A stretch of DNA of 64,000 nt, from NCBI RefSeq assembly GCF_000150275.1, contig NW_002060945.1, positions 8,944,011 to 9,008,010 on the forward strand, in the 5' to 3' direction. This DNA is from Trichoplax adhaerens (lineage: Eukaryota > Animalia > Placozoa). Of the stretch, positions 1-64,000 are shown piece after piece (positions within the stretch are counted from its first letter, which is position 1; the number at the start of each line of letters is the position of its first letter). The notes beneath the pieces were generated by a model, which saw nothing but the letters and a program-made list of their open reading frames with translations, was not told where the DNA came from and did not search any database. A program made the translations under genes and the position numbers.

Positions 1-60
1 TACGAGTATTTCGCGGTCTATCTCTCTCCATATCATTGGACGACAGTAGACCGTTGTAGA

Positions 61-880
61 GTTGTAGCAGTGGATCGGATTGCAACAATTCTGAGTATTG
101 CCGTTAAACAAGATTACTGTCCTGTCTACGGCGACACTGATGTTGAAGTAGTGGATAGGATTGCAACAATTCGGAGTATTGCCGTTAAAAAAAAACTACT
201 GTCCTGTCTACGACGACACTGATGTTGAAGTAGTGGATAGGATTGCAACAATTCGGAGTATTGCCGTTAAAAAAAAACTACTGTCCTGTCTACGACGACA
301 CTGATGTTGAAGTAGTGGATAGGATTGCAACAATTCGGAGTATTGCCGTTAAAAAAAAACTACTGTCCTGTCTACGGCGACACTGATGTTGAAGTAGTGG
401 ATAGGATTGCAACAATTCGGAGTATTGCCGTTAAAAAAAACTACTATACTGTCTACGGCGACATTGGCGATCGATTGATGTTGTAGTAGTGGATTGGATT
501 GCAACAATTCGGAGTATGGCCGTTAAAACAAGTAAAACAAGACTACTATACTGTCTACGGCGACATTGGCGATCGGTTGATGTTGTAGTTGTGGGTCGGA
601 TTGCAACAATTCGGAGTATTGCCGTTAAAATAAAACTACTATACTGTCTACAGCGACATTGGCGATCGATTGATGTTGGAGTAGTGGATCGGATTGCAAC
701 AATTCGGAGCATTGCCGTTAAAATAAAACTACTATACTGTCTACAGCGACATTGGCGATCGATTGATGTTGGAGTAGTGGATCGGATTGCAACAATTCGG
801 AGCATTGCCGTTAAAATAAAACTACTATACTGTCTACAGCGACATTGGCGATCGGATTGATGTTGGAGCAGTGCAACAAT
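61..880. repeat. Tandem minisatellite, ~82-bp units followed by ~92-102-bp units, in intron 1 of the left-edge ERG gene
   Basis: The motif TTGCAACAATTC recurs at about 80, 161, 243, 325, 407, 499, 601, 694 and 787. The unit contains GATGTTGAAGTAGTGGATAGGATTGCAACAATTCGGAGTATTGCCGTTAAAA...CTGTCTACG. Confidence 0.95.
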
Positions 881-2070
881 TGTGTTATCCTTTGATGTAT
901 TTGGAGTGAATTACTAAAACGAATGTCGTCCACTTTGGGGGCTACTAAAATGATGAATGAAAAAGTGACAGTATTAGCATCCACCAAAATTGTTAGCATA
1001 GAGCAAGCGATGATGATGGATGTAGGCAGATTGCAAGCAAATACATGGATTTAATTTAAAATCAGGATGTCCATGATTGTTGTGTGGTCTATCAAAGTCC
1101 GCTGCAGTTCAGATTAATTAGTGGACATCGACTGTGTATCAATAATATTGTATTGAGTTCCATGACCATGAATTGAGATTGTTCCAGCATCGCTTCTTTT
1201 TGCAATCAACTGATTGACACTAGTGGAAAAACACAAGACAAATCCATTACTTGTCCATTGCTCAACATCCATGCTTGCCTGTGATTGTACGTAAATCAAT
1301 GTTGACAAACTTGTTTCAACTTGAGCTAACTAAGCGTAACATGGACTACTGTATGGCAGAAAAAAAACAAAGTATTTTTCAAAGTAGTTACGGCCTAAAT
1401 GGCAGGGTCAATATTAGCGCAAAAAAGGATCCATCAAGGCCCCATTTTCTCCGATCGTTTCCCATCGCCTTGATCCACTTGAATTTATATTCAAGGATTG
1501 GCTGGTGTCCATTTTCAATCTTGAAGGCAAGACGACGATCCCCCCCCCCCCAAAAAAGAAATTGTTACTACCATATTATCGCCATCATCCTCTACTAAGG
1601 TTGATGGAACGATGATGCCAATCGCTACTCATGTTCTACTACTGGATGGATACTGTCGGCGGAGGGACGTCTTGTGTTTGTTGTTGATTTGATTAAAACA
1701 GATTTGATCGACATCAAAGGGTAAAAAGAATGGCCATGGATCGATGATGACTACTACAATCGATTGATGACATGGTTTACGGATAGCAATGCATTACAGT
1801 AAGCTGATCTCTCCATCAACATGATGAAGAGATCGATCAACCTTGTCAAAAGTGCAAGCAAAGGCTAGTGATGTCGCTTGCATTCTTTCAAGGGTAGCGT
1901 ACTGGAAATAAATCAAAGTCTTGCGTGTTATGCTAGGTAAGATCTAGGTCTGACTCCTTCTTGTCTACCGCATGCTATCCTTGATCAAGCATGGTTATCC
2001 ATGGTACATGCTATACACACTATCCCTTGGCATCAAGTAGGCTACAATTGAAGAAGGCATTTTGACTTAC

Positions 2071-2146
2071 CGGGACCATCAAATCGTTTAATGATGGTTT
2101 CGATAAAGTTGTTTTGCGGCGCTGATAGCCCTCTTCGGATGGGCAT
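2071..2146 (-). CDS. Exon 1 (PAS-cap) of a KCNH/ERG-type voltage-gated K+ channel paralog; the rest of the gene lies left of the window
   Basis: The reverse strand reads ATG CCC ATC CGA AGA GGG CTA TCA GCG CCG CAA AAC... = MPIRRGLSAPQNNFIETIIKRFDGP+G, followed by a GTAAGT donor. It is 76 nt, the same length and phase as exon 1 at 29445-29520, and resembles the hERG N-terminus [25 protein letters not shown]. Confidence 0.9.
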
Positions 2147-2377
2147 CGCTTGATTGTTTTGAACTTGATGATACGCTTTTAGGATAAGGATAATACAAGC
2201 AAAGCAAGTAATTGCCTTACATCAATGGAAAGTCTCTTTTTCTGTCGCTAAGATTGATTTGCTTTCGCCAAGAGAGAGCAGAAACTGCCAACCATCACAA
2301 CTAGGATGGCAAAGTTGGGGAAGATTTAGCGTCGATGTTGAAAAATTTGTTTGCTACAACACAAGGTCAACCGGTGG

Positions 2378-3250
2378 TGGAGCGGTCCGTTCCGGTCCAG
2401 CGCGAGGGTGTTGTACGTTTACTTTAGCGCATGACTTAGTAGGGACGAGCGACACAAGCGTTTGTACTGTACACTGTACACTGTACACTGTGGGCCAAAG
2501 TGCAGTCATGGATGACAGGGACCACACTCGGTGTTGCGGTCCGTTCCGGTCCAGCGCGAGGGTGTTGTACGTTTACCTTAGCGCTTGACTTACAGTACTG
2601 TACTGTACACTGTACAGTAGTAGGGACGAGCGGCACAAGCGTTTGTACTGTACACTGTACAGTAGTAGGGACGAGCGGCACAAGCGTTTGTACTGTACAC
2701 TGTACACTGTGGCCCAAAGTGCAGTCATTGATCACACGGACCGCGCCAGGTGTTGCGGTGTGTTCCGGTACAGCGCCAGGCTATGCTACATTTACAGTAC
2801 TGTACTGTACTGTACTGTACTGTAGAGACGAGCGACACAAGCGTTTGCACTGTACACTGTACACTGTGGGCCAAGTGCAGTCATTGATCACTTAAGACCG
2901 CACCAGGTGTTGCGGTACGTTCCGGTACAGCGCCAGGCTATGCTTACACCTGTCGAAGGTTTGGTTCTACAGTACAGTACTGTACTGTACTGTACTGTAG
3001 CGACACAAGCGTTTGTACTGTACTGTACACTGTGGGCCAAAGGGCAACCATTGATCACTAGGACTACAGTACAGTACACTAGGTGTTCCGGTACAGCGCC
3101 AGGCTAGGCTACGTTTACTTTAGCGGTTGACTGTGGGGTAGGACGAGCGACACAAGCCTTTCCACTACAGTACTGTACACTGTACACTGTGACTATCACA
3201 GTCTACTGTCACTATGCAGTCATCCATTACTAGGACTACAGTACACTGGG
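2378..3250. repeat. Degenerate ~155-220-bp tandem repeat with internal 45-bp duplication and TACTG runs, upstream of the left ERG gene
   Basis: GCGGT(C/A)CGTTCCGGT(C/A)CAGCGC and GACGAGCG(A/G)CACAAGCGTTTGTACTGTACACTG recur at about 2381, 2536, 2755, 2911 and 3083. Confidence 0.9.
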
Positions 3251-3960
3251 AGTTTTACAGTACAGTACAGTATATGGAACCTTAGAGCATTGTACTGTAC
3301 TGTACTGTACTGTGTACAGTGTACAGTACAACTCGTTCTGTACTGTAGTACTACGTACTGTACAGTACAGTACCATAGCATACTGTACGACCGTTGGTTG
3401 CTACAGTATTGTACGATTGACTAGACCTGACGGATTGACCGACTGGCAAGAATAAAAAGCTCCAATGATCAATATCGCCAGCAACCCATGGCGATTCCGT
3501 TCAAACCCATAGCATGGACATTATTTGCAGTCATCGACTTATCCAAACAGCCTAGGCTGTGCTGAAAGCTTTCTTATTGCTTTATTGCTTCTTTGTCAAT
3601 CATCATCATACAGTACAATCGATATTGGAAATAGAAAAAAATCAACTCCAAAAATTAATGGTAATGTCATTATGTACATCATAATTTACAAATAGTATCG
3701 CATCATCAAGTATGCAAGCGCAAATTGACAGTAACAGTACACTTTCAAAATCACAATTCTAAAGCCAACTCTACTCCGTGATAGCGATAGACTTTTACTT
3801 TAGTACAATACATTGTCCATGTTGTCATTTACAAGGAAATTTCTCCTGTAATCACAATACGCAACAAGTTAGTGCCTTGACCATGGGTAGACAGCCTTGC
3901 GTGCCATGTATCCATTAAGGTTAAGGGCGGTACCACAATCCAGTTAATGGGCCAGCCACA

Positions 3961-6704
3961 TCAACTATCAGTATCTGAATCAGTTAAACGCAAATCTTCA
4001 CCTAAATAAACAAAGAGAGGAAAAATAAATGGCAGACATCAAAACGGTTTGGACCGAACCGAACCTTTCTCAGGTCTAATTGCAGTCTACCATCATGGCT
4101 AGTAACAATCCGTGCATTTTTGTCATTTGTGTGCGATCATCATCAAGTACTGTACAGTACAATATCAGTTCAATTCAGAAAACAGCTCTCTTTCATAGTC
4201 CAAATTCACTTACTGAGTATTCCATCTTCTAAATCATTCTTGGCAGCTTCATACAGACTACGACGCTTATTATCGCTTGCTGATCGAGTATTTTGACTGA
4301 CCGTGCTGCTTACACGATCATCTTGAGCTACTGAAGTCGTATCCTCTTCACTTTCACTACTGTCAGAATGGTCGCTATTGCTACTGCTGTCATCGCTCAC
4401 TTTATTTCCATAATCGTTCTCCAGCTGCACATCGTCTTCGTCCTCACTGCTACTAGCGCTTAACCTGTATGATTTTTCTGACGCTAAACCAGCATTTTTC
4501 TTGATATCTAAGAAATATCAATTGGATATCAAGCTATGGCGCCCATTCTATTCTTCAAATACATCTTGAATAAAGCAACAACCATGTGACAAATTGATCG
4601 ATTGGTAAAAAAAAGGCGTTACCTTGAGAGCCAGCAAGTCTTTTATTGCTAGGTATATTCATTTTACAAGTTGTATTAGGAGACTGGGAAATTTTACGCA
4701 ACTTGAGTTTCGTAGGTTGTGAATTGACTTGACAACTTACTGTTCTGTTCATTGCAATAAGAGAGGGTTAACCAGTAATGCAATATCGATTGTAAACACT
4801 CAGTGTCACTTAGCTTAATATCACTATTGCCAAATACCTTGTGCGTTTCAATTGCATGTGGCTGCCAATTCTTTCTAATGTTATAGTCTAACATGATGAA
4901 TAATGCAAATTAATCAACCAATCAATCAGATCATCGACTAAAAATGACTCTATGCATAAATCCTACTGATTACTCAACAAATCAATTCTTAGTCGGATGC
5001 TTGGAATTTATTTGCACATGACATGGCTAAAACGATCCTTGTACCTTGGATTTTTTATTAATTAGTAAAATGCATTCTTTGGAAGATGGTCTCATTGAGC
5101 CTTTGAACTCAGTGGCAGTACTTTGCTGTGGTGATTGAGGGTCATTTGCATTCTGTAACATGATGATCATTTTTTACAATCGAGTGTATTGTTCTAACTT
5201 GAGTTTAGCCAATATTTCATCTTGTAATATGGATGATCACTTACTTGGTGATGGGGTAAAGTCACGGTGCAGTCTTTATTGCCACCTATCTTGATGTTGC
5301 CAGTGCTGTGGACATCAATAGAAGCGGGTACAAAGTCATCTATTGAAAATGCAATCAACAAGCAGACTTTGAATCTTCATATCTGCATGATAAGTCGATG
5401 ACGATACAGTGTCATGCAAATTATTTCATGTCCATTCTTGCAACCCAAGGCAAATACGCGTGTAAACTATGTATCAGCAATACATCCATTTGCTTCCACT
5501 ATCCAAAATCAACATGATGTACGGTCGTTTATCGAACTATCATGCTATCACTGTACGCGTATGAAGGTGTATGACAAATGACAATCTGCAAGTTTTTGCA
5601 CTTTCTTTGCAATGGTACTTACCAATTGATTGTTATTCTTTTAGTTGGAGTCAATGGATCAACTGTAATAGTAAGTTTCAACTTGATACTGATGGCTTTT
5701 GGAAAGACAGTAAGTTAAGGGTCTACGATGGTTACCGACATGTTTGAAAAGGTATGATCATGCCTGTTGTACGCTATTGATTGCATGTTGTATTGCTAGT
5801 GGGCAGTGTTGACCGAAACGCTGGTACCGTACTTACCTATTGATGGTTATTCTTTTAGTTCGAGTCAATGGATCAACTGTAATAGTAAGTTTCAACTTGA
5901 TACTGATGGCTTTTGGAAAGACAGTAAGTTAAGGGTCTACGATGGTTACCGACATGTTTGAAAAGGTATGATCATGCCTGTTGTACGCTATTGATTGCAT
6001 GTTGTATTGCTAGTGGACAGTGTTGACCGAAACGCTGGTACTACGCGTACTACCGTGATAGTATGGGACTACGTCTGTAGCCTGTTGGAATGACATTATT
6101 ATCAAGCTATGTTTGTCGCTATCAATATTGCTCTATTTTACAGCACTATATTATACTGTCCATGATGAAGAGAAGACGCTGGCTAGTTTAAACCGACACA
6201 AACACTATTTTACATGTCCAGCTGTACTGTATTTGGAAAGATCTGTGATGGTCACAAGCGATATTGTAATCATCAGAATAATCCTACTACTGGGGTAGTT
6301 TGATAGGACACACGTAGTCCATCGTCTATTGCCTAGGAGGCAATTGTTATTGTGGGATTGAACCTTTGATTGAAAAAAAAGACAGTCAACAAGTCCTAAG
6401 CAAGAAAATAATACTGTCCAATTTGACCTTTGAAAATCAATCGGAGAAAATTGATGATAACACTGTTGATTTTGCCTTGTCAATACGGTAGTATGAGATG
6501 AGCATAGAGTCTTTTGGTAAGGCACAACTATGTCAATGTATGCTAGTCAAAAGCTAACCGAGAATACAGGTTTCAAGTTCATAAAGTAATTGTACAATAA
6601 GACATACAACGAATGGTATGAAATAGTTTCTCTTCACAGCTGCCAAAACTGCTTCCTAGTTTGAATTGGCGATTTTCACCAACTGCGATCAAGTCCTCTG
6701 CCAT
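3961..6704 (-). CDS. EAF1: ELL-associated factor (EAF1/EAF2 family), 7 exons, ~268 aa
   Basis: GT-AG exons 6704-6608, 5339-5245, 5152-5045, 4887-4838, 4744-4623, 4507-4214 and 4001-3961 join in frame (807 nt). Translation includes MAEDLIAVGENRQFKLGSSF..LFHTIRYDFVPASID..VTLPH..FKGSMRPSSKECILLINKKSKTITLERIGSHMQLKRTR (EAF domain), an acidic/Ser-rich tail, and the terminus EDLRLTDSDTDS* (cf. EAF1 NDLQLSESGSDSDD). Confidence 0.93.
5615..6040. repeat. ~214-bp tandem duplication in EAF intron 1
   Basis: TTATTCTTTTAGTT(G/C)GAGTCAATGGATCAACTG...CGAAACGCTGGTAC occurs twice, nearly identical (about 5615-5828 and 5829-6040). Confidence 0.95.
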
Positions 6705-6994
6705 TGCTGCCACTGTCTGAAATGCATTTCAGACGTCTGACAATACGTCTTTTCCATACTGTACTGTATATAGTAATTAGGCGTATTGTCCAGTATGAAT
6801 GATTGCTTGCTGTAGTGCCCTTGCCAAAGCGTCTGTGATTTTCCCTATTGTACCTTGTATGGTGGTGTCCTGTTTGTACACTGTACAGTGTAGAGTATGC
6901 TTTTGGCTACCGTCAGACAGTGGCTTCCAAAAAAGTCTCCTAGTCGCTCTCTACCTTGTCCATGGCTGTACTGTTTGGACGTAGTCCAGTAGAC

Positions 6995-7355
6995 AGTATG
7001 AATGTAGACCATGATTAGAAGAAGGTTTCCCACACTTCCACTACAGTATCCTTTACTGCTTTAGGAGAAGGATTTTGATGCATCATGGACAAGCCAATCA
7101 AAGGACTGTACAGTACAGTAGGCGCACTTTTTCCCTTCTTATGGGCCTTCCTTACTGTACGTCATCCATTGCAAGTATGAATGTAGACCATGATTAGAAG
7201 AAGGTTTCTCACACTTCCACTACAGTATCCTTTACTGCTTTAGGAGAAGGGTTTTGATGCATCATGGACAAGCCAATCAAAGGGCTGACTGTACACTGTA
7301 CTGTAGGCGCACTTTTTCCCTTATGGGCCTTCCTTACTGTACATCATCCATTGCA
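6995..7355. repeat. ~180-bp tandem duplication upstream of EAF, with a degenerate copy near 7780-7930
   Basis: GTATGAATGTAGACCATGATTAGAAGAAGG...CATCCATTGCAA occurs at about 6996 and 7175. Confidence 0.9.
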
Positions 7356-8204
7356 ATGACGATGTAGAAACCCAATGAACTTATGTTGTGTTATGATACT
7401 GTAGGACATTGTGGCATGGTTGACTAACGTCCATTTCTGTCTACATGCAAATTCAGTACAGCGTGTTTACATTCGCTTGAGATTATAAGACTTTTATTTT
7501 AATGCTATTATCAATATCAAAACGTTGTCGATTTCATACCAGCATGTAGCTAATGAGCTGAAGATTCTACAGTACAGTACTGTACAGTATACTGTATGAG
7601 TGAGTAAAAGTCAATTTGAAATAACACTCAAATCATTCTATCTACAGTACAGTACAGCATGACTTTGGAATGGATTGCATTGGTCTTCTACAGTACTTTT
7701 TGAAAGTGTATAGTAAGAGGGTTTGGCTACTTTGGCATACTGTACTGTACACTGTACAGTACAGTACTGTTTGGATCGTTCATGGACAAGCCGACCAAAG
7801 GATGGGACTGTACACTGTATACTGTACTGCATGCGCACTTTTTTGCGAATGGGGGCCTTGCTTAGGCTATGCAATCCAATTCCAATGGCAATGTAGAAAG
7901 CCAATTAGCTTCCCTTGTGCTATGATACTACAGTGAGACATGTTTGACTTGTGTCCATCTATAGACAGTGCATGCCAACCAAGTATGCAGTAGTACAATT
8001 TTGGAATCCATTGGATTTGTCTTTGGCCATGATCTACAGTACTGTACACTTGTACAGTACAGTAGATATCGCCAGGTTTGGTTTTATGCGGTCTACACTA
8101 GTACCCTATCATACCGTATCGGACCGAACCGTACCGCATCGTATTCTGTACAATGGACATGTTGGCCGTACTGTATGCGCAAATTGCCGATGCGACATTT
8201 GAAA

Positions 8205-10770
8205 AACCGTCGAGGTAAGAGAAAAAAACTTCTGACGGCGCTTGTATGAGATAGTCAGTCCAATTTCTGACGGCACTTGTATGAGATAGAGAGTCCAATT
8301 TCTCAACGGCAATTACTGTATATGACATACTATAGACAGTCCAACTTCTGACGGCACTTGTATTAGATAGAGAGTCTAATTTCTTGACGGCAATTACAGT
8401 ACATACTGTAGACAGTCCAACTTCCGACGGCACTTGTACACTACAGTATGAGATAGAGAGTCCAACTTCTTGACGGCAATTACAGTACTGTACAGTACAC
8501 TGTACAGTATATTTACAGTACATACTGTAGGCAGTCCGACTTCTGACGGCACTTGTACAGTATTACTGTGTAGAGAGTAAAACTTCTTGACGGCAATTAC
8601 AGTACTGTATATTTACAGTACATACTGTAGACAGTCCAACTTCTGACGGCACTTGTATTACTGTGTACTGTAGAGAGTAAAACTTCTTGACGGCAATTAC
8701 AGTACTGTACACTGTACAGTACTGTATATTTACAGTACATACTGTAGACAGTCCAACTTCTGACGGCACTTGTACTGTATCACTGTACAGTACAGTACTG
8801 TAGATAGAGAGTAAAACTTCTTGACGGCAATTACAGTACATACTGTAGACAGTCCAACTTCTGACGGCACTTGTATGAGATAGAGAGTCCAACTTCTTGA
8901 CGGCAATTACAGTACTGTACACTGTACAGTATATTTACAGTACATACTGTAGACAGTCCAACTTCTGACGGCACTTGTACAGTATTACTGTGTAGAGAGT
9001 AAAACTTCTTGACGGCAATTACAGTACTGTATATTTACAGTACTGTAGACAGTCCAACTTCTGACGGCACTTGTATTACTGTGTACTGTAGAGAGTAAAG
9101 CTTCTTGACGGCAATTACAGTACATACTGTAGACAGTCCAACTTCTGACGGCACTTGTATCACTGTACAGTACAGTAGATAGAGAGTAAAACTTCTTGAC
9201 GGCAATTACAGTACATACTGTAGACAGTCCAACTTCTGACGGCACTTGTATGAGATAGAGAGTCCAACTTCTTGACGGCAATTACAGTACTGTACTGTAC
9301 AGTACAGTATATTTACAGTACTGTACATACTGTACTGTAGACAGTCCAACTTCTGACGGCACTTGTATTACTGTACAGTACAGTACTGTAGATAGAGAGT
9401 AAAACTTCTTGACGGCAATTACAGTACAGCACTGTACAGTACATACTGTAGACAGTCCAACTTCTGACGGCACTTGTATGAGATAGAGAATCCAACTTCT
9501 TGACGGCAATTACAGTATAATTACAGTACATACTGTAGACAGTCCAACTTCTTGTAAAACTTATACAGTATGAGATAGACAGTCTAAGTTCTTGACGGCA
9601 ATTACAGTACTGTATAATTACAGTACATACTGTACAGTACTGTAGACAGTCCAACTTCTTGTAAAACTTGTACAGTACAGTATGAGATAGACAGTCCAAG
9701 TTCTTGACGGCAATTACAGTACATACTGTAGACAGTCCAACTTCTTGTAAAACTTGTACAGTATGAGATAGACAGTCCAAGTTCTTGACGGCAATTACAG
9801 TACATACTGTAGACAGTCCAACTTCTTGTAAAACTTGTACAGTATGAGATAGACAGTCCAAGTTCTTGACGGCAATTACAGTACTGTATAATTACAGTAC
9901 ATACAGTACTGTAGACAGTCCAACTTCTTGTAAAACTTGTACAGTACAGTATGAGATAGACAGTCCAAGTTCTTGACGGCAATTACAGTACATACTGTAG
10001 ACAGTCCAACTTCTTGACGGCAATTACAGTACATACTGTAGACAGTCCAACTTCTTGTAAAACTTGTACAGTATGAGATAGACAGTCCAACTTCTTGACG
10101 GCAATTACAGTACATACTGTAGACAGTCCAACTTCTTGTACAGTACAGTATGAGATAGACAGTCCAACTTCTTGACGGCAATTACAGTACATACTGTAGA
10201 CAGTCCAACTTCTTGTACAGTACAGTATGAGATAGACAGTCCAACTTCTTGACGGCACTTGTATGAGATAGACAGCAAAATTTCTGACGGCACTTATATG
10301 AGATAGACAGTCCAACTTTTGGACATAGTCACAGTGGAACAGCGTCGAAGGAAGAGAAAAAAACTTGTTAACGCCACTTACTGTCCAGTATATGGCATAC
10401 TGGAGAGTGTAGACAGCAAAACTTGTGAACGGCACTTGTATATGAGATAGTCAGTCCAATTTCTGGACATAGTCACAGTGGAACAGTGTCGAAGGAAGAG
10501 AAAAAAAACTTGTCAACGCCACTGGTAGAAGATAGACAGTCCAACTTCTACACGGCAACTACAGTACCGTGTATAGGACATACTGTAATCAGTCCAACTT
10601 GTCAACGGCACTTCTATGAGATAGTCAGTCCAATTTCTTGACAGTGGAACAGTAGACAGTGTCGAAGGAAGAGCAAAAAAACTTGTTAACGCCACTGGTA
10701 GAAGATAGACAGTCCAACTTGTCAACGCCACTGGTAGAAGATAGACAGCCCAACTTGTCAACGCCGTCAT
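8205..10770. repeat. ~2.5-kb complex minisatellite between the divergent EAF and MSL1 genes
   Basis: Cores GTAGACAGTCCAACTTCTGACGGCACTTGTA and GA(G/C)AGT(AA/CC)AACTTCTTGACGGCAATTACAGTA alternate, separated by variable-length TACTG/TACAG runs. Unit variants change along the array. Confidence 0.95.
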
Positions 10771-10980
10771 AGTGGGCACAGCCGTCGATGCTGCTAACAC
10801 ACAATCTGGATTGCGTGCGTTTATCTCCTTCAATTCCAGCCAGAACCACTGGTAGCGCAGACGGTCAAGCAAGTAGCTCAAATTAGCCAGTAAAAGGTCC
10901 AATTCAAGCATTGGCACGCCATCCAGGCCGACGGTACTTTTCCTACAATTTCATCGACCAATTCAACGCAAAGAAAAGGA

Positions 10981-13900
10981 ATGAACCGTGACAAAAAGGA
11001 AAGTAGGAAAGTTGTTCATGCTGGCAAAGATGGCAATCAACGCATACACAATGATAGAAATCATGAAAATAATGGTAACAAACATAGCAATTTGACCTTA
11101 ATGAGAAATCGAGATGGAAAAGTCAGCCGAGTTGAGCTACAAATGGAACAAATGAGGCAGTTATTGCTCTTTAATCTCGAGCTAATACAGCAGCAAAAGG
11201 ATTGGCTTACTACAAAAGATGAACAAATTGCCCACTTGAAAGATCAAAATGAAAAGGTAAGCCTTGCCACATCATTTTCTACTTCATCAACCCTGTTATT
11301 GCGCCCATTTTCCTCCGCGTCGTTTTGCATCTTGCAAGTCGACATCATGTCGTCTTGATCCATCCTGACTGACTTTATGCTTGCATAGTTGATTACACTC
11401 CTTTGACACCCACTGCTGATAGCGTACCTACTGTAGTCGATCACACTACGCTAATGTCCATTTTTTTCAAACTGATTCCCAAATTGCGATCGCTAGCACA
11501 CCTTGACTACACTATATCACTTTGCTATCACTGCAATGCAAGGACAGTACTGTACTGTTAAATGCGTTCAACTAGTACAATAACACTGACTGCTGTCATA
11601 TGGCCCGCGCGCCTATCGATCAATGATATTGTCCCAACTTGCTTTAATGACATGATAGGCGATTGATGAAAGTCTAGTAGAGGAGGAGAGAACCAGACGT
11701 TCTACTTTTCAACAGTCCATTTTATACTGTACTGTATATAGTAGCCGATTTACAGTATGTATCAATGATCAATGTACATTCTCTTCTTCTTACTTTAGGC
11801 CATTGCACAATTCTAATAGCCTTCGTAGTCATGTCAACAATAACAATTTTACAATGGCCGACTGTATCATTGGTACAGTGTCTATGCCGTAAGACATAAT
11901 CAAAGCAAAGTCAGCCTTGAGGATAGCATCCACAAAATAATTACACTTGGCTGTCACCGATATCGTTTTCATATTTTGCCTTATTTGCCAAGTTAGTAAC
12001 ATACTTCAAAATACATTCTCATCAATCAACAACGTTGCTCAATCGACCAACGATAGGGTACTGTACAGTATAGATGTAGATACATTAGACAACAGTATTT
12101 ACAATTTGCTTCACCGGTGTTTTCCACCCAAGACAAAATTGTTTCCCAAATCCAATTTTGACCCAGGATATAACATACTGTACAACACTGTGTATTCTCT
12201 GTAAATAGGCTCAATCTAACCGTCGATGATTAATAGTATTGACTGTACAATATCATTCATAGTCCATTCTTTCTTTTTACTACTATAGTTACTAACCTTG
12301 CTGCGTAGCGCACATTCATTCATAAACTTGTTATTAAAAAATTCTCCATTCAATGCATTAGCAAGTCTTGATTAGTGTAGAGTACAGTACTGTACTGTAA
12401 AGCAGAGTCCATGTAATATAACTGTAACTGTCCACGCCTATTGGCAATCATCATGATAAGTGCTGTAGAAGAAAATCGTTGCTGCTACTATACTTTCCTT
12501 CGCTGGACTGCATTACCAATCGCATTTCTACAGTATACTACTTCTATAAATACACTTTCAAGCTCGAATTAGCACTATATCATGTCTTATGTCTTGCATG
12601 ATATAGCTACGAAGCAGGCTAGAAAGACTAGAACGCAGAATCACGTTAGAACGAAAAGGAAATCTTCGAAGAAGAGTCAGAAGTGAAGAGGAAACGTTAG
12701 AATCGTAAGTGAAATTAGATACAAACAATTGTACGCTACTTGGCCATTGGCCAGTAACATACTTCCACGCCTGTACTTAGTAAAAATGTATAAGGTTACT
12801 AGTAGGCTCAGCTGAGTCAAGTCAGTGATGATGATGATTGTAGAGATAGTCATGAATTATTCAAAGTTATCTTATTTCTCATCTCATTTTATGCTCTACA
12901 ACGGGTAGTATTCAAAGCATTGAGATCGAAAATGACGTTAAGGAAACTAAAGAATCCAATGAAATGAATATAACAGGATTTAGAAATGCAAATTATCTGA
13001 CGACAAAGCTACCTTATCGACATTTGGATCATATCATGAATTTTTGCGCTGTATCAAACTTTCAAAATGTACCACCAATTAAGGTTGCTAATAAAGATGA
13101 CGACGTACTTGGTAATGAAGCATAAAAACTTTCTAATATTATCCGCTACATTGCATATACCGTCCTAGATTAACGCTAGTGTAATCAAAAGTTCATTTAT
13201 CCATTGATCATTAGTCCCTAAGTGGCGCGTATGTGACGATTCTAATGATATGCTACCTGAAGATGAAAGCAATGCAGAGCCAGAAGAAGAAGAAGCGGAA
13301 GTGAGTTATGCGTTTGCCAATGTCTTTTATCGCTTAATTTTAATATCTGCTATTTCATTGCGTTTTAGACATTGTCGGATAGCGATTACGCCAAACGTCA
13401 TTGGAAGCATGAATTGGATGAAAAAAGACGGAAAAGGTTCATCTTTATTTGTAGCACTGATTACTTTCAGTACTTTGATTCCAAACTGTAGCCTCGATAA
13501 TATTAATGCCCTTGGTTTCTTTTCACTTATAGATGGGATTTGCAAAGAATCCGAGAAGAACAACTGAAAGAAAACTTGAGAAGGCGTTCTGAAGAGAAAT
13601 CGACTTCTAAAACGTTATCCAAATCTCGTAAGAGAAAATCACTTGAAGAACAGCGAATAACTTCTTTTGATCCATCAGTGGATAACAGTAAGTAACAGGC
13701 AGCAAAGTAATATAGCTTTAGCAGTAAAAATTTGTCTGGTATACCAAATTTGAATAATAATTTATACCATTTTTGGAATCAAGTAAAGGGTATATGCGTT
13801 GAAGACACGATACCTGTTGTTGCCTTTGGTAGTACAATCCCCATATTTCCTTCTAGGTATATAAGCTAAATAGGATGACTGGAATATATTTGTAATATCT

Positions 13901-14097
13901 TTTGTCATGATTCAAAAATAGTAATAGTCTGATCAACTGTGTCAGTATAGGGGATTAAAATATTGTTCTAAGTTAATCATGATCTTGCATTTCAATCCAG
14001 CGAATTTTCTCTCCCATGGTTTAATGAAAGCAAAGTCGACATGGACAATGACGAAAGGTCTACAAAAAAAAGAAGAAAATCCAGAAGAAACAATTAG
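10981..14097 (+). CDS. MSL1: Male-specific lethal 1 homolog (coiled coil + PEHE domain), 8 exons, ~351 aa
   Basis: Exons 10981-11256, 12607-12704, 12909-13111, 13215-13300, 13369-13436, 13533-13687, 13784-13856 and 14001-14097 join in frame (1056 nt). N-terminal coiled coil MRQLLLFNLELIQQQKDWLTTKDEQIAHLKDQNEKLRSRLERLERR; PEHE region VPKWR..TLSDSDYAKRHWKHELDEKRRKRWDLQRIREE..ICVEDTIPVVAFGSTIP..EFSLPW; basic NLS-like tail. Confidence 0.92.
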
Positions 14098-16530
14098 ATC
14101 TATTCCTTACTGTAAAAATACTTAGAATGACAGCGTGCGACGCAAGTGTGTATGTCAAACTGCTAAAGTAAATACAATCAAAGTACTGTATTTTAAATAT
14201 CATCTCACTCAAGCCTAACACAAAAGCTTGCACGGATAAGCTCTTGCAAGACAGTAATTTTGCTATCATTTTTCCTAACGTATATATTAAGCGAATCTTC
14301 TATTTTGATACTGTAATGTAAGTAACTGTATCTACCAACTGCTCGGGCAGATTTATAAGGGCTTTCTTTGTACCGTAAAAATTCAAATCTATTTCATCCC
14401 TGAACACTTTTTAAGCGCTGTAGCTATGTAAAATTCTGGAAAATTATGGCGATGATAGTCAATTTGGCGTCAAGATATTGTACAGGTATTATCACAAAGT
14501 ATCGACAAAGGCAGTCAGTCAGAATGCATTGAAACAACCCTATTGAGTATTATGCGTATTCTATATTAGTATATAATGCGAATTCGCTATAATCGGCGCT
14601 GTTATTGCATTACATTAAATATGTGCTGTATACGACGCAATAGTAATTACGTATGAACACGTTGGATTGCTTCATTTTTTTAGCATTAGTGTATCGAATG
14701 AGCCGTAAAATGTCGCTTTCCTTATTTTCTTTTTGACAGAAATTTGTTCAAAAATTAATTTTTAATTGCCAATCGTAGCCAGTTTTCGTTATGTAAATAT
14801 TAGAGATTTTTAAAATACTCAAAGAATGCCTTGCCGGTTCTATAAATAATTATATAACTGATTGATTTTGCACTTACGGCTCTAAAAATCGGTTATTAAA
14901 ATTTTAAATTTTAATAATAATTGTGTCCGCTATCGCAAAGTCAATGTTAGTACTGATGATAGGATCGGAAATCATAGTGCAGTGTGCACTGTGGGAAAGG
15001 TCTAAACAGCATTCTTGAGTGTGGTAGTCATTGTAGGGCTTGATATCTTTGCATTTAATGGTTATGATTGATTTTAATCTATCTCCGCAAAGTAACAATT
15101 ACATCTGGATTACAGGTGACTGTGGAAAGTTGTAACAACTAATTATGATCGCGATTTCTATTCAAAATTTAATACTGAAATAGGTGTAAGATTATCGTAG
15201 ATGTATAGAAGAGAAAATGGGATTTCTTCTGCATAAGGTGATACTGACTGTATTAGTATTGCTAATTTTTATTAATTGTCTACTAGCCCAGGTCAAATTT
15301 TCAGCTTTCTAGTTGTATTTAGAGCTACAATTCGTAAATATATTATCGTCCAAATGAAGAGTTTAACCGATGTTTCAATAGACCAGAACTACACTCTACT
15401 TGCAAAATTTGTACAGTACTGTCTATAAAGCTGCTGTAAATAATTTAAGAAATTGCTTTTACGCCTCGATAAGATTAACTAAATCAGTAGAGTAGCACAA
15501 TTGATAGTACTTGTAAATATTGATCATGACCCTCTCAGCAGGTCTTGACAGTTTGGACTTTTACTATCAATGATTTTAACTACACTTTTCTAGATACCGT
15601 ACTGTGCACTTCACACCTTACGATTAATATAAGATAGAAATTTGAAGAGGTTCGACGGTGATCATCATAATTTCTTACAGTTAAAATAGAATCTAACTTC
15701 TACAGACACAGTCCATTGCGAGTAAAAACGATAGTAGTTAAAATGTAAAATTTATTTATCCTATGTTATGGCTTCAGTAAAATCATTACAGCAAACGTGA
15801 TACATGATAAGCATCACGTCTGCCGGATTGATGTAAAATATCAAGTTAGTCATAAATAAGAGCAAAACACAATAAATAAAATTGGTGAGGATTATCACCT
15901 TGATAATTGATATTCGATACAGTATCGAAGAAAACATGTTTTCCTAATAGGACTAGCGCACTTGATAAATCCTTTTATTTACTGAGAACGAGATTTTTTC
16001 ATGCAATAGCAGTAAAGTATTACAGCAATAACTTCTTATAAGATTTCTATTCGTTCGAGGAACATCCACGCATCAGTATCAAAGCAGATAAAATCTTCTT
16101 TCATATACAGTGGTATACATATATTTGTATATTATAATTCGAGATTGTCTTGTATCATTGATTATATTGCAAAGATGATTCTCTTTACAATGTCAGCCAA
16201 TCTATCTCAAGAAGCGACTACTGGTGTACGTAGCGTACGCCAGTCTAACATAACTGCGACAGCAATCCACTTTACGTTTACATTATAATTCTGTACAGAA
16301 CTTTACTTTACAAAATTGTATCATTGTAATTGATTCAAATTGGATAAATTCTCATTATAGTACATTATTTGACGATCATACAGTAGGAAAAAAATTGAGG
16401 AAGAAATAAAAATAGTTGAGTGGTCGGAAAAGAGATGATGGTTTACAGTATCACGAATGGCTAGCTTCCTTGACAAGAAATATCGGCTTTATCCGTTTCT
16501 TAAATGAACTCTTGTATGTTACGCTAAGGA

Positions 16531-16884
16531 TTAACGAGTTAATTCCATTTCAAGAATTCTACCCCATGTATCGACATCAAAAGGTCTAGTAGGGAATGTC
16601 GGTAATTGATCTATGCTACAAACTTGACTCATCTTGCCCGATAACCAAAAATTCAAAGTTAATTTTTTATAATAGTTCATTTTAGCCAATTGCTTGAGAG
16701 ATTGTTGACCTTGCTCATCATCAAGTATCGATACATCGCAAAGTTGCTTCCAGATATAATCTGTATGATTAATAAAATCATGCCATGTTGTACATGTCTG
16801 TAAAGCTTGAGATAAATCGTTGTAATTAGCTAAACCAAAGATCATGACACTAATTTCCGCTGGCAAAAGATTGACGAAATCCAT
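16531..16884 (-). CDS. FBXO48: F-box only protein 48-like, single coding exon, 117 aa
   Basis: N-terminal F-box MDFVNLLPAEISVMIFGL..TCTTWHDFI..IWKQLC. The C-terminus WLSGKMSQVCSIDQLP..PFDVDTWGRILEMELTR matches the FBXO48 signature (WLSGRYS..PMDADTWGEILEAELER). Start placed at ATG 16884 rather than the TTG at 16920. Confidence 0.85.
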   Translation of the reverse strand: MDFVNLLPAEISVMIFGLANYNDLSQALQTCTTWHDFINHTDYIWKQLCDVSILDDEQGQQSLKQLAKMNYYKKLTLNFWLSGKMSQVCSIDQLPTFPTRPFDVDTWGRILEMELTR

Positions 16885-17329
16885 GAGAGATTGTGCTATT
16901 TCCGATCCACAGATGACCAACTAAGCGTTGCGGCAATCAGTCATCAACAATTTATACAGTACACACCATTCAATTGACAATTTGTCTTCACAGCAAGTGG
17001 TTGTCGCTAAATCAGTGCTGCCAACAAAATGAATCAATCACCAACGACGTCGTAAATCAATTCGAATCTACAGTAGCAAGTTGATAGTATGATCCACTTC
17101 TTCTCCAGGTGGAATTAAGTACTGTTCATCTGTAAACAACATCGATTTGAAAAATCGCCTTTCTCCGCATGATCTCTATATAGGGTCTTGAACGTGTCGT
17201 ACGGTAGAAGGGCAAGTACTGGAAATGAGTCACCAAATTTTCGCCGCTAGAAAAGGGAAGGGTCCAAACATCACCATGGAAACAATGATTTCATTGGCTA
17301 ATTTTATTATTGGTTTGAATGACGTACAG

Positions 17330-17664
17330 TACCAGACGTGTCTAATTGTATGTATTGTAACTGTACACTGTAGAGGCGATTCTACAGTACTGTACTAAAG
17401 TATAAATATATACAGTACTATATACAGTACTATATATACAGTATACTGTACTAAAGTATAAATATAGTACTGTAGTAGGCTATACAGTATATTTGTTAGA
17501 TTGTACGATGTACAGTACTACGCTAGTCATAATCAGAGAAGATACAGATAGTACAGTACTGTACTGACTACAGTATAAATATAGTATAGTACAGTATGTA
17601 TATACAGTACTATATATAAATATATATATATTGCTACGGTATATATATAGCATATATAACTAGT

Positions 17665-17695
<31 letters not shown>

Positions 17696-17723
17696 GTACA
17701 TATATATATAGCATATATAAATA

Positions 17724-17754
<31 letters not shown>

Positions 17755-17850
17755 GCGTATACAGTATATATAGTAGTTAGCTATATATTTGTTAGATTGT
17801 ACGATGTACAACAGTACAGTGTACTACGCTAGTCATAATCAGAGAACTTG
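17330..17850. repeat. (TA)n / TACAG low-complexity region with a ~55-bp duplicated segment, upstream of FBXO48
   Basis: Long (TA)n runs at 17670-17755. ATATTTGTTAGATTGTACGATGTAC...TACTACGCTAGTCATAATCAGAGAA occurs at about 17489 and 17785. Confidence 0.9.
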
Positions 17851-19562
17851 GTAAAATAAAATAAGAATTTTCATAATCAGAACATTATCAATTCAATAAT
17901 AACGACTTCATTGATAATAGTAGCTCCAACTGTTTTGGCAATTACTTCAGTAATGGCAAGTTACATATATATTGATTCATTGTTTGAATCAGTCCATTAT
18001 TATGATTATGATAATCATCAAGGATATGGTTTTGTATGTCATTAGAACATATTACTACACTTAACTGAATAGAACAGTTATTCATATTATTATCTTGTAC
18101 AACATACAGTATCATGACAGACTACCTAATCTGTCTTCCCTGTGTGGTTATCTCCTTGTTACTTATTTCTAATAAAGTGATTGATTCCCCTATCGATTTT
18201 TCATCCCATTCACTCAGCCTGACATCGAGAAATATTACCGGTATTGATGCAGCATAGTAGTGTACAGTAGTACAGTACATCAGGGACTTCTGCAAGGCAA
18301 TGAAAAGTCTCTGGTACAGTAATGAAAGGATCGTACTTTCTCACTCACTTTAAAACATGATTAGGATAGTCCAATTTGGTGGACCAGAGCTAATACATGA
18401 CTTATATGGACCGTAAACTATCAACGAATCCTTGAGAAATTATTTCGTAGTCCATATACGTACAATACAGTCGTTCTAATGGTACGCGCTGCAACGGTTC
18501 AACGTATAATTTTCTTCCAACTACGTTAAATTATTTATCAGAACCTTCATTCGCGCGGCATGGCGATAATGTGCTATATCCAGTGTACGGGTTCGGCTAG
18601 TCCTTTATACGCTAAAAAATAAATGACGGTTTTGCATATGATGGCTATAGAATTACAGCAGAAAGGATGGATATACCACCAAAAAAATGACTTTAATGTG
18701 TGTAACTGTTAATGCGAGCACTTGTTGCGTGCGTAAGAATAAAACTTCTACCTGGATAACGATGCCTTTTCCTACAGTCCATAACCCAAAACGATAGTAT
18801 TATATTTATATGTTTGGCACTTACGGTTAATCTGAATTATACAAGTTTTATTCAAAGGCGTAAAATGGTATATCTTATATAACGGCAAATGTCAACATCA
18901 ATTAGACATAGATATCAATATCTAAATTCCAACTTGAAATAATTTAAAAAAATAGCATCATCTATCTTTACATGATACAACAAGAAGGATGTATTGCGGC
19001 GCTGAGCAATGAAAGCAAGTATAGTTGCTATATAAAAGATACCAATTGTACTGTACAGCATATACAATGTACAGTACAATATGAAACATACAGTAAGCCA
19101 TGACTGAAAGTTATAATTGCTGTAGGTACATTTAAATAATATGATAAGGGTAATAGGCACAGAATTTGTAAAGAAGAAATTTTTATCCTTATACGAAAAT
19201 GATAATAAATCATACAGTAGTTTATAACTTATTGTAATTAGGTACCATATACTTACACAACTCATTTAATTAATGTATTAAATAGACGTATATACAGTAA
19301 ATCAGTTTCGGCAATTTTTTCCTCGAATTAGGATAAAATGGTAATGAATCATTCATCATATATAAAAAGGAATCTTTACAAATGCAGCACGATTTCAAAA
19401 TAAAAAAATCAATCCACAATAGCGTGATTAGAGTAGCAAATAAATGGGCTATGTTATATGTACACAGAATTTATACAAAAGAGAACTATATTATGTGTGG
19501 CGCGATCAAATCATTGATAGTCTGTACATTCAAAGTAATTAGCTCGGAAAAAGATTATCATA

Positions 19563-22500
19563 TTACACCGATGAATTGCGCTCAGCGAGAGGTTCTGTCA
19601 TCATCAGTTTCGCGACCTCGGTGTACTGAGCAGATTGCTCTTGTAACAGCAAGAAGATAGACTTAATATCTGTTTTTAGGTGCTTCTCTAATTCATCTAT
19701 ACGTTTCGATAGGATCGCAACTTGCCCTTTCAGTTCTTCCATAGGAAAAGACGAACATTCAGAATGTTCATTATTACATGTATCAAGAACACTGGATAAG
19801 CCTTCTTTATTATGTGAACATAGACTTGAACTGTCTACACTACTAGTTCCTTTGTGGTTCTCTGCATGTAAATCGTTTTTGCTTTGCAACTCTGCCCTGT
19901 GGTCAACACTCTTGCTAGTAACTTCATCGTGATTGGTATTAGCACGATCCAACGATTGTGTTGTAGTGTTTGTTGTATCATCAGGAGACAGATAACTCCT
20001 ACTAATCTTTGTTGTAATAGACGAAGAACTTGATCTTACTCTAACTTTACATTTTTCAGCATTACTTCTACTGTACAGGTGTTCCAAGCTACGAGCCGAA
20101 AGTGTAACAGCACTGCTACGGGTTCTTTCTCTTGGAAGTGATGGTAAAGAATTAACGTTCGATTCATCATTGTCATTTTCATTTTCAACTGTAGCTCGTT
20201 TCTACGGATAAAAGATAACGTCATACAACTTGTTTGCATCCTTTATGTATAATAAAGTTTTCATTTATGAGCGCTAGCAATTTAATAGTACCTCTCTTAA
20301 ATTGTAAGTAATTTCCAGTTCACGAGAGAAGTGTTCAGCAAAATCTGTATACGCGTCTAGTACCTCAAGGAGACTTTCTCTACTAATAGTATGTAAGTCA
20401 CAATAAGTTAATGCTCTAACATTAGCATTGGATTTAATAATTTCTCTGTGAAGATAAAAGTTTTCACCAAAGGTATCACCAACACCTAAGTAAATATTAG
20501 AAAGTTTTCAAGTTATATGTTAAAGTGATGACTATACTACACACTAGCATTTAAAGCAAGTTTTTAAGATCATACGACAACATACCCAATATTGCAACTA
20601 CTACATCATTGCGAAGAACTTCGACCGATCCGCGAGAAACAAAATACAATGCATTAAGCTTATCGCCTTGCATGATTAAGTAATCACCAGGAGGACAATG
20701 AGTAGATTGAATCTTAAAAGCTAGCGATCTAAGACAGCTAGGTGAAGACGTCGCAAATACACCAGAGTTTTCTAATAAATTCCTATTTAGATGTAAGGAA
20801 ATATCGGCTTGTAGACTCTCCGGAAAACTCTTTAATACCTATACCGAAATTACACATTTCAATAATTAGTAACCTGTATACAGTACCAGGAAAAAATTAG
20901 TTATTAACAAGGTTATTAGTCCTGCTTTTAAACAACCAATACCAAATATATACTCGTAAGCATTGTCGTGCTTGTATCGTGCTGTATAGGCGCAAACCAT
21001 ACGTTGCAATTGCTATAATTACGAAGTTATTTTTCTTCTTACTGATGTCATATCAATCCCTTTGTGAAATGACCAGGTATGTTGGAAATATTCGGCTAAT
21101 CGATCTTTCAGTGGATACGGAATTTTGTGAAATTTGATAAATTCTCGAATCTTTTTTAAGTGAGCATGATATCGCGCAGTACTGGCATATAGCCTCTGGA
21201 TAATGGCTGTCACATTACCAAATATCGATGCGTACATAAGAGCTGCAAAATAAAATTGAAAACATGCCCCTTTATTCAAAATTATCGAATAAAAAATTCA
21301 ACATAACTTTACAAATAATACAGATATTCCTTTACTTACACCCAAGCCACATTACCAAAATAGCGAATACTTTCTCTGCTCTAGTAGTTGCCGAGACGTT
21401 ACCAAATCCTACAGTAGTTAAACTGCTAAAAGTGAAGTATAATGCAGTTAAATAACGATCAGTTATCGGGGGGCCACTATCACCAAGGGTCTTATTGATA
21501 GGACGGTGAATTTCCTCTGACAGTTGATCCAACCATGAATATTTCGGCTTTGGCAGTCCCGGTCTTTCAGCAACACCAATTGCATACCATATACAAGCGA
21601 GCCAATGGGCTATTAAAGCGAATCCAAACATGAGTAGAATGAGTATCGCAGCTCCTGTTTCGGAATAACGATCGGCCTTCCTTACTACTCGGATAACTCG
21701 TAATAAACGGGCGGTTTTGAGTAGACCAATTAAAGTGATAGTCTAGGAAAATTAAGATTAAGAGTAGTTGCATAGTCAGTTTTAACTATAAAGAATATCA
21801 GCTGGTATAAATTACACAAACTATTCAGTAGATGGTCCGAAAAATTAATACATGTGATAATACCTGGTCATTTTGTTCCCCACCAATAAAGAGTTCAAAT
21901 GGAATCGCCGCAATTATATCGATTATAAACCATGATTTAAGGTAGTGGAGTGCGATCTTTCTCCAATCAGTTACAATTTCATCATTCGAGTTGACGTAAG
22001 TTGTTCGAAAGTTTATTAAAATATCTATAATAAACGTAATATCCACTATCCAATCAATTACGAATAAAGGGTCATTGTAAGCATCGTCGATAGCGTGATT
22101 CGAACGTGTTTCAGGGTTGCGATCTAGCATAGCTTTTTGAGCGTCTCTAGTTAGCAAAAAAGAAGCTGCAAAGGGTGTCACTATCGCAGTATATAATACA
22201 ACAACGAGAATTAACCAATCCCAAAAGGCTTTAAACATGGAATAATGTACAATCATGAATTTTGGAATATAAATCTCTTCTAACTTATACTGTGGTAACG
22301 CTGATCTGCGAACCTATAATAGAATATATATTAATTTCAATATTTGACATTGGTATTTAAAATTAAAATTAAATAATTTGACTATAATAAAGAGGAGTTT
22401 ACCAACCGTCGAAAATCTTTTATTATTTTTCTCCGATTGAGTAACGTCTGATGGATTAACATTTACTTCATCTAATGCGGAGATTATTTCCGCATCTTTG

Positions 22501-25500
22501 CCTCGCTTGGCTTCTGAAATTGACTGACGTAAGTTATTTAATCTATTGCTAATAAATGATGTTCTAGATTCGTTTGCACCAGCTGGACGTCGAATGTTTA
22601 CGTCATTTACAGATGCTGAGTCGTTAGTAAGACGACCAGTTGCAGTAACGTTATATTTATTACTGGCGTTGTCATCATCGCGACAGGTATCATCAGCATT
22701 AAAAGTACTTGTACTCGCACTATCAGTCTTGTCCGCAATGTCTGTAATATGTATGCGATCGCAATTTCCAATTTCAAATTGAGGTTTTTGTATATTGTCT
22801 GGATGTTTGGTGTTAGAGTAGTATAGGGATTTACTACCAATTTTAACTTTAGGAATACCGGCAGTAACACTTGAAGAGTCTTCATCACGGTTGCTTTTAT
22901 TATTTAATGAAAATTCATTTTCTTTTATTGCTGACGAGATTGATAGATCAGATCTTTGACTTCGTAATGTAACTTGGTTGACATTGTTATGGGTGCTCTG
23001 CTTCCTTGAAAATCTTCTTATCTTTGAAACTACAGCATTGCCGCAAGTAAGCAAGACAATAATATGAGGATGATAAATCATGGAGAAGAATACAAATACA
23101 TCGATAACATAAATAATAAATTAAGCTAAATCTATCAATTCATGATAAGCCAGACTGTAGCTGGCAGGTGAATTTGTATATATAACACGAAAATTTTAAG
23201 ACACAGGATATCTCAACCATTAGATACATGATTTTAATAATTATTTCTCGTGCATAATTAATTGGTTGCGTATGACTTTTTCAAGATTTCTAAGACTTTA
23301 CACGAATGTTTGCGGATAATTACAGTAAAAACTCCCAGAGATATTTTATATATCAAAATATGCCAATTCGGACGCGACTTTCCCACTCGCTATCATCTCA
23401 AACTGCAAGTAAAATACTGATATAATGATCATTTTTGGGGACTATAAAATACTGCATTATGTGTCATTATTTATCCTCGCATAGGCTCATTGGTTTACTT
23501 AGGTATAAAACTGGTCTACAGTTGGTTCCTTAGATTCATGTAAGGTTAAAGATGAAGGAAAGCACCATAGAAATTTTACAAAAACATGTAACATAAAGCA
23601 GGTTGAATTCGTGGAAATTTTCCCAGAAAGACTGCCGTAGGCGAACAAAGGCATTTCAAAAGCGTTGAGAAATTGGCTAATTATTAAACTTTAATAATAA
23701 ATAAATAGTACTTACGCCTGTTCTGTTTTTTAATTTTGATATTTTCAGTAAGTTCTTCATGGTTAACAATGTACATCACAATTTTGTCAACATCATTGAC
23801 AATGGGAGCTACCAAAACTGATACTATAATTGGAACCTCTGAAACACAATTCCAAATCATAGTCTTATTATAAAATGCATCCCATAAATCGATACAATAG
23901 TAAAATGATAGCGTGAATCAGTAATTAGGTGTTGTTGTAGGATTTATTTTTCAATTAAGTAATAAAAGCCATGCTTTAATAATAGCTTTACAACATGATA
24001 CAAAATTAATTTACAGCTATTTCGAAGGAATAAGCTTTGGAGTTAACAGAAGCAGTGCTAAAGTATTTTAACACGTTGCAAATAAATCGAGTTGCTATAT
24101 GGTATTCGAAGATATAAATACGTAGCTTTAATTTTATCCGTGCAAGTGTAACTAGTATCTCTAACAGTGTAATAGATAATTTTATGCTTAACCTTTAGTT
24201 CACACACGGTAAATCAAGTATCGAAATTCACTGATTTAAGTGCAATGATGTCGTTTATGAGAGTATGCCAATACTGAAACTGAAATTCTTGTCGATACCA
24301 GTAGGTCGTGCAAAATTTAATGTTAACAACCTCCACTATCGGATGGCCTAGAATAAGTGATCTATCACCACTAGTTTAATGTGCTTACCGTTTTTCGTGT
24401 AAAAGACTGCATCAATTCGTTGCTCATGAGGCTCCGTTAGGAATTTTTTAATGGAATTGATGGTAATTTCATCTGTTTGTTCACCTTGTAGAAATTTACA
24501 ATGGCTCGACTTTTGCATTAACTCAGCACGAGTGTATCCATAAAGTTTACAAAATCCGTCACTGCAGAAGACAATAGGGCAATCAGGAACAGTAGCATTG
24601 GCCAATATGAAGCTTCGACCTGTAGAATTGCATAATATAATAATGATAAGTTTTCTTATAACATTTATACATTCTTATGTATAATTTTTTATATCTGTTA
24701 AACACTATGATCGTAGAAATATGATCTATCACGTGGTAAAGCCCAGAATATATTTTTATTTTCACCTACAGTAGAGAGCAGTATACTTCTAGAATATAGC
24801 ATACTGTATCATCTTTACAAGGTCAACATTTTTAAAACATTTAAGATTTAATTGTAATAATCCTTAATTAAATCTAATGAAGAGCCAAAATTCCATTCTT
24901 CTGAATGTAATTTTAGAAACTTGGCTTAATGATAAGATTTAATTGTAAATTAGACTTTGGAAATATAGCAATATATTAAATATTCTTCTTAATTCAACTC
25001 TTTTGAATTACATAAACTAAATAAGTACGTACATTTTCTAGAATAGTATAAATTGGCTGTAGCTGAATGTGACGACTTGAATTATACCGTACATGCAATC
25101 ATTCGAATAGGAGGATCTACTGTATCAATATCAAGCACCAAATCACGAGATGATCAAGGCTCGTTATTAAACTATCATGATTATCTACTGTATGTATTAT
25201 TGTCTATGTTCAAATGAAATCACTCTCTATTTTGTGGTGTATCTTGCATAAAAATAGATCAACGTAGAGTCAGTGATGTGCCAGATTTTTGATCAATGTT
25301 TTATTCTAGTACGGCATGTTTATGTTGGTATACTGTAGTACAATTTAGTTTACCACCATTTATAAACAGTCTACTCTTGTTGAAGTTATGCTTTTATCGA
25401 AATTTGTTGTATCTGTCTGTCCACTTAGTCGGTTTCTATTGAAAGTAATTTTCGAATTTTACTTGGCCTATGCGTATTGCCGTACTCCCTTTCTCTCTTT

Positions 25501-28500
25501 CGCTTATTTTATTAAAAAGTCCTTGTCCCTTGTTCCTTTCCCTCAATGTTCTCAGACATATTTCTCCTCTATTATACAACTCTACTTCTACTGCGATAAA
25601 AGTACAAAGCATGGTATACTGTATATTGGGTTAGAGTCCACGAACAACAATATGGCACCGGACATACTTACTGGAGTTATTTGTATCATTAGTAGATTAG
25701 TGCACTGAAATTAAGGTGCAGTATTTGATCAGCAAAAAGCCTGAGGCTTGTATCGGATTAATTAATTTCAATGCTATTCTAATCTGGTATTGTTAAGCCG
25801 TTTTCAAAACAACTTTAGTTCTTTCACAGAACTATACTCAGATGTTCTCCAAGATTATGAAAGGATAAATACATACGCAAATAAACAAATAAAAAATTAG
25901 ATTCAACGGCAAAACTATGTGCTTTATAACATATTCTTTGCTGTTATCATATTATTTGTTCAATATTAGTCCATACAGTAGATTTCTATGAATGTACGAT
26001 TCGTAATTTATGACCAAGTTTGATCGCCGGCTTTTAGACGTCTCTAGGTACTATTTTACTATTCAATTCAGATACTCATTCTATTATTAGAAGAGGGATT
26101 TATTAGTTTGCATTGTGATTAAAATTTATTTATCATGGGAATTCAAAATTTCAAATTTCTGATATTGACGTGTAATATTGCCAACTTTCTAAGATTTATG
26201 ATATGCTATCGAAATCGTATTTGATTCAAGCGTCTACTCAGTAGGGATTCGTAGCGTAAAATGCAGCCTGCGTGTATATTTTTATGCACGTCGACTGACT
26301 GTAATTACGTTAGCTATAGTAAAAATAATAATTCTTCTGTACATACTCCATTTACTTCTGTATTGACAGAGAACACAGGGTATGCAATGCATGTGAGAAA
26401 TTTGCTATGTGTGTATTGTAAATAATCAACGCAAGTTGCCGAAATCTAGATTTATTATATTAATTGCAGTATTATAGGCAATGCAATCCATTTTAAATGG
26501 TGATAAAAATGGGTAACTGAAAAACGCAGTCTGCACTTTTTTTTATCAAAAATACTGTAATAAGGTAGTTAAATCAGAGTATCAATATCAACTATCTACC
26601 GTTATTCAACTGCTCTACCGGTCATTAGAACTACTGTATAATGATAGTATACTGTACACATAATATTGACAGTAATGTGCGTAATAACGTTTTACAATTT
26701 ACGATAAAATATTGTTTACTGTAGTAGAAGTTGAAGACAAGAGCTCAGTTCATACTAGGCAGCTACATGATTGATATTATCGATAATAAACACAACAGTC
26801 CTTGCTGGCTGATCGTGATGAACGTTTGATCTGAAACGAGTAGGGAATTGAATCTAATTCTACATACAAAATGAACATCGTTACTTAACAATTTGGAAAC
26901 GTACAGTATATCAAGTTGCCATTAACCTGCTGCGATCGGACAACAGTAAATAAATCATGAATAGTAATTGTTCAGCTATGATATAGACAAGTAGAGAGGT
27001 TGGTTGACAGTATTAACGACAAAACCATCATGACTTAATTTATTCAGTCATTTTGGGTTAGCTTTCACTTAGTACCATAGGAGATATCTTACCGCTACAG
27101 TATACAGTACAGTACAGTACATAAAGTTATGAAGATATTGGTTACAGGGATGCTTTGAATCCCAAAAGTCAACATTCATTTTTTTAGAAATGAATTTCTT
27201 ATTTATCAAAATCTAAGATAACTTGCAAATCGCAACAATACAGTTCCTGACTAGTGGAGTAGTTGAGGAGATCTATTAACACATAAAGCGATTATAAGCC
27301 GAACTAAGTATACGAATATCCTTCCATGGACAAAGATTATAGGCGTGGAAATTTAAAAATACCTGGATTTTGTTCTCAAAACACCGAGACTTTATTAAGT
27401 AAACAATATCTCGATAGTCCCACAACGGGGAACTCTTTCAACTACTGGACCGCGTTATACAAGTTGTAAAGACTTTGAAGGTAAAAAAAAAAAAATATTA
27501 TTAAGCCAAAGGCCAGCAGCCCGAGGGTTTGAGGAAAATAGCTCAAGATACGGGAACCCACCCACCATAAGATGAATAACCTCAGTTTACTACACTATAT
27601 CAGTTAGCATTCGAGATTTCCATTTGGACATTAAAAATTGGCAATATACACGGATAAAACAGTCAAACGGTAGTGGTGGAACACCGTAGACAATGCTAAA
27701 GAGGAATCAAAATAATGTGCAATACAATAAGGCCAGCTTGCATTCAGTCAATCGTACCGCCTCCAAATTGATAGTAGTGTCCAAGAATACTTTACCGGAT
27801 GAACAGTTCAACACTGGATATCTCATAAACTGAATGTTGTATAGGTAGAAAGAATTCTAAACAAACGTAATATCTACAATTGTACATGCTAGTGAAAAGG
27901 GAATAACGCTGAAACAGGTTTAACGTTGTAGAATATAATTAATAAACAATTGTCAACTTGCAATAATAGCATTGGATTCGTTCACACGATGATTTTGCTA
28001 ACTTTCACCTTCAACGTCAATAGGCTATAATACCGAAATACATGGTGAAAAAATAAAACGACATGGCTATTACATTTAACGTAGTACTGTATATGCTTTG
28101 TAGATTAAAATTTTATATTTTCATTATTAAATAATGGCCATGGTTGGGTTTGACTAAATAATAAATAGGGGGGGGGGGAGAGAGAATCTTGGGGGCAACT
28201 ACAAATTGATAAGTTGGTCATACCTGTACTGTCCACTGTACAGAGTATAGCATCGTTTTCCGCCTTTACAATATTTCAATTATAAATATATTATCACAGT
28301 ATATCTTTAAATGTATGTACATCCATGTAACGAATAATACATCAAGACGGGTACGGATGCTATCCAATTTTTTCTTGAATGAAACAGTCGCAGCAGGAAT
28401 AAAGAATAATGCATCCAAATAAACTCACCCAATACAGCTGTCATTTCATTCGAATACAGTAGTGTAGTATCGATATTGGTTCTATTTACATGTAAATGGT

Positions 28501-29520
28501 CAAAACTGGAATATTTGCAAGTCGAAGATTGATAGACTACTCGTAATTAGAATGGTTTACTTCTGGCATGGTTGGATTTGATTTGCGGTAGTTCATTTTT
28601 TAATTGTTAAGTCATTCCAGTATCGAATAGGACAATCATCATTAGCATCTGTTGTCACCATTGCTGTAATAAGAGCGTCAATTCACTTTCATAGTCATTA
28701 CGAGCAAATGATGATGGAGACAGCAATTTGTATTGATGAATGTGTGCAGTAGAGTATTGTTGGATAGATCGAAAAGGATAGATGTGATCCAAACTGTCCT
28801 AGCTTGATTTCATAAATTGGAAAAGTCAAAGACATTTTATATTGTATCGAAATTGTTGAGATCATTATCATCCAAGTATTCTATGCCAGTGACGATACAC
28901 GATGATGATCAAATCATTTGACGGTCAAGTAGTAGACAACGGCGCGACTCGAAAGTGAAAGTATGACCATCCAGGGTAGTGATGATGATTAAAATGGTAG
29001 GGGTATAGTTACTCGTAGAAACTGGAGATTGATTTTGATTGAGGATGATACATTACTATCCTACTGGAGTAAGTCGTGTTCTGGATTGTAGTGATGGGTA
29101 TATTTGGGGGACTTTATTGTATCATCATGACTACAAAAATGGCCTACTTTCCAGTTGTAGTAGTCTGTTTCTGTACCGTATTTCCATCGCATCATGATCA
29201 ATGAATCATTGGAGCATTGAAGATAGGAAGGAGATCAAGTTTAATCGCCGCCCGAGCACAAAAACAAGATAGCAAGGAGATCAAGTTTAATCGTCGCCCG
29301 AGCACAAAAACGAGATAGCAAGGAGATCAAGTTTAATCGCCGCCCGAGCACAAAAACAAGATACGTACGTATATTGAATAGAGGGGGAAAAAAAAACCCA
29401 CTTTGGAAATGGGCAAAATGACCATATAGAATCGATATACAGACCTGGGCCATCGAATTTCTTAATAATGGTTTCAATAAATATATTTTGGGGCGCCTTT
29501 AAGCCTCGACGGATAGGCAT
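19563..29520 (-). CDS. KCNH2: KCNH-family ERG-type voltage-gated K+ channel (PAS, S1-S6, CNBHD), 10 exons, ~1063 aa
   Basis: Exons 29520-29445, 24619-24389, 23838-23716, 23029-22407, 22313-21864, 21742-21340, 21242-21043, 20838-20586, 20485-20292 and 20201-19563 join in frame (3192 nt). PAS-cap [12 protein letters not shown]; S4 [13 protein letters not shown]; pore [15 protein letters not shown]; ERG-diagnostic S6 [22 protein letters not shown]; [21 protein letters not shown]. The symbol denotes the ERG (KCNH2/6/7) subfamily, not 1:1 orthology. Confidence 0.95.
29225..29365. repeat. 46-bp tandem repeat x3 in ERG intron 1
   Basis: GAGATCAAGTTTAATCG(C/T)CGCCCGAGCACAAAAAC(A/G)AGATA at 29231, 29277 and 29323. 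Confidence 0.95.
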
Positions 29521-30332
29521 GTTGAAAAGTGGATGTTGACGTTAACACGCGTTCTTCTCCAGTTCAATTGATTGGGTATTGGCAATGTTTCAAATAGGAA
29601 GAATGCTTCTACGTCTATCCATTGGCATGCAAGGACAAAATATCTCAATTAATGAATCAATCAATTAAGCCTCTAAAAGTTGTGAAATATTATTACCAAT
29701 AGCCGATGTTAATTGAAATAGTCTATGGAGAGAAAATTGTACAACAAGGCATTTGGATTTATCTTTCCAATATCTATTTACCCTAATCTTAAAAGATTGC
29801 ATTGGCTATTCAATTCATTGAAAGCGCACTTCACCACTGTAGTCACCTGTACTGTAGATTGTAAACTAACCATGTTTCAGGCAGAGAGTCAGTCATGACA
29901 ACACCTGCCCTACAATCCTCTAGACTGTAATGAACAATGCTTTTACAGTACTCTAGGGGTCTAAAGTACCGTAGTGTACAGTACAGTACGTGTGTGGAAG
30001 CTCAGTAGACCTGAGAAAGGTTCGGTTCGGTTCGGTTCAAACCGCTATGATCTATACTGTACTGGAAAGTCATTTGATATTTCAAGTGCCATTTAAATGA
30101 CAGACGCAAAAATGTGTGGAAAATATCCTGATATTACACTTAGAAATCTCCAATGACTTTCCACACACATCTTGTTACGTATGGAATTCATTTCAACGTG
30201 TTTTCATCTAAAGAGATCGACATCGTCAGTACCCAATAGGAGAAAGAGGACAACGAATCTACCGCTTCCAATCAACTAATGCAGTCATCCTGGTATATCC
30301 TGTTTTCTACAGGCATTTTCTATGGTAATGTC

Positions 30333-31915
30333 AAGCACAAAACACGTACTGTACTCTTGTCCATGTCTTCGTCCTGCGCTCGAGTGCTAGTCTATCAGTG
30401 AGTCAGTCCTACAAGACGTGTAGACTAAAAGGTGAAGCACACAACACGTACTCTTGTCAGGCTTCGAGTGCTAGTCTATCAGTGAGTCAATCCTACAAGA
30501 CGTGTAGACTAAAAGGTGAAGCACACAACACGTACTCTTGTCAGGCTTCGTTCGTCCTGCTTCGAGTGCTAGTCTATCAGTGAGTCAGTCCTACAAGGCG
30601 TGTAGGCTAAAAGGTGAAGCACACAACACGTACTCTTGTCCATGTCTTCGTCCTGCGCTCGAGTGCTAGTCTATCAGCGAGTCAGTCCTACAAGACGTGT
30701 AGACTAAAAGGTGAAGCACACAACACGTACTCTTGTCAGGCTTCGAGTGCTAGTCTATCAGTGAGTCAATCCTACAAGACGTGTAGACTAAAAGGTGAAG
30801 CACACAACACGTACTCTTGTCAGGCTTCGTTCGTCCTGCTTCGAGTGCTAGTCTATCAGTGAGTCAGTCCTACAAGGCGTGTAGGCTAAAAGGTGAAGCA
30901 CACAACACGTACTCTTGTCCATGTCTTCGTCCTGCGCTCGAGTGCTAGTCTATCAGCGAGTCAGTCCTACAAGACGTGTAGACTAAAAGGTGAAGCACAC
31001 AACACGTACTCTTGTCAGGCTTCGAGTGCTAGTCTATCAGTGAGTCAATCCTACAAGACGTGTAGACTAAAAGGTGAAGCACACAACACGTACTCTTGTC
31101 AGGCTTCGTTCGTCCTGCTTCGAGTGCTAGTCTATCAGTGAGTCAGTCCTACAAGGCGTGTAGGCTAAAAGGTGAAGCACACAACACGTACTCTTGTCCA
31201 TGTCTTCGTCCTGCGCTCGAGTGCTAGTCTATCAGCGAGTCAGTCCTACAAGACGTGTAGACTAAAAGGTGAAGCACACAACACGTACTCTTGTCAGGTG
31301 CGTTCGTCCTGCTTCGAGTGCTAGTCTATCAGTGAGTCAGTCCTACAAGACGTGTAGACTAAAAGGTGAAGCACACAACACGTACTCTTGTCAGGCTTCG
31401 AGTGCTAGTCTATCAGTGAGTCAATCCTACAAGACGTGTAGACTAAAAGGTGAAGCACACAACACGTACTCTTGTCAGGCTTCGTTCGTCCTGCTTCAAG
31501 TGCTAGTCTATCAGTGCGTCAATCCTACAAGACGGGTCTATTGTGCAGGTCGCATGCCCCCAATAACTTCAAGCACAAAACACGTACTGTATCACTGTAT
31601 GTACTGTACAGTGTACAGTACAGTACTGTACGGTACTGTACTCTTGTCAGGTACGTTCGTCCTGCGCTCGAGTGCTACAGTAGTCCATCCGGGAGTCAAT
31701 CCTACAAGACGGGTCTACAGTATTGTGCAGGTCACATGCTACCAATAACGTCAAGCACAAAAACCGGTACTGTATCACTGCATGTACTGTACAGTGTACA
31801 GTGTACAGTACAGTACTCTTGTCAGGTACGTTCGTCCTGCGCTCGAGTGCTAGTCCATCAAGGGAGTCAATCCTACAAGACGTGTAGAATTGTCTATTGT
31901 GCGGATCGCATGCCC
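30333..31915. repeat. Higher-order minisatellite (84+98+97 = 279-bp period) with degenerate right end, upstream of ERG
   Basis: GTGCTAGTCTATCAG at 30384, 30468, 30566, 30663, 30747, 30845, 30942, 31026, 31124, 31221, 31318, 31402 and 31500. Confidence 0.95.
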
Positions 31916-34900
31916 CCCCAACATTCATACAATTCTTATCCAAGTACAGTACAGTAGATAGAATTCTAGAACGTCAGATCATTCATTTCCAATACAAATA
32001 CTTGTAATATGATAACAGTAATAAGAAGCACGGGTGAAATCATCTTCCTCGCTTCTTGGTGTTGATGATTCCATAAATAAAATAATTAAATACTGTACGA
32101 TAACTAAGGCGACCATTCGCAACGATTCAGCGTTTACTCGGAGCTTTGCAGCGCTATTGCAAACAACCACACCGGCTACTATTAATTATTTATTTATTTA
32201 TTTATTACACAGTATTATTATTCACTACAAATCCTTGCAGTGATGACGTCATACTAACTGCCGCGCACTACTTGATGTGCTGAAGGTTCAAGAACTGATT
32301 CTAATTCTACCCCCAACGTATACAGTATAGTAGTAATATACAGCACAGTACGTATAATGTAAATCGTTTACTAAAGGCTAGAGTTCAAAATAGGGACTAC
32401 TTCATTTCTTACAGTAGTATCTGGTTCAAACGAATGCTATTGATTCCTAATCTCGATCGATAACACAGTTCTGTAGAATATGACAAGACATGAAAGCCAA
32501 CACGAGCACCGGCATTCACTGTGTGTGTGCTGTATAAATTGCGGTGGCTATCCAATCCATTTGATAAACGTAAAACTTTAACCATACAATCAAATTAATG
32601 GACAGTGAATCATTCTTCAGGCAAAGTAGAATAACACTGCTATTGTATAATGCTATTGAAAAGAGAATACTTGGTGCAAGAGTCGAGAAAATGTATTTAT
32701 TACGATCGCTCGTCCATACGATATTTGTGGGGAAGGGGGAAAAATTGAATAATTTAATACAAGGACTGAGGGTCATGAAATACTGTACATTTCAAATTTA
32801 TTGATAGCTATCAGTTAAACACTATTTCGTTGCTTATTTTAATGGCATGATTGTTAGCTGTCTTTTTATTCATGATCAATGGCTTGATCAAGAGTAAAAA
32901 GTAGTAGAGTACAGCATAACAACAACAAAAATGGAACAAATTGAAAAATCTTAGCGGTTGATGATATCATAGGTGTAATTATTAGTACAGTATTATTCGC
33001 TCAGGTGTACGCTACGCGTTTTTTTAAGAGGTGAATGATTTGATCGAAAATGTTCAGTCTTCACAAAGGGTGCATTACTTAAAAAAACGCGTACGGTACA
33101 GTTACACATTGTTCTATTGGTACAACATCGGAAAACTGATAATCGTCATCAATAACATCAAAGTGTTGATAGCATACGGCAGGTATTCTCATATTATTCA
33201 GTCTTTGCCAAGCATATGGAGAAATGAAGGCATTCAGTTTGTGGTTTACATTCCCACGTGGACAAGGTTACTTGATACTTTCACACGGTAGTAGGTTTAG
33301 ATGTGCCAATAATACTGAACAGTGCACGTGCACTAGAGTAATGTTGTATTTGTGTTGATGATCGCTGCATCCGAGCAGGAATTGTATGAAAGTTCTAATT
33401 TGTGTATTTTGTATTTAGAAACTGGAAAGAATAAGATAATAAAATAAATAATATAATATAGAGAAGATACAGTACTCCACATTATGTTCTCAAGCACTGT
33501 AACCGACTGCAGCTTTAAGCTGCAGTGTAAAGTCTACCAGATTAGGGAGTGTACTAGTCGCTCTACTATTCACCATTGACATCCAAATGAGCTGGCAGGT
33601 TGGTTTGTATGATTTTCACCGGTAGAGTAGGTGACCAAGAAAAAATACGGTGGCTTAGAAAAGTGATAGGCCTACACATTTTCTTGTACGGTACAGCGCG
33701 CTTACTTCATATCTCTCTCAGTGTACTTTTTGTTCGAGGTACATGCTGTAAGAGTAAAAATCTCGATCGCTACTATACCGTTATTGTACATATAAGAAAA
33801 GCAGAGACTTTAACCCCCAAAAGAGTGCCCATAATACCTGGCAGGTTTATTTTGTATTGATTGATTCATTCTCTCAACCTCATTTCAGTGCGTTCATCGG
33901 ATTTCCGATTGAAAGAAGAAGGAAGTTGCAAAACGCTGCTGTAGAGAAGCATACGGTGTCCTATCTATAATGGAGTAGTGTTGGTGAATTCATTTCTGCT
34001 AGCAATTTGTACAGTTGAATACTCGTCTTTCATCGTCACTCCAATCCATCGAGCTGATGCTCTTTACAAGTCCTGGACCGGACCCTGAGTGCACAAGACA
34101 GCGTTCTTTTGTTTTACTTGTAGTCCTCTAAATAGGACAGGAAGCGGTCGGATTCAATATAATAAAAAAAAAAATATGGGCTGACTCTTTTACTGATCAT
34201 TTCAACTAAAGCGTATATCACAGGTGATATATTATATGCTGTCCATTGAACTGTCTCCCAATCATTATCGGCAGCGTTGGTATTGTCTATGTTAGCATAT
34301 GTAGTAGTATGGACCACTAGAAATAGACTTGGGCTGGGATTCATAGGAGTAACATTGATGATGTGAAGTTACTGCTTCCAAGCAAAGCTTAGCAACAGGT
34401 AATGGGATGGGATGTCATAGACAGTAAAATTACTTCATTTAGAAAGAAAAATATCAGTCCAATTCAGAATCGACTGTTTGCATCACTATCGTACTTCAAC
34501 CCCATGTTTGACTTTCATTGTTGACCAAATAAGGCTAAATGTCTGTCTGTCTAAAAGCGTGTGCAGTGTGCACTCAGTTTACAGTACTGTACTGTAGGTG
34601 GATGGTCCATGTACTGTACAGTACTGTACAATGTACCGCGGATTGGACTGCACACTACACGCTAACCCCAGCTAGCAAAAACCTGCTAAGCGGTTCGGTT
34701 CGGAGTAAAAAGTATTCGGTTCAGACCCGAACCGAACCTCGGACAGATCTAAAACTTTGTACAGTACAGTGTACAGTACTGTGCTTCACGCGTTTACTCA
34801 AGCGAACCTTTCTCAACTCGAATCTCTATATGGACAGTACAGTACGCAGCCGCTAACTAAACCTTGGCCTTGTTGATCATTGCAATCCTTTTACCTACTG

Positions 34901-35044
34901 TCGTGTGCAAATCCGCCTTGGTCACCAGCAGCACGTTGAAGGAGTCGATCATTGTAGTTTTTGAGGGCCGAGATTGAGTATATTGGCAGCTTGGATTATA
35001 TCATTCTTGTGGATGAAAGTTGCAAACTAACCAGATATTGAACT

Positions 35045-38000
35045 ATGTACCGATCAGGATTGTTAGTAGTAAGCGATCAATTCAAGTCCAGTGCCTTCAA
35101 GTTCTTATTGAAACGAGCCGCACAACATGTCCGACAGACGTTGTATGTTCATTATGAGCAATTGGACAAGGTAAGGCTTTGTATCATGTAGGTGCAGTAC
35201 AGTAGAAAGGAATGGATGCATATCCACTATCGGTAGCATCAAGTAGAAATTGGCACTACAGATTGCGTGAAAAGTAGATGTCGATGGTAGATTATCCATT
35301 AATTAGTAGTGAATAGTGAATACTACCTTGTAGCCTTGAAGCCTACAACATAATTTTGAATACATTGACATCAGTGGGTCTGTCACGGCTAAAGCGCCAA
35401 TGAAGAGCAAAATCTTTTTTGAATTTCGAGCTTGAGACGACTATGCAAGTGCCTTGAAATACAATTTTCATCCTATTCAACCATTTTATTGCTCTATGGA
35501 AGTGTTAAATTGTATAGCATACTGGAAAAGAAACGAATGCAATTTTATTTCCTTTCTCTGTAGTAAGTAATCTTGCTTGCTTAAAGTATACTGTATGGAA
35601 GTACAGTACTACGCGTATTGTACTTTTCTTTCAGCCTTTAGCCGTAACAGATCCGTAGCAACGAATCACACACTATGGTAGTGTAATGTCGAAATGCTGC
35701 AATAGAAATTGTATGCAAAATAGGCTAGACACGAAATATAAATTGCATTCGTTATTCTGCATTAGACGCTATTCAGTGGACTCTCAGTGAGTTCATAGGA
35801 ATGAATCATGATTCATTATGACCAGTATACACGTACCATCAAAATGTCGACATTTTGACCAAGGAAATTGTATACAAATTGAACACAAAATAGGTGCCCA
35901 CAATAAATTACCTATTCTTGAATATTGCACCCTTTAAGATTACAACATTGATGAATCTAGAATACAAGCTATTAAATTGATACATCCATTTTCAATATAT
36001 CTGCAGGAAAAGAAGATCAATGATAGCCTAGTCCGCAAGCAGTATCAGTTAATTATCAAATATATATACAATTCCGCATCAGAAATCAACAATGAATTGG
36101 ATATCAGAGTATTGTTACCGACGACTATCGGCGAATGGAGCAAGCGAGAAATTGCTAAAAGTGTTGATGTAGCTTTACAAGCATCCAATGATAACTTGCA
36201 GTCTACAACTAATCTGGACTTGAGATCTTCGCTAATCAACAAATATTCTCTCAAAGATAGCGACCTCTACGCTCATGAAATTTTAGATTTAAGCGATTAT
36301 GTTGAAAATAATAATATTGAAGACCATCTAGAAGAAATTGGTAATCACTAAACCAATAAATACTGTAAATTAGTAATGCAAACAATCATGTTTTCAATTG
36401 CTAATATGCAATTTGCAAAGTCATATTCCAAAATTGAATGCAGATATTTCGTACGTATTTGTTGGGTGTACGAATGCACGCATTTCAATGAAGGATCACA
36501 CACAAAAAATGTAATGTACTTGTAAAGCGTAGTACTATATATGCAAAATGCTCATCAATCATTCATAATTGTTTCTATTTTGGTATTATTTTGTTTTTCA
36601 TGATTAGATGGTGATATCTACCCAAGTGTTATAATTGGAGGCACATTTGATAGATTGCATAATGGCCATAAACTATTGCTTTCAACAGCATCTCTCTATT
36701 CTCAGAAAGAACTGTATGTGGGTGTAACTGATGGCCCTATGGTAGCGAATAAAACTTTATCTGAGCTAATGGAATCAACACATACACGCATTGCACGCGT
36801 CAAAAGGTACAAACTAAACTTTCAACTGTAATCATTGGTAAATGCCAGATGCTAAGTGATAAATATAAATAGAACCACGAATTATATGCATTTCCTAGTC
36901 AGATTTTCAATGTCATCAAAATATACTTAAAGACACATGTCTAAAAATTATTGTTCCATCTTGTGCTCTTCTTATCTTATCTCATGAGTTGTTGCTAGAT
37001 ATTACTTGATTGCATGCTGAGTAGCAACCGATAAATCGCTAGCATCTATTGTATTCATGCCCGGATATAATACAAGCATGAGATAAAATATATACAACAT
37101 AAAGGAGTGAAGGCTTGTAATACTGTACTGGCATCTTTTCTAAGTAACGAAATCGATAGTAACATAATGAAATAATCCTTTCTGATTATAATCTGAATAA
37201 ATCGCCATTAACGCGTCAGTTAAAAGCTTATACAATCATTACCGCATTAATTATATAGCAAAAGTATTACAGGGAGTCGACATTAGAAGAAATATAAAAC
37301 TTACTTAGTTATTTTTATCTACTTGCTTTATTAACACATCGGTCGAAATAAAAGGTTTGGTTAAGACCATCAAAATTGCTCATAGTTAAGATATGCTTAA
37401 TACATTATAGACAATTCATTCTGTAATACATAACTTATCGTATCTAAATTCCATACGTTTTTATAGTTTCCTACGTGACATTCAACCTTCAATACAATAT
37501 CATGTAGTTCCAATTATTGATCCATTTGGTCCTTCAATAACTGAAAAAGATATACAGTGTATCGTCGTTAGTCAAGAAACATTAAAAGGCGGTAGCGTCG
37601 TAAATGAAGAAAGATCTAAGAAAGTTCGTTGTGTCAATGATATAACAAATGTAAATAGACTTATTGTGTCTGTACTACAATAATTATAATTGACCATTAT
37701 TTAAATTTATTAGAATTATGATCCTCTTGTCATCAAGAAAATTGACCTAGTAGCAGCTGAAAGTAATAATCAACTGGATTGGATGCAGGATGTAAAAATC
37801 AGCTCTACAACATTACGTCAAAAAATTCTTAGTGATCTTTTACAACCATTGAAAGTGCGTCAAGTTTTGCTAATGGTTGATCGCTACACTATTTACCGGA
37901 TCTTTACATACTCCTATAATAGGATATGTAACTAGACATTATTACTTTTATACTATGCTTAGGATGAGAAAATAAACGCTCCCTGGACTAAGAAAATTGA

Positions 38001-39367
38001 GAGTTTTCTTCTGCCGGATATACCGAAGCAACGTCTACCTTACTTAATTGGGCTCACAGGCGGAATTGCTAGTGGGAAAACATCTATTTCAGCACGGCTG
38101 GAAAAATTAGGAGCAGCCATCATTAACTGTGATAAGGTATGCTAAATAACCCTTATACTGCATGATAAATCACGAAATAATAGCTAAGACTTCAATATAT
38201 TGAACATTTATTTTTCAATAAAATTATATTAGCTTGCTCATAAAGCCTATCTTCCTGGTACTAAATCTTACAGTGAAATTTTAAAAGTGTTTGGAAAAGG
38301 TTGGTTATGATGTTAATACCTGCATGCACTCTTGCTTAGAAGTTTTTGATCCGACCTTACCTACTTTCGTGCTAATCGTTATATTGAAATTTAAAACATC
38401 GTAAATATTAGAGCTAAAATGGTCATCAAATAAATCCTTTCACATTTATCATATTTATTATACTTCAGGGATTATCGGCGAAAATGACTGCATTGATAGA
38501 AAGTCATTAAGTGCAATTGTATTTGCCAATGCTGTATGTGCAGACAATTCGATGCCAGCTATTACATTGAAGCTATACTGTACTGAGTAACTATCTTAAA
38601 ACTGAATAATGTAGGATCTATTGGAGAAGCTTAATAATATTGTGTGGCCAGCTGTTGCAGATCTAGTACGACAGGAAGTCCAAATTGCTGCTACAAATGG
38701 TTAGATTGGTATAGATTTATACAATAGAATAATTCTCCACATGCGTTCGCTGTAAATTACCTCATATTAATGCACGTAGTAAAAAACAATATTTAGGAAC
38801 TTCAGTTTGTGTTATCGAAGCTGCGCTCTTGCTGGAAGCTAACTGGAAGAAATTCTTAAATGAGGTTTGGGTATCGACTATTCCAGTCAAGGAGGTAAAT
38901 TATCGATCGTTACATTTTAATAGTTTTATTGAAGCCATGGCTATCATTATACTAAGTATTACCTGCTTTTGGCGACTGATATCATTAATAATTATGAAAT
39001 TAAAATTTTAGGCAATTACTCGGGTAGTTAAACGAGATAACGTCAATGAAGAGCAAGCGAAACGGAGAATTGAATCACAAATGACTAATGCGGAACGCAT
39101 CAATCACGCTGATGTTGTCTTAACAACATTATGGGAGCCTGAAATAACACAAAAACAAGTAAGTTACATACGTAGTTTTCAGGTTCCCCAACTTCAGCTA
39201 TTGGCAAATTAGAGGCCATTAATAATGCTTTTAAAAAATGATTTTGGGCTTACTGGTATATTTTATATATATATGATACAAAGGTTGAATTTGCGTGGCA
39301 ACAACTAAACCGAAGAATCGGCCTTTATCAAAGTCTGTCTATTGGCCATCCTATTGATAACAGGTAA
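35045..39367 (+). CDS. COASY: Bifunctional coenzyme A synthase (PPAT + dephospho-CoA kinase), 12 exons, ~558 aa in the short form
   Basis: Exons 35045-35170, 36007-36340, 36608-36806, 37467-37623, 37714-37854, 37963-38136, 38233-38299, 38469-38533, 38615-38699, 38797-38894, 39012-39158 and 39284-39367 join in frame (1677 nt). N-terminus MYRSGLLVV..TLYVH; PPAT motifs GGTFDRLHNGHK, DPFGPS, VVSQET, KISST; DPCK P-loop GLTGGIASGKT; terminal TLWEPEITQKQVEFAWQQL. Confidence 0.95.
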
Positions 39368-39426
39368 ATTACAACTTTTACTATTAGCGAAGGTCCTGTA
39401 TCGGATTAATTATAAACTATTAATAG

Positions 39427-40402
39427 ACTCCAGATGATATCAGACAAGCTTCGTACCCAGTACTCAATAGAAAATGGTAAAGACTTGTTACAATTGGATA
39501 CAACCAAAAAGAGGTTGGTATGACGTTAGAACAAGGCGAGTTATTGAAGATTTAATAATCAGCTGATTTTGCATAGATCGACGATTACAGCAATGCTTGA
39601 CCTCTGTGAGCTCTTCTCCTATTGGCTAAAGGTAAGTAAACTTAAATTTTAAAACGTTAATTATCTATAGCAACGGGCCTATTTTTATTTCTGTATAGGA
39701 TGCCGACTTAGTTAAATTGGCTATCATTTTAGCACATTGCGACGATCAAAAGGACGTTTCAAGATTTTTAGATTCAATTTCTTCACATGAAAAGGTATTT
39801 ACTATTGCACTAGTTCCTTTGATATTTCAATTTCTTTATTATTGATAGCACCTTTTTATTTGCAGGCTTTAAGGTCTATACACGAATGTTTAGATCTGCA
39901 TAATGATTTACACAACTCAGGTATGGGATAATTTATATTTTCTCGAAAGAATCTGAGATAGATGAATAATTTTTTTTATTATTTAGGCTATCGTAAAGGT
40001 AGAACTACGCTAGATGGTGACTTTATAAACGATATGTACTTCATCGGATCATTTTTTACTGGTGATGTCAGTGTTAGCAATTCTGATATCTGCAGGCGTC
40101 AGGGGTAAGTCTACACGTAATAATTAAAGTTGAAATATCAAGTTGGAGCGTCCTCATAATTACACACTTATTTTAAATAAGACTGACGACAGACGAATAT
40201 ATCAAATTAGTCAAACAAAGACCGATTTACAGGTATACGTGTACCTTGATTGCCATCAATTACATAATGCTTCTACCGTAGAAAATATGGAAGATATTGA
40301 TCGTATAATTCATGTATGCTGAGTTAATTTTCGATTATCTTTAGGACACATCTATGTCAGCAATTTTTGGAGGGAAGATTGGAAAAAATTGTAAACGCAT
40401 AA
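39427..40402 (+). CDS. Seven-exon in-frame C-terminal extension of COASY (~173 aa), degenerate HD/COG4339-like domain (tentative)
   Basis: GT-AG exons 39427-39513, 39577-39631, 39699-39794, 39866-39920, 39987-40104, 40182-40232 and 40345-40402 have matching phases and no internal stop. They join to the donor AG|GTAAAT at 39363/39364. The domain assignment is by eye. Confidence 0.75.
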
Positions 40403-43400
40403 CTTGTATATTTTTGTTTAAAGTTCTGGATGTGACTGATCAAAGTTTCTGAAGTAGCTAAGAAATAATTATTATATTCTATTAATGTGCTACACTTGGT
40501 ACTTTAAATAGGTGAAATTATTGAAGTAATACGCTGTAGAATACAATTCTTTAGTTGTTCTGATTGGGCGCTCTTTAAAACTACCTTCATAATTTTGTTT
40601 TTGCGCCATTAAGCGTTCTTTGTAAGCTATTAAAATTGTTATTTAAATCTTATGACATATCTTGGCGGGCATCGAAATCTATGCACTGTACTTAGGACTT
40701 TCTACTCTTAAATTCGAAATACAAACCTGCAGTATGTCTACAACCTTAAGGATTAAATAATAAATTGCGATAATTATTTTTTATTATATTAGTTGACCTT
40801 TATGGGCAACATTTATAGCTGATGTTTTATAATACATTTCAATCTTATGAAACGTTATAAATAAAATTGGCATATAATCATCCTTGTTCTATTTTGATAA
40901 ACTCATATGATATAAAATTACAGAGGAGAAGATCAAATGAGCATACAGGAGTGATTTGGAAATAGAGTAATTCATAAAGAAACTACCACATTAAACTCGC
41001 ATCAATATATCCCACAGTATACGTTATACATCTAAAACTAGTAATGCAAGGCATTCAACAATATTTTTTAATATAATTACTTTTTGCCCGCAATTTCATT
41101 CGTCAGGGATAATACTTGCTACTAATCATTATAAAACAATTGTTGAAGCCAGCATCGTTTTTTCTCATATAATAAACTGATAGGTAACTTGTTATCTAAT
41201 GCACCGATGAATTTCTCGTAGAAACTAGGGTACATATATATGTTAGACCATATCAGTGAGTAAATTAGCTTTTTCAATGCTTAGATATCACGATTAACTT
41301 TCTCAATCATTTATTACTGTTTCTGTAACGATAAAATTTTTACGAATACAACAAATTGAGTAATATATTTTCACTCTAAAAAATATAAATACACATGTTT
41401 AGTATTTACTATTTGTATACAATACGATTTGATATAAATAGTGAATTTTTAATATATAGTCATAACTTTTTTAAGTATAGACAATAATGCATTTTCTAAT
41501 AGTTTAAAATATAATGTTCGAGTATTTTCATATATTTTTAAGTAATAATATGTTGAACTGCTTTATAAAATATTGCAGTACTACAGTATCATAAATTAAT
41601 TAGGAAGTTGTGGTAGATTTTACAAATTATCTAAAGCCTTTCATCGTCTAATTAACGCTATTCGAGCATTGACTATTCTTAATGAGTAGTAGTTATCAAA
41701 GAATATATCGTGATAGTGATGAATTATAACGTATCTAACCTGTAGAACTTGCTACTTTTTTATTATATCGGCATATTTATACTAGTAGTCTTCCTGTTTC
41801 AATAAATATATGTACAATTATAAAGAAATAACGAATGCTCCCAAGAGATTCTTAAACAAATAAAATGAAATATTACGTAAATATTTTATGACGATGTCGT
41901 TGAATATTGGGCTGTGTAATATAATAGATTAATAAATGATTATCGAGAAGAAATTTATAAGCTCTACATAATATCAATGGAATGATTGACATTTTAGAAT
42001 TACCTTTTAGGTTATCTACGCGTAAAAATATTTCTTTATTGTAATATTTAATGTAGACATAAATTATATTTCTGATCGATGGTGACAATCAATTATATGT
42101 AGCTTGATCATGAAGGTAATACATATGAGAGATTCGATCTTCTGTATTTGGTCTATCATCATGTAAAAAATATCTCAATAAATGCTTGATCTAATTGTAC
42201 ATGAATAAATATGAGATAAATTTAAATTGTAGGCCTCTAATGACTGAGAATGCGATAGCTTAATTAGTGGAAAAATAATAATTGAAAGGAGTATGGTTAA
42301 TTTATCCAGAATATGTAATGAAAATTGTTTACTATTCATTTTAGGGATCAACATTTAAATACTACCGAACTTCCTACTTCCGATAACGATCAAATTAACG
42401 GTATAAAATTTATAAAGTATGTTAGTTGGTAAGTAAGTCGCGATATTTACTATATTGAGAAAAGCGAACAATCTTTCCTTCAATATTATGTCTATCGTAT
42501 CGTTATCATAATCGAGTAGGGAACTTTTCTTAAAAAGTCAAGTATGATAGTAAAAATTATTGATAATGTCGATGAATATATCACACGCACAATACCATTT
42601 TGCTTCAATCAAATTATTGATCATGCAATAGGAAATGAGTAAAAAATTGAGTTATTCTAAAAATCTGTATTAATGAATACAAGCGATCTATTTATATAAA
42701 TCTTCAATTCCGTATTGTATTGAAGAAATCCAGTTATTCGACTTGTGCGGCCATCAATAAGTAAATGAATGTAATTGCATGCATGACAGTATTCTAAACC
42801 TTATTCAACGCTTAATAGATGTATTTTACAATATGTTACTTATGTTATAATTGACAATTTATTAATTTCTACTTTGCGTAGGCGTTATATCCTATTTAAA
42901 GGAAAAAACAAAAAATATATAAGAATTCAAGTAATCAACATAGCATGAGATGTCAAGAGAAGGAGTGGAAGAATTAGAAATGATCCAAATCAAGTAATGA
43001 ACAGATTATTGAAGAGTTTAACAATATTACAAAAATAGAATGGAAAATGGAAGGGAAAACGGAAAAAGCATAAACAATAAAGAAAGAATAAAAGAAAAAA
43101 ACATTCACTTATTACAATTAATAGCAGTTATCCACGCGACAAGAAAGTACTTGCAAAAAAATTTAAAAATAACTGAATACCGGTATTAAATTAGTTTTTG
43201 GCAAGATGACTTGGGATTGGATATGGTTTTCAAGAAGTTAGCTGGTAATATCCGAAATGCGTGACTGATTGAAGTGTTAACTAAAATATGATTGGCTATG
43301 ATAGATTTTAGGTATAGAAAAAGAAAAAATTATTAGGAGATAAAATAACATAAGGACGGATTATGTAATAAGAATTGTCCTCTGTATTAGTATAAAAAAT

Positions 43401-46400
43401 GGATTGAATTTTATAACTTTGAATATCTTTTCGATATTAGTTCCAAATTTACAGTTAATTTAAGCAAGGAGTAAAATTTAAATGTGAATACTGTAACTTA
43501 TTAATAGTGTAAACTTTGACTTTTCTAATAGGGTTCTATCCCTTGTTTTTACTATTACCCTAGCAATGTAAATTAATGAACGGTTTACACTACGAACTAA
43601 TAGAATTAATAAGCATGTTGAAGTGTATAGTGATGAAAGACGTACCTACTGAATAATTTATACTACGGATTGGATTTCTCTTTAAAGAATTATTTTACAC
43701 TTGCTATTCTATCCGTAAATAGTAACACGGAAATTATCGATTAAATGATATCTTAAGGCTATAAATTATTGTTCCCTATTTGAATTTTTTTTTATTTGAT
43801 ATATTATAATTAATTCGTACAATATATCATGATTAGTTTATCGAAAATTAATTTTTCCATCAATCATTACTTTTTTCTGGTGGATCTGAGTTGTTTGTTT
43901 TATATTATAATTTTACTGTATTTAGTATAGCAATCTAGCATTCGAATGCTATTCTACTATAAAGAAGAACGATGTGGTGGCAATAGGAAATACATTGTGT
44001 TACCGTTAATCAATTAGAATGAAGTAATAATTCATCTACTACCGGATGAAAATTTAGAAAAGAAATGATTGGTATATTCCAGTCAAGAAATTTTGAATGA
44101 TTTATATTTAATTCCTGTCTAGCTTAAAATTTTTATAATACGGAATTGATATTTTAAAGAACTGCTATTTTAATTAGTACCAGAATCGCTTGTCTATATC
44201 CAAGTTATCTTCCTCTGCAGGATCTATATATCTCAATACTACCTTTGCGTTACTCTACTCTATTACTGCTAGTACTTGTCGATCGATCGATTCAGTAGAG
44301 ACGAAGCAATTGTAGCTAGTCAAGATTAGTAAATTGACTGCAACAGTTAATATTAGGCCGTAGGCTAGTATCATGATAGCCTAACAAGTTCATTCGTTAT
44401 ACCTAGGTATCTTCTTAACTTACTGCAAATGATAATCAATTCCGTAGTATATTTTCCAACGGATATTTAGAGTAGTAAAAAAACGGAATTGGCCCTGCCC
44501 TAAAAATAAAAAATTATACAATCCTATTTGCATTTGAATTTAGTGATGGCATTGAATGATAATCTAAGTTCAAAGTACATAATGGTGTAAAGTATTGAAA
44601 TATTAATTATCCGCTTTTTTGTGTTTGTGTTTATTGCCGGTAGCTTCTATATAACTATTTTGTAACGTGTCAGTCTGTCTCTCTCCCCTCTCTCCATCTC
44701 TCCGTCTCAGACAATCTGCAATCCGGTTTAATTTGTTTTTTACCTCTATAGCCATCATCTACGAGCAATATCTATCATTAGGGTCAAACAAATACGCATA
44801 GGGTATACGACAAAATGATTTGTCTGCTCTTACTGATTTTAATTAATCAAGCCAATTGGACCTAGAATGGTATTGTCGATAGAGAGAATCGATGATAGCA
44901 ATATTGTCTGTATTGATCTTTCTTTTTATCATTGTTCATCAACAATAGCGTCTATCAATACAATGACGACATCCAATTGTAGGATTACTATAGTAACGGT
45001 CCAAGTTGAATAGCAAAGGGATAATTGCGTGGTAGTTAGAACAATAGACATAACGTTTTGGCGCTATTGTCCTCTGTTATCGATACCTGCCCCCTCTATT
45101 GATAATAGTTAACAGTACGGTAGAGGCTATAAATAACTACAATTTTGGGCCATGGATAGCTATAGATGTGTCTAGAGGCAGAGTAGTAATCAAGTCAAGT
45201 TATTGATAGCGATGATGGATATGGTATAAAGGCCAAGAGAGAGAGGCAGTAAGATTGAGATAGAAATTAAGACGGTGTGAGAGAGACAGAAAGGTGGAAA
45301 AAGAATCGGAAGAAATTTATACAGGATCTAATCTACAGGCAATAAGAGAGAACATTTCAACTATACTATTAGTTGCAATAAGAGACAATCGATTGGAATA
45401 TTGGCATATACATTCAGGCAAGATTGCAAACTATTAATCGATTCAAGGAATAAAAATTGATGAACTGTATATTCGACCTATCATTCGGTTAGTAATAGGC
45501 ATTTCTATCCCGTTGTAGAAGAATGACATAGATTTGTAAATAGGTGCTAAATAGATCCTACTACTTGCATTCCCAATCTTTTTTCATTTTTTTAAATCTT
45601 GAATCGAATTTTCTGGATCATCGTTACTGTTATATCGTGCTTATTTCTACTGGATAATTTTGGATGATAGAATAAAAAATAGAAATGGAATATTAGGATA
45701 ATTTCATACATAGCTCAAAGAGTCATGAGATGTTGTTTCAGTTTTATCCAATCAACATAGAGTAAAATGATATTGATTTTTTTTTCCTGATGCATGACAT
45801 TTTATTGGCAGTTGTTATTTTATTTTTCTATCTTTCAAGATGCGGTTCTTTCAATACAAGAGTCAGACAGTATTGATTGCTTTTTACCCATACCATAGTT
45901 GCGTTATCCATTACAATCTGGCGATTAATGATGACTATTTTACATAAAAGGATATCCAATTATATAACACTACTAATATTAAAATCAAGCATTTTTTCCT
46001 CTCTCTCTCTCTCTCTCTTATTCTCTTTTTCACCTACGTTCACAAACTGTTTAGATAATCATATCCATTTCTATGAATCTCTTTAGCATCAAAACTACGC
46101 GATCGACTTGATGCAGACTTGATACTATCTACCTAAACTGACTTGATAACCTCCTACTTTCAACATAACGTAGACTATCATCGCTTTCTCATCTCTTTAG
46201 CATTTTTGCGCGGTCTATCGAATCGAACAGATTCCAATATACAGTAGTTTTATCTTATGTTAATAATTAATCGTGGAAAAATCCTTTGGAAATACGTTTT
46301 GACCAATAGTACTAATATGATAGTAGATTAGCAATGGGTTTCAAACGAAGTGACGCTATTCTATCGACAACTTCATAATATTACCTACAACTTAATAAAC

Positions 46401-49400
46401 AGCTGTTGAACAAATAGGATAAATCATGTAACATGATCTATCCCTTCATCATTGTACACCACACACAAGATAATATTACTTTAAAGTACAAAACAAGTAA
46501 AATTCTAATTTTGCGCTGGAGGGGGTTACCAATCTCAGTTCTATCGCCACTTTTACAGAACAATCTTTTATTGCAAACTTCACTTCAGGTACTGGATATT
46601 AGTCTAATTTAGATTACAAGAATTATGTACACTAACCCATACGGTCGATAAAATTCATCATTTTATACAAAGTGTAAAGAATAAAAAATCACCGACAGGA
46701 AAGGAGCCTCATTAATAAAAAAAACGATTGGTTACACTGCAATAGATCCGGCGTTGATGAGACTGTTGCAGGTGTAATCAATTTTTATATTTTATTGATC
46801 TTTACGCGTGAAAAACGCCAAAGTAGATATCCGGTCGTCAGTAAGCTTAACTTGTAGGAAGAGTCTTTCGGAAGCGAAATTTCAGTAAGTTGTGTTGATT
46901 TTTTAGCCATTATCCATTTCCTTTTATTTTATTTTCCTCCTTTATTTGTATCTTGGTTTCGTCAATTAATTCTCGGCTCTCTATTTCGTTATTGATCTCA
47001 ATCTTTCTCGTTTTTCTCCCTTCCCCATCTCTCTATCCTTTTCTACTATACGTACGTATTTATATGCATTTTATGAGACTAAGATTGACTGTTTGACATC
47101 ATCTTCTTACTCGCTCCATCTCATTTTCTAATATTGCAATCAATTCCATTACGTATGTAGTTATTGGCAGAGGCGAGGTATCAGTTGTGGCTTTGTATTA
47201 TTATAAACTATTGATATAACTCTCTCGTTATACCATTAAAAGCGATAACTGTAATTGGATGACCACGATTAGTTTGATCAAATCAATTTGACATATTCAA
47301 ATGAGTTGATCGACTTATCTAAATTACATAAGTTAACTCGAGATAACGATAGCACCTTCTATTGTTGGGGCAATAACCTCCGTGACATACACATTAAAGT
47401 CGTTATATAATTTGCTCTTAATACAAATAACAAGATTTATTTTTTTATTGAAGTCATCTTGAATTATTTCTTTGACGTGACAGCTAAGTTATTCAGATGC
47501 TTGGAGCATGATGATGACAATAATCCGTGTTAACGTAGTGTTGACATGTAATGGAAAGTTTACCCATAACTAAATTATCTTGTACAAGAATTGACTTTGA
47601 CAAACTTTCAATGATCAATACCAAAAATTAAGTTATGATGCATTGGATCTTTTACCGTTATTTAAAGAAGCTACGCTACATTATACAAGAATTGGTACGC
47701 TATTGCACTTTCATTGCCGTCGTTAGATCTTGCACGAATATGTTTTGTTAATATCGATAGTACTACTGTTGATTCTTATAGTGTAAGAAGAAATCAGATA
47801 CTACAACTAATATATTGTAACTTTTAAGCTTTGCAAATAGTTATGCAGTCATAAATAGTCTAATGGAACTTATTTGTAGCTACTGAAACAAGTCGAAGTG
47901 AATCTATCATGATTTCTCTATCACACAGACGGTTGCATGATAGTTTCAATAATTTTTTTCTAAACCATAGCCATGCAGTTATCAACAGTGTTATAAACTT
48001 AATTCTACGTTTTATAGATCAGGTATAGAGGTCAAGGTTGTTAACTCTAGTTTAATTTGCTACCGTTGTTCGCTGCTATAACCAAGTAGTTCAAAGGTGA
48101 AGAAGACTTTTAAGATGGTGATGTAATAATCTTTCAACCTTGATTGAGACTGATTACACGACGCTCGGTTCGGGCAGAAAATGAAAGATTTAAATATATA
48201 GCTTACTTGAAAACCTCGCAGACGGAGAGAGTATAGCGTAGTTTTATAAGGAATTACTATCCAGTATTTGCTATAAAAGGGTATTTCTGGAATGGCTTAT
48301 ATGCTATTAAGGATGACATACTTCACGATAGGATAGGTTAGTTAGTGATTGAGAATTGCAGTTCGACTCTATTGCTTACTTTCACATTAGTCATGATAGT
48401 TATTATAATCTCCTCTAATAGTTGACCGTTATAGAGATCTTGTCAAGAGCAAGCTATCTCGAAATGATGATTGACGAATGTGTTTTTTCGATTCATTTAT
48501 ATAAATTAAGTTGAATTGGAATAACGATACTGGTTCAAAAAATTAGATGATTAGTTATTAGAAAAGCTGTCAAGAAATACAGAAGACAGAATATTCACAT
48601 GAAGAACCTAGTAGAAATTTACCTTTAATGCTGATAGTAAGCATGGAGTCATGAAGTAGATTAAATCATTTAAGCTACATTTATATAATCTTACTATTTC
48701 AAAGGAGTAAAATGCCTTTTTATGGGTTGATAGATGCGTAAAATAGAATACTGTATCTGGTAGTTGGCAAGATTGAATAATGCTATAATATTAACTCATT
48801 CAACGTTACTGTAAAGAGTTTAGATAATTTATAGAATGGCAAGTGCTTTAGGTGGCTTGGGTTACATATGACTTGATGAATAATTATAATTATAATAGAA
48901 CGTATTGAAGGTTAACTATTGCAATTTCGACGTAGCATCAATATTTGATCTTGCTTTAAACGGTAATATCTACATTGTGCTGGATAATAAGGAACAGTAA
49001 GCAAAATGAAATAGTACCGATAGTTACTACTGTGTTATAGAATTTACTAGTTCTGTTTATGATAGCGAAGAGATGAGGTTAAACATCACTTCTTGATTTA
49101 TTTTATTTGATTATTGCAATCTTGATGCTATATTGAGAGCTAAAGCTGCTTCATGGGATTCACCTATCAGACGGACAATGATGACCTTAGAGTGTGAAGT
49201 TGAGCATTAAAAAATATGGTTGGTGATCACTAAGCTAGTCAATGGATGGAAAGAATTATAACTTCGTTTTAAATTACGCATAGACATGGTAAAATGGTTG
49301 AATTTACATATTGTAGTATCCATATTCAGCCTCGACTATACACCATTTATAACTTAGTCTGTATATGATATCAGATAGAAAAGCTTTGCATTCAATAGCG

Positions 49401-51129
49401 ACCCTTCAATTCTAGTAATAATTATGATATATAATTGCATTATTAGCGTTGCTAAAAGCCGTCAAAACCAAATATCAATATCAACCATTGGACTGTTAAC
49501 TTGGCTGATAATAGCTACGCGTAAAACAGTTACGATATAGAATTGATAACTACTTGCGTTATTTCGAGTTCAACTTGATCAAATGGTTGAATAGAGCAAT
49601 ATTGCAGCTATATGAATAGTGAATATGATTTTATAGACTAATAGGCAACTTCGATAAAGTAAATTGTCGCATTTTTACACACATGTAAGCTCTATTCTCA
49701 GTTAAGATAGGAAAGACATTCTATTAGATGCTTTTTTTATGATTTCGATAAAATAATAATTCATATCATAATATATTGGTAAGTTCTAATCCAAGTTAAC
49801 ATAGCAGAGACATAGCATTAGAGAATAAATTCATGGTCACGATAAAATAATGTTAGTACTTAAATACGGATCTATAAGCCTTAACTTTTTGTTAGCATAG
49901 CCAAGACATGAAATACGACGTTAATTGAATGGTTTCAACAAAATAATTGAGCACCTTATAACGGATTTGTAAGCTTTAACCTTAATTAAGAGATTCAAGA
50001 CATGAAATTAAATGTGATTTAAGTGTTTAAATGGCTTATAGGTTTGATAAACTTCATTGAATTATTGCGGTCTCGATAGTCTATTAAGAATAAATCCTAC
50101 TTCATAGGTTAGTGTGTACTAATCAACTGAATAATAAACGATCTAAGACGCTGTGGCATTGCGTATTGTAAACATTTAACGGTCAGTAATGCCCTGACTA
50201 GCCGACCATTTTAATTTTTCCCCCGAATAAGATATGGAGGTTTTTATCTATTGCAATGTTTTAAACTGCAATCTTAAACGATCAAAGCTATTTATGTCTC
50301 GATCAATGATGTTGAGCAAAATAATATTCCAAAAATTAAAAATTAAGCCATTCAACTTGACTGTTGATGATTCAAATCTTTCAGACATGCAACTAACAAA
50401 CGTTCCAGTTATTAAAGTTAAATGTATTCTGGACACAGAATAAGTAGAATAATTAAATTAGCGCAAACTTAACATTACATTAAGAGATGATCCTATTTAA
50501 TAGATCGATCTGATCGCAATAGTAGATAAGATCGATAATTAAGGTATAGGGATGGGAGAACATTTTTAGTTTGATTTTTACCAATAGTGCATAGACTTGG
50601 TGCTATGATTCGATTATTACATTACGCATTAAATTGCCAGTACCATTTGATAAGCTAATACATGTCTAACGGTGGATCTGTTATTAGGCAAGATTGAATA
50701 ACAGTTCATATTAATCATATTTTATTTGTCGCCCATGCTATTGTTTTTTTCTTCTATTGGGTTGGATTGCTTGCATTTTCATCCATCCGGCCTGTCCTTG
50801 ACAAAAAAGTATTGAATAACTATTTCTATACATCTTGTAAGCGTTTATAGTGGAATTGATATTGGCTGTAGCTATGTATTGACAAATGATTGAATAGTAG
50901 CCTATGTCTAATAACTGATTCTAGAATCGTGCGGCTTGAGATGAATAGCCAATGGTATAGAATAGATTGAAAGGAGACGGCGACTGTTGTATAGAATGTC
51001 AATAACAGCAGACATTAGCGATCTTTTCTTCTAGTTATATTGATCTTTCTTTCAGTATGAGCATAAAGAGAGAGAAAGAGAGAGAAATATGTACTAAGGA
51101 AAGGATACGCTTAAGTAGTACATTAATCA

Positions 51130-52110
51130 TAGTCGACTAGACCCGTAAAAAAAATATCAACATTCTACAGAATAGCATCGATAGTCTACAAGCAACATAA
51201 TAACTATCAATCATAGCGCTTAAGTTCAATAGAAGCTTTAATAGAGCTTTAAAATTAATATCATATAGAATAGGATTACTAATCGATAAGGAGAATAATT
51301 TTGCTGTTTTCATGTTCAAAGTGGAATCCAGGTTGTACAGAATAGCATTGATAACCGACAAGTGGAATAATTACAATCATTACTTTAGTTCTATTCAAGA
51401 TCTAATAGAACTTTAAAAGTAAAAGTCAATACATGCAGAATAGAATTACTAATTGATAAGTAGAATAATCAGAATAGTTTTGCTGTAGCCATTTCAAAGT
51501 GGGATTATTCCGCAAAAATAAAATCTATTGTATACAGATAGGATTGATAAGTCGAATAATTATAATCATTATTATTACTTATATTTATGGTGTAAAAAAA
51601 CTTTAAAAGTAAAACCAATATCATACAGAACAGGATTACTAATCGATAAATAGAATCATAATTTGCTATAGCTATTTTCAAAGCGAAATAAACCCGCAAA
51701 AATAGAATCCATTTCGAAAATAGAATAATTACTATCGTTATTTTAGTCATATTCAAAGTTTAATAGAACTGTAAAAGTAAAGATCAATTTGATAGAGAAT
51801 AGAATTGATAGTCTACGATTAGAAGAATTATAATAATTCGCTGCAGTCATATTCAAAATGAATAAACCGACAAAAATACAATCTATTTGGTATAAAATAG
51901 GATTGATAATTGACTAGTAGAATAATTGCAATCATTATTATAGTCATATTTAAATTTAATAGAACTTAAAAAGTAAAAATCAATTTGATAGAGAATAGGA
52001 TTGATAGTCGACAAGTAGAATAATTAAAATAATAATAACTATTGCTTTAGTCATCTCTAAAGTCCAACAGACCGGCAAAAATAGAATCAATATTATACAA
52101 ACTCGGATTT
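51130..52110. repeat. Degenerate AT-rich tandem repeats
   Basis: Recurring AATAG(G/A)ATT(ACT/GAT)A..GATAAGTAGAATAATTA and ATAGAACT(T/G)TAAAAGTAAAA motifs. Confidence 0.7.
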
Positions 52111-53119
52111 GATACCCTAGGAGTTAAAAAAGAATAACCATTGTATTTATAACCTTTCTGTTCTTATTTCCTTTAATGATGTTAACTAGGTGGTAAACGA
52201 CGATACAAGTAAATTCTAACTCGTGTCGACTGGTAATAACAAAACATCAATTTGAATTAATTGAACTTGGATCCAATCATTACTGAAGAAATAGAGATTG
52301 TCATTAGTGGGCAAAAAAATCATTTTCAACTTCATTTAAGCTTAACTAGGGTAATTTATAATTGTTTACATGACTGCATTTTTAGACGTTGCATGACCAA
52401 TATTATGCTTGGTTCAATAGATCATCAAGTTGACATCGACTTTCCTTGTCAAATCTTTTTTTGCTAAAGGAAGAATTCAATTTAATTGCATTTTTGTCTT
52501 GATCTCTTTGCTAGGAAGAGAAGGGAGAAAAAGTCAATTCAACCAAGTACCAACAGTTATTGGATGAGCACAAATTCTAGTCGAGTGTAAAAGGCTTGTG
52601 GATTTTGTTTGATTATTTGCAAATTGATGCTAAATTATTTGCCCACCAACTAACCGGATTCTATCAGCAACTTTCATCTCACATCTTGGTGGTATTTTAA
52701 CATTGGAATTGGATCTTCTCTAAATTGATTATTTTTAATAAATTGAATTTTCATGAAGTAGCTGCACTACTACTACCAACAATCCCAATTCAATTGCAAT
52801 ACTCCACTATTCCTACCTGATCTAGTAGTCATGGCATCGCGTCCACAATGTAAGTCAAATCTGTAAATAAATTATTGCTCATCTTAGCGATATGTATTTT
52901 TTAAATCTTTCATTTCAACAATGAATCAAGACACACATTTCATCTTGGCAACCTTCGTAAAAGGTGACCATTTCATTTTTTTCTCTATCTTGACGCATTT
53001 TGTTTTAGGGATCGTTCAAACTGTATTTTTGTTTTCTATTACTCGTCTTGAAAATAGATTAATTTCATTTTCAAAAATATTCTTGTTAACAAGAATGGGA
53101 AACGATCAATCATAAATTC

Positions 53120-54220
53120 ATTGGACGATGAGTTTGAATGAGCACTTGTCGCTTTAAAAATCAAGGATGATTATAGGCTATTTCAAATATCATAAACGAT
53201 CAACCATGAATAATTTGACGAAGGGCTTGAATCAACACTTGTCGCAGTAAAATCAAGGATGATTATGGACTATTTCAAATATCATATATTATCAGCCATA
53301 AAATAGATAAATGTAAATGGATATTTAAACAGTAACCGATCATGTAGAATTGTGCAATCTACTATACTTCTATTAATATAGATATAATAGCCATTATGTT
53401 CTACCTTGACGATCTTGACCGACATGTTCTATTTAAACAAAAACTAATCCGAATCCATAGGCCATCGGTCAATGATTATGATGACGGAAAATTTTACTAT
53501 ACACTATAGCAGTTATCAAACTCCTTCATCATAACTTTAATCAATACAACAACTAATTCATATCGATCGTTATACGGCCTATGATAATGCAGATGTAAAA
53601 TTTTGCAATCTACTATTATAGCCATCAATCTTCATTATTGCGATCGTAACCGAAATAAACTATGAGCACAATAATTCATCAAAACCGATATTGAAAGGGT
53701 AGATAATTATGTCGGTGACTAATTTAGCAATCTACTACTGTAGCCATCCATTTCTATAGTCATAACCTTCCTTAAATCAACATATTCTAGTAATACAGTA
53801 CAATATTTTATCAAAATCGATATTGAGTAACGGTATGATAGTGATTATAGTGATGAAGAATATTGCAATCGACTATGATGGCTATAATCAACTTCTTATG
53901 TCGACAAAACAACTAATCCAAATCGATAGTTTGACGCTAGATGATGTGGATAAATAATTTACAATCTATTATAATAGCCATCACTTTCCATCATGTCCAT
54001 AATCAACCTATTCTGTTGGCATAATAACTAGTTCAAATCGATATTTAGACGGCAGTCGATGATATAGATCAATAATTTTACAATCTACAATAATAGCCAC
54101 CCAACATTATCATTTATCAAGCCCAAATCGACATATTTTATTAAACGACCGGTTAAAATGGATAGTCAAACGTTATACGACTATATCGATGGATAATTCT
54201 GTAATTTACTATACTTTTAT
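53120..54220. repeat. ~95-bp duplication (53120-53300) followed by degenerate ~120-bp tandem units
   Basis: CACTTGTCGC..AAAATCAAGGATGATTAT..CTATTTCAAATATCAT occurs twice. (T/A)(G/A)CAATCTACTA..TAGCCATC and AAATCGATA recur about every 120-190 bp. Confidence 0.65.
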
Positions 54221-55719
54221 CAACAGTCTTGGTTGGGTAATAATTGCAAAGAATATAAAAGCATGAGCGATTCTACTTGCTCATTTGATTGCTAACTTTT
54301 TCAAATGCTATTGTTAGTATTTTTCTGCTCTTATTAGCTTATTATGAATGGAGAGTGGATCATACTAATTTCCTTGAAATATTATTTGTTCTTATTCAGA
54401 TATAAAATCATGCCCACTGTTTAAGTTACCGGTGCTCTTTTTCAAATTTTTAATTAATGGATTGATTAAATATATTATTACATCCCTTCATAGTATTATT
54501 GATTGATTTGTTCAATTCCTGCTATTCAAGTACAGTATACCACCTTACAGTGTATTCTTATGCAAAATAGTGGAATTTACCCTAAAATAAGAATAGAAGA
54601 ATTTTATATCCATATCAGCTAGGAAAAGCGTCATAATTTACTTATACTATACTTGAACGCGGAAGAATTGTATGGTAACAGAGTCTTTCTAGCTATAAAA
54701 AGCCTATTCTAATTGATAGGCTGGTTTATTGCGCTATTGGACCCCTTAATCAATCAGTAGCAATGATTATCTTCCAACCCATTTTCTAGCGAAGTAAAAA
54801 GCAATAATCTAAATTACAAGTTGCATATTCTCGATTTTAGTACCGGGTATATGAAGAAAGCAATAAAGATATAAATCTTCTGTCGTAGATGCATATCGCA
54901 TATGTACGTAGATTTATATGAGTACTAGTCGCTGATTAGAAATAGACCGTTAACGTCGATTTAAATTTGTACCAATATCCTCTAGGAAAAATTTTTCATC
55001 GTTGATTCTTAGTCTATTATTGGTATGGCTTGATTATACAGTAACCTATTTATTAATAATAATACTAGCCCATAAGTAAATTAAGTTTGATTTAGGAGAA
55101 AAAATTACGTACAATTAAATGATTACGATGATGTAAGAGTTAATGGACGAAATACGAAATAGTCTTTTATCGATTCCCATATGCAGAATTTTAAGTTCAA
55201 CAACGAATTTAATCTTTTGACTATTGCCATACCTTCTTACTACAATTCTAATCTTTCCAATTCAATATTACCTAGATACTTTTCTCGATCAATAGTACAA
55301 GTTCTGACAAACTGAACACTGACCCATTCTAATTAATGGTGGCAGTCTTTGACTTATACAAATACTGCACGTGCACTATTTATAAATTATTTTTGTCTAC
55401 CACCCACCATAATCTATCTAATCGATAGGGCACTCAAGCACAATGTAGTATAGCAAGTGTTTTTATCAAGGTGATTTATTTCAGAGAAAGATTGAGATAG
55501 GTTTGATTTAAAGTACTTCTTGAAGCCTATTTGTTAACAATATCAAACAACTCATGCATTATAAACAGAGCTGTCAACATGGGATAGGAGAACCTACCGC
55601 TCTATTTTTATATTTTTCTCTACTTTGAATGATTTTTTCATGACAACCGTCATTATCTATTTTAAAGAGAACTAAATGGATTACTACATAGTATAAACTG
55701 TGGATGTTGAAACGATTAG

Positions 55720-56042
55720 ACATATCCGCCATGTCAGTTAGGGACAATTTTAATGAATAAATTTTTAATCATGATATAGATTATCATGGCTTACAATAGT
55801 GCAAGACGATATAGAGCTTTAGAAGTCTATGATACTGGAGATTCTAAAAAAGTAAATTTATCGTTGATATACTATATGGCTTTAATTGATTGAACATAAC
55901 CGCCTTCTTCGTTAGGGGTAATTTTAACGGATAAATTTTAATCACGACATTGAATAGATTATCACGAAGTACCATAGTAGAAGACGATATAGAGCTTTAT
56001 AAGTTTATGATACTGGAGACTATAAAAAAGTGAATTTATCAT
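55720..56042. repeat. ~180-bp tandem duplication
   Basis: GTTAGGG..AATTTTAA..ATAAATTTTTAATCA...AAGACGATATAGAGCTTTA..TATGATACTGGAGA..AATTTATC occurs twice. Confidence 0.85.
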
Positions 56043-59000
56043 ATCATTTATTGTTAATCACTGCTACACTATGATCCATTTTCCATTTGCGATAGAAAAT
56101 AATTAAAAGTATGTAATTCACATCTTATTATATTATGTACTCTGTATTTATGGATTTAATATAAACCTTTCCCTTTCATTTTAAAATATTATTAAAAGCA
56201 TTATTGCTTCACTTTAAAGTTAGATGCGATATTTATACTAGCTGTAATATAGCTAAATATCCCTTATTGCGTAGAACAGGGATTGGATAATACCTACGAC
56301 TAATCTTCTTCATTCTATCTCGATACTGTCAAGATTATTATAAATAGTACAATCACCATCATGGTTGCTTTCATCCTTTTAGTACATGCATGACAGAAAT
56401 GATCAGAATATTCATTGAAAAGTTAATATAGATGCTATCCATATCTGTCCTTACAAATGAATTTAATTTGGACGTATTCCGTTAATTAATTTTTTCAATG
56501 AATGAAATTATTCCGGACAATTTTGCCTACTATTAACTACTCATGCAGTACCGATGATAGAAATGTATCCTCTCGTTTAATCTTGTACATCATTGACATT
56601 AGGAAGGTAACGTAAGATAGAATGACATAAATTGATCTTCTGAGGGAAGGTAGGGAGCAAATCGGATATAGCCCTGATTAAAATTAGACTTTATTGTGAT
56701 TTGATGCATGGATTGAATTTAATTACAATTTTTATGCTTACCATCTTCGATTAAAGCGCATCTATTAGTCAAGACGAGATAGAAGACTATTTTAGGATAA
56801 TATTTACTGGTGAATATTTTAGATCAAAAACTTTGTTGGCCCGACAGAATGGAATGAAGCCTTCAGCAGGAAAGCAGTATAAAGGAGAAAAGATTATGCC
56901 TTTTATTAGCACGTGAATAGTCTACATCTAGTATACCAATTTTATCCGATCATATAGAATAGAACAAACTATCCAGGAAGATTAAAATCATCGTCTTGCC
57001 CCTTTTTAAAGTCACGCTTTACTAACACAATAATATAGCATTTTTCCCAAGCAAAGATCCATCTTAAATATAAACTGATTACACTCAAATGGAATAATCT
57101 AGTGCTTTATTTGATATCAATTACAGACAAAAGAATATAACTTTAAGCTGTACCAAAGATCAATAATAACTTAAAATACAGTTGAAAATTTAAAAAATGT
57201 ATCATTTCATCTGTATAAAAATAGAAATTAGCTAAACAAATGAATGTCTTTTCAATGACAGTAACTTAAAAATTAAAGTATTCTATGGTTAAGCCAAATT
57301 AAATCATATCATCGTGTCACACACCACTAGTGACAAAGTAGTCTACACACGCCAATCCTTGCGTAGAACGCCACTTACTAACTTAAAGAGGCGAGATTAG
57401 CTATGTCACCAAATAATTCAGTTCCAATAACCGAATACTATGGTATAATAATAATTAGGACGAGCTTACGCATCGTAACACATCGTTACCAGTTTTATAC
57501 TATATCTTCGAAACATTATAGAAAAAAATTAGCCATTTAGCTGGCACGCAATAGTATACTAAAGTTGGTTCTATTCGATTAATTTGAAAAAAGGGTAAAA
57601 AATAATAAACCGTAGAATTTTTATTGCTGCCTAAAGTAATATTAGTTGATCAGTGTACCTTCAATTTACCGTAGCATTATATCTAGTCTAGAGTGCTCTA
57701 GTTAATATCAAGATTTAAGAGTCCATTTGGGCCGAGTCTTTCTTCCACAAAGCATATAATAACTACCTATTTGAATATATGGATAGATCGCGCATATACC
57801 AATGTGGTGTTTTAATATCTGCATATTTTGTTACATAATATTCTACTTACACCATAGTTAATTCACTTTTACCCCGAAAATAGACTCTGTTGCTATATCT
57901 AGATTGAAATATTTACTATCCATTTGTTTATAATAAATTTAGAGAATGACTTAAGAGCATTACTTTTGCGTTAAAAATTTGCATTATCAATTCTGGGAGC
58001 AAGTTGGATTAAGTTGGCCGTTTCTCCGATCTATTCCTTCTTCCTGTTTTAACTTTAGATTTTATTTCGTTCCTCCAAAGATGAGGAATACATTATATTT
58101 ATATGTATCAGCGATGAAAGGGTAACTTATAATTACTAATTAAAGTATTTTTTTACTCTATCAGTGAATTCTATACTATTCTTATAAATCAACAACATTA
58201 TACTTTACATCAATCTACAGTATTGATGATTTATAAATACCTATATTCAAAATTTTTCTTCTCTCCCTCGATAGAAGAGGCAATAATGGAAAGATATTCT
58301 AAGCAGCAGTAAAAGGGTATCGTTATTGATGTCAAATGGCTTAACTTTCATTAGTTACTATGCTTATTTCATGGTTATAATGCGGTAAACAATTATTACA
58401 AAGATACAATTGGGGTTGCTGTGAGGAAGATAGTCTTTGTTAGTAATAATCTGTGCTGGCAGTAAACTTGGATAGCTTGGAAGATTTCTTTTACACATTG
58501 CTTTTCCATCTTAAATCTTTTTTTATCATTCATAGCCTAATCAATTAAGATGATGCAAATGTAGGACTATCCGTGTCATGGTTTTACATAATATAATTCT
58601 TTATTTCAAGTTCATACTATTGGCAAGAGTGAAACACATCTATTAATTTTCTTACTGCGATAACATTCGAGTCGAAAGCATTCAATCTTGAAGAATTAAT
58701 GCAATTAAACCATTGAAAGAACTAACCCTATTTGTTCTTGGCTACAAACTTTTGATATATAAAAATAGAATCATAACAGATTACTGAAAACGGGTCAAAA
58801 AATAATATTTACTTCTGCTTTCTCCCGTTACCGTGCTTCCTTGCTCCGCTATTATTTTCATGAAACCCCCTACCTTTAAAGCTGTGAATAAATAGCTATA
58901 GATGATGATAAATAGCGTATAACCAGTGTAAGCTAAAAAGAAAGTAAAGTTATTGTTAATTTAGTCAACTCTATAATACTCACAGATATAATATTAGCGA

Positions 59001-59399
59001 TCATTTTGATGGAGTGAATTCATTTATTATTAACCATAATCATTTGAAATACACAAACTTGTAGTCATAATAGAACAAGTAAGGAGGAAAAAGGATAAAC
59101 GGGATGTTTACTGTTTACTTCTTATTCTTCGAATACAGTTACTTGTTTCCCTGGCGTTTTTCTTAACTTGCTAGCTTTAGAAACATCCTTGCTAGTGAGT
59201 ATATAAAGATACATATGGGATAGGACTAGTACTTTATAACGTCGAGGAGAGAGAAGATCTTTGCTTATTTGGTTAATTCCTTGCTTCGTCAAAAACTGGT
59301 ATAGATCAATAAGCAACGCATGTAAGACAAATGATAACTTTTAGGAATAGACAGCCATGATGACAGTATTTTACTCTCTTGAATATAAACATGATTGTT

Positions 59400-60370
59400 A
59401 TTGAGGTCAGATTTTACAACGCCAGTTTTGAGATTATTTTGGGTAGAAAATAGCTAGCCCATAAAGTTTGCACTTATTCTACTTTAGCTCAATAAATATC
59501 CATGATATACTGATATACGTCTACTTTAATAGCTAATTTCTATATGTTAGATTTGAATTGTCAATTTCGACATTATTAGAGTAGAAAGGCTAACCCATCA
59601 CGTTTTCATTTTTTGTTTTAGCTTAACAATTGTCTATCCTGTAGGTGATATTTATCTTAATGATCGTATCTGTGCATTCTATTTTAAATGTAAATTTTGG
59701 TATAATTTTACTTCATTAAGGCTACTGCACAAAATTTCCATTTTATTTTTGGCCGCAGAAAAGTATATGATATAGTCTTCTACTTTAATGGCAATATTTG
59801 CCTATTTTAAAATGTAAATTTGACATTATTTTACGTAAATAGCGGTTACCCTACCCCATCAAATTTCCAATCGATGTTTGGTTAAACCAATATTCACCTA
59901 TTTTGACATGTAAATTGGATATTTTTTTGGCTTAAAATAGTAGCTACTCATCAAGTTTTGCTTTTACCTTTGGCTTCAGTAATATTCCACTATCTTAAAA
60001 TTTATATTCGACATTTATTTTGTGTAAGTAGCTGTTACCCCTTTGAGTTTCTCTTTTTATTTTTAGCTCCAGCAATATTCGCCTGTTGAAAATGTAAATT
60101 TGATATTATTTTTTGGTAATATTGGTTACTTATCAAGTTTCCTTTTTTACTTTTAGCTCTAGCAATATTCGCCTATTTAAAATGTAAATTTGATATTATT
60201 TTGAATCAATAGCAGCTAGCCCATCAAGGTTCCTTTTTATTTTTAGCTCAAGATATAGACATGATGTCGGTAACTACCCTTGCACGAATATCCCTCCAAT
60301 TTTTGACAATAATTTTGAATAGTAAACGGATACCGTATAAAATTTTCAATTTAGTTTTAGCTCAAGACAG
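59400..60370. repeat. Degenerate ~120-bp tandem repeat array
   Basis: Recurring AAATGTAAATTTGA(T/C)ATTATTTT...TAGC..CCCATCAAGTTTCC..TTTTAGCTC..GCAATATTCGCCT units. Confidence 0.75.
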
Positions 60371-62859
60371 ATACAGATAGATATCCATTACGTGCAAGCC
60401 TACCGCTACAATAAGATTTATAGGTTAGGCTAGTGGATTCATAAATAAAATAGTTGGCAAGAAATTCTCATGGGATCGATAGTGATAGAAGTGAAGGAAA
60501 TGCATAGGTTACTCCATGTTGATCCTTTTTAAATTGGATTTTAGCCTGTTCTATACGGCTAATCCTATATGCATATTTCGGGGTAGTTGTTCTTGTGGTG
60601 TGCAATGCTTTCTTAACTCTATTTTAGTCTATCCATTTGAGTCCAATTAATTGATGGCAAAAGTTTGGAGAACTTCTTCTCTGTTTACTTGACTAGTGGT
60701 ATCTGCACACTCCTATCGGACTGAGTGGAAAATAGTTAAGTAATCAAAACTGAAATTGAATGAAATTTTCCAAGGTTAATGTGACATATTGATTAATTAG
60801 TGGTAAAGGATAGGCGTAAAATACACTCTACTGTCTACCCATGAATAGGTTTGAAACATATTTTACGCTAGGAGATCTATTTACTACTGTATTTTAAAAC
60901 AATATTTCCATCATTTATTGATTGCTACGATAGAGATTCAATTCATATCAGCCTCAATGATTGGGTGGGGAAAATAGTAGAGTCTAAAAAATAAACAAAT
61001 TCTTATTTCTTTTCTACCCAGTATATGAAAGGGAAAAAATTGAAATAGAGAGAAAAAAACAATGTCTTCTGATGGACTTTGTTATAATCGTATTCTATTA
61101 TAGCAATCAAATAGAAAATAAAAAATTGAACTGAATTCATAGTTTAAGCAGAACAATTCGCTTTGAAAATTCATGTTTAAAGTAGACATTATCCATTCAA
61201 TACCTATGGAAAATGTTGGCGGTCGAAATTAGTCGCCATTAGCGATGTTCTGCTGTTGCGAGCTTGTCCATTTTTTGCTTATCATGATAGCATTACTCTA
61301 TCTATAATCCAGGCAATATTATTTCTATCCCATTGACTAAATTTCCAAATAAGATATTGTTACCAACGCTATTTCTATCGATTACTTTCCTCCCCTTTCC
61401 TTCTATCCCATCGTGGGATAAAATCGTTCTTGAAAAATGGTTTATGACTGGCTGCAGTCAGTAAGGATTTAGATATACTTTACAGCAATTGAATTATATC
61501 ACCATGACGAACAAAATGGTGCATCCTAATAGAACATGAAGTTAATCGATTTACGCAAGATTCTCATGGTTGTATCTACATAGAATACAATTAGAGTAAC
61601 ATTAATTATGCTGCTATATTGAATATTTCATGCATCAATTATTCTGTTAGAATTTATTGGTTGTTTTGCTACGATAGCCGGATAATTTATTATTTGTATA
61701 TTGTCTCTATAATTTGTCTCTTCTTATATAATCATCATGTAAAAATATCAATTTACATCTGATAAAAAAAGCTTTTCAACTCCATTGAGTGGGATTTTCC
61801 TTCCCCTTTAAAAAACCATGACTGTTATATGATGGTCATTAGCTAAGTAAAATATTGTGTCATGAATCATTGGTGGATTATTGCACCATCATTGAGTGGG
61901 CTGACTGACAGGACTTGAAAATATTAACTAGGTGATAAATAATGATTGATTGATCTTACTAATACCTGATCATTCAACATTTCTACCCTTATTTTAAGTC
62001 TCAAGATTTAGTTTGGGTTTAAATGGATAACAACAGAAACAGGGATGGAGCGACAGGATTTTTTGAATACAAATGTTAGCTAGGTCATGAATTATTCAAT
62101 TCCTTGACTAATACCTAATCTATCAAGATTATTTTCATGGTATCATTGGATTATTGAGTTGGTTAAAGTGAATGCCAAAGAATAATTAATTCAACAAGCA
62201 TCTTTATACCATAGAGTAGATTTATCGATGAATAGGATGATCTTGTACTTGAATAGCAGGAGAAAAATACAATTTAAAAACAACGATACAATCGTCAATA
62301 CCATCCAGATCTGCTCCATATTTATAATGATCTTTTTTCAGCTATTTATTGTTGCTTTTATTGATGTATATAGACATGGTAAGAAATAGTGGATAGTTGA
62401 TTATAATTATCATCTTTTAACAAATATCATTATTGACATAAAAAATTGTCTGCCATACGGACAGTCATGGTGTTATGATTTGGATGTCAATATGATCTCT
62501 TGACGAAGATAGAATTTGGCAATTTCACTCTTCCATCAAAAAAGTGGAAGACTATTTGCAATAACACTAGAATGCTAGGAGATATTTTCCATCTTGAGGG
62601 TGATTATCAACGTCATTAAACTTAATCAATCGCTGAAGATAGGGATCAAGATACCGCTAGATGGATAGATGAGGGATGATGGCTCTATTTTGAGTGCTAA
62701 AAATCGTGATAGAATAGCGTAGGAAATTCAAAATAATAAATGGTAAAAAATGTTATCGTAATCTTTCATTCTTATGTAGTAGGATAGGGGTAGAAGAATT
62801 GATTTTCGGTTTGCTTGTACAATTATGGTAGGATAGGATACCCAATTAGAAGATCAACT

Positions 62860-63375
62860 TGATAAATTAGGAAAGCTTGTTCAGTATCTCTCATCAAGTA
62901 GGGAGTTGAAGGAAGAATATCTTCTCATGCTTAAACATCTCTTTTCGATTAAGGCATTGATAGGAGAATCAGATTCCCTTCTTCAGATTCCCCTGCAATA
63001 ACTATTGATAAGTTGTAAACATGAAAGATAATTTCTCATCCTGTAGCATAGGACTGAAAGAATTTATTTTTGTTTCTAGCTTACTTAAACATCTCCTATC
63101 GAGTAAGGCATTGATAAGAGAATCAGATTCCCTTGCAATAACTATTGATAAGTAGTAAACATTAAAGACAATTTCTCATGTAGTAGAATAGGAGTAAAAG
63201 AATTTAATTTATTTGCATACTGTATAGCTAGCTCGACCTCGCCCTATCGAATACGTCGTTGATAGGCGAATAGATTCTCACACAATTATAATATTAGACC
63301 ATTAATAAATTGTTAAACACTAAAGAATATTTCTCATCCAGTAGAATGAACGTGAAAGAATTGATTTTTATTTTA
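62860..63375. repeat. Degenerate ~150-185-bp tandem repeat
   Basis: CTTAAACATCTC..TCGA.TAAGGCATTGATA.GAGAATCAGATTCCC..GCAATAACTATTGATAAGT.GTAAACAT.AAAGA.AATTTCTCAT occurs in 2-3 copies. Confidence 0.8.
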
Positions 63376-63780
63376 CTCATTCAATCATGACCAGATAGAA
63401 TAAAACCTTTTAGCTTGTTCACTATCGATCAAGTAGAACGTTGATGGAAGAATATGTTCCGTCATGACCATGTTCAAAAGATACGGAGGCTAATAATCAA
63501 TCATTGCATACTATTTTTTATTAATTGCCATTCTTATCTTAGCCTATTTAATATTGGTGTAGTAGAATCTTGATCGAATTTGATGTACTTCTATTTATCG
63601 AGGTATTACCCTATACTAAATTGACACAATAAATCCATTCTTAGCTAAGCCTAGGTAATATTAATGGAATAGAATTTAGACAGAGCTCTATATACTCCTA
63701 TTTGTCAAGGTATACACTAGATCGATAAGCTTATCAATCCTTAAGCTGGAAATTAATCATGCCTTCACAAGTAGACTCAA

Positions 63781-64000
63781 TCAATCAATCCAACATCTCT
63801 TTGGGAACCAACTCCAATTTCTATTACTTTTATTAAATAAGCTGTCATCATTATAATTATTGACAGTTGGTAAAGTCAAATAGGATCTTCCTTGTATGTT
63901 ATGATCATTGTAGCTAAATAAATGGAATCCTGATTCATATAGTCGATATAGTATAGTTTTAGCTTGGAATAACGAAGATAAATCCGTTACTATCAAGAAA
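63781..64000 (-). CDS. Probable 3' terminal exon of a gene entering from the right edge; possibly Methyltransf_22/METTL24-like
   Basis: The frame is open from the window edge to a stop at 63781. LYRLYESGFHLFSY..SYLTLPTVN loosely resembles the METTL24 C-terminus (LLKELEQKDFRLFHSY..SCYTLSWVN). By-eye similarity only. Confidence 0.4.
   Translation of the reverse strand, partial: FLIVTDLSSLFQAKTILYRLYESGFHLFSYNDHNIQGRSYLTLPTVNNYNDDSLFNKSNRNWSWFPKRCWID

What the first reader, a model, noticed from the sequence alone, without database searches (positions are those of the whole stretch)
39284..40402. CoA synthase carries a hidden third domain: a 7-exon C-terminal extension resembling a catalytically degenerate COG4339-type HD phosphohydrolase
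Seen: after the normal COASY end (..VEFAWQQLNRRI..), seven small exons with GT-AG sites, short introns (63-112 nt) and consistent phases continue the frame. They encode RLQMISDKLRTQYSIENGKDLLQLDTTKKRSTITAMLDLCELFSYWLKDADLVKLAIILAHCDDQKDVSRFLDSISSHEKALRSIHECLDLHNDLHNSGYRKGRTTLDGDFINDMYFIGSFFTGDVSVSNSDICRRQGLTTDEYIKLVKQRPIYRTHLCQQFLEGRLEKIVNA*, for a ~730-aa protein. None of this is in the ORF track. Known: human COASY ends directly after the DPCK domain. Inference: three blocks follow the order of motifs I recall for COG4339 HD proteins, namely AMLDL..WLKDADLVKLAIILAH (cf. L.DPDAVELAIWFHD), DGDFINDM (cf. D...FLDMD) and RPIYRT...LEGR (cf. RPRIYRT..FEARAR). The HYH and HD metal ligands are missing, which suggests a pseudo-enzyme or regulatory module fused to the last CoA-synthesis enzyme.
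Basis: partly seen in the sequence, partly recalled or inferred. Interest (0 to 1): 0.82.

Follow-up and report, generated by a model that had tools for sequence, protein, structure and literature searches.

The report
Unannotated tail exons on CoA synthase
A placozoan-type CoA synthase gene seems to run on through seven small unannotated exons that add a 173-residue tail of unresolved fold, possibly a dead relative of an HD hydrolase that some bacteria fuse to the same pathway enzyme.

Summary
After COASY exon 12 (39284-39363), seven small exons (39427-40402) keep the frame through GT-AG introns of 63-112 nt. The long form is 730 aa; the unspliced short form is 558 aa, with a TAA inside the donor. 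With donors limited to RG|GT, a chain search returns exactly these exons. None of 1000 dinucleotide shuffles reached 5 exons. Exon GC, codon usage and the position of poly(A) hexamers agree, but only weakly.

There is no transcript or ortholog evidence. No protein among 1.84 billion representatives contains exon 17.

The HD reading is not shown. Exon-wise Pfam, NCBIfam, PDB, HMM and hhalign tests against a COG4339 profile I built are all at noise level, and a chain test gives p 0.03-0.15.

One fact supports it indirectly: a bacterial genome encodes a true CoaD-COG4339 fusion. PANTHER names this HD family "phosphopantetheine adenylyltransferase" (PMC11898892, passages).

The contig is not human.

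Verdict: a probable real fused tail whose ancestry is open.

The parts
35045..35170 (+). COASY exon 1 with the start ATG (42 codons)
   Evidence: Read; boundaries and phase.
36007..36340 (+). COASY exon 2, N-terminal region before the PPAT domain
   Evidence: Open frame; boundaries.
36608..36806 (+). COASY exon 3, start of the PPAT domain (GGTFDRLHNGH)
   Evidence: PF01467 E 5.5e-08, 33.5 bits, on 36610-36804.
37467..37854 (+). COASY exons 4 and 5 (37467-37623, 37714-37854), rest of PPAT
   Evidence: Open frames; GT-AG boundaries and phases.
37963..38136 (+). COASY exon 6, start of the DPCK domain with the P-loop GLTGGIASGKT
   Evidence: PF01121 E 2.7e-07, profile 1-31 of 180.
38233..38894 (+). 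COASY exons 7-10 (38233-38299, 38469-38533, 38615-38699, 38797-38894), middle of DPCK
   Evidence: Open frames; boundaries and phases.
39012..39158 (+). COASY exon 11, end of the DPCK Pfam domain
   Evidence: PF01121 E 3.9e-09, profile 137-173 of 180. A 60-aa ORF from a related organism (P0124, ENA) is 78% identical over the aligned stretch, which covers 73% of the query. By eye, its residues past the shared ..ITQKQ differ from the window's intron-coded residues.
39284..39363 (+). COASY exon 12, the 'normal' C-terminal exon (VEFAWQQLNRRIGLYQSLSIGHPIDN + AG), donor cag|GTAAAT
39365..39367 (+). TAA that ends the 558-aa short form if intron 12 is retained; lies inside the donor site
39427..39513 (+). 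Extension exon 13 (LQMISDKLRTQYSIENGKDLLQLDTTKK); holds the ATG at 39434 that a separate gene would use
39577..39631 (+). Extension exon 14 (STITAMLDLCELFSYWLK)
39699..39794 (+). Extension exon 15 (DADLVKLAIILAHCDDQKDVSRFLDSISSHEK)
   Evidence: Best ungapped hits to the HD profile are 12-16 bits at two different places.
39866..39920 (+). Extension exon 16 (ALRSIHECLDLHNDLHNS)
39987..40104 (+). Extension exon 17 (YRKGRTTLDGDFINDMYFIGSFFTGDVSVSNSDICRRQ)
   Evidence: Single copy in the genome. Found in no protein representative.
40182..40232 (+). Extension exon 18 (LTTDEYIKLVKQRPIY)
40345..40402 (+). Extension exon 19 (THLCQQFLEGRLEKIVNA) with the stop TAA at 40400-40402
40629..40865 (+). Cluster of poly(A)-signal hexamers (ATTAAA 40629 and 40752; AATAAA 40759 and 40860) after the long-form stop
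   Evidence: There are none between 39367 and 40122.

Best explanation
The seven small exons are genuine coding exons of the CoA synthase gene. Exon 12 is spliced at 39363 to 39427, and six further junctions follow. Translation therefore runs past the usual end of the DPCK domain and yields a 730-aa protein: PPAT, then DPCK, then a 173-residue tail. Retaining intron 12 would give the ordinary 558-aa enzyme, because a TAA sits inside the donor. The same gene could therefore make both forms.

The tail has no recognisable catalytic motif set, so I take it to be a non-catalytic accessory module. It would be either a ligand-sensing or regulatory lid, or a docking domain, attached to the last enzyme of CoA synthesis.

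Shown here: the exon anatomy, the phases, the splice consensus and the composition contrast. Inferred: the splicing itself, the translation and the function. The ancestry is open. My odds that the tail derives from a COG4339-type HD domain are about 0.4, given that the tail is real and fused.
For: - Gene identity: PF01467 and PF01121 hit exons 3, 6 and 11.
- Exon chain: phases are consistent over 19 exons and give 730 aa.
- Donors: 6 of 7 are AG|GT and 1 is GG|GT, against 4.7% AG before GT in the background. With that donor rule the chain search returns exactly these 7 exons. None of 1000 shuffles reached 5 exons, and 5 control stretches gave 1 each.
- GC content: exons 0.375 versus introns 0.281 and 0.284 downstream. 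This is the same contrast as in the upstream COASY exons.
- Codon usage: +2.3 bits over 168 codons. Only 2% of sets of open non-coding stretches reach this, and it sits at the 37th percentile of coding sets.
- Poly(A) hexamers: none for about 750 nt after the short-form stop, then six in the roughly 770 nt after the long-form stop, four of them clustered at 40629-40860.
- Spacing: only 67 nt lie between the short-form stop and the next ATG. That leaves no room for a 3' end plus a promoter.
- Other frames and strand: translations of the minus strand and of downstream DNA look like AT-rich noise, while the exon peptides do not.
Against:
- The codon-usage score is much weaker than that of the upstream COASY exons (2.3 versus about 12.6 bits per 168 codons). 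The coding frame is not clearly better than the off-frames in the first, cruder model.
- The extension introns (63-112 nt, five of them 63-71) are shorter than the upstream ones (81-836 nt), and the exons are shorter too. That would also fit a separate gene.
- The short form already has the usual COASY length. The human length is recalled, not tested.
- The RG|GT criterion was chosen after seeing the sites.
Confidence: 0.72

Rival explanations
1. The seven exons are real but form a separate small gene. It would start at the ATG at 39434 and encode about 170 aa. COASY would end at the TAA at 39365-39367. The donor at 39363 and the acceptor at 39426 would be coincidences, or would be used only in a rare read-through isoform.
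For: - An ATG lies 8 nt after the acceptor.
- The short form of 558 aa is a complete PPAT+DPCK enzyme.
- The introns and exons of the extension are uniformly smaller than those of COASY.
- Only two codons lie between the acceptor and the ATG, so the open frame across that junction carries little information.
Against: - Only 67 nt separate the stop from the ATG, with no AATAAA or ATTAAA until 40123.
- The exon 12 donor cag|GTAAAT has the same form as the donor of exon 10 (gag|GTAAAT), and the phases match.
- No annotated small protein contains exon 17.
- I know of no operons or spliced-leader trans-splicing in placozoans. This is recalled, not tested.
Confidence: 0.14
2. The region is not coding. 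It would be 3' UTR or intergenic DNA in which open stretches and GT/AG pairs line up by chance, or the decayed remnant of an old gene.
For: - With plain GT-AG rules, 3.5% of shuffles give a 7-exon chain.
- No homolog of any exon turned up anywhere.
Against: - None of 1000 shuffles, and none of 5 control stretches, comes near the chain once the donor consensus is required.
- The exon/intron GC contrast is 0.375 versus 0.281.
- The codon score is exceeded by only 2% of open non-coding sets.
- The peptides have ordinary protein composition, unlike the other frames and the other strand.
Confidence: 0.12

Closest known systems
Animal bifunctional CoA synthase (COASY: PPAT + DPCK)
   Same: It has a PPAT domain with the HxGH-type motif and a DPCK domain with a P-loop, in that order, in one gene. 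The short form of 558 aa is close to the human protein's length as I recall it.
   Different: Seven more exons add 173 residues after the DPCK end. No protein in the representative library contains exon 17. I know of no described COASY with a third C-terminal domain, and searches of papers found none.
Bacterial CoaD-HD fusion (genome G327, L155:276-1400, 375 aa) and look-alike clusters
   Same: A PPAT enzyme is followed in the same polypeptide by a C-terminal module. In G327, residues 6-156 match TIGR01510 coaD (110.9 bits, cut-off 103.3), and the C-terminal part matches the COG4339 profile (E 2.6e-27). The ESM Atlas holds clusters of 360-383 aa PF01467 proteins in Pseudomonadota, phages and Minisyncoccota that score 0.96-0.99 to it (leads only).
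   Different: The bacterial HD half keeps HYH, FHD and other family motifs and scores strongly. The placozoan tail scores at noise level and lacks those ligands. In the window, a DPCK domain sits between PPAT and the tail. The fusion is rare: it was 1 of 34 family matches in 401 sampled Pseudomonadota, and only G327 itself among 301 genomes of its class.
Stand-alone COG4339-type 'predicted metal-dependent HD superfamily phosphohydrolase' (InterPro IPR009218 and PANTHER PTHR21174, by recall and PMC11898892)
   Same: By eye, there are short blocks in the same order: DADLVKLAI..AH resembles d..avqlAiwFhD, LDGD resembles lDaDL, and RPIY-R-T resembles RPRIYRT. These placements rank among the top three ungapped placements for 5 of 7 exons.
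   Different: No exon reaches significance. HYH and HD are missing. The family profile finds nothing in this genome.
Nucleotidyltransferase + HD hydrolase pairs such as NadD-YqeK
   Same: An adenylyltransferase of cofactor synthesis is joined to, or sits next to, an HD hydrolase. Atlas clusters named 'Cytidylyltransferase-like/HD domain-containing protein' and 'HD superfamily hydrolase of NAD metabolism' appeared as weaker neighbours of the G327 fusion, at 0.77.
   Different: They belong to a different pathway (NAD) and a different HD subfamily (PF01966 hits). There is no evidence that the placozoan tail is related.

Membership tests
Bifunctional CoA synthase (COASY) | PPAT (cytidylyltransferase-like) domain with the (T/H)xGH motif | tested here: met
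   PF01467 E 5.5e-08 on exon 3. GGTFDRLHNGH is read in the translation.
Bifunctional CoA synthase (COASY) | Dephospho-CoA kinase domain with a P-loop, C-terminal to PPAT in the same frame chain | tested here: met
   PF01121 hits exon 6 (profile 1-31) and exon 11 (profile 137-173 of 180). Phases of exons 1-12 are consistent. The splicing itself is inferred.
COG4339 / IPR009218 HD phosphohydrolase | Significant similarity to a family profile | tested here: not met
   The test was exon-wise only. hmmsearch gave at most 0.4 bits against a 120-sequence and an 18-sequence profile. hhalign gave probability at most 4.8%. The profile found 0 matches in the genome at E <= 10. The chain test gave p 0.03-0.145. 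Power is low for pieces of 16-38 aa.
COG4339 / IPR009218 HD phosphohydrolase | HD-superfamily metal ligands (H...HD...D; in this family HYH, FHD, ..H, DaD) | tested here: not met
No HYH or HD dipeptide occurs in any exon translation. This is a by-eye alignment against A1.
COG4339 / IPR009218 HD phosphohydrolase | C-terminal RPRIYRT-type block | tested here: inconclusive
   Exon 18 ends in ..QRPIY and exon 19 starts with TH. The split codon between them reads AG+G, which is R. Ungapped, KLVKQRPIY against aflarpriy scores 6.6-8.1 bits, within the range of the shuffles (p 0.63).
COG4339 / IPR009218 HD phosphohydrolase | All-helical HD fold | not testable with these tools
A fold prediction needs the joined 173-aa peptide.
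HD superfamily (Pfam PF01966) | Match to the Pfam HD model | tested here: not met
   0 families for 7 of 7 exon pieces at E <= 10. Genuine COG4339 proteins themselves reach only 17.7-19.3 bits, below the cut-off of 22, so this test says little.

The most novel reading that the evidence does not exclude
The tail is a decayed COG4339-type HD domain. It would be the animal trace of an old and recurrent partnership between this uncharacterised hydrolase family and phosphopantetheine adenylyltransferase. The same partnership is seen as CoaD-HD fusions in bacteria, and perhaps in phages and candidate-phyla bacteria. In the placozoan, the module would have lost its metal site and been kept as a sensor of CoA-pathway nucleotides on the enzyme itself. 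This would also point to CoA-pathway nucleotides as the natural substrates of the bacterial HD family.
Probability: 0.28. Interest if true: 0.8.

Novelty: new variant of a known kind. Interest (0 to 1): 0.55.

Why it matters
CoA synthase is a core enzyme. Its known animal form has two catalytic domains and a short tail. A third, unannotated module on the placozoan enzyme would be a new architecture for the last step of CoA synthesis, and a possible handle on how that step is regulated. It is also one more case of mini-exons that gene callers missed.

The side result may matter more widely. A large bacterial HD family with no known function is physically fused to CoaD in at least one genome. 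This Rosetta-stone link makes its function testable with CoA-pathway substrates.

Tried and rejected
Searches that led nowhere:
- Per-exon Pfam (7 pieces) and NCBIfam (3 pieces) gave nothing.
- Per-exon PDB searches for exons 13, 15, 17 and 19 gave nothing meaningful.
- The ESM Atlas search with exon 15 gave only generic helical/TPR neighbours below 0.9.
- The representative library search with exon 17 gave only three repeat proteins.
- The search for homologous proteins with the open stretch around exon 15 gave no candidate. With exon 11's stretch it gave one related genomic ORF, P0124. That ORF supports the exon 11 boundary only.
- The JGI metagenome scan with exon 11 gave no relative.

Readings I considered and rejected:
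- A minus-strand gene under the region: the translations look like AT-rich noise.
- Conserved neighbourhood of the HD family with CoA genes: 0 of 20 neighbour ORFs in 11 loci carried CoA-synthesis domains.
- Long open frames at HD genes in G354, G291 and G306 as fusions: these are GC-rich read-through, judged by eye, not fusions.
- Bacterial promoter and terminator scan: irrelevant for a eukaryote.

Weak or limited tests:
- The first codon model was too weak to use, so I replaced it.
- I did not run a gapped alignment of the exons taken together, nor any search, profile comparison or fold prediction with the joined peptide.
- Supplements of papers were not opened. None seemed to bear on this finding.
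Full report
**What the locus is.** The window is AT-rich eukaryotic DNA with short introns. It lies in a genome of 105.6 Mb in 1414 contigs. It is not human.

On the + strand, a gene starts at the ATG at 35045. Single exons carry the expected domains:
- a cytidylyltransferase-like PPAT domain (PF01467, E 5.5e-08, 36610-36804);
- a dephospho-CoA kinase domain (PF01121, E 2.7e-07 on 37963-38136, profile 1-31; E 3.9e-09 on 39012-39158, profile 137-173 of 180).

I delimited twelve exons from 35045 to 39363, with GT-AG boundaries and consistent phases. If the frame reads on past 39363, it meets TAA at 39365-39367, inside the donor cag|GTAAAT. The result is a 558-aa PPAT-DPCK protein.

**The observation.**
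- exons at 39427-39513, 39577-39631, 39699-39794, 39866-39920, 39987-40104, 40182-40232 and 40345-40402;
- introns of 63, 63, 67, 71, 66, 77 and 112 nt;
- phases that fit throughout, for a total of 2193 coding bases, or 730 aa.

**Is it more than chance?**
- With only GT-AG and size limits, a chain search on dinucleotide shuffles of the region found 7 or more exons in 3.5% of 200 shuffles. The bare chain is therefore not overwhelming.
- All seven real donors are RG|GT (six AG|GT, one GG|GT). AG precedes only 4.7% of 19,506 GT sites in 200 kb of this genome. None of 1000 shuffles reached five exons, and five control stretches gave one exon each. I chose the rule after seeing the sites, but it is the standard donor consensus.
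- Exon GC is 0.375, against 0.281 in the introns and 0.284 downstream.
- A codon model was trained on long open stretches versus short open stretches of the same genome. It gives the 168 whole codons +2.3 bits. Only 2% of sets of open non-coding stretches reach that, and it sits at the 37th percentile of held-out coding sets. The upstream COASY exons score about 12.6 bits on the same scale.
- No AATAAA or ATTAAA occurs between the short-form stop and 40122. Four lie at 40629-40860, after the long-form stop. By a rough expectation, this is weak evidence.
- The other strand and the downstream DNA translate to AT-rich noise.

**What could not be had.**
- Exon 17 is single copy in the genome. It matches no protein among 1.84 billion cluster representatives, apart from three unrelated repeat proteins at E >= 1e-4. 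The tail is therefore not annotated, and no close relative is on record.
- A search with the stretch around exon 11 found one 60-aa ORF from a related organism. It is 78% identical over the aligned stretch, which covers 73% of the query. By eye, past the shared ..ITQKQ its residues differ from the window's intron-coded residues.
- A search with the stretch around exon 15 and a JGI metagenome scan found nothing.
- No transcript or ortholog evidence was reachable.

**Fused or separate?** A separate gene would start at the ATG at 39434, 67 nt after the COASY stop.

Against a separate gene:
- There is no room for a 3' end and a promoter.
- There is no poly(A) hexamer nearby.
- The exon 12 donor is a good one, and the phases match.

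For a separate gene:
- The exons and introns of the extension are uniformly smaller than the upstream ones.
- The junction is followed by only two codons before the ATG, so the open frame there says little.

I put a fused tail at about 0.72, a separate gene at 0.14 and non-coding at 0.12.

**The HD reading.** Genuine members reach only 17.7-19.3 bits on PF01966, below its cut-off.

I obtained a seed by scanning genome contigs for the quoted C-terminal motif. Of 120 loci, one (L015) held a true member. Its relatives (3599 at E <= 0.001, best 120 listed) are named by JGI "predicted metal-dependent HD superfamily phosphohydrolase". A further 10 of 50 diverse prokaryote genomes have the family. 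Its profile finds the solved HD hydrolases 3dto, 3b57, 3gw7 and 3djb weakly.

I then scored each exon on its own.
- hmmsearch against a 120-sequence and an 18-sequence profile gave at most 0.4 bits.
- hhalign gave probabilities of at most 4.8%, with a best E of 0.008 for exon 17 in 16 comparisons.
- Local alignment to five single members gave z at most 2.5 in 35 comparisons.
- The profile found nothing in the whole genome at E <= 10.
- The best ungapped segments were DADLVKLA on the family's DaDLaiLg (16 bits, p 0.013 with one profile and 0.18 with the other) and YRKGR.. on yraGr.. (15.6 bits, p 0.003 and 0.16). The rest lay within the shuffles.
- A chain of per-exon blocks in exon order scored z 1.1-2.3 and p 0.03-0.145 against within-exon shuffles. 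Its mapping changed with the profile used.
But exon 15 fits two places equally well.
- HYH and HD are absent.

The sequence case for an HD origin is therefore not made. The tests have little power on pieces of 16-38 residues. The fold test needs the joined peptide, which I left out by rule.

**Indirect support found on the way.**
- A paper states, in the passages I read, that the InterPro "HD phosphohydrolase" domain IPR009218 appears in PANTHER as "Phosphopantetheine adenylyltransferase (PTHR21174:SF0)". It also states that the domain occurs in fungi, Metazoa, archaea and viruses (PMC11898892).
- I searched 401 sampled Pseudomonadota with the family profile. 34 had a match. I inspected the four with the longest open frames.
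- One of them, G327, encodes a 375-aa protein. Residues 6-156 are a true CoaD (TIGR01510, 110.9 bits against a cut-off of 103.3; PF01467, E 9.9e-13). The C-terminal part is a COG4339 domain (E 2.6e-27).
- The other three long frames are GC-rich read-through, judged by eye.
- The fusion is rare. Among 301 genomes of G327's class, only G327 itself matched over the full length.
- The ESM Atlas lists clusters of 360-383-aa PF01467 proteins in Pseudomonadota, phages and Minisyncoccota that score 0.96-0.99 to it. These are leads only; I did not check their C-terminal halves.
- In 11 loci, no neighbour of the stand-alone HD gene had a CoA-synthesis domain (0 of 20 ORFs).

This raises the prior that a domain fused to a PPAT-containing enzyme comes from this family. 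It is therefore not independent of the motif reading. I put the HD origin at about 0.4 given a real fused tail, or about 0.28 overall.

**How it likely works.** The tail lacks any catalytic signature, so I take it to be non-catalytic. It would be a regulatory or ligand-binding module, or a docking module, on the DPCK end of CoA synthase. Because a stop sits inside the donor, retaining intron 12 would switch the tail off. All of this is inference.

**Literature.** Searches for COG4339; for COASY with Trichoplax; for dephospho-CoA kinase with HD domain and fusion; for HD phosphohydrolase with PPAT; and for CoA synthase with HD domain found no description of such a tail or fusion, apart from the passage above (search listings only, except PMC11898892).

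**Verdict.** The finding is a probable new variant of a known enzyme. Interest is moderate: the next steps are cheap and decisive, and the bacterial CoaD-HD fusion gives an uncharacterised family a testable link to CoA metabolism.

Noticed in passing
window 30351-31882: A large tandem-repeat array lies about 3 kb upstream of the COASY start. Units are 84, 97 and 279 nt in 4-12 copies, followed by a second 175-nt array. It accounts for the local GC peak and for two long spurious ORFs.
   Followed up: partly
window 34560-34830: A run of GTACAGTACTGTAC-like palindromic words sits just upstream of the COASY first exon (seen). Short 5- and 17-nt repeats of the same kind occur at 31584-31642.
   Followed up: no
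P0124 (ENA, contigs up to 677 nt): A 60-aa ORF from a related organism is 78% identical over the part of the query it aligns to (73% of the query, the DPCK exon 11 part). By eye, its residues past the shared ..ITQKQ differ from the window's intron-coded residues. DNA of a second placozoan-like lineage is therefore present in a public ENA assembly.
   Followed up: partly
L155:276-1400 (genome G327, Pseudomonadota): A true CoaD-COG4339 HD fusion protein of 375 aa. It is flanked by a sensor histidine kinase and a TonB-dependent receptor, so it is not in a CoA operon.
   Followed up: yes
L131:1429-2904 (Chitinophagaceae MAG): A distant relative of the HD family is fused to a YitT-type membrane domain and DUF2179.
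   Followed up: no
L130 (Bacteroidota MAG): A distant HD family member lies next to a Pycsar effector (PycTM) gene and a polyphosphate kinase fragment.
   Followed up: no
L127 and L124: In a Xanthomonas genome, the HD gene follows a LigT-like 2',5'-phosphoesterase gene. In an Ornithinimicrobium genome, it lies beside a DUF4031-NUDIX gene. Both neighbours act on nucleotide phosphoesters.
   Followed up: no
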